This document shows, piece after piece, positions 1 through 54,778 of a stretch of DNA of 54,778 nt; within the stretch, counting starts at the first letter, position 1, and every line of letters starts with the position of its first letter. The stretch lies in assembly GCA_049967855.1 (NCBI GenBank), contig JBMFRX010000010.1, forward strand, positions 1 through 54,778. The letters run 5' to 3'. The notes beneath the pieces are model-generated. The model ran no database searches and was not told where the DNA came from. It worked only from the letters and a program-made list of their open reading frames with translations. The position numbers and the translations under genes are program-made. This DNA is from Caldisericaceae bacterium. Lineage in GTDB: Bacteria > Caldisericota > Caldisericia > Caldisericales > Caldisericaceae.

Positions 1-1
1 C

Positions 2-973
2 GGAAGCAAACTATTTGTCCTAACGCCTGATGGAGTGCTCTTTAGTTCAAATGATGGATTTTCATTCCATTTAGAAAACGTTTTCCCGGAGGTTTACTTT
101 AAGGACATTGTCGTCAGCAGTGATAGGGGAATTGTTCTTACAAATGGCGCAGGGTTCACGGTGGACTTTTCAAATAACACAGCCACCGCCCTGAATAAAG
201 ACGGATTTGACTTTCTTGTTACGGCAGCAATCTCTAAGAAGGATACCTCAATTGCTTATGTTTCTTCCTGGGCGAGGCTGTTTGAACTTGTCGGTACAAA
301 TTTAAAGCCGACCAAAGATATAGAGTCTATACAAAGCATCTTGATTAGTCCAAATAACCCAGCTGCACTTTTTGTGAGAATTGTCAGTGGGGAAGAAGGC
401 GTTTCTTCATCATTTGTAACTTACGACAAAGGTAAAACACTTCAGTCGCTCTCATATCCGCAAAAACCTTATCAAATAATTTCTGTTGCATTCGACGACA
501 GAAACCCGCAAGTTATATACGCGATTGGCACTGAAGGGGATAATGGCGAATTATTCATATATAAGTCTCAAGACGATGCTAAAACATTTGAGAAAATTGC
601 AAGTTTGCCTAATGTAACAGGAGATTCTGCACCTTACATTGCCGTCTTTGATTCTACAATCTATATCTACGGTTGGAATTTTGGGGTATTAAAGTCAGAC
701 GACTTCGGAAAGACATTTAAGTCCTTTAATAAAGGTTTGAGCAATATAACAAATTTAGGCGTGGTTAAGTTAGCATTCAATCCCAAGACGAAAGACCTAT
801 TTTTGTTAACATACGACCGTGGTCTTTTTGTGTGCAAAAGTGGGTCCGATACCTGGCTTGATATTTCAGGAAATTTTGAGAGGGACAAAATAAAGGCATT
901 GGCAGTTGATGAGGGAAGAGGCTCAGTCTATGTTGGCGTTGATTCATTGGGAGTGTTTAAAATTATTCCTTAA
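2..973 (+). CDS. BNR/Asp-box repeat beta-propeller protein (WD40/YVTN/BNR-like), 5'-truncated by window edge
   Basis: Frame is open from position 2 (GSKLFVLTPDGVLF...). Repeated Asp-box motifs SSNDGFSF, TYDKGKTL, SQDDAKTF, SDDFGKTF. Confidence 0.75.
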   Translation, partial: GSKLFVLTPDGVLFSSNDGFSFHLENVFPEVYFKDIVVSSDRGIVLTNGAGFTVDFSNNTATALNKDGFDFLVTAAISKKDTSIAYVSSWARLFELVGTNLKPTKDIESIQSILISPNNPAALFVRIVSGEEGVSSSFVTYDKGKTLQSLSYPQKPYQIISVAFDDRNPQVIYAIGTEGDNGELFIYKSQDDAKTFEKIASLPNVTGDSAPYIAVFDSTIYIYGWNFGVLKSDDFGKTFKSFNKGLSNITNLGVVKLAFNPKTKDLFLLTYDRGLFVCKSGSDTWLDISGNFERDKIKALAVDEGRGSVYVGVDSLGVFKIIP

Positions 974-987
974 GGAGATTGCAAAGA

Positions 988-3006
988 ATGGCTAAAAGAA
1001 TTTTAGTCTTGCTTTTGAGTTTTTCTTTGCTTTTTGCCTCGTGCAACGTTACGCACAAAGTCGTGCCTGCTTCAGTTCTGTTTGGCTCTGAATTTCATTT
1101 TGAAGAGGTAAGATCCTTCACCGAGATTTATAGTAAACATTTTTCAGGGAATTACATTCCTCGAATCGACAGTATCCTTTTAAGTCCCGTTAACTCTGAA
1201 GAAATATATGTACTTTCAGGTAATTTGCTCTTTAAGTCAGAAGACTCAGGGACATCATGGGCGATGTTAAAACTGCCTGAAAACTCTGCAAAAGGAGTTT
1301 CTATGGATGATAAAGGCAACATCTATTTAGTTTGCTTTGATACTATCTGGGCTTCTTATGACGGCGGTTCAAATTGGAATTTTCTTTTGTCGAGTAAAAA
1401 TATCGGAGCCTTTGATGAATTTGAATCCGTTGAACTTTTCAATGATAGGATTTATGTTCTCACGCTTTCGAAAGTTTTTACCTACTCAAAAGATTCAAAA
1501 TCGCTTGCCGAAATTAAGATAACAGATATGTTCAGGATGAGTGGCGATAGAATTCAAAAATTAATTATCGACCCAGCTCACCCGAATATGATGTTCATAT
1601 TAGATAGATACCAATTGTTCTTCTCTTCGGATTCAGGTGAAAGTTTTAAACCTTTAGATATCGTTTCTGATTCTTCAATATATGCTGAGATTCAGGATTT
1701 TGTAGTCTGTAAAAACGGAGTTATTGTTGCACTCGCCAAAGGAAAAGTTGCACAAATACAAAATTGCACAGGGCTTTTTATATCGGAAAACGAAGGAAAA
1801 ACCTGGAAAGTAATGCAAAAAGATGTAAGATTTTCTGAAGCGCTCCTTTGCGACCCAAATCACAGTGGAAATTTGTTTACTTATGGAACAGGTCTCTATG
1901 CGCTATATGATTTGGGTGCTTCATATAAGTATCTTGGGGTGCCAATGCCTACTGCAATTTCATTTGACAAAAATAACGCAGAACACATTTATGTTGGCAC
2001 TTCCTGTGGGATACTGCTTGAAAGCGTACATGGTAATGGCTCATTAAAGTTAGTAGGAAATGATGACTATCCTGTTACATCGATTGCAATTTCGAATAAC
2101 GAAACTTATGTCGCCAAGAATGGTATTTATTTCTCAAAAGACCTTCAAAATTGGGAGAAGTTAACATCTGTTGGAGACTATGTTGCAACAGGAAAGAACA
2201 CTCAGAATATTTTAATAGGAGTAAAAGATGGAGGTATTCTTGTCTTCAACACAAAATCGAAGGAACTAACAAAATTAAGCGAAGAGAATGTTAATTCCAT
2301 TGCCTTTGACGATGTAAATCAAGTTGCTTATCTTGGAACAGAGCACGGAATATACAAATATGACTTTTTAAGAAAAACTTTAGAGCACTCAGGGATTTCG
2401 GATGGGATTGCAATAGTCGCCGTGGATAAATCTAACCCTAACATTATTTATGCAGCATTGGGAACATTTAAAGACGGCCATGCAATCTTGAGAAGCGTTA
2501 ACGGAGGAAAAACCCGGGGCTTCTGTGATGAGAATATTCTTGACATCAAGGATGCAAATGATAAACTCAATCTATCAGGTCTTGAACAACCTGTATCTCT
2601 TTTTGCAGAAGGAAACAATATATACGTTTCAATTTATCCAAGTTTTCCCGGGCAGCAGGATATGTTTATTAACTACAATCGTCTGAAAGGTGGGCTTTTT
2701 GTTTCAAATGACTTCGGTAAAACCTGGCAATATGTTAATACAATGCTGAATGACAAAACCCTTCCCTTAGTCCATATAAACAGTGTTTTTAGGTTCAGGG
2801 ATAGGACTTTTATAATCGTTGACAATCCACCCTCCTTTATGTGCTCACACATTGAATATTCTACCGACCTGAAGGAATGGGAGCCTCTTAAAGCGGATTT
2901 ACAATCTCCTTACATTACATCTCTTTTTCTCGACGAAGAACAAGTTATTCTTTACATCGGGACATTGGGAGGCATATACACCGTGCATATTGTAGGAGTT
3001 GATTAA
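988..3006 (+). CDS. BNR/Asp-box repeat beta-propeller lipoprotein
   Basis: AAGGAG at 972-977 favours ATG 988. Lipobox LFASC. Many SxDxGxxW/F motifs (SEDSGTSW, SYDGGSNW, SENEGKTW, SNDFGKTW). Confidence 0.8.
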   Translation: MAKRILVLLLSFSLLFASCNVTHKVVPASVLFGSEFHFEEVRSFTEIYSKHFSGNYIPRIDSILLSPVNSEEIYVLSGNLLFKSEDSGTSWAMLKLPENSAKGVSMDDKGNIYLVCFDTIWASYDGGSNWNFLLSSKNIGAFDEFESVELFNDRIYVLTLSKVFTYSKDSKSLAEIKITDMFRMSGDRIQKLIIDPAHPNMMFILDRYQLFFSSDSGESFKPLDIVSDSSIYAEIQDFVVCKNGVIVALAKGKVAQIQNCTGLFISENEGKTWKVMQKDVRFSEALLCDPNHSGNLFTYGTGLYALYDLGASYKYLGVPMPTAISFDKNNAEHIYVGTSCGILLESVHGNGSLKLVGNDDYPVTSIAISNNETYVAKNGIYFSKDLQNWEKLTSVGDYVATGKNTQNILIGVKDGGILVFNTKSKELTKLSEENVNSIAFDDVNQVAYLGTEHGIYKYDFLRKTLEHSGISDGIAIVAVDKSNPNIIYAALGTFKDGHAILRSVNGGKTRGFCDENILDIKDANDKLNLSGLEQPVSLFAEGNNIYVSIYPSFPGQQDMFINYNRLKGGLFVSNDFGKTWQYVNTMLNDKTLPLVHINSVFRFRDRTFIIVDNPPSFMCSHIEYSTDLKEWEPLKADLQSPYITSLFLDEEQVILYIGTLGGIYTVHIVGVD

Positions 3007-3007
3007 T

Positions 3008-3400
3008 ATGACTTTAGTAAAACGTAACTTTATTGTAAGTGGGCTTGTAGGCTTAGCTATTTCTATCGCAACAAGGCTATCACTTTTTGTGTTTTCGACA
3101 GACTTTTCTTATGTTAAAATTTGGAAATTTATCCTCCTTCCAAAAGATAACCTTTTCTTTATTGACTGGCTTAATGCAAAACCCGAGATGCTGAACTCTC
3201 TTGGCAAAAAAGTTATAGGCGCCTACGGATTCCCATTCTCGAGTTTCGCAAGGTGCAGTCTTCAGAGGAGCGGCTCCTTCATAATCCCAATTTGTGATCG
3301 CTACTCAACTCTTGGGGAGTTTTCAATCTTACTCAATACCATACTCTGGGGCTTTATTGTGTTTCTTATACTAAGTTCAGTTGCAAAGAAAAAGATATGA
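3008..3400 (+). CDS. hypothetical membrane protein
   Basis: AGGAG upstream of ATG 3008. Hydrophobic N- and C-terminal helices flank a YGFPF motif. Confidence 0.6.
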   Translation: MTLVKRNFIVSGLVGLAISIATRLSLFVFSTDFSYVKIWKFILLPKDNLFFIDWLNAKPEMLNSLGKKVIGAYGFPFSSFARCSLQRSGSFIIPICDRYSTLGEFSILLNTILWGFIVFLILSSVAKKKI

Positions 3401-3559
3401 AAAGATATTCAGGTTTCGTTTTGACTTTTGTTGATATACTAACACTTTTATCGAGAGGCAATCCCTTCGAAACTGTCAGCAAAATTTCATCTATTTGCAG
3501 GGATCCAAATGAGAAGTATTTGGTTGATAAATTCATCTCATACTATAGAGGGTGTGTTT

Positions 3560-4060
3560 ATGAATAAAAGAGCTTTAATTGGCATTTTGCTCGTTCTAGT
3601 TGTTCTCATTGCTGGAATTTTTCTATGGAAAGCTCCAGTGAGAGTTATAAATCCAGAAAATACTTCCAATCAACCTGAACTTCCAGAGGGTATCGATAAA
3701 GAGGACATTCGTGATTACCTGCAAGAGAATATTGTTTCTCCTGTCTTTGGTGGCAAGGTATTTTGTGCTTATGACTTGTTTGGCAGTGAAACTAAGAATG
3801 ATGAAGTTCACATATACCTGTGGACATTATGCACGGAATACTACTTAAAGGACGGTAAGCTTACAGAGAGAAGTGGGGTAAGTATGCCTGTAGTATTAAT
3901 AGCGCCACAAACTTGTCAGGGCTATAAAATAACACGGCATAAAGAGCCTATGCTTGGAAGCTTATATGCCAAAAGCATCAAAGAGCTCTTTCCAGAGAAG
4001 TATTACAACTTCATATTTCTCGGTAGCACAGAGGAATATAACAAAAGAGCCTCAGACTGA
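3560..4060 (+). CDS. hypothetical membrane-anchored/secreted protein, possibly C-terminally frameshifted
   Basis: GAGGG RBS before ATG 3560 and an N-terminal hydrophobic anchor. The -1 frame continues to 4107. Confidence 0.65.
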   Translation: MNKRALIGILLVLVVLIAGIFLWKAPVRVINPENTSNQPELPEGIDKEDIRDYLQENIVSPVFGGKVFCAYDLFGSETKNDEVHIYLWTLCTEYYLKDGKLTERSGVSMPVVLIAPQTCQGYKITRHKEPMLGSLYAKSIKELFPEKYYNFIFLGSTEEYNKRASD

Positions 4061-4167
4061 TTAACGAAACAGAGACACAAGCGGCAATATACTATAAGCT
4101 AAAATAATATATGGGAAGAAATAGGGATTACAGAGTTTTGAGCTTAACATATAATATAAAGGTGAAG

Positions 4168-5145
4168 ATGAAACTTATAAAATTGTTATTGGTCATTATT
4201 TTGCTTGTATTACCTTTGGGCAATGCATCTGCCAATATGGCTGCGCCTTTCTCTTTTGGAAGTGCTGCAGCAGGAAACTTTATTACAAATCCTAAGAATA
4301 GTATCAGCATTGAAAGTGAGGATCTAAGATTCGAAATACCAGGGACAACTTTACTTAACGGCAAAGTCTATGGCAGTCCTTCCGAAGTGGTCGCTCACAT
4401 TTCCTACAAGATTGTTAATTCCTCAAGTGATGCAAAATTTACATTCGTTTTCCCTGTGTTTAGAGTGCCGCAAAGTTATTTCAATGTTGAAGTTAATCAT
4501 AAAAGAATACCTTTTGAGACTAAGAATTTGGATGAGGTAGAAGCACTATTCAAAAACAATGTTGAGAAAGAAAAGTTAAAAAATCTGGTGAGTCTAGAAG
4601 ACTGGATTTATTTCGACCCATTAACAAATAAAGAATACACGACCCCGTATATCTACGGAATGCCAGAAGTGGAATTTTTTATGTTTGACATATTCCTCCC
4701 AAAAGGTATTCCGACGCTTGTAGATGTGAATTTTAACAGTGTAGCTTCAAGTGACACAAGGAGATATCAGAAGAATATTTACCACTACTATTATATTCTT
4801 GATGTAGGTAGCTACTATAGTAGTTTCAAAAATTTGAAAATAACAATCACTTATCCAAAAAGTTACATTCTCACTTCAAATCTTAGTGGAAATATTTTAG
4901 AGCAAGGTGAGGCAAAAATTCTTACAATTGTGCCTGAAAAAACTTCAAAAAATTTGTCTTTTTCCTATATAGAAGGCGGCATTTCAGAAATTGGTATCTT
5001 TTTCTACAGGACTTTTCCTTTCCTTTATGGCGAGGCTTTTGGCTTCTTTATGATTTTAATCGTGTTGCCTCTAATCATTATAGGAGGCATTATCGTATTA
5101 ATTTTTATAATTATAAGGAGAAGAGTGCGAAGCTTAAAGAATTAA
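4168..5145 (+). CDS. hypothetical secreted protein with C-terminal TM anchor (DUF4424-like by impression)
   Basis: AAGGTG RBS, signal peptide ending ASA-NMAAP, C-terminal TM helix followed by RRR. Confidence 0.65.
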   Translation: MKLIKLLLVIILLVLPLGNASANMAAPFSFGSAAAGNFITNPKNSISIESEDLRFEIPGTTLLNGKVYGSPSEVVAHISYKIVNSSSDAKFTFVFPVFRVPQSYFNVEVNHKRIPFETKNLDEVEALFKNNVEKEKLKNLVSLEDWIYFDPLTNKEYTTPYIYGMPEVEFFMFDIFLPKGIPTLVDVNFNSVASSDTRRYQKNIYHYYYILDVGSYYSSFKNLKITITYPKSYILTSNLSGNILEQGEAKILTIVPEKTSKNLSFSYIEGGISEIGIFFYRTFPFLYGEAFGFFMILIVLPLIIIGGIIVLIFIIIRRRVRSLKN

Positions 5146-5175
5146 AAATCGATAATAAAAATAAGGAGGTAATTT

Positions 5176-6588
5176 ATGAAAAATAAACTATTAATTGCTG
5201 CAGTTGTTTTGTTAACAATTGTTGCCTTGTTGGCGGTTTATTTTGAATTTCTTGTGCCCTTGCCAGAACTTTCTATGGGAGATGTGAAGTTTGCACCAAA
5301 ACAACCTAACATAAATTTTGATGCAGAGAGGTTCAGCGCCAAAATACAGAATACTGGAAAGGCAAAAGCAGGAAGCTTTGACGTATGCCTTTTTGATGGC
5401 GATAAGCTTGTAAATTCTAAAACAATCGATGGACTTGATAAAGGAGAGTCCGTTAATATTTCTTTTGATTACAAATTAGCCACCGCAGGGCACCTTGAAA
5501 TGAAATTGGTTGTAGATTGCAAGGGGAAAATTCGAGAGAGGAATAAATCAAATAACAAAATTACGTTTGAGCTTGATATAAGTGAAACGCCTTCTTTGGT
5601 TACAAACACCGTTTTCAAGAAGCAACTTGGAAGCACCTGGTTCCCAACGAATTACGGAGGTTCTGCCCCTGTTGTTTACAATGAAAGAATCTATGTCGGC
5701 GGAAAGAATCAGTATTTCTTCTGTCTTAACAAGGACACTGGAGAGGAAATATGGAAATACGAGATAAAAAACGCAGGATTTATGCCTGGTGTATTTACCA
5801 CCCCCGTGTTTTACAACGGAAATGTTTACTTTGGTTCTACAGGTTCTTCCCTCACGCAAGAAGGTGGGCATATTCTCGCGCTTAGTGCAGATAATGGAAG
5901 CACTGTATGGGAATTTGATACTCCTTCAGATGTTTATTCCATAGCACTTGATAAAGGAGAGATTTATGCTCTTATGCAGGATGGCTCAATTTTCGTGCTG
6001 AATGCTTTGAGCGGCTCGCCCACGAGAAGGTATAACATTCCTGAGAGAGCTTCATTTGTTAGTTCAGTTGTGATTAATGATGGGAAGATTTGCGCAACTT
6101 CAAGCAGTTCACTTTTCTGCATCGACACGGCCACAGGAAACATTATATGGAGTTTCAAAACAGATGATAACCTCGTTTCAAAGCCAATCGTGTATGTGGA
6201 GAGAGTATTCCTTGATGGCATATATTGTCTTAACGCAAAGAGTGGTTCTGTTATGTGGGAAGAAAAGGAGATTAAACAAGGTGCTCAGCTTATGGATGGT
6301 GATTTATTTGTTGCAACAGTAGATGGCAACCTCTACTGCCTTGATGCGCTAACGGGCCAGAAGATTGTAGAAAGGCCTTTTGAGCCTGTTGTTGCAGAGC
6401 CTTTTCTCTATGACAACAAATTATATATAGGCACAACCACTGGCAAAATTTATGTTGTTGACAATGGCCTTGATACAATTGAAGTCTTTCAGACAGGCGA
6501 AGCGATCACGACAAGGCCTCTTGTATATGATGGCAAAATCTATGTTGTTTCCGACGATGGCTACCTTTATTGTTTTAGTGATAAATGA
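5176..6588 (+). CDS. CARDB domain + PQQ-like (BamB-type) beta-propeller protein
   Basis: AAGGAGG RBS, N-terminal anchor, CARDB motif (IQNTG...IRERNKSNN), repeated xxTGxxxW PQQ-propeller blades. Confidence 0.85.
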   Translation: MKNKLLIAAVVLLTIVALLAVYFEFLVPLPELSMGDVKFAPKQPNINFDAERFSAKIQNTGKAKAGSFDVCLFDGDKLVNSKTIDGLDKGESVNISFDYKLATAGHLEMKLVVDCKGKIRERNKSNNKITFELDISETPSLVTNTVFKKQLGSTWFPTNYGGSAPVVYNERIYVGGKNQYFFCLNKDTGEEIWKYEIKNAGFMPGVFTTPVFYNGNVYFGSTGSSLTQEGGHILALSADNGSTVWEFDTPSDVYSIALDKGEIYALMQDGSIFVLNALSGSPTRRYNIPERASFVSSVVINDGKICATSSSSLFCIDTATGNIIWSFKTDDNLVSKPIVYVERVFLDGIYCLNAKSGSVMWEEKEIKQGAQLMDGDLFVATVDGNLYCLDALTGQKIVERPFEPVVAEPFLYDNKLYIGTTTGKIYVVDNGLDTIEVFQTGEAITTRPLVYDGKIYVVSDDGYLYCFSDK

Positions 6589-6597
6589 GGAGGTAAT

Positions 6598-7608
6598 ATG
6601 AGCAAAAGAATCTTTGCAAGTTTCATTATTTTTATTCTTGTGTTGAGTGCCGTAGCGGTTACCAGAGCTCGCATTTTTGATTTGAGAACTGGCAAACCAT
6701 TACAGGATAATGAGACAATCTCTCTTGATAACCTGCCGTATCTTGAGGATGGTGCATATTCGGGAATCTATGTTGGAGATAGTGTTGATATCTCAGGAAG
6801 AACTAAAGATGGAATGGACGTTAAAATCACTTTCCCGTCTGGAAAGGTTGTGGTGCTTCCTATCGTAGATAGCTCCTCTGGCTTTTTTAAAAAGACGGTT
6901 ACATTTATTGAAGAAGGGACTTACAAAATTGAACCTATTGGAAAGGACTTCGAAGTTTGTTATCGAATAATTCCACTCAAAGCAACATTCCTTAAGGATA
7001 TCGTTGGCGAAAAAGTCGGTAACGATGATTATGGGAAAAACTTTGTCGATTGGAACGATGCAGTTGCGATTGAGGAAAGCAACCCTTCACACAGCAGCCC
7101 ACTGTTTTTATTGTCGTTTTTAGCTGTCGACAAAAACGGCACTCCCATTGCAAATCTCAAGGGAAAGAAATTTACAACAGACTTATATGGCATTGGAGCA
7201 ATTCCTATAGACCCTAATTCTCCTACAATTTACGGCGACATAAAGGTAGTTTATTACGACAAGTTCACTTTTGATAAGGATGGACATTTTAGTTATTCTT
7301 CAAACGGAATCAAATTGAATGACGGCCTTATGGACAATGCTATGCTGTTCATTGATGCGAGAAACTTTGTAGATTCTTTGCTAAAATTGGGTTCTTCAGA
7401 TGTTTGCACAATAGGCGATGATTACATACAAATTAAGGATTATACCGCCTATCCTGCAATTGTAAAAGAAAGGGGTGCCACCAAATATGTGAATGCAGAA
7501 TCCGTATTAGCTTCAATCAACACACGCTTATTAGGCATTCTGGGCACTGCAATTGAATACTACAATGACAAAACAGTTTTATTTGTTGTATTTTCAGGCA
7601 GGAGGTAA
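6598..7608 (+). CDS. hypothetical secreted protein (paralog of C-terminal part of next gene)
   Basis: GGAGG RBS, signal peptide, visible similarity to 7611..9092. Confidence 0.7.
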   Translation: MSKRIFASFIIFILVLSAVAVTRARIFDLRTGKPLQDNETISLDNLPYLEDGAYSGIYVGDSVDISGRTKDGMDVKITFPSGKVVVLPIVDSSSGFFKKTVTFIEEGTYKIEPIGKDFEVCYRIIPLKATFLKDIVGEKVGNDDYGKNFVDWNDAVAIEESNPSHSSPLFLLSFLAVDKNGTPIANLKGKKFTTDLYGIGAIPIDPNSPTIYGDIKVVYYDKFTFDKDGHFSYSSNGIKLNDGLMDNAMLFIDARNFVDSLLKLGSSDVCTIGDDYIQIKDYTAYPAIVKERGATKYVNAESVLASINTRLLGILGTAIEYYNDKTVLFVVFSGRR

Positions 7609-7610
7609 AG

Positions 7611-9092
7611 ATGAAAAAGATTCTTATAGTCGTCCTTGTTCTCTTACTCATACCTGTTGAAGGATGCATTTCCAAAAGCGGAGTTATAAAAATTGACGCA
7701 ATATCAAACAGTGTGTCTGACACTGCAGACGTCTATATTGACGGAACTTTTATAGGAAAAACTCCTCTAACCTATCGCATGTCTTATGGAAAACACAAGT
7801 TTACTTTCAAGGGCCAATTTGAAAGTAATGAAAAGGAAATAAATATCGATAGGTACACAAAATCCGTTGCCTATGATACCTATACAACCACTATTTCTGT
7901 CACATCCGACAGCAGTGGACCTTTCGCCATAAGCATTGAGGGAAAAGACGCATATTATGATATAGGTTACACTGTTTACCTCGATGGGAAGTTTACTGGC
8001 AAGACTTTACCCGTTACTATTACGGGTATTTCTAAGGGAAATCATACGATAAAACTTGTTGGACTCGGAGACAGTTCAGAGCTTTCTTTGGACGTAAAGG
8101 GCGATATGTTCTTGAATTTGAGAGGATTCAACCCAATAACTTCGAAAGATTTTCCTGTGGTTGTTGAAAACTATCGACATGACGATTCATTCAGTACGTA
8201 TAATGTTGTGTTCGATAAATTACCCGTAATTGATATATGTTGCTCGGCCGCGGCGATTGCCTATTCGGGAGTTTTTGTTGGGGACAAAATCATCATCTCT
8301 GGCAAGACCAAGCTCAAAACATTCTATATTCAATACCCTTCAGGAAAGCTGGTGGCAATTCCAACAAAACCATTCTCAAAAGAATGGAGGGAGTTTTCAA
8401 AGGAGGTGCTTTTTGACGAAGCAGGCAGATATAACTTGCTTGACGAAAATAAGAAGCAATTTGACCAGTTTGAAGTTCTCTATAAAGCCATAGTGCTGCC
8501 CCCTGCAAAAACAGTATCCCAACTGTTTGGGACTCAAGTCGAACCTTATGGAATACCTGCATATTCCAGAAGATTGAGTGATGCAATTGCAATACACGCA
8601 GGCAAGGAAAGCATTATAAAACTTTTCATTGTGGATTCAAGTGGCAACCCTATAGTAAACAAAACTATTGTATATAACGAAAAAACCGACTCCAATGGTA
8701 TTGCCAGGTTCAAGGTTGAAGGAATCAAAGACTCCAACCCTATTGGAGGTTTTATTGTAAATGGAAAGCAAGGTGGTGCAATCTTTTATGGTGACCTGCT
8801 TGCAGGAGTTTACGACTATGCTATATTTGATAGAGACGGCCACATTCTTTCTACATCGATGCAGTTTTTAAAGTTCCAGACCGACGTAAAGCTTGATATA
8901 AGATACGACGGAGACGATATCTATATGCCTTATGGAGTCATCGGCAGTTTCAATTTGAAAGGTGGAAAGGCGAAGGTCTTTGACAACCAGGAGTATGTTG
9001 CTGTGAATACAATTGTACCTGCTTCTGACACTGCAATTATGGTAACAGATGAAACAATCGAATTCTATAAGTTGAAGGGAATGATGCCATAA
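7611..9092 (+). CDS. PEGA domain-containing lipoprotein
   Basis: Lipobox VEGC and two PEGA motifs (ADVYIDGTFIGKTPL; VYLDGKFTGKTLP...GNHTIKL). Confidence 0.8.
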   Translation: MKKILIVVLVLLLIPVEGCISKSGVIKIDAISNSVSDTADVYIDGTFIGKTPLTYRMSYGKHKFTFKGQFESNEKEINIDRYTKSVAYDTYTTTISVTSDSSGPFAISIEGKDAYYDIGYTVYLDGKFTGKTLPVTITGISKGNHTIKLVGLGDSSELSLDVKGDMFLNLRGFNPITSKDFPVVVENYRHDDSFSTYNVVFDKLPVIDICCSAAAIAYSGVFVGDKIIISGKTKLKTFYIQYPSGKLVAIPTKPFSKEWREFSKEVLFDEAGRYNLLDENKKQFDQFEVLYKAIVLPPAKTVSQLFGTQVEPYGIPAYSRRLSDAIAIHAGKESIIKLFIVDSSGNPIVNKTIVYNEKTDSNGIARFKVEGIKDSNPIGGFIVNGKQGGAIFYGDLLAGVYDYAIFDRDGHILSTSMQFLKFQTDVKLDIRYDGDDIYMPYGVIGSFNLKGGKAKVFDNQEYVAVNTIVPASDTAIMVTDETIEFYKLKGMMP

Positions 9093-9328
9093 ATTAATAT
9101 TGCTCATAAGGAGCACAAAAATCAAGTAAAAGCATAATGCAGCTTAAAGTTGCCTTCAACGGAAAGTTTTGCATTGCAAAGGCATGCTGTTTGCGTTCGT
9201 CAATCTTTAACTTTTTTAAATTCAGTATTTGCGTTCGCTGCTTAACTTTGCTATGCAGAAAAGCTGTACCAACCTGAAAAAATCAAGACATTAGAAAACG
9301 TTTGATAAACCACAGTCTTGTGGAACTA

Positions 9329-9356
9329 TTGCAAAAGTGAGCAATTTATTTATAAT
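9329..9356 (+). promoter_or_regulatory. sigma70-type promoter for ABC exporter
   Basis: TTGCAA-N16-TATAAT. Confidence 0.55.
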
Positions 9357-9523
9357 AAACCTGTGGAAAATTTAAAATATATAAAATATAATACATCTAT
9401 TAAAACTGGTTGTAAATGTGCATCTTATGGAGAGCAGCCTTTCAGAATCGCATTAAGGTTGGCTTGCAAACCAAAGGATGTTGTAGAAAACTGTGAACTT
9501 CGACTTACAATGGAGGTGAAATT

Positions 9524-11260
9524 GTGAGAAGTCTGTTAAAGTTGTACAAAAACCTTAAACCGTTCATATTGTTAATCCTGGGGGCATTTGCGCTCCAGTA
9601 CTTACAGGTAACGGCCAATCTTGAACTACCGACGCTAATGGCAAATATCGTAAACAATGGGATTATGGCAGGTGATATTTCATACATCTGGAAACAGGGT
9701 TTGATGATGCTGCTCATTGCTGGTGGTGGAATTATCGCTGCTATGCTTGCGAGCCTTCTTGCTTCTCGCACAGCAATGGGGCTTGGGAGAGATATCCGAA
9801 GCAAGTTTTTCAAACAGGTAGAGAATTTCTCTCTGCACGAGTTCAATCAATTCGGCGCTTCTACTTTGCTAACGAGGACGACAAATGACGTGGTTCAGAT
9901 TCAACAAACCACTTTTCTTATGATTGCAATGCTTGCAAATGCTGTGTTTACAAGTGTTGAGGCAACGATACTTGCCTACAACTCTAGCCCTCAGCTGACA
10001 AAAATACTGTACGTTGCACTTCCTGTTATCTTCATATTTATCGCAATTATAGTTAGGCCAATAACGTCACTTTTCAGCCTTGTGCAAAAACAAATTGATA
10101 AAATCAACAAGGTAATGAGAGAAAACGTTATGGGTGTGCGAGTAATTAGAGCCTTTAACAGGATCGACCACGAGAAAAAGCGTTTTGCGGAAGCAAACTC
10201 CGATGTTACAAACACATACATCAAGGTCAACCGAATTATTGCTGGGCTTATGCCACTGATGATGATTGTTTTGAATATTGTTAACGTGGCAATTCTCTGG
10301 TATGGCAGCAAGGGCATTGAGGCAGGAAACACAAATCTAGGTTCAATGATTGCCTTTATGCAGTATTCTATGATGATACTTTTCTCTCTTGTTATGCTCA
10401 CGATGCTCTTCATAATGGTGCCAAGAGGCGCAGCTGCAGCTGACAGGGTTGTACAGGTGCTGGAAACAAAACCTGAAATCAAGGATAAAACAGAAACGGC
10501 ACACGAAGTTGGAGAAAATGGCCACATTGAGTTTTGCTGCGTAAGTTTCAGTTACAGCGGCGCAGAAGAGCCAGTGCTAAAAGATGTTTCTTTCGAAGCA
10601 AAGCCAGGCGAAACCACAGCGGTAATTGGGAGTACAGGCTGTGGCAAGTCGACTTTGATTCAGCTCATACCACGATTCTATGATGTCGCAGATGGAAAGG
10701 TTGCCATTGATGGCATTGATGTGCGCGATTATTCCCAAAGCGATTTGAGAAAGAAAATTGGTTACGTTCCCCAAAAAGCCATTCTCTTTACGGGAACGGT
10801 TGCTGACAATATACGATACGGTAAAGAAGATGCAACAGATGAGGAAGTAAAACACGCAGCGGAAGTCGCACAGGCTGCAGAGTTCATTGATACAATGCCC
10901 GAAGGTTACAATACAATGCTTTCTGAGGGTGGCCTTAACCTTTCTGGTGGTCAGAAACAAAGGCTTGCTATTGCACGTGCAATTGTGAGAAAGCCTGAGA
11001 TTTACATTTTTGACGACAGTTTCTCTGCACTTGATTTCAAGACAGAAGCAAAACTCAGGGCAGCCCTGAAACAGGAGACAAAAGACTCAACAGTAATTAT
11101 AGTTGGACAGAGAGTTGCAAGCATAATGAGTTCGGATAGGATAGTTGTTCTTGAAAAAGGACGCGTTGCCGGTGTTGGAACGCACAAAGAACTTATGGAA
11201 ACCTGCGAAGTTTACCGTGAGATTGTCTACTCACAACTCTCGAAGGAGGAATTAGCATGA
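9524..11260 (+). CDS. heterodimeric ABC exporter subunit 1 (TM287-like, degenerate NBD)
   Basis: GGAGG RBS with GTG start. TM domain, Walker A GSTGCGKS, LSGGQ, degenerate Walker B IFDDS, Q in place of the switch H. Confidence 0.93.
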   Translation: MRSLLKLYKNLKPFILLILGAFALQYLQVTANLELPTLMANIVNNGIMAGDISYIWKQGLMMLLIAGGGIIAAMLASLLASRTAMGLGRDIRSKFFKQVENFSLHEFNQFGASTLLTRTTNDVVQIQQTTFLMIAMLANAVFTSVEATILAYNSSPQLTKILYVALPVIFIFIAIIVRPITSLFSLVQKQIDKINKVMRENVMGVRVIRAFNRIDHEKKRFAEANSDVTNTYIKVNRIIAGLMPLMMIVLNIVNVAILWYGSKGIEAGNTNLGSMIAFMQYSMMILFSLVMLTMLFIMVPRGAAAADRVVQVLETKPEIKDKTETAHEVGENGHIEFCCVSFSYSGAEEPVLKDVSFEAKPGETTAVIGSTGCGKSTLIQLIPRFYDVADGKVAIDGIDVRDYSQSDLRKKIGYVPQKAILFTGTVADNIRYGKEDATDEEVKHAAEVAQAAEFIDTMPEGYNTMLSEGGLNLSGGQKQRLAIARAIVRKPEIYIFDDSFSALDFKTEAKLRAALKQETKDSTVIIVGQRVASIMSSDRIVVLEKGRVAGVGTHKELMETCEVYREIVYSQLSKEELA

Positions 11261-13563
11261 GCGACGATAAGAATGTTCAGCAAAGGCCTATTATGCGCGG
11301 AGGCCCTATGGGCGGTGGCCAGGCTGGGCTAAGAGGCGCAGTAGAAAAGCCGAAAGATTTTTGGGGCACGTTGAAGCGGCTTGTAAAATATCTGAAACCT
11401 CAAACTCTAAAATTAAGCATTGTTATGATACTTGCTATTGGAAGCACAGCTTTTGCTGTGTATGCACCAAAAATCAGTGGAAACGCAGTCAACGAAATAA
11501 CAAACGGATTTGTTGCTAAAAGCCTTGTAAGCGGTATCTCAAAAATGCAGCAGCAGTACATTCCAAAAGTGCAAGATATGTTACAGAAAATGCAAGCTGC
11601 AGAGGATGCAGCAGCCGCACAGGCTAGTGAACAAGTTATAAAGCAATTAGGAAACACTCCTGCCGCTCAAGAGGCAGCTGTCAAAGCTGCTGAAGCAGCA
11701 AGAGCAGCCGTCCAAAAAAGCTTCCTTGAGTCAGCCAAACTGACGGCAGATCAACTTTCCGCTATGAAGCAAATCGTTGCACTTCCTGTTGTAAACACTA
11801 TTACGGACTACAACAAAAGAGCAGACACGATTCAGCAACTTCTCAATCTGAGCAAAAACCTTCCATTAACTAATACAACAACTGGTGGTCAGACGCAGCA
11901 GTTCAATGTTTCGCAAACGGATCTTGACAAAGGTATCGACATAATACGCCAGAATGGTGGTTCAATTCCTTTTGATGCACTTGGCAAAATTCTTCTATTC
12001 TTGCTTATGCTTTACTTACTCAGCGCTTTTCTCACGTTCCTCGTACAATACATTATGTCCGATGTTGCCCAGAAGACAACCTATCTGATGCGTAAAGAGC
12101 TATACGAAAAATTGACAGTCCTTCCTCTCCGTTATTATGACTCTCATACAACTGGAGAAATAATGAGCAGAATGACGAACGATCTTGACACTGTCTCTAC
12201 CACGTTACAACAGAGTATCACTCAACTTATTATCTCCGCAACACAAATAATCGGTTATATCTATATGATGCTTACGATAAGCGGAAAACTTACTCTCATT
12301 ACGCTTGCCACCCTTCCTCTTTACGTTGCCGTGATGACTCTGATAATAAAAGTCTCTCAAAGATACTTTCTTGCTCAGCAGACAGAACTTGGAAGGCTGA
12401 GCAGCCATGCAGAGGAAATGTATACAGGCCATAATGTTGTGAAGGCATTTGGACATGAGAAGGATGCTATTGATACTTTTGAGGGAGTTAACAAAAGCCT
12501 ATTTAATGCAAACTGGAGGGCTCAATTCATTTCTGGTATAATGATGCCACTTACAAACTTTGTAAGCAACATTGGATATGTCCTGATTGCTGTTGCTGGC
12601 GGTATCTATGTGACAAAGAATCTCCTGAACCTCGGAGATATCGTTGCTTTCATTCAATATTCCAGGAACTTCTCTCAGCCCATTGTGCAGATTGCAAATA
12701 TTTCCAATGTTTTGCAATCAACTATGGCTTGTGCTGAAAGAGTCTTCGGTGTTCTAGATGAGCAGGCAGAGACTCCTGACCCTGCTGATGCAATTCAAAT
12801 CGTTAATCCGAGAGGCCAAATTAAGTTTGACCATGTTGCCTTTAGCTACAGCGAAGACAAACCGCTGTTCAGAGATATGAACCTCAACGTAAATCAGGGT
12901 GACACAATTGCGATTGTTGGGCCTACAGGTGCAGGCAAGACAACTCTTGTGAATCTCTTGATGCGTTTCTACGACGTACAAAAGGGTTCAATAACATTTG
13001 ATGAAAACGACATCAGGAAATTTAAGCGCGGTGACCTCCGTACAAAATTCGGTATGGTCCTTCAGGACACCTGGCTTTTCAACGGAACCATTCGCGAGAA
13101 TATCGCATACGGACGCGAAGATGCAACTGAGGAAGAAATTGTTGCAGCAGCAAAAGCTGCACAGGCTGACCACTTCATTAGAAGTCTTCCCGATGGCTAT
13201 AACACAGTAATTAACGAAGAGGGAACAAATATATCAGCTGGCGAAAAGCAGCTCTTAACAATTGCAAGAGCGTTCCTTGCAAACCCCACGGTGCTGATAC
13301 TTGACGAAGCCACAAGTAGTGTTGATACGAGAACAGAAGTATTGATTCAAAAAGCTATGAGCACGCTAATGCAAGGCAGGACTAATTTTGTAATTGCCCA
13401 CAGGCTTTCCACGATAAGGGATGCGCGTAATATTCTTGTTATGAACCATGGAGCGGTTATTGAGCAGGGTAATCACAAGGAACTTCTTGCTAAGAAAGGC
13501 TTCTACGCTGACCTTTACAACAGCCAATTCCTAGGTGCTGAAGTTTACGAGGCAACCGACTAG
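11257..13563 (+). CDS. heterodimeric ABC exporter subunit 2 (TM288-like) with large extracytoplasmic insertion
   Basis: Walker A GPTGAGKT, signature ISAGEKQ, ILDEATS, IAHRL. ATGA overlap with partner. Confidence 0.93.
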   Translation: MSDDKNVQQRPIMRGGPMGGGQAGLRGAVEKPKDFWGTLKRLVKYLKPQTLKLSIVMILAIGSTAFAVYAPKISGNAVNEITNGFVAKSLVSGISKMQQQYIPKVQDMLQKMQAAEDAAAAQASEQVIKQLGNTPAAQEAAVKAAEAARAAVQKSFLESAKLTADQLSAMKQIVALPVVNTITDYNKRADTIQQLLNLSKNLPLTNTTTGGQTQQFNVSQTDLDKGIDIIRQNGGSIPFDALGKILLFLLMLYLLSAFLTFLVQYIMSDVAQKTTYLMRKELYEKLTVLPLRYYDSHTTGEIMSRMTNDLDTVSTTLQQSITQLIISATQIIGYIYMMLTISGKLTLITLATLPLYVAVMTLIIKVSQRYFLAQQTELGRLSSHAEEMYTGHNVVKAFGHEKDAIDTFEGVNKSLFNANWRAQFISGIMMPLTNFVSNIGYVLIAVAGGIYVTKNLLNLGDIVAFIQYSRNFSQPIVQIANISNVLQSTMACAERVFGVLDEQAETPDPADAIQIVNPRGQIKFDHVAFSYSEDKPLFRDMNLNVNQGDTIAIVGPTGAGKTTLVNLLMRFYDVQKGSITFDENDIRKFKRGDLRTKFGMVLQDTWLFNGTIRENIAYGREDATEEEIVAAAKAAQADHFIRSLPDGYNTVINEEGTNISAGEKQLLTIARAFLANPTVLILDEATSSVDTRTEVLIQKAMSTLMQGRTNFVIAHRLSTIRDARNILVMNHGAVIEQGNHKELLAKKGFYADLYNSQFLGAEVYEATD

Positions 13564-13583
13564 ACTTGGCAAATTCAATGTAC

Positions 13584-13608
13584 ATTGCCCCTTTAAAAAA
13601 GGGGCAAT
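13584..13608 (+). terminator. intrinsic terminator-like hairpin
   Basis: ATTGCCCCTTT-aaa-AAAGGGGCAAT inverted repeat after the ABC exporter. Confidence 0.7.
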
Positions 13609-13745
13609 AATTTTAAGTGATACCAGAGTTTAGAACGTAAACTGCATGCGTTGATTCAATTGAGATTTTAAATGGTGGTCGTGATGCATACAAAGTTCAA
13701 AACAAAATGGTATAATACTTAAAACAGGAATGTAGGAGGAAGAAA

Positions 13746-14072
13746 ATGGGAAAGATTATCCTGAGCGAAAGAGCAGTTGCCAAAATAGCTGCACTCTCTG
13801 CTATGGAATCATACGGTGTTGTTGGTTTTGTCCCTGCAAGCTTCGGTAAGAAGGTTCTTTCAGTTTTAACAGGGGAAGACATCCTGCAGGGAGTTGCTGT
13901 AAAGATAAACGGAAAGAAAGTAGTGGTGCACCTATATGTTATTGTCCAGGCAGGAATAAAAGTCTCAGAGGTTGCGAAAACCATCATAAGTCAGGTGTCA
14001 TATTCATTTAAGAACCTGGTTGGCCTCGATGATGTTGAGGTTGATGTAGTCATAAAGGGCGTAAGGAGATAA
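13746..14072 (+). CDS. Asp23/Gls24 family protein (YloU-like)
   Basis: GKIILSERAVAKIA...ESYGVVG motif, directly upstream of the DAK2 gene. Confidence 0.88.
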   Translation: MGKIILSERAVAKIAALSAMESYGVVGFVPASFGKKVLSVLTGEDILQGVAVKINGKKVVVHLYVIVQAGIKVSEVAKTIISQVSYSFKNLVGLDDVEVDVVIKGVRR

Positions 14073-14078
14073 CTTTAA

Positions 14079-15692
14079 ATGAACTCTCTAAAATATTCTG
14101 ACCTTGAGCAATTTATAAGAGGTGCCTACAGCAACTTAGGCAAAAAACGCGATATCGTAAACAAGCTAAACGTTTTTCCAGTCCCAGATGGCGATACCGG
14201 CACAAATATGTTCCTTACAGTTAAGACTGCAGTTGAGCGCCTTGACCAGAAGAAACCAAAGAATATGAAGGAGCTCGGTAAGGTTGTTTGCGAAGGAGCC
14301 CTTATTGGAGGCAGAGGAAACTCTGGCGTTATATTGTCACAGATATTCAAAGGCTTTTTCGAGTCGCTTGATAATTATGACGAGATCGATGCAGCCAAAC
14401 TTGCGCAGGCAATGCTGAACGGTTCAAAGACTGCCTACCAGGCAGTAATCAAACCAGTCGAAGGGACAATGCTCACTGTGATGAGGTCTATGGCTGTGAA
14501 GGCGGCAACTCTGGCCGATACAGAAAAGGACATTTTGAAGTTTACAAAACTGATTATCGAAGAGGGAAAGCTTTCTCTTGCACACACCCCTGAACTTTTG
14601 CCAGTCCTTAAAGAAGCTGGCGTTATAGATGCAGGTGGCCAGGGACTGATTTTTCTTTTTGAAGGTGGACTTTCTGCTCTTGAAGGAGGCATTTTGGATA
14701 AAACTTTTGAAGAGGAAGTCGAATCTGTTTCTGAAGAGCTGAGAGGAGAAACTCTTGAATACAGATATGATACCGTGCTTCTTACTGATTCTCCGAAGAT
14801 TGATGTAGACAAGCTAAAGGATGAACTTGGGAAATTTGGCGATAGCACTGTTGTTGCAAGAGCAAATGACCTTGTAAAAATACACATTCACTCAAACGAG
14901 CCTTACAAAGTCCTTGAATACGTAATGACATTCGGGCCAGTAAAAGAAGCACGCATTGAGGATATGCAAATTCAGGAGGAGGCTTTTGTTGCCGCGTCAA
15001 AGGAGTCACAGCAAAAAGTGGAGAGCCACCTTCCTTTTTCCATTGTGTCAATAGTTCAGGGCGATGGCTTCAAGAAAATATTACAAAGCCTTGGAGTCGA
15101 CCAGGTTGTTGAGGGTGGGCAAACTATGAACCCTTCCATCAATGACATACTCAAGGCAATAGAAAGCTGCACCAAGAACGATGTTGTAGTCTTGCCAAAT
15201 AATTCAAACATCATACTTGCCGCTCAGGAAGCATCAAAGCTTTCAAAGAAAAACGTTGCTGTAATTCGTACTGACAATGTAGTGCAAGCTATCCCTGTAA
15301 TTCTTTCATTCAACGGAGTTGAGTCATTTGACGATAATGTTGCGCATTCGAAAGAAGTTTTGATTAATCTTCACACTGTTGAAGTAACCTACTCAGTGAG
15401 AAGTACCAAAATCAACGGGCTGAAGATTGCAAACGGCGATATTATAGGGCTTTTTGATGGTGAAATTGTAGCAAAAAATAAAAACGCCGAGCAAATCGTA
15501 GTTGATGTTTTCGAAAAAGAAAAAGACAAACTAAAAGATGCGGAATTTATAGGGATTTACTACGGAGAAGATGTGAAAGAGAGCGACGCTCAAAAGCTAT
15601 CTGAGCTGTTGAATGAGGCTTTCCCCGACCTTGAAATAGATGTAGCAAGAGGGGGCCAGCCTTACTACTATTACCTGATATCTATAGAGTAA
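14079..15692 (+). CDS. fakA: DAK2 domain fatty acid kinase subunit A (YloV/FakA)
   Basis: LNVFPVPDGDTGTNM, GNSGVILSQ, DAGGQG, GGQTMNPS, GGQPYYYY. Confidence 0.93.
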   Translation: MNSLKYSDLEQFIRGAYSNLGKKRDIVNKLNVFPVPDGDTGTNMFLTVKTAVERLDQKKPKNMKELGKVVCEGALIGGRGNSGVILSQIFKGFFESLDNYDEIDAAKLAQAMLNGSKTAYQAVIKPVEGTMLTVMRSMAVKAATLADTEKDILKFTKLIIEEGKLSLAHTPELLPVLKEAGVIDAGGQGLIFLFEGGLSALEGGILDKTFEEEVESVSEELRGETLEYRYDTVLLTDSPKIDVDKLKDELGKFGDSTVVARANDLVKIHIHSNEPYKVLEYVMTFGPVKEARIEDMQIQEEAFVAASKESQQKVESHLPFSIVSIVQGDGFKKILQSLGVDQVVEGGQTMNPSINDILKAIESCTKNDVVVLPNNSNIILAAQEASKLSKKNVAVIRTDNVVQAIPVILSFNGVESFDDNVAHSKEVLINLHTVEVTYSVRSTKINGLKIANGDIIGLFDGEIVAKNKNAEQIVVDVFEKEKDKLKDAEFIGIYYGEDVKESDAQKLSELLNEAFPDLEIDVARGGQPYYYYLISIE

Positions 15693-15704
15693 ATGAGGTG
15701 AAAA

Positions 15705-16496
15705 ATGGAAGAATTGAAAGCTTTTATACAATCGCATTTGCACCATAATCCAGAGTTTGCAATAGTTGTTGGTTCTGGGCTTGGTTCAATACTGGGAGAA
15801 GTGGATGTAAAGGAAGCAGTAAAATACAAGGATATTCCTAAATTCCCGCTTTCAACCGTTATGGGACATAAGGGAGAAATGGTATTTGGCACTCTTGCAG
15901 GCAAAAGTGTTGTGATATTTAATGGTCGGGTTCACTACTACGAAGGATACAGTATGAAAGATGTCACGATGAATATGCAAGTTGCCGGAATGCTTGGCGT
16001 TAAGGGAGTGATACTTTCGAACGCTTCAGGAGCGGTAAATTCAATGCTGAACCCCGGAAGCATTATGATAATTAAGGACCACATAAACCTGATTTTTTCA
16101 GATAATCCTCTCAGGGGAGAAAAGGGAAACGAGAAATTTGTAAATATGACCGATGCTTATGATGAAGAGTATAGGGAAACTTTGAAGAAAGTTGCCTTAG
16201 AAAACAATGTGCAGGTCTTTGAAGGGGTTTATTGCGCAGTTCCAGGACCAAACTTTGAAACAATAGCTGAACTTAATTTTATGTCACGCATTGGGGCGGA
16301 TGCCGTTGGGATGTCCACCGTTCCTGAAGTAATAATGGCAAGATACCTTGGAATGAAAGTTCTAGCTCTGTCTTGCGTTACAGACAACGTTTTTATGGAA
16401 GGAATGGTTTCTCACAATCAGGTGCTCGATGTGGCTGACAGGTGTGGCAGAGTTCTTGCTGACCTTGTTGCCAAATTCATTGGGGCAGTAAAATGA
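15705..16496 (+). CDS. punA: purine-nucleoside phosphorylase (trimeric family)
   Basis: GSGLG, GRVHYYEG, GPNFET, GMSTVPE. Confidence 0.93.
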   Translation: MEELKAFIQSHLHHNPEFAIVVGSGLGSILGEVDVKEAVKYKDIPKFPLSTVMGHKGEMVFGTLAGKSVVIFNGRVHYYEGYSMKDVTMNMQVAGMLGVKGVILSNASGAVNSMLNPGSIMIIKDHINLIFSDNPLRGEKGNEKFVNMTDAYDEEYRETLKKVALENNVQVFEGVYCAVPGPNFETIAELNFMSRIGADAVGMSTVPEVIMARYLGMKVLALSCVTDNVFMEGMVSHNQVLDVADRCGRVLADLVAKFIGAVK

Positions 16497-17827
16497 ACAT
16501 TCTGGATATCATAGAGAAAAAGAAACATGCCGTGGCTCTTACTAAAGACGAGATAAATTACTTTATTGCTGAGTATTCAAAAGGAACAATACCTGACTAT
16601 CAAATGTCGGCACTTCTAATGGCAATCTGGTTCAATGGGATGAACGACCAGGAGACATCACATTTAACTATGGCAATGGTCGCCAGCGGAAAAACAATCG
16701 ACCTTTCGAGAATTCATGGAATCAAGGTTGACAAACACAGCTCTGGAGGAGTAGCAGACACCGTTTCGCTGCCGCTTGTAGCGCTCGTTGCTGCAAACGG
16801 AGTTCCAGTTGCAAAAATGTCTGGAAGGGGACTTGGGCATACTGGAGGTACAATAGATAAGCTTGAGGCAATTCCTGGATTCAAGGTCGAAATACCTGAG
16901 GAACGTTTCATAGAAATTGTAAACAGCGTTGGTGGAGCAATCATCTCGCAGAGCGATGAACTTGTTCTTGCTGACAAGAAACTTTACGCCTTGCGTGACG
17001 TGACGGCAACGGTTGACAGTATACCCCTAATTGCCTCAAGCATAATGAGCAAGAAGATTGCATCTGGAAGTGACGCAATAGTTCTTGATGTCAAGGTTGG
17101 CAATGGCGCTTTTATGGAAAATCTTCATGAGGCAAAAAAATTGGCAGCGCTTATGGTGAGAATTGGAACAAGCGTAGGCAGAGAAACTGTTGCCTACATA
17201 ACAGATATGAACCAGCCACTTGGAGACGCCATAGGGAATTCCCTGGAAGTTGAAGAAGCTATTGACGTACTTAAGGGTGTTGGCAGCAAGCGCCTGGTTG
17301 AAGTGATTAAAATACTTGGGGCAGAAATATTGAAACTCGGGCAACGAGTTTCCACACTCGAAGATGGGAAAGCCCTCATAGCCGAAAGTATTGCAAACCA
17401 ATCAGGGTTGAATAAGTTTAGAGAAATCATTGAGGCACAGGGTGGAGATAGCTCGGTATTAGATGACAGAATGAAACTCCCCCAGGCTTCTTTTAGGCTG
17501 CCAATTGTTGCAAGGGCGGGAGGATTTGTTTCCTGGTTTGATACGAAAGGAATTGGTCGTCTTGCAACTTTCCTTGGGGCTGGACGTGAAACCAAAGCCG
17601 ACAAAATTGACCTGTCGGTGGGATTAACAGTAAACAAAAAAATTGGAGACTCAATTTTGCAAGGTGAAACTATCGGGATGATTTATGCAAACGACAAAGC
17701 AAAAGGGGAAGAAGCTCTCAAGCAATTTGAGAGTCTGTATAAGGTATCGAGCAATGCAGTTCGACCACTTCCACTTGTCTACGCAAGAGTTAGTAAGGAC
17801 GGAATAGAAGACCTGTCGAGTAAATGA
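16493..17827 (+). CDS. pdp: pyrimidine-nucleoside phosphorylase
   Basis: DKHSSGGV, SGRGLGHTGGTIDKLE, ASSIMSKK, DVKVGNGAFM. Confidence 0.95.
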   Translation: MNILDIIEKKKHAVALTKDEINYFIAEYSKGTIPDYQMSALLMAIWFNGMNDQETSHLTMAMVASGKTIDLSRIHGIKVDKHSSGGVADTVSLPLVALVAANGVPVAKMSGRGLGHTGGTIDKLEAIPGFKVEIPEERFIEIVNSVGGAIISQSDELVLADKKLYALRDVTATVDSIPLIASSIMSKKIASGSDAIVLDVKVGNGAFMENLHEAKKLAALMVRIGTSVGRETVAYITDMNQPLGDAIGNSLEVEEAIDVLKGVGSKRLVEVIKILGAEILKLGQRVSTLEDGKALIAESIANQSGLNKFREIIEAQGGDSSVLDDRMKLPQASFRLPIVARAGGFVSWFDTKGIGRLATFLGAGRETKADKIDLSVGLTVNKKIGDSILQGETIGMIYANDKAKGEEALKQFESLYKVSSNAVRPLPLVYARVSKDGIEDLSSK

Positions 17828-20433
17828 AAGGCTACACGATAATCCTCACGCACTCTGGAGCAGACCTTGATGCAATAAGCTCTATGTTTGCGGTGAGCAA
17901 GCTTTATCCTGGCTCCATTATGATACATCCAGGCTCTTTAGACATTAACGCCGCAAAGATTGTAAGCATTTTTGAAGACTCTTTAAACCTCGTTAAGGTT
18001 AAAAATCTGCCAGTTTCCATTAAGGACAATGTGCAAAGGATAATAGTAGTGGACACCAAGAATTATAACAGAATAGGAGACGGGCGAGAGTTTCTTTCAA
18101 ACCAGAGCGAAGTTATTGTCTTTGACCATCACCCAGACAAATGCAATATACAGGGAGCAAGGGTTATTTCAAAGAAGGTTGGCGCAAACACCACCACAAT
18201 AGTGAGCCTCCTCAGGAAGAAGAAAGTTGTCTTGAACACTTTCGAAGCCACGCTTATTGCTCTTGGCATTTTCGAGGATACTGGCTCTTTCACATTCCCT
18301 TCAACCACAAGTGAAGATTTTAAGGCAATTACTTTCTTATCTTCGTTCGGAATAAATATGAAAATTGTTCACCACTTTCTTTCGCCTTTTCTCGGTGAAG
18401 AGCAAGTGCCTATGTTCAGAAAATTTCTGAATAATCTTGAAGAATACAAAATGAATGGTTCAAAAATCTCGATTGCATCTGCGTCAATGGACTACTACGT
18501 GCCAGGATTATCGTTGATTGCCCACAAGATAATGGAACTCATTGACACTGACATTATTTTTATTCTCGCGAAAATGGGGAAAGAAATCTTTGTCATTGCA
18601 AGGAGTGTGAGCCCCGAATACGACCTCAGGCCGATATTGGAGCACCTTAATGGTGGCGGGCACCCCACAGCGTCTTCTGCAGTAATTAGAGACAGCAGCA
18701 TAGAGGAGATAACGGAAGAAATTCTCAGAAAGGTGTCGCAGTCATATTTTCCAGTGATGAAAGCAAAAAGCATTATGAGCTCTCCTGTGAAAACCGTGCC
18801 ACCTGACACGAGTGCAAATTCTGCGCTCAAGACTATGATAAAGATGGGCTTTTCTGGGCTTCCTGTTGAAGAAAACGGAAAGATAATTGGTATGCTGTCA
18901 AAGAGAGACCTCGAAAAGGCACTTCTGTTTGAAAAGAGGGAAAGGCCTGTGAAACAATTCTTCACTCCAGTAGTTGCAACCGTTTCTCCTGATGCAGACT
19001 TGAGAGAAGTTGAATCGGTGATGATAAAGAATAACGTTGGAAGAGTTCTTGTCTTTGAGAATGATAAAGTCGAAGGTATTATTTCAAGGAGCGACCTTTT
19101 GAAAGCGTACAAGATAAAGGAAGATATGGTTGAGACATCTTCTCTTGGCGATGAGGGCTCTTTCTTGCCAACAAAGGAACTCACGACGGAGATTATGCTC
19201 AACAACATTGACAGAGATTTATATGGCGTCATTAAAGAGCTTGGCGAGATTGCAAGTAATCTCGGACAGAAAATCTATCTTGTCGGAGGTTATGTGAGGG
19301 ATATGTTTCTGAGCCAAAAAAGCAGTGACCTCGATTTCATACTCTCAGATGATGCGGTTTCTTTCGGAAAAGCACTCAAAGAGAAATTCAATGGCTCTAT
19401 TGTGATTTATCCCGAAACACAGACTGTCACTTTCAAAATTGCTAATTACAATTTTGACTTTGTAACGGCAAGAAGAGAATACTACAACGAGAAGTCTCTC
19501 ATTCCAATAATCGAAAAGGCAACTCTTCAAGAAGATTTGAAAAGAAGGGACTTCACTATCAATACTCTTGCAATTGATTTGACTGCAGAGCAATTCGGCA
19601 AGCTTTATGATTTCTTTGGAGGATACACAGACCTAATCAAGAAGAAAATTAGAGTTCTACATTCTTACTCATTTACAGAGGACCCTTCAAGAATTCTCAG
19701 GGCAATCAAATACTTTGTAAGATTCAACTTCTCGCTATCTGAGGAGACAGAGATGCTCCTCAAAAATGCTGTGGAGCTTGGAGCAATTAAATCCTCGCAT
19801 TCACAAAGGATTCTTACGGAGCTGTATGACCTTCTGAATATGGAGAGAGCCGTTGAAGCTCTTATTGCAATGGACAGGTATGGCATTCTGAAGCAGGTTT
19901 TTGGATTGCGAAAATTGAGTTATAGAAAGATTGCCCGCTTGAGGCAGTCTGTTGAGCTTGCCAAATCTATGGGAATTTCTTCTTACCTTGCACTCATCGA
20001 TATACTGATCGACGGAAAGAGCAAGCAAGCAAAAACTGAAATACTTAACTTCTTTGCCCTCAACAAGAAGCTCTCCAACAAATTTATCTCGCAGTCGGAA
20101 GGACTGCAAAAATTTCACAAAAACTTTGACGCCTCAACTATCGACGATAAGCTTATGATTTTAAAAGACACTGATGATTTTATGCTCTGCTCTTATTTGA
20201 CAAAAGCTACAAAGGAAGAGGAGAAAATAATCAAATTGTACCTAACAAACATAGATAGGTTTAAAGTGAGCCTCAAAGGAAGAGACTTAATTCAAATCGG
20301 CTTAAAGGAAGGACCTCAATTCAGCAAAATTCTTGAAACGCTTCAACGAATGAGGTTTCTTGGAAAAATAAACTCGCGCGAAGAAGAATTAGCCTTCGTA
20401 CTGAAAAACAGGGAGAAATTCGAGTGGAAATAA
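17824..20433 (+). CDS. DHH/DHHA1-CBS-tRNA nucleotidyltransferase (CCA- or A-adding enzyme)
   Basis: DHH motifs (THSGADLD, DHH, EDTGSF, GGGH), a CBS pair, class II NTase motifs VGGYVRD, DLD, EDLKRRDFTIN, EDPSRILRA. Confidence 0.9.
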   Translation: MKGYTIILTHSGADLDAISSMFAVSKLYPGSIMIHPGSLDINAAKIVSIFEDSLNLVKVKNLPVSIKDNVQRIIVVDTKNYNRIGDGREFLSNQSEVIVFDHHPDKCNIQGARVISKKVGANTTTIVSLLRKKKVVLNTFEATLIALGIFEDTGSFTFPSTTSEDFKAITFLSSFGINMKIVHHFLSPFLGEEQVPMFRKFLNNLEEYKMNGSKISIASASMDYYVPGLSLIAHKIMELIDTDIIFILAKMGKEIFVIARSVSPEYDLRPILEHLNGGGHPTASSAVIRDSSIEEITEEILRKVSQSYFPVMKAKSIMSSPVKTVPPDTSANSALKTMIKMGFSGLPVEENGKIIGMLSKRDLEKALLFEKRERPVKQFFTPVVATVSPDADLREVESVMIKNNVGRVLVFENDKVEGIISRSDLLKAYKIKEDMVETSSLGDEGSFLPTKELTTEIMLNNIDRDLYGVIKELGEIASNLGQKIYLVGGYVRDMFLSQKSSDLDFILSDDAVSFGKALKEKFNGSIVIYPETQTVTFKIANYNFDFVTARREYYNEKSLIPIIEKATLQEDLKRRDFTINTLAIDLTAEQFGKLYDFFGGYTDLIKKKIRVLHSYSFTEDPSRILRAIKYFVRFNFSLSEETEMLLKNAVELGAIKSSHSQRILTELYDLLNMERAVEALIAMDRYGILKQVFGLRKLSYRKIARLRQSVELAKSMGISSYLALIDILIDGKSKQAKTEILNFFALNKKLSNKFISQSEGLQKFHKNFDASTIDDKLMILKDTDDFMLCSYLTKATKEEEKIIKLYLTNIDRFKVSLKGRDLIQIGLKEGPQFSKILETLQRMRFLGKINSREEELAFVLKNREKFEWK

Positions 20434-21335
20434 TAGAAAAAATTATCGCAAACGTTGAAAGAGTTATCAAGGGAAAAAGAGAAGTTATAGAATTATCACT
20501 AATACCTCTAATTTCAGGAGGGCACCTTATTTTCATAGACGTGCCAGGTGTTGGCAAGACAACTCTTGCATCTGCACTTGCAAACTCCATAGAGGCAAAG
20601 TTCACACGTATTCAGTTTACTGCGGATCTTCTTCCAAGTGACATAGTGGGAGTCAGCATCTACAAAAAGGAAACAGGCTCTTTTGAATTTAAAAAGGGAC
20701 CAGTCTTTGCAAATATTGTGCTGGCAGATGAAATCAACAGAGCCTCGCCTAAAACGCAGTCAGCTTTGCTTGAGGCAATGAGCGAGAAAACCGTAACTGT
20801 CGATGATTTTACTTACAACCTTGACAATGTGTTCCTTGTTATTGCCACAGAAAATCCAAGTGAGTTTTCAGGGGTCTACCCTCTTCCCGAAAGCGAGCTT
20901 GACCGTTTTATGCTCTCAATAAGGATGGGTTATCCTTCGATTGATGTTGAAAAGCAAATAATTCGTGAAGGTATAACTGATGCCTCGAGACTCGTGAAGC
21001 CTGTAGCCTCACTTAATGATATCCTCTTGCTTAGAGATAAAGCCCAGAGTATTTATGTTGAGGATACCGTTCTTGATTACGTTATGAAAATTCTGCACGA
21101 AACACGGAGGTCAAGATACATACAGATTGGAGTGAGCACGAGAGGTGGAATAGAATTCCTGAAAGCTATAAAATGCTACGCCCTTATCAGGGGAAGGGAC
21201 TTTGTAACTCCAGACGATGTGAAACTCATTGCAACTTATGCTATCCCTCACAGGGTGGTCCTTAAAAATAGCGAATCGCGTTTTGCCGACGAGATAATTG
21301 CAGACATCCTAAATGAGACTAAAGCACCAGTATAG
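20424..21335 (+). CDS. MoxR family AAA+ ATPase
   Basis: DVPGVGKT, RIQFTADLLPSD, ADEINRASPKTQSALLEAM, LDRF. Confidence 0.95.
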   Translation: MEIIEKIIANVERVIKGKREVIELSLIPLISGGHLIFIDVPGVGKTTLASALANSIEAKFTRIQFTADLLPSDIVGVSIYKKETGSFEFKKGPVFANIVLADEINRASPKTQSALLEAMSEKTVTVDDFTYNLDNVFLVIATENPSEFSGVYPLPESELDRFMLSIRMGYPSIDVEKQIIREGITDASRLVKPVASLNDILLLRDKAQSIYVEDTVLDYVMKILHETRRSRYIQIGVSTRGGIEFLKAIKCYALIRGRDFVTPDDVKLIATYAIPHRVVLKNSESRFADEIIADILNETKAPV

Positions 21336-22278
21336 CAGGGCAAAACTCACGGGACTTGGTTGGTCTTATCTTCTGCTTGTGTTTCTTGTCTCAGGAGTTG
21401 CGGTAAACTCGGGTAACAATCTGATATATCTCACTTTGAGTACCCTCATCTCATATTTCCTTCTTTCAGGGTTTTTGTCTTTAACGAATATGAGAGGCAT
21501 TGAAGTTGAATTAACATTACCGTATCTTATCTTTGCAAACTCCACTTCTCAGCTCCTCGTAACCTTGAATAATAAAAGCAGGTTTTCAAAATTCCTTATC
21601 AGAATTGAGAGCCCTTATTTCAAGGAGGAGTTTTTTTCAGTTAATCCTGCTTGCTTCATCAAAAGAAGGACGAGTGCCAATTTTATAAAGAGAGGAGCTC
21701 TTGCAATTGACTCAATTTATGCTAAATCGGCCTACCCCTTTTCTTTTTTCGAGAGAAGAACCAAAGTTGACGTTGCAGACTCAAGGCTCGTCGTTTTTCC
21801 AGAAATCCATAACGTCAGGATACTGAATCTGATAAACTTTGGATTTGAAACACCGACTCCCTTCAAGGGAAACGATGAAGAGCTTTTCTCAATTAGAGAC
21901 TACGTTTCCTCTGACGACAGACGCAAGATTGCCTGGAAGTTATCTGCCAAATCTGGTGTCGAAAAAGTCATAGAGGGTTCACGCGACTCCAAGAAATCAG
22001 TCACCTTTTTTATCGAGACATCGAGACTTGCCTATTCAGATGAGGATGATTTTGAAATAGCTGTTTCAAAAATTGCTTCAGCGATTTGGCTTTGTTATCA
22101 GTCAGAGATTGATTTCACTTTGCTTTCACCCCAGGAACAATTCGAAGACCCCGATAGGTACAAATGCCTAATTAGTTCTCTCACGTACCTCGCAAATGTT
22201 AAGATGATAGCAACACCGCCATCTATTAAACCTTTTGGGACGGTAGATTATGAAGATGTTCAATTTACTTCGCAATAA
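21313..22278 (+). CDS. DUF58 domain protein
   Basis: N-terminal TM with NSGNN, YPFSFF, IRDYVSSDDRRKIAWKLSAK. Follows MoxR. Confidence 0.88.
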   Translation: MRLKHQYSRAKLTGLGWSYLLLVFLVSGVAVNSGNNLIYLTLSTLISYFLLSGFLSLTNMRGIEVELTLPYLIFANSTSQLLVTLNNKSRFSKFLIRIESPYFKEEFFSVNPACFIKRRTSANFIKRGALAIDSIYAKSAYPFSFFERRTKVDVADSRLVVFPEIHNVRILNLINFGFETPTPFKGNDEELFSIRDYVSSDDRRKIAWKLSAKSGVEKVIEGSRDSKKSVTFFIETSRLAYSDEDDFEIAVSKIASAIWLCYQSEIDFTLLSPQEQFEDPDRYKCLISSLTYLANVKMIATPPSIKPFGTVDYEDVQFTSQ

Positions 22279-24112
22279 GAAGTTGCTTTTTACGGTTATC
22301 CTTGGAAGCTCGGCAATTGCTATTGCTGGGTTGTCTAATCCTTACTTTGACTTGTTTATTCCAGTCCTATTTGTCTTTGCAATGCTTGAAGGACTTGGGA
22401 ACAAGAAAATTGTGAGGCTTGCAGTTGAAAGCTTGCCTCTCTTATTTTTTATAGTTGCCCTGGTGCTTTCAATGGATCTATTCTATCTGCTTATGAATCT
22501 TCTTATGGTGATAATGATTTCTAAATCAATTTTGCCAAAGAAGAGGCTCGACTATTTCGAGCTCTTTGTGGTAGCCTTTATGATAGTAATCCTTTCTTCG
22601 GTATCAACAATCTCTATTATTTTCTCTGTTCTCCTTTTTGCACTTTTTGTAAGCGGTGCATTTCTCCTCATATATTCAAACTTCGACACTGCTGAGCCAC
22701 AAATAACGGCAGTGGCGCCACAGGCTTTCCTTTTCTCTTTCCTTACGTATGTTATGGCATTTGTGATTTTCCTTTCAATACCGAGGCTCTCTGTCGGCTT
22801 TGTACACGGCAATTCGCTGCTGTATGAAAATAAGTCGGGGTTTAGTGACACAGTTCAGATTAGTAACGGCAAAATCCAGCTTGATAATACAGTTGTTATG
22901 CGCATTGAAACAGATATTAAATCGACTCCCATTTACATTTCGGGACTGAGATACACAATGTTCTCAGGTACTGACTGGGTGAGGGATATGACGAGTGAAA
23001 AGCTCTATCCTTCTTTTGGAGGTATCTTTGGAAGTGACTCTGGAGAAAAGTCAACAGTCTATCTTGAAGCAATAAGTGGCACAAACGTACTTTTCGGTAT
23101 AGACAAGATTAACGGCATTGGAGGGGGTTTTCTAATGCTCATCAATGACTCGTCTCAGGATTACCTAACCGATGCAATTTTCTACCGTACTATTAAATAC
23201 GATGTTTTCAGTACTCTATCGGGCTCATACAAGAGCTCTCTTTCGAAGGGAGAGCTTGTGAGACTCACACAGGTGCCTCAGTTTTCTGCCGATTTCATTA
23301 ATCTATCAAAGAAAATAGTTGCCCAGAAAAGAAGTGACGACGAGAAAATCAGGGCGATAATGCAGTACCTGGACACAAACTGTAAGTACTCACTTAGCCC
23401 TAACTATTCATCAATTGAAGAATTCGTTATGAAAGGAGGCCAGGGATATTGCGAGCACTTTGCGACAGCACTTGCAATTATGTCAAGAGTTGTTGGCATT
23501 CCAACAAGGCTTGTTTCTGGGTACGTTACTTCAGAGCTCAATTCAAGAGACGGCTACTACATCGTAAGAAATAGTGATGCCCACACATGGGTTGAAGCAT
23601 ACATAGACGGTTATTGGGTAAGATATGACCCTACACCTCCGTCGGTCATAGCTCACCCAAGCAGCTTTTCGCTTTTTATTGACAGCCTCAGGATGAGCTG
23701 GTATAGAAACATCGTTAGCTACGATGACTCAAAGCAATTTGAGCTTGTAAATAACGTTGGGCATAGCGTCAGTTCAGCAGCCACAGGCATTCTCAACGCT
23801 TTTTCTTTTCTCAGGGCTCACTTTAGATACCTCTTGTACTTTATACTTGCTTTGTTGTTGCCTTTCTTACTGCTTAGAAAACGCGACAGCACTGACAAAT
23901 TGCTTCGTGAAATAATAACTCTTATAGGAAATGATAAAGTGGACTGCGAGACTCTGAGAGAGTACGCACTTAGAAAAGGCTCGAGTGAAGATATTATAAA
24001 TCTGGTTGATAGTTACTATTCCTATCGCTTTGGCAATGCGAAAAATCTTCTTCAAGAGATATCAGCTGCGGTCAGGCGATTGAAAAGTAAAAAACATTAC
24101 TTGACTGATTAG
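22250..24112 (+). CDS. membrane transglutaminase-like protein (DUF3488 + TGc, TgpA-like)
   Basis: Multi-TM N-terminus, SGFSD, catalytic GYCEHFA / DAHTWVE / YDPTP. Confidence 0.9.
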   Translation: MKMFNLLRNKKLLFTVILGSSAIAIAGLSNPYFDLFIPVLFVFAMLEGLGNKKIVRLAVESLPLLFFIVALVLSMDLFYLLMNLLMVIMISKSILPKKRLDYFELFVVAFMIVILSSVSTISIIFSVLLFALFVSGAFLLIYSNFDTAEPQITAVAPQAFLFSFLTYVMAFVIFLSIPRLSVGFVHGNSLLYENKSGFSDTVQISNGKIQLDNTVVMRIETDIKSTPIYISGLRYTMFSGTDWVRDMTSEKLYPSFGGIFGSDSGEKSTVYLEAISGTNVLFGIDKINGIGGGFLMLINDSSQDYLTDAIFYRTIKYDVFSTLSGSYKSSLSKGELVRLTQVPQFSADFINLSKKIVAQKRSDDEKIRAIMQYLDTNCKYSLSPNYSSIEEFVMKGGQGYCEHFATALAIMSRVVGIPTRLVSGYVTSELNSRDGYYIVRNSDAHTWVEAYIDGYWVRYDPTPPSVIAHPSSFSLFIDSLRMSWYRNIVSYDDSKQFELVNNVGHSVSSAATGILNAFSFLRAHFRYLLYFILALLLPFLLLRKRDSTDKLLREIITLIGNDKVDCETLREYALRKGSSEDIINLVDSYYSYRFGNAKNLLQEISAAVRRLKSKKHYLTD

Positions 24113-24128
24113 TCTTTTTCATTATAAT
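24101..24128 (+). promoter_or_regulatory. sigma70-type promoter for tlpA-trxA
   Basis: TTGACT-N16-TATAAT. Confidence 0.65.
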
Positions 24129-24155
24129 TTAACGTAACCATTTTGAGAGGTGAAT

Positions 24156-24716
24156 ATGACGAAGAAGATTTTATTGGCAGTTGTAATTATTATGTTAGGA
24201 GTTGCAATATTATCGGGGTGTTCGAGCCAGCCTAACGGCTCTGCGAACAACACAAGCAACACTGGAACTCCTGCTGGCGACACTTCAAGAGCTGTTGCTC
24301 CAGATTTCTCCTGGAAGGATACAAGTGGAAACGTTGTAAAGCTATCGGAGCTCAAGGGAAAAGTTATCCTGATTGATTTCTGGGCAACGTGGTGTGGTCC
24401 CTGCAAGATGACCATACCCCATGTTGAAGCCTTGTATGAGAGATACAAGGATAACAAGAATGTAGTGGTGCTTGGCATTAGTGTTGACGACCCTTCAACA
24501 GCGCAAAGCGTGCCTGCCTTCATAAAGCAGAATGGGATGCAGTATCTTGTCGTGAGCGACAGCAACGGTTCGGTGAGTTCGCTGTACGGAGTGTCGAGCA
24601 TACCACGTTTCTTCATAATTGACAAGAACGGAAGGATTGCGAAAACAATTACAGGGTATGACCCAAATATGGAAGAGGTCATAGGAACTGAAATAAACAA
24701 ACTATTACAGGAATGA
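24156..24716 (+). CDS. TlpA/ResA family thiol-disulfide reductase lipoprotein
   Basis: Lipobox LSGC, APDF, DFWATWCGPC, IPRFFIIDKNG. Confidence 0.92.
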   Translation: MTKKILLAVVIIMLGVAILSGCSSQPNGSANNTSNTGTPAGDTSRAVAPDFSWKDTSGNVVKLSELKGKVILIDFWATWCGPCKMTIPHVEALYERYKDNKNVVVLGISVDDPSTAQSVPAFIKQNGMQYLVVSDSNGSVSSLYGVSSIPRFFIIDKNGRIAKTITGYDPNMEEVIGTEINKLLQE

Positions 24717-24724
24717 GGTGAGTT

Positions 24725-25048
24725 ATGGAAGTTACAGAAAAGACATTTAAAAAAGAAGTTGAAGAATCAACTTTACCTGTGCTTGCAGATTTTTGGGCAG
24801 AGTGGTGCGTGCCTTGCAAAATGGTAGAGCCTTATGTTTTGGAGATTGAGAGCGAGCTCTCCGGCAAACTCAAAGTGGTAAGAATAAACGTCGACGACAA
24901 TCCAGGTTTAGCTGCTCGCTTTGGGATTATGAGCATACCCACTCTTGCTATCTTTGTAGATGGGAAAGTTGCGAATGCAATTGTCGGCGCAGTTCCAAAA
25001 AGAGTTATACTTGAGAAACTAAAGCCTTACCTGCCTAAAGATAACTAA
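24725..25048 (+). CDS. trxA: thioredoxin
   Basis: DFWAEWCVPC, IMSIPTL. Confidence 0.93.
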   Translation: MEVTEKTFKKEVEESTLPVLADFWAEWCVPCKMVEPYVLEIESELSGKLKVVRINVDDNPGLAARFGIMSIPTLAIFVDGKVANAIVGAVPKRVILEKLKPYLPKDN

Positions 25049-25056
25049 ATTTACTA

Positions 25057-25076
25057 CCCCCTCTTTAAAGAGGGGG
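25057..25076. terminator. palindromic hairpin between convergent trxA and rpe
   Basis: CCCCCTCTTTAAAGAGGGGG is a perfect palindrome overlapping the rpe stop. Confidence 0.55.
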
Positions 25077-25727
25077 GTTCTTCAATTCTTCTATTGTCTT
25101 CTTAACTTTATCAAATGGATTTTTGAAAAAGAAATTTCCCATTACCAGCACATCGGCGCCATACTGAACAATTTCTGAGGCATTTTCAGCACAGACACCT
25201 CCATCAACTGATATTAAAAATTGCAGGTGGTTTTCTTTGCGTGCATTACTTGCAGAGATAATTTTCCCTTTGCAAAATGGCAAGAACGACTGCCCAGAAA
25301 ATCCAGGTTCGACACTCATAATGAGAAGCAAATCGATGTAAGGGAGAATATTTTCTACAGTCGAGAGAGGAGTGAACGGATTGAGAGATATTCCTGCTTT
25401 GATGCCAAAGGATTTAATAGTGTTTATAAGCCTGAGTGGAAAATGGCTTTCCTCAACATGGAAGGTGATATAGTCGGCACCAGCCTCGGCAAACTGCTCT
25501 ATCTGTGACTCTGGATTATCAACCATCAGATGAACATCTATAGGAAGTTTTGTGTGAGCTTTTATATCTGCCACAAGTGAACTTCCAAAACTAATCTGCG
25601 GTACAAAGTTCCCATCCATAACATCTATGTGAAGCCAGCTCTCCTGTATACTCTCGACCTTTGCCACCTCCTCGGCAAGCTTGTACCAATCAGCTGACAA
25701 TAGTGACGCTGACACTATAAACTTCAT
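25065..25727 (-). CDS. rpe: ribulose-phosphate 3-epimerase
   Basis: SLLSAD, HIDVMDGNFVP, DVHLMV, MSVEPGFSGQ, VDGG. Confidence 0.96.
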   Translation of the reverse strand: MKFIVSASLLSADWYKLAEEVAKVESIQESWLHIDVMDGNFVPQISFGSSLVADIKAHTKLPIDVHLMVDNPESQIEQFAEAGADYITFHVEESHFPLRLINTIKSFGIKAGISLNPFTPLSTVENILPYIDLLLIMSVEPGFSGQSFLPFCKGKIISASNARKENHLQFLISVDGGVCAENASEIVQYGADVLVMGNFFFKNPFDKVKKTIEELKNPPL

Positions 25728-26425
25728 TTTGACACCTTAATGAGAATCTGACTTCCCTGGCTCACCTTGGCACCTGGCATCGGGTACTGGTAAAGTACTA
25801 TGCCAGAAGGAATGCCCGCACCCCCATCCGTGGTGACAACCTTGTATAAAATAATGCCCGCACTCTTAATAGCAGCTTGAGCATCGCTTGTAGTCATTCC
25901 TATGAGATTTGGCACGGTCACAAAAGTGCCGATGCTAACAGTAACCTTGATTCCTGCTCCCAAAGGGAGAGAAGTGTTTGGTTGCGGGTCCTGCGAGATG
26001 ATTGTCCCGACATCGGCTCCGTTCTCAACCTCACTTATCGAGGAAATATGAAGACCGACGTTCTTTAAAATGGCATTTGCCTCGTCAATTTTCTTTCCAG
26101 TAAGGTCTGGAGCAATTATGCTCTCTGACCCGTTACTCACTACAGCCTTTACGAGAGAACCGCTCTTCACCGAGGTGTTAGCCGCAGGGTCCTGAGAAAT
26201 GACGTGGTCGATTGGTACGGTGTCGCTGAATTGCGAATCTGTAATCTCGAACATAAGCCCTGCATTGGAAAGCACTTGCTCAGCATCTCCAATTTTCAGG
26301 TTTGTGATGTCAGGCACCTGAACCGTTTTAACAGGAGAGTTTGAGGTGCCGCAGCCGTTACCAAGCAAAAACACAAAAAGGAACACAAGAACTACGATGT
26401 AATACTTAAACTTTTCTTTTTTCAT
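25724..26425 (-). CDS. PASTA domain lipoprotein (3 PASTA repeats, no kinase)
   Basis: Lipobox-like LGNGC, three (V/A)P(D/N)...Q(D/Y)P repeats. Confidence 0.88.
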   Translation of the reverse strand: MKKEKFKYYIVVLVFLFVFLLGNGCGTSNSPVKTVQVPDITNLKIGDAEQVLSNAGLMFEITDSQFSDTVPIDHVISQDPAANTSVKSGSLVKAVVSNGSESIIAPDLTGKKIDEANAILKNVGLHISSISEVENGADVGTIISQDPQPNTSLPLGAGIKVTVSIGTFVTVPNLIGMTTSDAQAAIKSAGIILYKVVTTDGGAGIPSGIVLYQYPMPGAKVSQGSQILIKVSK

Positions 26426-26432
26426 GATTTAT

Positions 26433-26483
26433 ATTTTAATATTTCTTTTTAAATTTGCAAACAATTGCTAAAATTCATATACT
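26433..26483. promoter_or_regulatory. overlapping divergent promoters sharing a palindromic -35 (TTGCAA 26455-26460)
   Basis: Plus strand: TTGCAA-N17-TATACT-N5-ATG (coaD). Minus strand: TTGCAA-N16-TAAAAT-N7-ATG (PASTA). Confidence 0.55.
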
Positions 26484-26488
26484 AAAGT

Positions 26489-26974
26489 ATGGAAAAAATT
26501 GCAGCTTATCCTGGGACGTTTGACCCGATAACAAATGGGCATGTAGAGCTAATCAAAAGCGGTCTGCTTTTATTCGACAGAATTGTCGTACTTGTTGCAG
26601 AGCGAAAGGAAAAATCAACGCTTTTTACTCTGAAAGAGAGAATCGATCTTGTGAAGGAGAGCCTGAAAGGACTTGGAAACGTCACAGCAAAACCTCTTCC
26701 CGGGCTTCTTGTTGACTACCTTGCTAAGAATGACATCCACTTCATTCTTCGTGGACTGAGAACCGTTTCTGATTTTGATTACGAACTGCAGATGGCCCTT
26801 ATTAACAGGGAGCTTATGCAAAGTTGCGAAACTGTATTTATTATGGCAAACAAAGGAAGCATATTTATAAGCTCGAGCCTTGTGAAGGAGATTGCAACCA
26901 ATGGGGGAGACATTGAGCCATTTGTACCTCACTGCGTCAATTCGCAAATTAAGATAAAATTGAGGAGGAAATAA
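26489..26974 (+). CDS. coaD: pantetheine-phosphate adenylyltransferase
   Basis: YPGTFDPITNGH, RGLRTVSDFDYE, ISSSLVKEIA. Confidence 0.97.
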   Translation: MEKIAAYPGTFDPITNGHVELIKSGLLLFDRIVVLVAERKEKSTLFTLKERIDLVKESLKGLGNVTAKPLPGLLVDYLAKNDIHFILRGLRTVSDFDYELQMALINRELMQSCETVFIMANKGSIFISSSLVKEIATNGGDIEPFVPHCVNSQIKIKLRRK

Positions 26975-27448
26975 ATGGGAACAACCGTAGTAGAGGAATT
27001 AGAGAGAATAAAGAATCTAATTGTAACTGCCCATAAGGTACCATTCTCAAAGTATGTCGCTGTTGATGGGGAGGAGCTGCTTATGTCGATAAAGAAAATT
27101 GAAATGGTACTGCCAGAGGAGGTAAAAGAAGCGTTCCTCATACAGAAGAAGTCGGAGGATATAATAAAGCAGGCTAATCTGGAAAGCGAGGAGATTTTAG
27201 CGAAAGCCAGAGAAGAAGCCAAGCGCCTCGTTTCAGAGTCGCGAGTCCTTGAGGAAGCCGAGTCAATGCGCCAAACAATTATCAAGGCAGCACAAGACGA
27301 CGCCCTAAGAATAAGACAAGACGCAAATGCGTATCTTATGAATCTTTTTGAGAAAGTAGAGTCAGTGATTGGGAAAGCACAGCAAGTTATTCAGGAAGGG
27401 AAGGCCTCGATAGAAAATGATAATTCCAGTGGAACAGATACTAGGTAG
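26975..27448 (+). CDS. coiled-coil protein, SepIVA/DivIVA-like family found after coaD
   Basis: KVPFS motif, LPEEVKEA, heptad A/E/R helix, position between coaD and DUF177. Confidence 0.7.
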   Translation: MGTTVVEELERIKNLIVTAHKVPFSKYVAVDGEELLMSIKKIEMVLPEEVKEAFLIQKKSEDIIKQANLESEEILAKAREEAKRLVSESRVLEEAESMRQTIIKAAQDDALRIRQDANAYLMNLFEKVESVIGKAQQVIQEGKASIENDNSSGTDTR

Positions 27449-27833
27449 AAACTCTCTCTATGTTGACGAGTCTCTGTGTGATATTAGCATTCCCGAAGGA
27501 ATAAAACTTTCAGGTCCTGTCAAGTTCAAAGGCACGTTCAGCAAATTCAACGATGACGAGATTGCCCTTGACGGGCACTTATCTGCGAAGGTAATTTTAA
27601 GATGTGTGAAGTGCCTGGATGAATTTGAAGAAGAGATTTCGGTTGACATCATAGAGACTTATTACCCTGCAGGCAAAGTCGAAGAAGCAACAAATGAAGA
27701 TGGATTTAATGATTTGACTCGTTTTGTTTATAATAACGCAATAATTGACCTGAGTGACATTGTTAGAGATAATCTGGTTGCAGCGCTTCCCGCTTACCCA
27801 GTTTGTCCAAAATGTAGAGCCCAGGGAAAGTGA
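27417..27833 (+). CDS. DUF177/YceD family protein
   Basis: [17 protein letters not shown]-terminal CPKC. Confidence 0.85.
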
Positions 27834-27849
27834 TACAGGAGGTAAACTA

Positions 27850-29133
27850 ATGTATATTGAAGAAGCTCGAAACTTTGTAGACCAAAACGTTGAGATAAAA
27901 GGCTGGCTTTACAACAGCAGGTCGAGCGGCAAAATTATTTTTCTAATCGTGAGAGACGGAACTGGAATTATGCAGGCTGTTGTTTCGAAGAGTGAAGTTG
28001 GTGAAGAACTCTTTGAGATGGCTAAGAGCCTCACACAGGAATCTTCAATCATTGTCAAGGGAAAGGTTCACAGCGAGGAAAGAGCCCCTGGTGGTTTTGA
28101 ACTGAATGTGAGCGAGATTTCTGTTGTGCAATTAACCGACGAGTATCCAATCACTCCAAAAGAACACGGGGTTGGTTTTCTTATGGACAACAGGCACCTG
28201 TGGCTCAGGTCGCGGAGACAGTGGGCAATCCTCAGAATTAGAGCAGGCATTGAGAAAGCTCTGATGGATTTTTTCAACGCCAGAGGATTTACAATGGTTG
28301 ATGCACCAATTCTTACACCAAACGCGTGCGAAGGTTCTACAACTCTTTTTGAAACTGATTACTTCGGAGAAAAAGCATTTCTATCTCAGAGTGGTCAGCT
28401 TTATATGGAGGCAGCTGCTATGGCTCTGGGAAAAGTTTATTGTTTTGGCCCAACTTTTAGGGCAGAAAAGTCCAAAACGAGACGTCACCTTATGGAGTTC
28501 TGGATGCTTGAGCCTGAAGTTGCCTATATTACATTCGAGGAAAACCTCAAACTACAGGAAGATATGATAGTTTACGTTGTTGAGCACATCCTTACTAACT
28601 ACATTTCAGAGCTTGAAGTTATTGAGAGAGATATTAAGCCTCTCGAGAAAATTGAGGCACCATTCCCTCGCCTGCATTACAGAGATGCGATACAGATTCT
28701 CAGGAAGAAGGGCTATAACATAGAATTTGGCGACGACTTTGGCGGAGATGAAGAAACTGTTTTAGCGTCGGAGTTCGAAAGACCTGTATTTGTTCACCAT
28801 TTCCCTGCTTCAATAAAGGCTTTCTATATGCAGCCAGACCCTGAAGATCCAGAAACTGTTCTGGCAGCAGACTTATTGGCACCCGAAGGGTACGGTGAAA
28901 TTATCGGCGGCAGCCAGAGAATCCACGACTACGACTTACTGCTCAAGAAGATGAAAGAAAACAACCTCTCAATCGATGATTACAAGTGGTACCTTGATTT
29001 AAGGAAGTATGGCAGCGTACCTCACGGAGGATTCGGTATAGGACTCGAGCGAACGTTAGCCTGGATTGCAAAATTGCCACACGTTAGGGAGACAATTCCA
29101 TTCCCTCGCCTGTTTGAAAAAATATATCCATGA
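27850..29133 (+). CDS. asnS: asparagine--tRNA ligase
   Basis: AGGAGG RBS before ATG 27850. OB-fold (GWLYNSR, VRDGTG), [31 protein letters not shown]. Confidence 0.96.
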
Positions 29134-30146
29134 CAAGAGAGACGGAGATACAAGCCGTATCTGTTTTGAACGACATCAAAAATAAAGATAAGCCCCTTAT
29201 GAGGGCTTATTACCTTTTCGGTGCCAATAACGACTACCTGAAGAGTCAGATTATAGCGAGTATTAAGGAGCGCCTTGTGAACGATGAGTTTGCCTCTTTC
29301 GATTTTATCACTCTCAGTGCAGACAGCCTCACCTCATTCAATGAAGTTGAGTTTGCGGTAAATGGCCCTCCTTTTGGTGAAGCCAAACTTGTAGTACTGA
29401 GAAACGCTCATACCCTGTCAAAGCACGAGTCAAAAAGATTGAGTGAGCTTATTGTACCTGATTTCTGCACGTTGATAGTTGTCTCCGACAGCGACAAACC
29501 TGCTTTAAACCTGCTTAGAGACACAATAATAGTTAACAAGTACGATGTTAGTGAGGAAATGGCGAAAGCCTGGATCAAGAGCAAGTTCAAAGCAGAGGGT
29601 CACGAAGTATCTCAAGATGCAATAAAGGCACTTATCGAGAGACTAAACGGTGATTTTGCATTGCTCGACCTTGAAATAAAAAAGGTTTCATTATACGTAG
29701 GCGACAGGGTGAAAGTTGAAGTCAAGGACATCCTCGATGTCGTAGAAAATATTCCAGAGCAAGGCATCTATGAACTTATAGACGCCATTGTTTCAAGAAA
29801 TAAAGAGCTGGCAGTTGCCCAATATCAGAGAATGACCTCCTCAGCGAATCCAGTTCAGGAAAATATCCTGCTATCAGAACTTCTGAAAAGCTTTACTGAA
29901 ATCCTGCTGATTAAGGATATGCTTAACAAAGGAGTGAAGAGTAACGATGAGATTGCCGAACATCTCAAGCGCATATACTCGATAAATTTCAATAAATATG
30001 TGGTCGCCAAAATAATTAAAAATACCGAGAAGTATTCCCTCAAAGATATCTTTTCTCGGTTTGAAATTCTTCAGGAAATAGACACAAAAAGCAAAATAGG
30101 GGAAATCGAACTTCCCCTTGCATTGAAATTGTTTGTGGAGACTTAG
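29130..30146 (+). CDS. holA: DNA polymerase III delta subunit
   Basis: [31 protein letters not shown]. Convergent with rpsT, as is typical. Confidence 0.85.
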
Positions 30147-30152
30147 AAAGTT

Positions 30153-30407
30153 TTACTGGCTACTCTGCTTGGCATTTAAGTGCTTCATTAAATGTGACTT
30201 TCTTCTTGCAGCAGTATTCTTGCTTAAAAGGCCCTTTGACTCTAATTTATCAACAATCTTTATTGCATCTTTAACCTTCTCGTCTGAAAATTCAGACTTC
30301 TTTGCAAAATCCATAGCCTTATCAAGAGAGGTCTCAAAGTAAGCATTCCTTGCTCTCTTCTTAATATCCTGTCTTGCAGACTTCTTTGAAGCTTTTAAAA
30401 TTGGCAT
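30153..30407 (-). CDS. rpsT: 30S ribosomal protein S20
   Basis: MPILKASKKSARQ...KNTAARRKS, AAGGAGG RBS. Confidence 0.95.
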   Translation of the reverse strand: MPILKASKKSARQDIKKRARNAYFETSLDKAMDFAKKSEFSDEKVKDAIKIVDKLESKGLLSKNTAARRKSHLMKHLNAKQSSQ

Positions 30408-30435
30408 TAAATACCTCCTTAAGATAATCTTATAT

Positions 30436-30463
30436 AGGTTATCAAAATTTCAAATTATGTCAA
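30436..30463 (-). promoter_or_regulatory. rpsT promoter
   Basis: TTGACA-N16-TAACCT on the minus strand. Confidence 0.55.
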
Positions 30464-30580
30464 GAGTAAAAATTCCTTCCTCTTGCAGAAAAGTCATTAA
30501 CTTATTCTTCCACTTCTTCATAATCTCTTCACACTTGCATACTAAACTTAACAAAACATAACAATTTAGGAGGCAAAAAG

Positions 30581-31876
30581 ATGCTTTCAGCAATCCGTAA
30601 TTCTTTTCGAAGTTTGATTAGAAGCCCGTTAAGGACCGTTCTAACTGTCTTAATCCTAACAATCAGCATTGGACTTTCGCTTGTGATGCTCACCGTTAAT
30701 GGAGCTTATCAAAATGAACTCAATACAATAAGTACTCAAGTTGGAACAGATGTAACTGTTCGGTCTGCAGGTTTCTTCGGTAATGCAGGAGGAGGAGAGC
30801 CCTTAAATGAAAGTGATGTTGACAAGATTGCAGGCCTTACTCACGTAGTCGCAATCTCAAAAACGGTGCAGGCAAGGTACACCGGCACAAATTTAGTCTC
30901 CGCAATACAGCCTGGGACGTTGGGAGGCCAGGGGGCACAGTTTCCGACAAATAATTCAGGTAGTAATCGAGCCTTTAGAATGGCCATTCAGGTTACAGGA
31001 ATGGATGTTACAAACAACAGTCAGACTCTTGCCAGTGGAGGTACAATTAACATAACAGAGGGGCGGCCTTTTACCTCTAATGAAAGTAATTCCGCTGTTG
31101 CTCTCATTGGTAAAGACCTTGCTACTGCTAACAATTTGACTGTTGGGTCAAAGGTTAACTTAAATGGAACAGATGTCCAAATAGTGGGCATATTTGATAG
31201 CGGTCAGGTTTTCGGCAACAATATGATAATTCTGCCTCTAAAAACGGCAGAGACAATCTTTGACATAAAGGGGATAACAGACGTGACCGTTACTGTGGAT
31301 GATGCAAACAATGAAGATGCAGTGGTGTCAGAAATTAGAACAATTTTCAATGAAAACACGGCAGACATAACGACAAGCGCAAGTATGTATGAGAGGATTA
31401 GCACGCCAATAAACAATGCTATCAGCACAAGCAGGTTGGCGATGATAATTTCTTTCATTGCCTCAGGCATAATAATATTATTCTCGGTGATACTTATGAT
31501 CAGGCAGAGAGTCAAGGAAGTTGGTATAATGAAGGCAATTGGTGCATCAAATATTTGGATTGCAGGGCAGTTTGCATTTGAAACGTTTTTCATTTCTGTT
31601 ATCGGCTCGCTATTCGGGGCACTTGTAACATTCCCTCTCGCTAAACAGATAGGGTCTCTCTTAGTCTCTGCTGGAAGAGCAGTAACGGCAAGTAACAGAG
31701 GTGGCTTTTTCGGAGGCGGTACAGTAACCAGGATTGGAGGGGCATCCATCGCAGTAAACCCAACAATTTTCATTTACGCACTTGCAATTGCTGTTGGTCT
31801 TGCCCTCATTGCAAGTCTTATTCCAATGATTTATATAGCTCAAGTGAAACCTGCGGAGGTGCTTAGATATGAGTAA
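30581..31876 (+). CDS. MacB/FtsX-like ABC transporter permease
   Basis: RSPLRTVLT N-terminus, periplasmic core, [22 protein letters not shown]. Confidence 0.9.
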   Translation: MLSAIRNSFRSLIRSPLRTVLTVLILTISIGLSLVMLTVNGAYQNELNTISTQVGTDVTVRSAGFFGNAGGGEPLNESDVDKIAGLTHVVAISKTVQARYTGTNLVSAIQPGTLGGQGAQFPTNNSGSNRAFRMAIQVTGMDVTNNSQTLASGGTINITEGRPFTSNESNSAVALIGKDLATANNLTVGSKVNLNGTDVQIVGIFDSGQVFGNNMIILPLKTAETIFDIKGITDVTVTVDDANNEDAVVSEIRTIFNENTADITTSASMYERISTPINNAISTSRLAMIISFIASGIIILFSVILMIRQRVKEVGIMKAIGASNIWIAGQFAFETFFISVIGSLFGALVTFPLAKQIGSLLVSAGRAVTASNRGGFFGGGTVTRIGGASIAVNPTIFIYALAIAVGLALIASLIPMIYIAQVKPAEVLRYE

Positions 31877-32570
31877 CGACGAAATTTTCATACGCCTCAC
31901 TGATGTCGTAAAAAACTTTGGAAGCGGTACTACAAAAGTTGAAGCAGTCAATGGCGTAAGTTTTGACCTGCCAAGAAATAAGTTTGTCGTTATAAAAGGA
32001 GCAAGTGGAAGCGGCAAGACCACCCTGATGTATCTAATAGGCGCACTGGAGCAGCCAACCTCAGGGCGTATTATCGTAGACAATATGGATGTTTCAAAAC
32101 TGAGAGGAAATGAGGAGACAACGTACAGATTAAGTAAAGTTGGATTTATCTTTCAGAATTATTATCTTATCCAGAACCTTACTGCCCTCGAAAATGTGAT
32201 GCTCCCAATGGAACTTTTAGGAACTAAGAATAAAACCGAGAACGCAAGAGAATTACTGAAGCAGGTTCAAATAAACGGAACTAAACAGAATAGGTTCCCA
32301 AGCAGACTCTCTGGCGGAGAACAACAGAGAGTGGCGATTGCGAGGGCCCTTGCAAACAATCCATCAATACTTCTTGCAGATGAGCCTACGGGTAATCTTG
32401 ACTCAAGAAACGGTGATGTGATAATTAACATTCTAAGAGAGCTTGTAAAACAAGGAAAAAGTGTAATTATATCTACTCACGACAGCAAGATTGCTGAAAA
32501 CGCAGATATTCTTATTGAAATGAAAGACGGGAAAATTGTAAATTTCAAATACTCAAAACAACTGTCATAA
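31869..32570 (+). CDS. ABC transporter ATP-binding protein (LolD/MacB type)
   Basis: [25 protein letters not shown]. Confidence 0.95.
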
Positions 32571-32628
32571 CACTTGAATCGAAAATAACACATTCCTTTC
32601 AAGCGTTTTACATTTTTCTTTGGTACTA

Positions 32629-32656
32629 TTGCACTAATTTGAGAGTTGAGTATAAT
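32629..32656 (+). promoter_or_regulatory. sigma70-type promoter
   Basis: TTGCAC-N16-TATAAT upstream of the membrane fusion protein gene. Confidence 0.55.
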
Positions 32657-32701
32657 ATAAAAAATAATATAAGTAATAAAATAAATAATTGGAGGCAATT
32701 T

Positions 32702-33931
32702 ATGAAGAAGACTTTATTAACGGGTGTTTTGCTCTTAATTGGCATCTCGTTGATTTTTACTGGTTGCGCTGCTCAAGGCCAGGGTGGCAACGCACTGCAA
32801 ACTTACTCAGCAACTAAAATGGATTTAAGTTCAGAGGTCAATCTGAACGGAACGGTGAATTTCGACCCAGAAGTATCAGTTTACTCCAGGACGTCGGGTA
32901 CTGTGCTCAATGTTTATGTTAGCCAGGGAACAAAAGTGTCTAAAGGTGACAAGCTTCTTGATCTCGATGCAACACAAGCACAGGCTAATTATCAGAATGC
33001 TAATCTGGCTTATAAATCAGCACAACTTTCGTACCAGCTGGTTTTAAATGCAGAGAAAGATCTTGAAAGCAATTTGACCCAGGCACAGTTTAACCTTAGT
33101 TCAGCTGAAGCCTCATACGACTTTGCAAAAGCAAATTACGATTCCGTCTCTTCAAATGATAAGTCAACTGACTTACAGATAAAGCAAGCTTTGCAACAAC
33201 TCAAACAGGCTGAAGCCAGCCTCAATAGCGCGAAATCTTCGGTAGATAGTGCAAAAAGACAAATCGATAACAACAAATTAAAGATAGAGCAATCAAAGAT
33301 TCAGGTTGACCAATCCAATTTGTCGGTAAATAATGCCCTTAAGAGCCTGAACGACTTCACTATAAAAGCTCCAATTAATGGCGAAGTTTTAGAGCTGCCA
33401 GTTGCAGTGGGGCAGACCGTTTCTCCAAATATGCCTGTTGCGATTATTGGCAATTCCAGCAAGTACAACATTGTTGCCTATGCTGATGAAATTGACGTTA
33501 CCAAACTGGAGAAAGAGCAGAAAGCTTCAGTAACTTTTGATGAGCTTCCTAAGCTTAAACTTGACGGGATTATTTCATCAATCGGATTAAAGGAAATCAC
33601 TCTTCAGGGAGCATCTGCCTTTGAAGTTGATGTTTCAACTAGCGCAACAAACAGCGCAATTAGAAGTGGATTCTCTGCAAATATCACAGTGATAACTAAC
33701 TCAAAAAACAATGTGCTTGTTGTCCCAATTTCATCAATTGTAACTCTTGCAAATGGCAAAACTTATGTTGATAAAGTAAGTGACAAAGGCAGTGTTGAAA
33801 GAGTCGAAGTAGTCACAGGTATTGCTGGCAACGTATATGTGGAAATAGTATCAGGCCTGTCTGAAGGAGATAAGGTTCTCATAATACCTCAATCCAACCA
33901 GAACAATGCTTTTAGCCAAATGGGTGGATAA
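32702..33931 (+). CDS. efflux periplasmic adaptor (MacA/HlyD-like) lipoprotein
   Basis: GGAGG RBS, lipobox FTGC, lipoyl half motifs, long coiled coil, IKAPINGEV, GLSEGDKV. Confidence 0.92.
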   Translation: MKKTLLTGVLLLIGISLIFTGCAAQGQGGNALQTYSATKMDLSSEVNLNGTVNFDPEVSVYSRTSGTVLNVYVSQGTKVSKGDKLLDLDATQAQANYQNANLAYKSAQLSYQLVLNAEKDLESNLTQAQFNLSSAEASYDFAKANYDSVSSNDKSTDLQIKQALQQLKQAEASLNSAKSSVDSAKRQIDNNKLKIEQSKIQVDQSNLSVNNALKSLNDFTIKAPINGEVLELPVAVGQTVSPNMPVAIIGNSSKYNIVAYADEIDVTKLEKEQKASVTFDELPKLKLDGIISSIGLKEITLQGASAFEVDVSTSATNSAIRSGFSANITVITNSKNNVLVVPISSIVTLANGKTYVDKVSDKGSVERVEVVTGIAGNVYVEIVSGLSEGDKVLIIPQSNQNNAFSQMGG

Positions 33932-33935
33932 GAAT

Positions 33936-34658
33936 ATGAGTGATTTTTTGATTGAAGCCGAGAACATTACAAAAATTTACAAGCTTGGCGAGGTCGAGGT
34001 CCCAGCTTTGAGAGGTGTTTCTATTAATGTGACAGATGGAGAGCTAATATCAATAATTGGCGCCTCTGGTTCTGGCAAATCGACGCTTATGCACCTCTTA
34101 GGATGCCTTGATACGCCGACCTCAGGGAAGTATTTTCTTGACGGGCTCGACGTTTCGAGGTTGACCGATGCGGAGCTTTCGAAAATAAGAAACAGCAAGA
34201 TTGGTTTTGTTTTTCAAACATTCAACCTTTTGCCACATCTAACGGTACTTGAAAACGTTCTGCTTCCAGTTCAGTACAATCCAGATGCTAACGTTTCAAG
34301 CAAAAGGAAGAGGGCAACTGAGTTACTCGAGGCATTCGGTTTGCAGAATAGGCTCAAAAATAAACCAACACAGCTGTCAGGTGGAGAGATGCAGAGAGTA
34401 GCAATCGCAAGAGCTCTAATTAATGAACCTCGAATTGTATTTGCCGATGAGCCTACAGGAAACCTTGATTCTAAAACAGGACTTGAGATAGTTCGCATAT
34501 TCAAAGAACTGAACAAACAGGGAATTACCGAAATCATTGTAACACACGACCTGAACATTACGAGGTTTACAGAGAGGGTTATAAACATTAAAGACGGTCT
34601 TATTGAAAACGAACAAAGAAATAAAGTAGTAGAAGAAGTTGAGGAGGAAGGAATATGA
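33936..34658 (+). CDS. ABC transporter ATP-binding protein (MacB type)
   Basis: [25 protein letters not shown]. Confidence 0.95.
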   Translation: MSDFLIEAENITKIYKLGEVEVPALRGVSINVTDGELISIIGASGSGKSTLMHLLGCLDTPTSGKYFLDGLDVSRLTDAELSKIRNSKIGFVFQTFNLLPHLTVLENVLLPVQYNPDANVSSKRKRATELLEAFGLQNRLKNKPTQLSGGEMQRVAIARALINEPRIVFADEPTGNLDSKTGLEIVRIFKELNKQGITEIIVTHDLNITRFTERVINIKDGLIENEQRNKVVEEVEEEGI

Positions 34659-35854
34659 AAGCGCTAAGGATAGTAAGGATGGCCTTTGACTCGCTGAAGC
34701 TTAATAGGATGAGAACATTCTTATCTGCGCTTGGCATTGTTGTGGGAGTAGCCTCGCTCATCCTAATAACATCGTTTGGTTATGGCGCGCAGCAGTCAAT
34801 TGTAGGAAGCATAAACAACTTAGGCTCAAACGCTCTTTTCATAGTGCCAGGGAAGACTTCCAACGTCAGGCAACTTATGGGCGGAGGAAACTCTACAATC
34901 ACCAAACCATTGACATACTCCGACCTTGAGTTCCTTAAGTCACAAATCAGCGGCATAATAATTTCTCCAGCCTCTACAACGACACGAACAACGGTTAAGG
35001 TGGGACAGAATGAGATAAACGTTACAGTATCGGGAGTAACTGAAGACTTCACTTCGGTATTCGGGTACAATCTTTCTTCTGGTCGAACTTTCTCGACATA
35101 CGACATTAAAAACTACAGCAACTACACAGTTTTAGGAAGTTCCATTGCAAACACTTTGTTTGGAAGCGACAATCCTGTGGGACAATCAATAAATCTTCTC
35201 GGCACAAAGTTTTATGTAATTGGTGTTCTGGAGAAACAGGGCTCGGTTGGTTTCACTAATGTTGATAACAATATCTTTATACCAATAACAAAGCTCATTG
35301 CAATTACAGGGAAAGACTCGCTTACTTCAATTGAAGTGAAGCCACCTTCTAATATACCGAAGGAAGTTCTATCTGCAACAATTACGACTCTTCTAACTGC
35401 AAGGCACGGAACCGATAATTTTACAATAACCGATATGACGCAGTACGCAAACCTTGCAAATACTGCGACTTCAATTTTGACAACCGCCCTTACTATAATA
35501 GGACTTATTGCGTTACTGGTAGGAGGCATCGGGATAATGAATATTATGCTAGCGTCTGTGGCAGAGAGAACGCGTGAAATCGGCATTAGAAAAGCTGTCG
35601 GAGCAAGTAGACTTGACATACTAATCCAGTTTGTTGTCGAGGCAATGGTGATAACGCTGGTTGGCGGTACAATAGGCATACTGATTGGAGTCCTTGGGGC
35701 AAAGGTTGCAAATGCGCTTTCCCCAACTGCTATAACGACTAGCTCAATAATAATTGGATTCAGCGTATCCGTTCTTGTAGGACTCTTCTTTGGTGTGTAC
35801 CCAGCAGTTAAGGCGTCAAAACTAAATCCAGTGGAGGCGCTCAGGTACGAGTAG
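34655..35854 (+). CDS. MacB-like ABC transporter permease
   Basis: RTFLSALGIVVGV, GGIGIMNIMLASVAERTREIGIRKAVGA, PVEALRYE. Confidence 0.95.
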   Translation: MKALRIVRMAFDSLKLNRMRTFLSALGIVVGVASLILITSFGYGAQQSIVGSINNLGSNALFIVPGKTSNVRQLMGGGNSTITKPLTYSDLEFLKSQISGIIISPASTTTRTTVKVGQNEINVTVSGVTEDFTSVFGYNLSSGRTFSTYDIKNYSNYTVLGSSIANTLFGSDNPVGQSINLLGTKFYVIGVLEKQGSVGFTNVDNNIFIPITKLIAITGKDSLTSIEVKPPSNIPKEVLSATITTLLTARHGTDNFTITDMTQYANLANTATSILTTALTIIGLIALLVGGIGIMNIMLASVAERTREIGIRKAVGASRLDILIQFVVEAMVITLVGGTIGILIGVLGAKVANALSPTAITTSSIIIGFSVSVLVGLFFGVYPAVKASKLNPVEALRYE

Positions 35855-35889
35855 GTAATTCTTATTTTGAATCCTTTAAGAACTCAATC

Positions 35890-35930
35890 GCAGGCTATCT
35901 ACAAATCCCCATATGGTAGCCTGCTTTTTT
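35890..35930 (+). terminator. intrinsic terminator
   Basis: GCAGGCTATC...GGTAGCCTGC stem followed by TTTTTT. Confidence 0.7.
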
Positions 35931-36312
35931 AATCCTCCCTTCTTGCTAAGTTTACAACCCAAAACCACTGATTCAAAATATGTGCGAGCATCTTTTACTA
36001 GAGTTTGATGCATTTCAATGTTCGACAGAAAAAAGAACCTATTTTTGAGAAATTAACTAAACGATGGAATGCAGATTTTACAAGAGCAATATGCCTGTGC
36101 ATAACTAAGCAATAGTATCCTATTGCATAGTAAAAATTAATTCCAACTTCGCTGACTTTGGTGAGAAACGCCAATTCAAATTAGGCTGTAAGAGGACTTG
36201 AGCAAAATTGTTCAGAAGTGGCCATTCCTTGAAAGATATGATTGCCGAATGAACTTTTATATTACGAGCTAAAGAAAACTCAAATTATTGGCTTTTACAC
36301 GCTTCATTTTTT

Positions 36313-36337
36313 AAAGCCCTCAGTAAAAGAGGGCTTT
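36313..36337 (-). terminator. terminator-like hairpin downstream of CGGC gene
   Basis: AAAGCCCTC-N7-GAGGGCTTT. Confidence 0.55.
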
Positions 36338-36365
36338 CTGCGCTTCCAAAAACTTCTATAAAATA

Positions 36366-36812
36366 CTAATCGTACGATAGACGAGTTTTCTCATCAGTTA
36401 GAGTTGCTTTTATTATTTCGCGCCACTCATCCGTATCCCACGTTCCAAGTTTGGAATGGACTTTAAGATATTTCTCAGGGATTGGGTGAGTGCCAATAAC
36501 GACGGGAACTTTAAATTTCTCCTCAATGAACTTCTTAAAGTAGGAAACATAAGGGCAGGGAGGATAACCCACAACCATTCCAGTAGCGAGGTGAATCACG
36601 TTTGCCCCATTCTTGATCATTTCCTCTGGAGCATACTCAATATTGCCACCAGGACATCCGCCACAAGAGGTGTAGCCAACCAATTCAACTTCTCTGCCCT
36701 TGTAGATACTGAAGGCGCCCTCTCTATCCCTGAGAGACCTGAGGCACTTTCCGCCAGCACAACTCTTGTACCTGTCACATATAATTATTCCGACTTTTAC
36801 TTTGTCTTCCAT
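36366..36812 (-). CDS. CGGC domain-containing protein
   Basis: IIICDRYKSCAGGKC, YTSCGGCPG, IHLATG, PPCP, GTH. Confidence 0.92.
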   Translation of the reverse strand: MEDKVKVGIIICDRYKSCAGGKCLRSLRDREGAFSIYKGREVELVGYTSCGGCPGGNIEYAPEEMIKNGANVIHLATGMVVGYPPCPYVSYFKKFIEEKFKVPVVIGTHPIPEKYLKVHSKLGTWDTDEWREIIKATLTDEKTRLSYD

Positions 36813-36834
36813 TTGTTCCTCCTATTCTTTATTT

Positions 36835-37602
36835 TTAAGGCTGTAGCACTTCGTCCACATTACCGTTAGATGAAATAATAACTTGGTATCCAGGTTTCAA
36901 GTAATTTACAGTTCTAGTAATTTCTGCTCTAATTGCTCCAACTTTGCACGAACCACCACCCACATCCATAAGCTCTTTGCCGAAGTCAACCTGGATTGAA
37001 TTGCCCGTTTCCTTTACAAAATTCACTGTAAGGTTGTTCGGTGTGCTTGCAAAATAACCATCAGTGAGCTCTTGCTTTGTAGGGCCATTTATTAGCAACA
37101 TTACAGAATCGAGAACAGGGTTCTTAGAGTTCTCTGAAATTCTTCTTGCGACAGGAAAAACTTTAGTGCAGTCTATCATATCTTTGTTAAGAACCGTATT
37201 TCCATAATACACTTCAATTTTCTTGAAAGGTACATTGTAATTTACAATCGTTGTGTCGCTTGCAGTTATGGAACCATCTTTCGGAGAAGTCACAAAACAT
37301 TCAACGCTGATTGTGTCAGTCTGCGGGAAAATTCTAAGAGAAGCATCTAAAACAAAATCGCCAATCTTAGACATATCCGAGGCATTAGTAACAACAGGGC
37401 CTTCATAGAGATTGTTGTTCAGACCGTCAACTATTTTTACACCAATAGTACTCTCGAAAGCTCTTCCGCTTCCTTCAATGTGAATAGTTCCGTTAGTATT
37501 AACTGAGGCTGACTTAATACTAACTTCATTTTGAGCTGCTTTTGAACAACCGCTCAACAATAACCCAACAACAAGCAAAAGAAAAAGCAAATTTCTCTTC
37601 AT
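36835..37602 (-). CDS. lipoprotein with Gmad2 Ig-like and GerMN domains
   Basis: Lipobox LSGC, GRAFEST, SPKDG, LINGPTKQE, VDF, GGS. Confidence 0.82.
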   Translation of the reverse strand: MKRNLLFLLLVVGLLLSGCSKAAQNEVSIKSASVNTNGTIHIEGSGRAFESTIGVKIVDGLNNNLYEGPVVTNASDMSKIGDFVLDASLRIFPQTDTISVECFVTSPKDGSITASDTTIVNYNVPFKKIEVYYGNTVLNKDMIDCTKVFPVARRISENSKNPVLDSVMLLINGPTKQELTDGYFASTPNNLTVNFVKETGNSIQVDFGKELMDVGGGSCKVGAIRAEITRTVNYLKPGYQVIISSNGNVDEVLQP

Positions 37603-37618
37603 ATCTTCCTCCTTTCAT

Positions 37619-37648
37619 TTAGACTCAGTACACCTCACAAAAGTTACA
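37619..37648 (-). promoter_or_regulatory. putative ECF sigma-factor promoter
   Basis: TGTAAC-N18-GTCTAA directly upstream of the AAGGAGG RBS. Confidence 0.45.
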
Positions 37649-37653
37649 CACGG

Positions 37654-38841
37654 CTAAGCTTTCCTGAACAAATCCTTATAGTCAAAGGCGGTGTTGTAGA
37701 TTCTTACGATTGTTTCAATGCTCAGAGGTTCGCGTGCATTTACTATCCCTTTTCCGCCATCATCTGCAATTGCCATTAAAGCCAGCTTCTCAAAGGAATC
37801 TTTCTTAACGCCGAGTTCTTTCAAAGAAGTGAAGGCTTCTATATTTTTCATCCAGTGCACAATTCTCTCTACCGTCTTAGTTGGGGAATCAGTTGAAAAG
37901 ATTGCCTGCCCAAACGTTTTGAGACGGTCTGAATGCATTCCAGTTGTTTCATGCAAGAAGGCGGGCATAATCGCAGCCAGTCCTCTGCCGTGAGCAATCC
38001 CATAAACTCCGGATAGCGGGTGCTCAAGTCTGTGCATTGGGTGAGGCCCTCTTCTGCCAGCATTTGGGAGCCCTGAAAGAGCAAGGGTCGAAATCCAGGA
38101 TAGAGATTCTCTTGCCTCAATGTTCTTTAAATCATTTGCAACAACCTCTCCCTGTTTGATAGTTTCTCTGAGTAACCCTTCAGAAATCCTATCGCTTACA
38201 GGAGAGCTTGCCTTTGACGAAAGATAGCTCTCAAATATATGAGTGAACATATCGACAACTCCGTCAATAGTCTGCTTCTTTGGAATACTTAACGTCAAAA
38301 GCGGGTCTACAATTGAAGTAACAGGAAAGAAAGCTTGATTGAAAATGCCTCTCTTGTCCCTCGTCTGAGAGTTGGTAACAACTGCTGCTGAGTCGGCCTC
38401 AGAGCCCGTAGCAGCAACCGTGACAACGGCTAAAATTGGCAGTATTTTGTCGGGAATCTTCGCTACAGGTGGCCTCTCACAATAGTTCCACACAGGCTCG
38501 CCAGAAATTGCAACCGCAGCTATCGCCTTTGAAGCATCAATTACGCTGCCACCTCCCAGCGCAATTATGAAGTCTACTTTTTCCTTCCTCGCAATTGAAC
38601 CGCCTCTATCGATAGTTTCTGAATCAGGGTTTGGTCCAACTTCGTCGAATTCTACAAATTCGACAGTGTTCCGTTTTAGCAAGCTCTCTGCTTTTTCGAG
38701 GAGCCCTGACTCACGCGCGAATCTCTTCCCTGTTACAATCATCGCTTTACTTCCGATTAGTTTTGCTTCAATTCCAAGTTTTTCAAATTCTCCTTTCCCA
38801 AATATTATTTTTGTGGGTAGTTTAAAAACAAAGTTTTCCAT
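37654..38841 (-). CDS. iron-containing alcohol dehydrogenase (butanol dehydrogenase-like)
   Basis: PTKIIFG, GGGSVIDASK, TVAATGSE, D..TH..E, HRLEH, IAHGRGL. Confidence 0.93.
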   Translation of the reverse strand: MENFVFKLPTKIIFGKGEFEKLGIEAKLIGSKAMIVTGKRFARESGLLEKAESLLKRNTVEFVEFDEVGPNPDSETIDRGGSIARKEKVDFIIALGGGSVIDASKAIAAVAISGEPVWNYCERPPVAKIPDKILPILAVVTVAATGSEADSAAVVTNSQTRDKRGIFNQAFFPVTSIVDPLLTLSIPKKQTIDGVVDMFTHIFESYLSSKASSPVSDRISEGLLRETIKQGEVVANDLKNIEARESLSWISTLALSGLPNAGRRGPHPMHRLEHPLSGVYGIAHGRGLAAIMPAFLHETTGMHSDRLKTFGQAIFSTDSPTKTVERIVHWMKNIEAFTSLKELGVKKDSFEKLALMAIADDGGKGIVNAREPLSIETIVRIYNTAFDYKDLFRKA

Positions 38842-38876
38842 TGCTATTCCTCCTTGTTTTAATTATACTACAATTC

Positions 38877-38908
38877 AAAAAAAAAGGGGTAGCTACACCC
38901 CCCCTTTT
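38877..38908 (-). terminator. intrinsic terminator of rubrerythrin operon
   Basis: On the minus strand, GGGGT-gtagct-ACCCC followed by a T9 run. Confidence 0.7.
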
Positions 38909-38929
38909 CCTAAAGAAAAAATTCCAAAC

Positions 38930-40153
38930 TTAGGCTTTGCCAATCGATTTGAGAGAGAAATCAATATCAGAAAGCTTATCTTTGAAGTTTGAAACGTCAA
39001 CTTTCTGATTAACGAGCCTATTTGCCGCTACAGCCTCGCCCTTGAGTCCAAGAATAATTACTCCTTCTACTTTACTGTCTTTGAGGACAACTTTACGATA
39101 TTTGCCCTCAACAGGAGCCTTTGCACGAATTATCTCGTATCCCATTTCATCTTGAGGGTTTATATTGCCAACGGATGTGAAGTCAAACCCAGCAATTTTG
39201 AGCGTATTCGTAGGAATGGAACCCTTGTACTCGGCACTGCCATGTTTTACCATATTCTTGCCAGCAACTGTTCCCTGCTCAATGGCAGGCGGTATTATTC
39301 CGTAGGTAAGCCCTTTGTATTCTGCAACGTCTCCAGAAGCATAAATATCATCGCTAATCATCATATAATCATCAACAATAGCGCCTTTATTGTGAGGCAA
39401 GTTTGAAAGTTCAAGAAGGCTTAAATTACTTCTAACGCCTGTCGACAAAAGTACCATTAGAGCTTTCACTTTAGTGCCATTTGCCAATAATACTTCCTTC
39501 ACAGAGTCATTCCCTAAAAATTCCTCTGTTTTGTAATCTGTTTTTATCTCTATGCCCCAATTTTCGAATATGCCCTTTAAAATATCTCCGCCCTCTTTGT
39601 CAAGCTGCCTTGGCAAAAGGTATGGAGATGCTTCAATAACAACAGGCATCAACTTATTCATCCTGAACGAATGGGCTGCTTCAAGTCCAAGCACGCCTCC
39701 ACCAATTACAACCACTGGCTTGTTATTGCCAATTATAAAGGAGTGTTTCTTAATCCTGAAGGCATCATCAAGATTTCTCAAAGTGAAAATGCCAGCCAAA
39801 TGAACTCCTTTGATTGGTGGCACAAAAGAGCTTGCCCCGTTTGCAATTAAAAGTTTGTCGTAGGTTACAGTGCCACCATCTTCCAGCAAGAGCGAATGTT
39901 CCTTTGCATTCACCTTTCTTACACCACTGCCAAGATGAAGTTTAATTCTATTCTCTGCATACCAAAAAGAGTCATAATAATAAATGTCTCTTGCAGAGAC
40001 TTTCTCATAAATTACGTCAAATAGCTTTGGTCGAGGATAATACAGGGAAGATTCGTCAGTGAAGATATGTATCTCTGCATCAGGATCCAATCCTCTGATA
40101 GTCTTAGCCGCTGTTAATCCACTAACCCCTAAACCAATAATAACATATTTCAT
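38930..40153 (-). CDS. FAD-dependent NAD(P)H oxidoreductase (NADH:rubredoxin oxidoreductase-like)
   Basis: IIGLGVSG, YDKLLIANG, IGGGVLGLE, ASGDVAE, TLKIAG. Rubredoxin operon context. Confidence 0.88.
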   Translation of the reverse strand: MKYVIIGLGVSGLTAAKTIRGLDPDAEIHIFTDESSLYYPRPKLFDVIYEKVSARDIYYYDSFWYAENRIKLHLGSGVRKVNAKEHSLLLEDGGTVTYDKLLIANGASSFVPPIKGVHLAGIFTLRNLDDAFRIKKHSFIIGNNKPVVVIGGGVLGLEAAHSFRMNKLMPVVIEASPYLLPRQLDKEGGDILKGIFENWGIEIKTDYKTEEFLGNDSVKEVLLANGTKVKALMVLLSTGVRSNLSLLELSNLPHNKGAIVDDYMMISDDIYASGDVAEYKGLTYGIIPPAIEQGTVAGKNMVKHGSAEYKGSIPTNTLKIAGFDFTSVGNINPQDEMGYEIIRAKAPVEGKYRKVVLKDSKVEGVIILGLKGEAVAANRLVNQKVDVSNFKDKLSDIDFSLKSIGKA

Positions 40154-40162
40154 AGCTGTCTC

Positions 40163-40651
40163 CTAAAAAGGCGAGAAATTGTTAGCTTCCCAGTATTGCT
40201 GCTTCAGATCGTTATACTCTCCTAACAGCATCTCGTAGTGTAACATTTCCCACTTTTCAAGTTCGGCAAAAAGGTCTTTTATCTTCGGGTTTTCTGCTTT
40301 CTCCTTATTTTCCCTGTAGAAATCGATCGAGTTTTTTTCAAGAATGAGCCCGGTGGAAATTGCTGAAAATTCAAGGTTCTTGCCTGCAAGATTTCTTCTG
40401 AAGTCATCAGAAAAAATTGCTTTGTTCAGAGGCTTTTCACCGTTCAATATCACGCTAATGTCTTTCCCGTTTTTAACCTCGAGAAGGATCTCTTTCAAGG
40501 CATTAAAGTGCTTTGTTTCCTCCTTCGAGAGAAAATCAAATACTTCCTTTGCCTGTTTATCCTCGGTTTTCTCAGATGCTGTCCTGTAAAGCTCAATTCC
40601 GTTAAGCTCAATTTCCATAGCACTAAGTAGGACATTCTCAATCTCGCTCAT
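40163..40651 (-). CDS. ferritin-like (rubrerythrin family) protein
   Basis: E...Y, EETKH, E...FY, EMLH di-iron pattern, ending FSPF. Confidence 0.85.
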   Translation of the reverse strand: MSEIENVLLSAMEIELNGIELYRTASEKTEDKQAKEVFDFLSKEETKHFNALKEILLEVKNGKDISVILNGEKPLNKAIFSDDFRRNLAGKNLEFSAISTGLILEKNSIDFYRENKEKAENPKIKDLFAELEKWEMLHYEMLLGEYNDLKQQYWEANNFSPF

Positions 40652-40810
40652 TTAGATCTCCTCGAATTGGTCTTTTGTTGCTCCACAAACTGGACAGGTC
40701 CAGTCTTCTGGCAGTTTTTCGAAAGGGGTATTCTTGTCGACACCCTGCGTGTCGTCACCCTGTTCTGGGTCATAAATGTAACCGCAAACCATGCATTTAT
40801 ACTTTTTCAT
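40652..40810 (-). CDS. rubredoxin (52 aa; absent from ORF track)
   Basis: Translated by hand: [61 protein letters not shown]. Confidence 0.97.
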
Positions 40811-40829
40811 ATCGCCACCTCCTTTTTAT

Positions 40830-41333
40830 CTAAAAAGTATGAAAAGAACTCTTTGGAGCACCACAAACAGGACACTTCTCGGGTGCTTCACCGATTACCG
40901 TATACCCGCACACTGGACAAATAGAAATCTTGTCAATCTTAACATCCTCTCCCTTGTCAACCTTCTCTTTGGCATCCGCATACATCGAGCGATGTATCTT
41001 TTCAGCTGCAAGAGCAAAACCGATTGACCTCATAGCACTATTCTCATCCTGCAAACTAGCAATTGCATTGTAGGCAGGATACATCTCTTCAACTTCAAAA
41101 TTCTCACCATTCCATGCGCTTTGCAAATTTTCGCTGGTAGACTTAAGGTCTCCCAGGGCTTTAAAATGATTCGTTGCATGTACCTGCTCCGCAAAAGATA
41201 TTGCCCTGAAAAGCCTTGCAAGGTCTAGTCTTCCTTCTTTCTCCGCTTGGTCAGCAAAAATTAGATATTTCATGTGCGCTTGGCTTTCGCCTGCAAAAGC
41301 CTCTCTCAGGCTTCTTTCTGTCATTTGTTTCAT
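40830..41333 (-). CDS. rbr: rubrerythrin
   Basis: AFAGESQA, AEQVHA, GENFE..MYP, AEKIH, C-terminal CPVCGY...CPVCGA. Confidence 0.95.
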   Translation of the reverse strand: MKQMTERSLREAFAGESQAHMKYLIFADQAEKEGRLDLARLFRAISFAEQVHATNHFKALGDLKSTSENLQSAWNGENFEVEEMYPAYNAIASLQDENSAMRSIGFALAAEKIHRSMYADAKEKVDKGEDVKIDKISICPVCGYTVIGEAPEKCPVCGAPKSSFHTF

Positions 41334-41349
41334 AGTGATACCTCCTTGT

Positions 41350-41392
41350 TTATAACTTTTATAAATTATACAAACATACTATAAAATTGCAA
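41350..41392 (-). promoter_or_regulatory. rbr operon promoter with PerR/Fur-like box
   Basis: TTGCAA-N16-TATAAT, followed immediately by TTATAA-N3-TTATAA (41350-41364). Confidence 0.6.
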
Positions 41393-41429
41393 TACCCTCA
41401 GCTTTATTATAATACAACATCAAGGAAAT

Positions 41430-41457
41430 TTGCAACATTAACACAAAATGGTAAAAT
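41430..41457 (+). promoter_or_regulatory. promoter for HI0933-family gene (probably leaderless)
   Basis: TTGCAA-N16-TAAAAT with extended TG, 5 nt before ATG 41463. Confidence 0.5.
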
Positions 41458-41462
41458 ACATT

Positions 41463-42698
41463 ATGCAAACTAATGATTTCTTTGAAGTTGCAATTATTGG
41501 TGGTGGAGCCGCAGGAATGATGGCTGCTCTCAGAGCAAGTAGCATTGGCAAGAAGAACGTTATTTTAGAGCGAAATGACAGAGTTGGAAAAAAACTTTTG
41601 CTTTCAGGTGATGGCAAGTGCAATATTACCAATGCCAATATCCAGAAAAAGAATTATCATTCATCAAATAACTGTTTTAATTTTGAGCCCCTTAATGAGT
41701 TCTCAAATGCTGACACTCTTGAATTTTTTGAGAAACTTGGGTTACTTTTGTTAACTGAAAGCGACGGAAGAATATTCCCACGAACATTGCAAGCATCGAC
41801 AGTTCTTGATGCTCTTAGGCTTCGCCTTGACGAACAAGGGGTAAAAATAATCAACAATTTTAAAGTAAGCAGCGTGCACAAAAGCAATGGCATTTTTAAA
41901 ATACTGAGTTCAGACGGCCTTACAGTTGCCTCAGAGAAAATCATCCTTGCAACAGGAGGAAAATCATACCAGAACACAGGGTCTGATGGTTCTGGGTATG
42001 CCATAGCGCAGAGCTTTGGCCACACAATAGTTGACCCAGTGCCAGCTCTTGTCCAGCTTAAACTCTTCTCACAACATTTGAAGACCCTTACAGGGGTGCG
42101 AACGGAGGCTTCGGTTAAAGTTGTGTATAACAATTCAATCATCTCTCAGGCGACGGGCGAGGTTCTTTTTACAAACTACGGAGCCTCAGGTCCTGCAATC
42201 TTGAACTCAAGCAACTCAATAGCGAGGCTTCTTAAAGATGACGCCGAAATCAATATGTACATAAACTTTCTGCCTGGCTATTCAACAGGTTTCATCAGAC
42301 AATTTCTTTTGGAGACCGCTGAACGTTATCCAGAAAGGACAATCGAACAATTGCTTCAGGGCCTGGTTCACAAGAGAATTGCTGCCGTAGTTACGAGAGA
42401 ACTGCAACTTCAAGACTCTACTAATGTAAGGGTCATTGAATCATATGCAGATTCAATACTAAATTCTCTCACTCAGATGAAATTTCGCGTAATGGGAACA
42501 CTCACGTTCGCTACTGCTCAGGTCACTTCAGGAGGCGTCAATACAAATGAAATTAATGAAACCACTCTTGAGTCAAAACTCGTGAAAGGTCTATACTTTG
42601 CAGGCGAAGTTATTGACGTAAATGGAGACTCAGGGGGCTACAACCTTCAGTGGGCGTGGAGCACTGGTTGGGTTGCAGGAAGTCTCAAATCAGAGTGA
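41463..42698 (+). CDS. HI0933/BaiN family flavoprotein
   Basis: IIGGGAAGMMAA, GKKLLLSGDGKCNITN, ATGGKSY, AQVTSGGV, GGYNLQWA. Confidence 0.95.
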   Translation: MQTNDFFEVAIIGGGAAGMMAALRASSIGKKNVILERNDRVGKKLLLSGDGKCNITNANIQKKNYHSSNNCFNFEPLNEFSNADTLEFFEKLGLLLLTESDGRIFPRTLQASTVLDALRLRLDEQGVKIINNFKVSSVHKSNGIFKILSSDGLTVASEKIILATGGKSYQNTGSDGSGYAIAQSFGHTIVDPVPALVQLKLFSQHLKTLTGVRTEASVKVVYNNSIISQATGEVLFTNYGASGPAILNSSNSIARLLKDDAEINMYINFLPGYSTGFIRQFLLETAERYPERTIEQLLQGLVHKRIAAVVTRELQLQDSTNVRVIESYADSILNSLTQMKFRVMGTLTFATAQVTSGGVNTNEINETTLESKLVKGLYFAGEVIDVNGDSGGYNLQWAWSTGWVAGSLKSE

Positions 42699-43598
42699 AA
42701 TTTTGCCAGGTAACTTCGCAAACAATCTTGCATCTTTAACCGAATCAAGACCACAAATAAATCTTGTGAGCCTTTCAATGCCTATTCCACAACCTGCAGA
42801 CCTTGGCAAACCACTTTTTGCCTTCTCAAGGTACCATTCAAAATCATCAAGGCTGTTTCCTTTCCTGCGCATTCTTTGAACGATTTTGTCATACTCGTTC
42901 TCCCTTTCGCCTCCTGAGATTCCCTCACCGAATCCGAACGGATAAATTAAATCCATATCAGCGAGAGTCTCTCCGTCATCATTCAGCTTGTCGTAGAACT
43001 CCCTTTCAAAAATAGGGATATCGATTAGCCAAAACGGATTAGTAGCATCCTTTGACAGAATACTCTCAAAATCGCCTCCAAATTTATCAATTGCGTTAGT
43101 GTATCTTACACGTTCAAATGGGACTGAAGGTATCGCAAACCTTGGATTGAGTTTTACGATTTCGTCTCCGAACTTCTGCCCAACTGTAGAAAAAGCTTGA
43201 ACAAACATCCTTTCAACTAGTGAGAGGATATCGTCACGTGAGGCATCTCTAACCTCAAGGTCTAACTGTGTAAACTCAATAAGATGCTTTCCCGAAGTAG
43301 CTCTATCGGCAGTTTCAAGCCTTACATTCGGAGAAAAAGAAAATATTCGCGGCGTCACTTCCAAAGAAAGTTGTTTGTGAAAAATCATCGACTTTGTAAG
43401 TGAATAAAACCCACCATAGTATTCGATCTTTGCATCAACAACGGAATGGTTCAAAGGATCAGTTATCGGAGAAATGATAACAGGCAAAATCTCTACAAAC
43501 CCTTCCCCTCTCAGGAATTGTCCCATCGAAAGCATCAAATCACTTTCGATTCTAAGCACAAGTTCTCTTACTCTCAAAGCCTCGTCAACAGTTTCCAT
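42690..43598 (-). CDS. asparagine synthetase A, archaeal type (AsnRS paralog lacking anticodon domain)
   Basis: Likely start ATG 43598 after AGGAGG (43605-43610). ILPVIISPITDPL, LTKSMIFHKQ, SPNVRLE..HLIEFTQLDLE, GEGISGGERE, SAGCGIGIERL. No N-terminal OB fold. Confidence 0.88.
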   Translation of the reverse strand: METVDEALRVRELVLRIESDLMLSMGQFLRGEGFVEILPVIISPITDPLNHSVVDAKIEYYGGFYSLTKSMIFHKQLSLEVTPRIFSFSPNVRLETADRATSGKHLIEFTQLDLEVRDASRDDILSLVERMFVQAFSTVGQKFGDEIVKLNPRFAIPSVPFERVRYTNAIDKFGGDFESILSKDATNPFWLIDIPIFEREFYDKLNDDGETLADMDLIYPFGFGEGISGGERENEYDKIVQRMRRKGNSLDDFEWYLEKAKSGLPRSAGCGIGIERLTRFICGLDSVKDARLFAKLPGKISL

Positions 43599-43620
43599 AA
43601 ATTGCCTCCTTAAAATTTTA

Positions 43621-43707
43621 AGGGCCGACGCATCTTGCATCGGCCCTGGGTTTATAAATTAATAATAATCAACCCGATCGACCGATGCCGATTGAGTTAT
43701 TATTATT
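43621..43707 (-). promoter_or_regulatory. attenuator-like RNA with mutually exclusive hairpins
   Basis: 1:2 stem at 43707-43661. 2:3 pairing GCATCGGTC/GGCCGATGC plus GGGTT/AACCC. 3:4 stem AGGGCCGATGCA-aga-TGCGTCGGCCCT. Confidence 0.75.
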
Positions 43708-43746
43708 TGAATTAGCACTAACTGCAAAAATAATTATTTCTTCCAT
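43669..43746 (-). CDS. putative Asn-rich leader peptide (25 aa)
   Basis: MEEIIIFAVSANSNNNNSIGIGRSG*, with GAGGT RBS 6 nt upstream. Lies between the promoter and asparagine synthetase. Confidence 0.8.
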   Translation of the reverse strand: MEEIIIFAVSANSNNNNSIGIGRSG

Positions 43747-43767
43747 AACCTTACCTCAATTTCGCCT

Positions 43768-43795
43768 ATTTTAGCAGAATTATTTTTTGAGTCAA
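43768..43795 (-). promoter_or_regulatory. promoter for leader peptide-asparagine synthetase
   Basis: TTGACT-N16-TAAAAT with extended -10 TGc. Confidence 0.7.
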
Positions 43796-43918
43796 TAGCA
43801 AATACTACTTCAAGGACGATAACCAATCCCTGTCACCCTCGGTTTGGCTGCACCAAGAAATTCTACGAATTCGCTTCCATTCAATAGCAAACTCCTTTCT
43901 GACGGTTGCATAATCTAT

Positions 43919-45502
43919 CTACTTTTCAATTGCTGCATCTGCAGCAAGCCTGCCTGTCATTATACATGTGGGTACACCCGTAGGACTGTAAGACCACTGG
44001 CCTGCCTTTAAAATATTAGGTATTGCTGTTTTTACAGAATTCCTAACAGATAGCATACTTGAAGAAACAGGCAGAGCTTCTTCAAAAGACCAACCCACTA
44101 TAGAGCCTTCTGAGCTACCGACATAGCGTTCTATCGTAAGAGGGGTTGCAGTAAAGCTGAACAGGAGCTTATCTTCAAGTCCATGATAGAGAGTTCTGGA
44201 TAATGTTTTTATCATATACTTTCCAAGTTGCTCTTTGAATTCCTCATACCATCCTGATTCGTTTACCTTTTTTACAAGATCATAATCGAACAGAAAACTA
44301 GCAATGAGCCCAGTCTTTCCAGGAGGTACAGTACTCGAGTCCCTCAATGCGGGAATTGATATTTCATAAGTTTCGAAGCTGCTCAACTTCTCAAGCCAGT
44401 TAAAAACATCTTTCTTACTAACCTTTTCCCAGTTGTTCAACAGATTTGTTAGTTCAGAACGCCGAATTTCCCCAAGGCCCTTCCTTGAAGGAGTGTAGAA
44501 GAAGTGACCTTGAGCAACCTCTGAAAACTTTTCAGGGCTTTCATCTACTCCAGCAAAGACAGTAAAAATTGAATCTGCCCCGAACCCTTTTAGAATTCTT
44601 TCTTTCTCTCCATCAAACTTCGTGAGGATTTTATCTCCAAGACCGTCATTCTTAATAATATAGTATAGAGTCTTGAGGTCTGCTGCCCATATGAGCTTTT
44701 TATACTCATAGGCGTTGCCATCGTCATCTTTAATTACATTTCTGTGAGGTATTACCTCTAAAACTCGCTTACTTGTATATATCTTTGCTCCCAATTCGAG
44801 AGCTTTATTCTCAACGGCTTCTGAAAGCCTTCCAACTCCACCCTTTGGATAAATGTAATCTGTATAAAGATAAAAGTAACTCATAGCAAAAAAAGCAGGG
44901 GTCCCTTTGAAAAAATGCTGACTTATTATATCTTTCAGGGAACTATTTTTAAGCTTTCTCTCAAGGAAGGGTTCAATCGGCTCGTTCATCTTTCCCATTG
45001 CATAAACTGTTTTAAGAAAACGGAAAAACCAGGGGCCATAGGGTAAGAACTTTTTTAAATCTCTCTTTAAGTCAAGAAAAAGTGGATTATCAATTCCGTA
45101 AAGCACCTCCATTTCTCTCATTATGCCTTTTATCAGCCTTGCAACCTCATTAACATCTTCTATGCTCTCTGGATACAGCTGCTTCAGAAGAGATTCGTAA
45201 TCTTTAAGGCTCTCTTTTGAGTTTATTTTAATAATTTTGTCTTCGACACCAACCGAAACAGGACTTTTTACAAATTCAAGTCTTATGCCAAGATCCCTTA
45301 GCATTGGAAGTATAATCCCTGCATTTTCAAGTGCCCGTACGCCGCCGTCAAAGACAAACCCGTCCCTTTCAATCGAATTGACCAAACCACCACACTTTTT
45401 ATTCTTCTCAAGAACAAGAACGTTTGCCCCTGACCTTGCAGCATATGCCGCAGCAGTAAGCCCAGCTATCCCTCCACCTACAACTATCACGTCCCAAACC
45501 AT
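43919..45502 (-). CDS. phytoene desaturase-family FAD-dependent oxidoreductase
   Basis: VVGGGIAGL, LEKNKKCGG, GFVFDGG, YPKGG, ATPLTIERY, AGQW...GVP. Confidence 0.85.
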   Translation of the reverse strand: MVWDVIVVGGGIAGLTAAAYAARSGANVLVLEKNKKCGGLVNSIERDGFVFDGGVRALENAGIILPMLRDLGIRLEFVKSPVSVGVEDKIIKINSKESLKDYESLLKQLYPESIEDVNEVARLIKGIMREMEVLYGIDNPLFLDLKRDLKKFLPYGPWFFRFLKTVYAMGKMNEPIEPFLERKLKNSSLKDIISQHFFKGTPAFFAMSYFYLYTDYIYPKGGVGRLSEAVENKALELGAKIYTSKRVLEVIPHRNVIKDDDGNAYEYKKLIWAADLKTLYYIIKNDGLGDKILTKFDGEKERILKGFGADSIFTVFAGVDESPEKFSEVAQGHFFYTPSRKGLGEIRRSELTNLLNNWEKVSKKDVFNWLEKLSSFETYEISIPALRDSSTVPPGKTGLIASFLFDYDLVKKVNESGWYEEFKEQLGKYMIKTLSRTLYHGLEDKLLFSFTATPLTIERYVGSSEGSIVGWSFEEALPVSSSMLSVRNSVKTAIPNILKAGQWSYSPTGVPTCIMTGRLAADAAIEK

Positions 45503-46465
45503 CTAAATCAACCTCCCCTCTTTCAGGCTAACTTCCCACAGTTTCAGAGCTTCTTCTCTGTCCAATGCAGGAGGGGCAAGCCCTTCTTCTGTTGTTAAAT
45601 TGAAAAATTTTCCGCTAACACTCTCGACTTCCTTTGAAGTACCAAGATAGTACAAAGCATCGGCAGAGATTTGAGAGGATTTTGAAACTCTGTCAATGAA
45701 GTTGCGCTTAAACCATAAATAAATTGCCCCGTTGTCTCTTCCCGTAGCAGTTCTTACCATCCCAGGATGCATTGCATTTACTGTCACACCAGTCCCTTCA
45801 AAGTAGTCTTTAAAAATCATCATTGAAAGTATCTGAGCCAACTTTGAAGAGCCGTATGCCTCCAATCCAGAGTAACGACGATTCTCAAAATTAAGGTCAT
45901 CTAATTTCAAACCCCAAACTGCAAAACGGTATCCCTCTGAGCTCACAAATATTATTCTTCCATTACTCTGTGATTTCATCTTATCCTTTATGAGATAAGT
46001 TATTACAAACGGCGCTAAGTAATTCACAGCAAAAGTTGTCTCTATGCCATCGGGGGTCAAGGTTCTCTTTTTAAGATAGGTTCCTGCATTGTGTATAAGG
46101 ACATCGATAGGCTCATCGAGCTCCAGGAGACTTTTTCCAACCCTGTGCATCTCATCAATCCTGCTAAGGTCTGCTATTATGTAGCTGCACTGAACCCCAA
46201 AATCCCTTTGAAGTTCTTTGCTCAAAATTTCTGATTTCTGCAGGCTTCTATTTATCAATATCAACTTGGCACCATAAGATGCATACTTTCTTGCAGTGTT
46301 ATAACCAATGCCTGAAGTAGCTCCTGTTATTACCACGAGACCGTTAAAATTCTCATTGCAGGATTTGGGTTGTTTGAAGCTGTTTTTCACCATAGCCCAG
46401 ATATTAGAAACCTTATATTGCGGCCAGTACTTGCGAACCTTTTTCCAATCACTCATTGGCTTCAC
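45503..46465 (-). CDS. short-chain dehydrogenase/reductase (retinol-DH-like)
   Basis: VITGATSGIG, HNAG, VSS, YGSSK, MHPGMV. Start is either GTG 46465 or ATG 46456. Confidence 0.92.
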   Translation of the reverse strand: MKPMSDWKKVRKYWPQYKVSNIWAMVKNSFKQPKSCNENFNGLVVITGATSGIGYNTARKYASYGAKLILINRSLQKSEILSKELQRDFGVQCSYIIADLSRIDEMHRVGKSLLELDEPIDVLIHNAGTYLKKRTLTPDGIETTFAVNYLAPFVITYLIKDKMKSQSNGRIIFVSSEGYRFAVWGLKLDDLNFENRRYSGLEAYGSSKLAQILSMMIFKDYFEGTGVTVNAMHPGMVRTATGRDNGAIYLWFKRNFIDRVSKSSQISADALYYLGTSKEVESVSGKFFNLTTEEGLAPPALDREEALKLWEVSLKEGRLI

Positions 46466-46938
46466 CCGAAAACTTTTCGCATAAAAGCTCTGTAGAGCCT
46501 GTTAAGCAAAGGTATATTATCATATATGTCACCCCAAAGGTCGTAATAATCCCTCTGTTCAGATATTTTGCCTGTCTCATCAAGTTTTATTCTACTTGCA
46601 CCGCGAATAGCTGAACTTTTAGTCCCACGAAATGATATTGTCATCTCCCATTCCATAAATATGATGTTACCTTCCATTAAAGAGTTTATTATGCGGAACC
46701 TCAATTCCTTAGAACGTTTGGTGAGCCTGTCAACCATAGAAGAAAAATCCTTTATGCCGCGGATTTTCTGAATTGTATCTTCAAAGTAAATATTGTCGCT
46801 ATAATAAGGAAGTATATGCGACCAATCAGGCTTACCGCCAGTGTTGTAAATGCTAGTCCATAGTTCTACAAATTGACCTAAGTCCCCTATTGTATTTTTT
46901 CTTTCGTCTTCCCCTGATGCATTCGTATTCATGCTCAT
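46462..46938 (-). CDS. SnoaL/NTF2-like protein
   Basis: AGGAG before ATG 46938. YSDNIYFEDT, GKISEQRDYYD. Confidence 0.85.
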   Translation of the reverse strand: MSMNTNASGEDERKNTIGDLGQFVELWTSIYNTGGKPDWSHILPYYSDNIYFEDTIQKIRGIKDFSSMVDRLTKRSKELRFRIINSLMEGNIIFMEWEMTISFRGTKSSAIRGASRIKLDETGKISEQRDYYDLWGDIYDNIPLLNRLYRAFMRKVFG

Positions 46939-47624
46939 TCGCTCTCCTAAAATTAAGTTTAACCTTCTATAAAACATAATATTCACTAACTCTTAAACGA
47001 CCTAACATCACTAAGCAAGGAACTTATTAAGTTAACAACAAAAAAAGTGTCCTATGTCTGAATTAACAAGGTGCCTCTAAAATCAAACAAGAGGTTACAA
47101 AACAAGGCATTCAACTTCCCTGAAATTGTAAGTCTTAGAGGCGTCTTTTCAAACCCCCATACAACCAAACTCGTCCTTGGAATATGCTTTAAATTTACCA
47201 TCGCACACCATTTGTTTTTATTAGCCTTGTACTCCACCTCTAAAATCGACGCTATTCAATTCTCCCAGGCAAAATTTATAACATTTAAAAATGTTACAAT
47301 AATATATAGAAAAAAGTAAAAAAATCAAGTTTACCGTCTCGCAATTCGCAAACGTCTGAACAAGCATATAATAATGATGTTGGATAGTAACAGAAGTTTC
47401 TCATATGACCAAATGAACCCCATCGGTCACCTAATAAAAGACTTAAAAGAATTTATTTCCAAAGAATCAAATTTTCGGAAGAAAAAGCGTTAAAGGAGAG
47501 CAATCAAATTTACTTCATTGTAAAAACATTTTATGGACAAAAGTGCCAATACTCGTTACATTAAAATTTATATTGATAGTAAAGTACTTTTCAATAACTC
47601 CGTTATTTAGTGTATAATAATAAT

Positions 47625-48983
47625 ATGAAAGGTATTTTAGTTGAAAAAGTGAGGGATTTTTTAATCACCAAGCAACTCATATTACCAAATGACAGAGTTC
47701 TTCTTGGAGTATCAGGCGGGCCTGATTCAACGGCAATGCTTTTTGCTTTGAACGAACTTAAGGATAATCTTCAATTTGAGGTCGCAATTGCTACTTTCAA
47801 CCACAGCTTAAGAAGAGAAGCTGCTTACGAGGTTGAGTTTGTAAGGTCAATAGCTTCAGAGCTTGCGATACCATTTTTTACTGAAAGAAAAAATGTTCAG
47901 AAAACGGCAACCGATAATTCTATGTCTATTGAACAGGCTGCAAGATTGGAGAGACTGGATTTCCTCTTCAGAATCAAGAAAAAGGGCTCATTCAATAAAA
48001 TTGCCCTTGCACACACTTTAGACGACCAGGTTGAAACTGTTCTTTTTCATTTGCTGAAAGGGGCTGGCAGTGAAGGACTTGCAGGCATTAGGGCGAAAAG
48101 CTTTGATGGAATAATTCATCCGTTTCTTGAAATAACAAAGAAGGAGATTCTAACATTCTTGGATGAAAACAATCTCAAGTACGTGCAGGATAAATCAAAC
48201 CTTTCTCTCTCGTATGAACGCAACAGGATACGAATGCAACTTGTTCCACTAATGCAATCTTTTAATCCTTCATTTAAACTTAATCTCATTTCAACTGTAA
48301 GGATACTTCAGGCAGAAGATGATTATCTTCAAATGCTTGCAAAAAAAGATTACGAAGCCCTAAAGCAAGAAAGCTGTTTTAGTAAGGTTATTTTCAACAA
48401 TCTTCCTCTCTCTGAAAGGAGGAGAATCCTCAAGACAATCTTAGGCAAAGCTGCTTCCTTTGATAAAATCGAAGCTGCGATTGACTTTCTTGAGACCTCC
48501 AAGAGAAAGTTTAACCTGCCAAGCGGTAACTATCTTATTTCGGACAGGAAATCTTTCTGGATAGAGACAAGTTCCCCATTCTCGCTCAACAAACAATACC
48601 AAATCAAAATACCTGGGACTACTTCGATAGAGGATATAGATCTCAAAATAATCGCAACAATCACTGACAAACACGATATGAAATTCGACAACTTCAACGT
48701 AGCATTTCCACTGGGAAGTCTTGCCTTGCCTCTGATGTTGAGGTTTAGAAAAGAAGGCGATTTCATCGTTACAGAGAAAGGAACAAAAAAACTTCAGGAT
48801 ATTTTTGTTGACAGCAAAATCAAGCGCGATGAGCGTTACAAAGTTCCAATTATTGTTGACGGTAACGATGAAGTGCTCTGGATTGTAGGCTTAAGAAGAA
48901 CTGCCAACTACAAAATAGTTAAACAATCAGCCAAAATACTAGCTTTGAAGGCTATCTTTAATAAAAATTTATTTTTGCTATAA
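47625..48983 (+). CDS. tilS: tRNA(Ile)-lysidine synthetase
   Basis: VSGGPDS, NHSLR, AHTLDDQVET, RNRIR, C-terminal KKLQDIFVD. Precedes hpt-ftsH. Confidence 0.96.
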   Translation: MKGILVEKVRDFLITKQLILPNDRVLLGVSGGPDSTAMLFALNELKDNLQFEVAIATFNHSLRREAAYEVEFVRSIASELAIPFFTERKNVQKTATDNSMSIEQAARLERLDFLFRIKKKGSFNKIALAHTLDDQVETVLFHLLKGAGSEGLAGIRAKSFDGIIHPFLEITKKEILTFLDENNLKYVQDKSNLSLSYERNRIRMQLVPLMQSFNPSFKLNLISTVRILQAEDDYLQMLAKKDYEALKQESCFSKVIFNNLPLSERRRILKTILGKAASFDKIEAAIDFLETSKRKFNLPSGNYLISDRKSFWIETSSPFSLNKQYQIKIPGTTSIEDIDLKIIATITDKHDMKFDNFNVAFPLGSLALPLMLRFRKEGDFIVTEKGTKKLQDIFVDSKIKRDERYKVPIIVDGNDEVLWIVGLRRTANYKIVKQSAKILALKAIFNKNLFLL

Positions 48984-48991
48984 TAGTTTAT

Positions 48992-49558
48992 ATGAATAAA
49001 GACGTTGAAGAGGTCTTAATTTCCGAAGAAGAAATAAAGGCAAGAATAAAGGTAATAGCAAAAGAGATACGCAAAGACTACCTCAAGAAATTTCCTTTGC
49101 TTGTTTGTATTTTGAGAGGTGCTTTCGTGTTCCTCGCAGACCTGGTAAGGGAAATTGATATTCCCTTATCCGTAGACTTTATGGCAATCTCAAGTTATGG
49201 CGGGCATGTGGATTCAAGCGGTCAAGTTAAGATTCTTAAGGATCTTGACACCCCAATTGAGGGGAGAAATGTTATTATAATCGAAGATATAGTAGATACT
49301 GGCTTGACAATGGATGCTGTTACAAGGCTTCTTATGACAAGGAATCCAGAGAGCATAAGGATTTGCACTCTTCTTGACAAAGTTGAGCGAAGAATAATAG
49401 ACATAAAAGTTGATTATTATGGATTTAAAATACCCAACAAATTTGTAATTGGATATGGATTAGATTACGAAGAAAAGTATAGAAACCTTCCTTATATAGG
49501 AGTGCTTAAAAAGGAAGTTTATTCTTACAAAGAAAACAACGGAGGTTTGAATAAATAA
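48992..49558 (+). CDS. hpt: hypoxanthine phosphoribosyltransferase
   Basis: IIEDIVDTGLT, FVIGYGLDY, YRNLPYIG. Confidence 0.97.
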   Translation: MNKDVEEVLISEEEIKARIKVIAKEIRKDYLKKFPLLVCILRGAFVFLADLVREIDIPLSVDFMAISSYGGHVDSSGQVKILKDLDTPIEGRNVIIIEDIVDTGLTMDAVTRLLMTRNPESIRICTLLDKVERRIIDIKVDYYGFKIPNKFVIGYGLDYEEKYRNLPYIGVLKKEVYSYKENNGGLNK

Positions 49559-51466
49559 ATGGCAAACAATACTGATAACAACAATAAAGGAAAGAATAAT
49601 AACAAGAATTTAATAGTCAGGGAAATAGTAACGTGGATAGTCCTCATAGTGACAGTTTTCGTTGTGTACAGATTCCTTAACACATCCAGTAGCGGCCCAG
49701 TTAAGACTGTAGATTATTCAGTTTTCTGGAACTATGCAAAAGATGGTGAATTGACAAACGCAACAATAATTACGCAGGATGGAGTAGCTTTAAAAGTTAC
49801 AGGGACCCTCAAGGACGGAACAACAATTAATGCAAATAGTACTTCCAATACAGATTCTCTTGAGAGTTTACTTCTTGACAAAGGAGTCCCTTATTCAGTG
49901 CAACCAAGCAGCTCGACATTCTGGACGATATTCTGGAACATAGTGCCCTGGATTGCTGTCCTTGCATTATGGTGGTTTATGATGCAGAAAATGATGCAAG
50001 GCGCAGGCGGTGGCGGAAGCCAGGCATTTACATTTGGTAAAAGCAAAGCAAAACTATTTATGGAGAACAAACCACAAATAACATTCAAGGATGTAGCAGG
50101 TGCAGAAGAGGTAAAAGACGAAGTTAGAGAAATTATAGACTTTCTGAAAAATCCAAAGAAATTCGTAAAGTTCGGTGCCAAGATACCAAAGGGAGTCCTG
50201 CTTGTAGGTCCTCCTGGCTGCGGCAAAACTCTTATAGCAAAGGCAATTGCTGGGGAGGCGGGCGTTCCATTCTTCTCTGTCTCAGGCTCAGAATTTGTCG
50301 AGATGTTTGTAGGCGTTGGTGCATCCAGAGTAAGAGATCTTTTTACCCAGGCAAGAGCTTACGCTCCCTGTATCGTTTTTGTGGACGAAATAGATGCAGT
50401 AGGCAGGCACAGAGGCGCAGGAGTTGGCGGTGGCAATGATGAGAGAGAACAGACTCTTAACCAGCTACTTGTTGAAATGGATGGTTTTGACCCACACACA
50501 GGAATAATCATTGTCGCAGCTACTAACCGACCAGATATTCTAGACCCTGCACTTTTGAGACCAGGCCGTTTTGACAGAAGAGTTGTTGTAGGAATGCCTG
50601 ACACCAAAGAAAGAGAAGAGATTCTTCAATTACACGCAAGAAATAAGCCAATAGATGGCAGCGTTAATCTTTCAGCTATTGCTCAACAAACTGCTGGCTT
50701 CACGGGGGCAGACCTTGAGAATTTACTTAATGAAGCTGCATTGCTTACCGTGCGAAAAGGTTTGGAAAAAGTTACTCAGAAGGAAATAGAAGAGGCAATA
50801 GATAAGGTTATAGCAGGGCCTGAAAAGAAGTCAGTAGTACTGTCCGACCAAGAAAAACTCATAGTTGCCTACCATGAGACAGGACATGCCATAGTAACAA
50901 CTGCTCTTCCATCTGGCGATCTCGTTCATAGAATATCAATAATCTCAAGAGGCATGGCTCTCGGATACAATGTTCAACTGCCCGAGAAAGATAAATATTT
51001 GCAAACAAAAACTGAACTTATGAACAAAATATCAGCCTTGCTGGGCGGACGAGCCGCAGAGGAAGTTGCCATAGGTGAAGTTTCTACTGGTGCATCAAAT
51101 GACCTTGAGAGAGCAACCGACATAGCAATGAAGATGGTGAGGGCCTATGGAATGAGTGACAAATTAGGGCCAATTACCTTTGGGAAAGAAAATGAGCTCA
51201 TTTTCCTGGGCAAAGAACTTGGAGAAGAAAGGAACTACAGCGAAAAAACTGCTGACTTAATCGATGCAGAAGTTAAAAGAATAGTTGAGTACTGCTATGA
51301 CCGAGCCAAAGGTGTTATAAAAGACCAGTTCGAAACAGTTAAAGAAATAGCAATGGCCCTTCTCACAAAGGAAACTCTCCAAGGGGAAGAGCTCAAAAGT
51401 TACTTGAGCAAGATACAAGTTGAAAAAGCACCAAAAGATATTACTGCTGTACAACCAACTTCTTAG
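49559..51466 (+). CDS. ftsH: ATP-dependent zinc metalloprotease FtsH
   Basis: 2 [30 protein letters not shown]. Confidence 0.98.
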
Positions 51467-52091
51467 CAATTTTGGCACCCAAAAATGGTGGCCTGCAGAA
51501 ACCCAATTTGAGGTAATGGTTGGGGCAATCCTCACTCAGCAAACTTCGTGGAAGAATGTTGAAAAAGCAATTATTAACCTGAAGGAGAGAGAGTCCCTCT
51601 CTCCTTTTTTCTTGCGGGACATACCTTTAGAGGAGCTTCAGGAAGTTATAAGGCCGTCGGGCTTTTATGTAGCCAAAGCCGCAACATTGAAACGCTTTGT
51701 AGAGTTCTTCTTTGAGGCGTATGGAGCAAGCATTGACAAAATGAAACAATTTGATACAAACGTTCTGAGGAACGAGTTGTTAAAAATCAAAGGGATTGGC
51801 AGAGAAACTGCTGACTCAATTATCCTCTATGCCCTGGATAAGCCAATTTTCCCAGTTGATAACTACACAAAAAGAATTTACTTCCGGAGTGGATTAAGCA
51901 GTAGCACTGATTACGAAGAGCTCCGACAAATTACAGAACAAGCATTGCAAACCCAAAATTTTGTTAGTGACCTCAAAGAATTCCATGCACTACTTGTCAA
52001 ACTCGGAAAGGACTTCTGTAAAAAGATCCCAAAGTGTGAATTATGCCCAATAAATAACAACTGTATTAAGAAAGGAGTCAAATATGAATAG
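51420..52091 (+). CDS. endonuclease III-related HhH-GPD protein with FeS motif
   Basis: WWPAET, GAILTQQTSW, KGIGRETADSI, PVD, CX5CX2CX5C. The TTG start overlaps ftsH and is uncertain. Confidence 0.85.
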   Translation: MKKHQKILLLYNQLLSNFGTQKWWPAETQFEVMVGAILTQQTSWKNVEKAIINLKERESLSPFFLRDIPLEELQEVIRPSGFYVAKAATLKRFVEFFFEAYGASIDKMKQFDTNVLRNELLKIKGIGRETADSIILYALDKPIFPVDNYTKRIYFRSGLSSSTDYEELRQITEQALQTQNFVSDLKEFHALLVKLGKDFCKKIPKCELCPINNNCIKKGVKYE

Positions 52092-53193
52092 CAAAGTTTA
52101 TCTAAAAAAATGTGAAACTTATGATGAGGAACAACTTAACAACGCCTTAAATGAAATAACTCTTGACTTTGACAAAACGAAGATTAAAGATAAAAGGATC
52201 CTGTTATTCTTTGACGAACCCGCTCCCGACGAAAGAATTCTCAAAGCTATAATAAAACTCCTTAGAGAAAACGGATGTGCGGAGGTAATTGCAGGAACGT
52301 CAATTTTTGTAAACAGCACGCCAGAAAAGCTTAAGACAATACTTAAGGAGACAGGCGTAGATTTCATAGACTTCAGAGAATCTCAATATGAAAGGATTGA
52401 TGTTCCTTTCCGCAAAGAAAAATCAGCAGAACATTCACTTGGATTTGCCGTCCTCTCTCCCATCCAGTATGCGACAGATAAGGCAACGGCCAATATCGCT
52501 CCTGCAAGAATACGTATTCTAAAAAATGCTCTTCTGCCTGTAGCTTTCACCGATAGTGACTACATTGTTCCAGTGTTAAAAATGAAGGACTCTCCTACCT
52601 TCAAAATCGGAGGCTTCGTTAATTCGATGCTTTACCTTGTACCTACCATAACCAGAGGAGAAATCTTTATGAATCTCCACCGACACAAGGGCGTTGAGTC
52701 CATCCTTGATATCTTCAATACGGTAAGGGAAAAGGTTCTTTTTGGCATACTTGACGGCATTGAAGCAAGCATTTCAAATGATTCCCAAATAAACAAGATG
52801 AATGTCATTCTCTCCTCTCAGGACGTTCTTTCGCTAGACGCTATGCTTGCCGTACTAATCGGCTTTAAGTCAAGTGAAATACCTACAAACGAACTCGGAA
52901 ATGCTTTTGACTTTGGGAACGGAATCCTCAAACGCGTTGACATTTACGGGGACGATTTTGAGAAATTACGCAAAGAAGCAACTAAGAATTTACGCTTTCC
53001 AAATGTTCCTGACAGAAAGAGAAACTTCCCACAAATTATTCAACAAAACCTGGCAGAGTTAAGAAGAGTTCAAAATTTTTGTCCAACGGGTGCAATTATT
53101 GAAGACAATGGAAGTTTCCATATTGATAGAAACAAATGCATTAAATGCAACTTCTGCACTCAAATTGCAGATAAGCTAATTAAGATGGGTTAA
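52084..53193 (+). CDS. divergent DUF362-like protein with C-terminal 4Fe-4S domain
   Basis: VYLKKCETYD start, ILDGIEA, SQDVLSLD, CPTGAI...CIKCNFC. Confidence 0.65.
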   Translation: MNSKVYLKKCETYDEEQLNNALNEITLDFDKTKIKDKRILLFFDEPAPDERILKAIIKLLRENGCAEVIAGTSIFVNSTPEKLKTILKETGVDFIDFRESQYERIDVPFRKEKSAEHSLGFAVLSPIQYATDKATANIAPARIRILKNALLPVAFTDSDYIVPVLKMKDSPTFKIGGFVNSMLYLVPTITRGEIFMNLHRHKGVESILDIFNTVREKVLFGILDGIEASISNDSQINKMNVILSSQDVLSLDAMLAVLIGFKSSEIPTNELGNAFDFGNGILKRVDIYGDDFEKLRKEATKNLRFPNVPDRKRNFPQIIQQNLAELRRVQNFCPTGAIIEDNGSFHIDRNKCIKCNFCTQIADKLIKMG

Positions 53194-53243
53194 GCGGGGT
53201 GAGTTTGTCTGTCTGATTTCCCAACCCACGATAAGAAAATATC

Positions 53244-54515
53244 CTACCTGTAAAACAACAGGAAAAATCCTCCTGCCACCAGGATATTAATGAAAGTGAT
53301 TGGCACGACAACTTTCAGGTAGTCCTTCCACTCAACTTCAATTCCTGCTTTAGACAAAATTGACAAACCAACAACGTTTGGCGAGGCTCCAATGGGCGTA
53401 AAGTTGCCTCCCACATCTGTACCAAATGTAACAATCAAACCCATGCTAACAAGAGAGATCAGTCCAGTCGGGGCAAGCAACTTGACAACAGGCACCATTG
53501 ATGCAGCAAAAGGCACGTTATCTATAAAGCCTGAAAGTATGCCCGATGTCCAGAGTAATATCGTCTTAATCAAGAATGTGCTACCCTTTGCGGCATTGGC
53601 AATGAGGCTGCTGATTGACGCTATAACACCGGTCTTCTCCAGAGAACCGATAATGATAAACAAAGTCGTGAAGAACATAAGAACTTCCCAATCTATTGAC
53701 TGCCAAATGTTTGCAACCTTTTTGCCATTAAGCAGAAGGGCAATTATTGCTCCAATAAGCCCTGCATAAGCTACAGAGATTTTCAAATTATCATGCAAAA
53801 TCAGCAAGATGATTGCAACACCAAAACTTACGATTCCTGTGACCATCATATACCTATCGGTTATATGCTCTACAGGCTTAAGTGAACTTATATAACCTGC
53901 TTCCAGAGCACTTGATTTCTTAAATTCATTTCTATAAATGAGTACAAAGTAAAGCGTATTCAAGAATAAGACTAAGAAAGCAATTGGAGCAAGATATTTT
54001 ATGAATTGAATCAAAGTTATACCAAGGCCAGTACCAAGTATAATATTCGGCGGGTTACCCATAAGAGTTGCGCTTCCACCAATGTTTGCAGCAGTTATCT
54101 GAGAAAGAACAAAAGGTATGGGACTAATCTTAAGCTTTTTTGCTGTTTGAACTGACAGTGAGCTCATAAATAACATTACGGTGATGCTATCCATAAAAGC
54201 CGAAAGCAAACCTGTTAAAAGAGCAAATGCAATGAGTATTAGCACTGGCACTCCATTGGTTATCTTCAGTACGTTAACGCTAAGATAATCGAAAAACCCG
54301 CTGTCAATTAGAATCCTTACAAGGATAAACATTCCAAAGATTAAACCGATAGCTTCCCAGTTTACTGAAGTAACTATATCTTTTGGTTCAAGTACATTGA
54401 AAATCATAAGCAGGAAAGCTCCTGCTAAAGAGACAATGGAACGTGGTAAAATGTTAAAGATGATGAAAGCATAAACAACTAAAAATATAATCACAGATAT
54501 GATCTTTGGACTCAT
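53244..54515 (-). CDS. ArsB/NhaD (SLC13-like) family transporter
   Basis: LSAFMDSITV, ANIGGSATLMGNPPN, DNVP, GGNFTPIGASPN. Confidence 0.9.
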   Translation of the reverse strand: MSPKIISVIIFLVVYAFIIFNILPRSIVSLAGAFLLMIFNVLEPKDIVTSVNWEAIGLIFGMFILVRILIDSGFFDYLSVNVLKITNGVPVLILIAFALLTGLLSAFMDSITVMLFMSSLSVQTAKKLKISPIPFVLSQITAANIGGSATLMGNPPNIILGTGLGITLIQFIKYLAPIAFLVLFLNTLYFVLIYRNEFKKSSALEAGYISSLKPVEHITDRYMMVTGIVSFGVAIILLILHDNLKISVAYAGLIGAIIALLLNGKKVANIWQSIDWEVLMFFTTLFIIIGSLEKTGVIASISSLIANAAKGSTFLIKTILLWTSGILSGFIDNVPFAASMVPVVKLLAPTGLISLVSMGLIVTFGTDVGGNFTPIGASPNVVGLSILSKAGIEVEWKDYLKVVVPITFINILVAGGFFLLFYR

Positions 54516-54533
54516 AAAAATTCTCCTTTATAT

Positions 54534-54776
54534 TCAGTCACAAACAAGCAGGAAAGGTTTTGGAAGAAACGCTACCAGAAGTTTAACATGCGGGTCTAGT
54601 GCAAATGGCCGAAACAGGAAGCGTAGCTTATAACTCTTTCTTGGAGAGCCTCTGCTTCCAATTATTATGTCGGCATTTGCAGCCTGTGCTATAACCGAAG
54701 CAACTTCCTTTCCACTTTCCGCAGAGGAAAACTTTGTATTCAAATTGTAGGGGGCAATAATTTCACCAACGCGTTT
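54534..54776 (-). CDS. universal stress protein-like C-terminus (5'-truncated by window edge)
   Basis: Frame open to the window end. ADIIIGSRG and terminal PFLLV resemble USP motifs. Confidence 0.55.
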   Translation of the reverse strand, partial: KRVGEIIAPYNLNTKFSSAESGKEVASVIAQAANADIIIGSRGSPRKSYKLRFLFRPFALDPHVKLLVAFLPKPFLLVCD

Positions 54777-54778
54777 CT

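Follow-up and report, generated by a model that had tools for sequence, protein, structure and literature searches.

We describe a predicted ribosome-mediated transcription attenuator that would sense charged tRNA-Asn ahead of asnA, the gene for an archaeal-type asparagine synthetase A, in a Caldisericaceae bacterium. The window, by which we mean the whole stretch of DNA analysed, comprises 54,778 nt of contig JBMFRX010000010.1 (assembly GCA_049967855.1). We give this reading a probability of roughly 85%. The anatomy of the leader, its conservation, the compensatory base changes in its helices and the computed geometry of its folds were established here, and from these we infer leader translation, ribosome stalling, pausing, termination and Asn dependence.

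Organization of the asnA leader

The leader and asnA lie on the minus strand, and asnS is located elsewhere in the window. The elements are as follows, with the pairing segments of the leader numbered 1 to 4.

43768..43795, minus strand: sigma70-type promoter-like site (TTGACT, 16 nt, TG-TAAAAT)
43753..43757, minus strand: SD-like GAGGT of the leader ORF, 6 nt ahead of the leader ATG
43669..43746, minus strand: leader ORF, 25 codons
43696..43713, minus strand: putative regulatory Asn codons 12 and 14-17 (five Asn)
43661..43707, minus strand: 1:2 stem (putative protector or pause hairpin), with a conserved inner hairpin at 43692-43677
43637..43688, minus strand: predicted 2:3 antiterminator, 43688-43680 with 43645-43637 and 43675-43671 with 43652-43648
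43621..43647, minus strand: predicted 3:4 terminator hairpin, G-C core 43646-43622
43612..43621, minus strand: T tail interrupted by A, with 4 T among its first 8 nt
43605..43610, minus strand: SD of asnA, AGGAGG
42690..43598, minus strand: archaeal-type asparagine synthetase A (AsnRS catalytic-core paralogue), 302 aa, assigned by NF005054 and solved structures
27850..29133, plus strand: asnS, asparaginyl-tRNA synthetase, unlinked to asnA (NF003037, 575 bits against a cut-off of 414)

An initial annotation of this DNA had placed the promoter, the GAGGT, the leader ORF, the helices, the AGGAGG and the ATG on the minus strand, and all of them were recovered at the same coordinates. In the promoter-like site at 43795-43768, 10 of 12 bases agree with the consensus, the spacer is 16 nt long and a TG stands ahead of the -10 box; it is the best of eight such sites in 42500-44100 (shuffles had a mean of 2.8). 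A TTGAC word also stands 5' of the leader ORF in the listed orthologues. The 25-codon ORF, which had been described as having five Asn among codons 12-17, has them at codons 12 and 14-17. Its stop codon lies nine codons past the last Asn, a distance shared by 19 of the 20 listed leaders, the window's included. The long 1:2 stem is present as well (-16.8 kcal/mol when folded alone), with three single-base bulges that the initial annotation did not mention.

An in-frame ATG at 43640, within the terminator, extends the synthetase ORF to 316 aa, and the choice of this start in automatic annotation could mask the terminator hairpin. The upstream gene encodes an FAD oxidoreductase and ends at 43919; the terminator scan calls none between 43919 and 43796. 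Transcripts of the FAD oxidoreductase gene may read into the asnA attenuator. A 33-codon ORF at 43911-43810 is without a homologue in the genome and was dropped.

A census of intergenic ORFs of 10-45 codons, based on crude gene calls for the whole genome, gave 5392 ORFs (582 with an SD-like word), and the only one with at least five Asn in seven codons is the asnA leader. T-tailed hairpins were found at 37 places near 1158 crude gene starts; only that of asnA has an upstream competitor that beats 100 of 100 shuffles. No curated Rfam family matched the window at the gathering score, and the four matches at a relaxed E-value (0.24-8.3) were at chance level. The T-box model RF00230 had no match in the window or the genome.

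The product of the downstream gene scores 375 bits against NF005054 (cut-off 309). Its closest solved structures are 1nnh and 3p8t, the latter titled 'Archaeal asparagine synthetase A'. By these matches the enzyme is assigned to the archaeal-type AsnA, an AsnRS catalytic core without the anticodon-binding domain. No asnB was over the cut-off in the genome, so AsnA is the only Asn synthetase found there.

Conservation of the leader and compensatory base changes

The leader is kept in all six of the family orthologues that are 61-66% identical, with an ORF of 24-26 codons, 5-8 Asn and the same helices. Eleven full-length copies at 48-52% identity and one partial copy have no leader within 450 nt. 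Several of the leaderless asnA genes end an amino-acid ABC operon, and the promoter region of that operon is likewise without a leader. The best 80 GTDB and best 80 metagenome matches added Mesoaciditogales asnA genes with a homologous leader; the Thermoplasmata copies among these matches have no such leader. With a covariance model built from 28 sequences, the leader was detected in 15 of the 16 Mesoaciditogales genomes; in the 16th the contig begins inside the leader.

In a Thermotogota sample of 151 genomes, 61 hold 62 asnA copies, and the upstream DNA of all 62 was read. An Asn-run leader stands before 60 of them: 51 have at least four Asn in eight codons (one without a start, at a contig end), and nine have 2-3 Asn, often beside Asp. 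One contig starts inside the leader, and G127 is the single copy with no Asn leader before asnA. The last Asn is 41-62 nt from the terminator start in the 45 leaders scored by script. The leader peptides diverge outside the run, and both AAT (75) and AAC (48) are used in frame. Two exact patterns were searched for in the GTDB collection, and every one of their 13 and 18 matches falls at an asnA or a glnA locus.

Some leaders deviate in composition or start. Leaders with 2-4 Asn and an Asp codon within the run or next to it (L045, L046, L134, L367, L371, L374, L379, L381 and L392) may be weaker or Asp/Asn-sensing variants. The g8 leaders L003-L007 have their ATG only about 10 nt past the -10 box and no SD, and may be translated nearly leaderless.

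Among 27 distinct aligned sequences, 96.8% of the cells of the antiterminator are paired and two of its eight pairs have changed on both sides. The corresponding values for the inner hairpin plus terminator are 95.4% and four of 14 pairs, and the 1:2 hairpin is conserved with 90% of cells paired. The covariation scores of both helix sets were reached by none of 500 shuffles and slid controls were 8-55% paired, the aligned sequences being related, so that kinship inflates the covariation figures and the changes are not independent events. The trp/his-type architecture claimed in the initial annotation, an Asn-codon ORF with mutually exclusive 2:3 and 3:4 helices, was thus found to be conserved, with compensatory changes in both helices.

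A scan of the phylum with the covariance model gave 30 weaker matches, of which 23 lie before asnA, two before a HisRS-family gene and one before a PEPCK-like gene. The matches at G105:C178 and G133 look like plain terminators and were rejected, and there is no asnA at the loci of G187 and G106. G045, one of the 27-35-bit matches in other Caldisericota families, was rejected as an apparent plain terminator too.

Folding of the leader RNA

In the proposed mechanism RNA polymerase would transcribe the leader and a ribosome would initiate on the short ORF. With Asn in good supply, the ribosome would pass the Asn run and within 2-3 codons cover segment 2; the 3:4 hairpin would then form and transcription would halt ahead of asnA. 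When Asn is scarce, the ribosome would stall on the Asn codons, 2:3 would pair before segment 4 is made, and the polymerase would read through into asnA.

All folding was done at 37°C. At its MFE (-49.8 kcal/mol, z -4.44), the RNA of 43765-43596 takes up precisely the 1:2 and 3:4 helices. If it ends ahead of segment 4, the 2:3 helix forms instead (-23.2 kcal/mol, z -4.56). In each case none of 200 shuffles did as well. In the window, pairing of the terminator 5' arm with the upstream RNA yields a duplex of -17.6 kcal/mol; shuffles averaged -7.3, and none of 200 came as low. When the same comparison was made across leaders, at most 10 of 200 shuffles reached the real value in 17 of 21. Only one of 68 control hairpins was at the 5% level, and none of them reached -13 kcal/mol.

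The ribosome was represented by a mask on the RNA up to 9 nt beyond the A-site codon, and the transcript was folded as it is before segment 4 emerges. Under this mask, the antiterminator probability in the window is 0.78 with the ribosome on the Asn run and 0.04 with the ribosome at the stop codon. Of 21 leaders, 20 start at 0.74-1.0 with the ribosome on the run, and no more than three codons beyond the last Asn they have dropped to about 0.1 or below; some rebound later via weak pairings, and at the stop codon the values are 0.04-0.50. From run to stop it drops by more than 0.3 in 40 of 45 further leaders. Taken alone the measure is unspecific: it exceeds 0.5 in 24 of 64 control hairpins (arms clipped), and the window value is reached by 21 of 200 shuffles.

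Equilibrium folding of the full-length RNA under the ribosome mask gave no switch. The terminator probability of the window RNA is 0.97 at every ribosome position, and among the 21 leaders it is below 0.75 in only three, at single positions each. As the terminator wins at equilibrium whatever the ribosome position, the switch must be kinetic (co-transcriptional), as in the attenuation model in the excerpt of PMC1183508 used here. Folding with the ribosome footprint masked, which the initial annotation proposed, shows a switch on RNA ending before segment 4 and none on full-length RNA at equilibrium. The model put forward there, in which a stalled ribosome would free segment 2, gains support from conservation, covariation and the masked folds, all of them computed. 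The ribosome-free window RNA favours 2:3 at the stage before segment 4 (0.82), and in this it differs from the ribosome-free default of classical attenuators.

Terminator tail and output of the proposed switch

The U-tract had been called poor, and rightly so: in the window, the 8 nt that follow the last G-C pair contain 4 T, and the terminator scan calls none there. Tails of 4 T in 8 also occur in G001 and in six Mesoaciditogales leaders. In the five g8 leaders the count rises to 5-7 T, and the tails of all 45 further Thermotogota asnA leaders scored by script have at least 5 T in 8 (the script demanded at least 3). By these tails, the weak U-tract appears specific to the window's lineage, and most Thermotogota leaders appear to have true U-tracts. 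Among the strong post-gene hairpins of the window genome, 27 of 63 have at most 4 T; the window tail is weak, yet within the range of the genome's own post-gene hairpins. The genome also has rho. The weak tail probably makes termination in the window genome partial or factor-assisted.

The alternative that survives best keeps the same Asn sensor and changes only the output. The 3:4 hairpin would be a pause or a NusA- or Rho-assisted stop, or the switch would be partly decayed and leaky. This is a variant of the attenuator explanation and has no different sensor. The tails of 4 T in 8, the presence of Rho and the preference of naked RNA for 2:3 before segment 4 is made speak for it. Against it, every helix is preserved and strong, many genes of this genome are followed by A-interrupted tails, and the retention of the same tail type in several lineages argues against decay. 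We regard this output as less likely than not.

Probable signal read by the leader

The genome has one bacterial-type aspS, gatCAB and one tRNA-Asn(GTT) beside asnS, and no glnS over the cut-off; the missing glnS would account for GatCAB. The asnS gene would supply the charged tRNA that the leader is predicted to read. The initial annotation held that asnS makes tRNA-Asn charging report free Asn. The asnS gene is indeed over the cut-off, and with GatCAB present we consider such reporting only likely.

The signal would be amide nitrogen (Gln) instead of free Asn if tRNA-Asn were partly charged via Asp-tRNA and GatCAB. Beside gatCAB itself, this would suit the leader copies ahead of glnA (see below) and the Asp codons within the run in some leaders. 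However, the AspRS here has Leu at the signature position where a His is, as we take it, the mark of the non-discriminating enzymes. The asnS gene is over the cut-off in five of five other genomes tested as well. According to the excerpts used here, a lone bacterial AspRS can be non-discriminating beside AsnRS (PMC4206432), whereas genomes with AsnA use AsnRS (PMC2330236). A Gln signal is, on balance, improbable.

Still less credible is translational attenuation of the erm/cat type, in which stalling would free the SD of asnA. The end of the hairpin is only 11 nt 5' of the SD and the U-tract is weak, as such control might have it, but enforcing the antiterminator brings no gain in SD accessibility for the window (0.46, compared with 0.42). 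The accessibility falls by more than 0.1 in 16 of the 21 leaders, because the freed segment 4 pairs with the SD. Covering the SD on stalling would be the wrong direction for a biosynthetic gene. Under transcription attenuation the freed segment 4 would also tend to cover the SD, yet the SD would be exposed again once the RNA relaxes to 3:4 after read-through.

A chance AAT repeat in AT-rich intergenic DNA beside the terminator of the upstream operon, for which one could cite the 16 runs of four AAY codons in the genome and the lack of any other called terminator between 43919 and the promoter, is refuted by conservation and has a negligible probability: the ORF, frame, spacing and helices persist though the upstream genes differ among orthologues, and the exact pattern matches are confined to asnA and glnA.

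History of the gene

The leader-bearing Caldisericota AsnA group with those of Mesoaciditogales (SH-aLRT 99) and separately from the leaderless ones of Caldisericota; a single Caldisericota AsnA clade is rejected (p-AU 2.6e-98, 56 selected rows). The trees are quick and unrooted, and were made with the 56 selected rows and also with 92 rows (six duplicates and partial rows left out). As the leader-bearing Caldisericota AsnA go with those of Mesoaciditogales, the gene and its leader appear to have crossed phyla together. The wide spread of the leader in Thermotogota suggests, on unrooted trees, that Thermotogota was the donor.

Leader copies before other genes

Six Mesoaciditogales genomes have a second copy of the leader (77-89 bits) with 5-8 Asn directly 5' of a glutamine synthetase gene. 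The loci are listed below.

G070:C11 (L260): Asn leader before type I glutamine synthetase
G068:C45 (L261): Asn leader before type I glutamine synthetase
G071:C37 (L262): Asn leader before type I glutamine synthetase
G072:C31 (L263): Asn leader before type I glutamine synthetase
G061:C1:1948234-1948326 (L264): Asn leader before type I glutamine synthetase
G067:C41 (L265): Asn leader before type I glutamine synthetase

Three of these glutamine synthetases were scored with TIGR00653 and had 543-557 bits (cut-off 429). Among other Mesoaciditogales, one shows only the 3' half of the leader, at a contig start ahead of glnA. In eight others glnA is behind another gene and has no leader, and one had no close glnA match. 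Both glnA genes of the window genome are without an Asn leader. In the five g8 genomes (L003-L007) glnA follows asnA by about 40-60 nt on the same strand in all five cases. A simple operon of leader, asnA and glnA is weakened there by promoter-like boxes between the two genes, so that co-control would be at most partial.

In G110 an Asn leader (L333, L387:792-2558, G110:C1) lies about 200 nt 5' of a gene for a 589-aa PEPCK-like protein. The nearest Atlas clusters of this protein are named phosphoenolpyruvate carboxykinase, and its Pfam PEPCK_ATP match is below the cut-off.

Similar scaffolds were found with other codon runs. A His-run leader precedes a HisRS-family (hisZ-like) gene at L382 (G101:C106) and L386 (G100:C95). 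A second His-rich ORF follows, suggesting tandem attenuators. In G000, G008, G015 and G020 a Lys/His/Arg-run leader with a terminator stands before a polar amino-acid ABC transporter, at these loci:

G000:C4:37790-37960 (L267, L269): Lys/His/Arg leader
L270-L272: Lys/His/Arg leaders

The best family for the transporter behind this leader is lysine/arginine/ornithine binding protein, below the cut-off. The orthologous ABC operons in genera g3, g5 and g6 have no Lys/His/Arg leader and end in a leaderless asnA. The His and Lys/His/Arg scaffolds, with scores of only 27-36 bits, may be homologous to the Asn leader. A weak model match at L268 (G069:C10:1711-1839) has a short Arg/His ORF and a terminator before a gene for a family-5 solute-binding protein.

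Records with Aminicenantes and Clostridia in their titles have a differently built Asn leader before genes of this enzyme family (L071, L091, L104, L107, L152, L179, L184, L185, L188 and L206). In this type a G/C hairpin holds the stop codon that comes after the Asn run, and there is no U-tract. In the folds of eight that were tested the SD is paired, with no clear switch. Short upstream ORFs containing Gln/Asn/Pro recur before Bipolaricaulota-like copies of the enzyme (L068, L078, L082, L095, L101, L147-L149, L153, L155, L165, L186, L191 and L192).

Comparison with known systems and significance

Like trpL and hisL of E. coli, the asnA leader has an ORF with codons for the pathway product and mutually exclusive helices. 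Further classical leader-peptide attenuators are pheL, thrL and leuL. Unlike these, the asnA leader reads Asn, precedes an archaeal-type AsnA, occurs in Caldisericota and Thermotogota, has no Rfam match and, in the window, has a weak U-tract. The part of PMC1183508 used here describes regions I-IV with exclusive II:III and III:IV helices and a stop codon in region II.

Leader-peptide control is also found outside enterobacteria. In the excerpts used here, a His-codon leader is described before hisS paralogues and hisZ in bacilli (PMC2965389), and a Cys-codon uORF before cysS (PMC8632094). The product of hisZ is, like AsnA, an aminoacyl-tRNA synthetase paralogue in biosynthesis. These leaders differ from that of asnA in the amino acid read, and the likeness drawn here is one of arrangement; our covariance model does match the His-run leaders before the HisRS-family gene in the two Thermotogota. 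Firmicutes have Asn-specific T-box elements, as stated in an excerpt of PMC2494555. Such an element also reads the charging of tRNA-Asn through a terminator/antiterminator switch, but it lacks a leader ORF and detects uncharged tRNA by direct binding, and RF00230 is unmatched in the window genome.

The initial annotation knew of no characterised Asn attenuator. None was found in Rfam or in the literature searched, a search outside which lies one relevant comparative paper, Lopatovskaya et al. 2010, which reportedly predicts attenuators in many phyla including Thermotogae and could list Asn. An Asn attenuator is absent from the main text, in the parts covered, of PMC4833913, PMC2965389, PMC8632094, PMC11109978 and PMC6429828, the supplements of which could list one.

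The mechanism is a textbook one and the Asn specificity is absent from Rfam. If our reading is true, asparagine joins the amino acids read by leader-peptide attenuators. The asnA leader is near-universal on one enzyme family across the Thermotogota sample, yet without an Rfam entry. An element of about 100 nt, it could act as an Asn sensor or guide the annotation of genes behind similar leaders. What appears new here is that the leader has been duplicated: six Mesoaciditogales genomes have a copy ahead of glutamine synthetase, and one further copy precedes a PEPCK-like gene.

More broadly, charged tRNA-Asn might serve as a general amide-nitrogen gauge in Thermotogota and Caldisericota. A portable attenuator family would then control asnA, glutamine synthetase and one PEPCK-like gene, be re-tuned to His or Lys/His/Arg by a swap of the codon run, and move between phyla with its gene. 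We put this forward tentatively, at slightly less than even odds. The most interesting aspect is that the same Asn leader is reused for glutamine synthetase. These copies suggest a protein-free coupling of ammonia assimilation to translation, one that would use a codon other than that of the enzyme's product.
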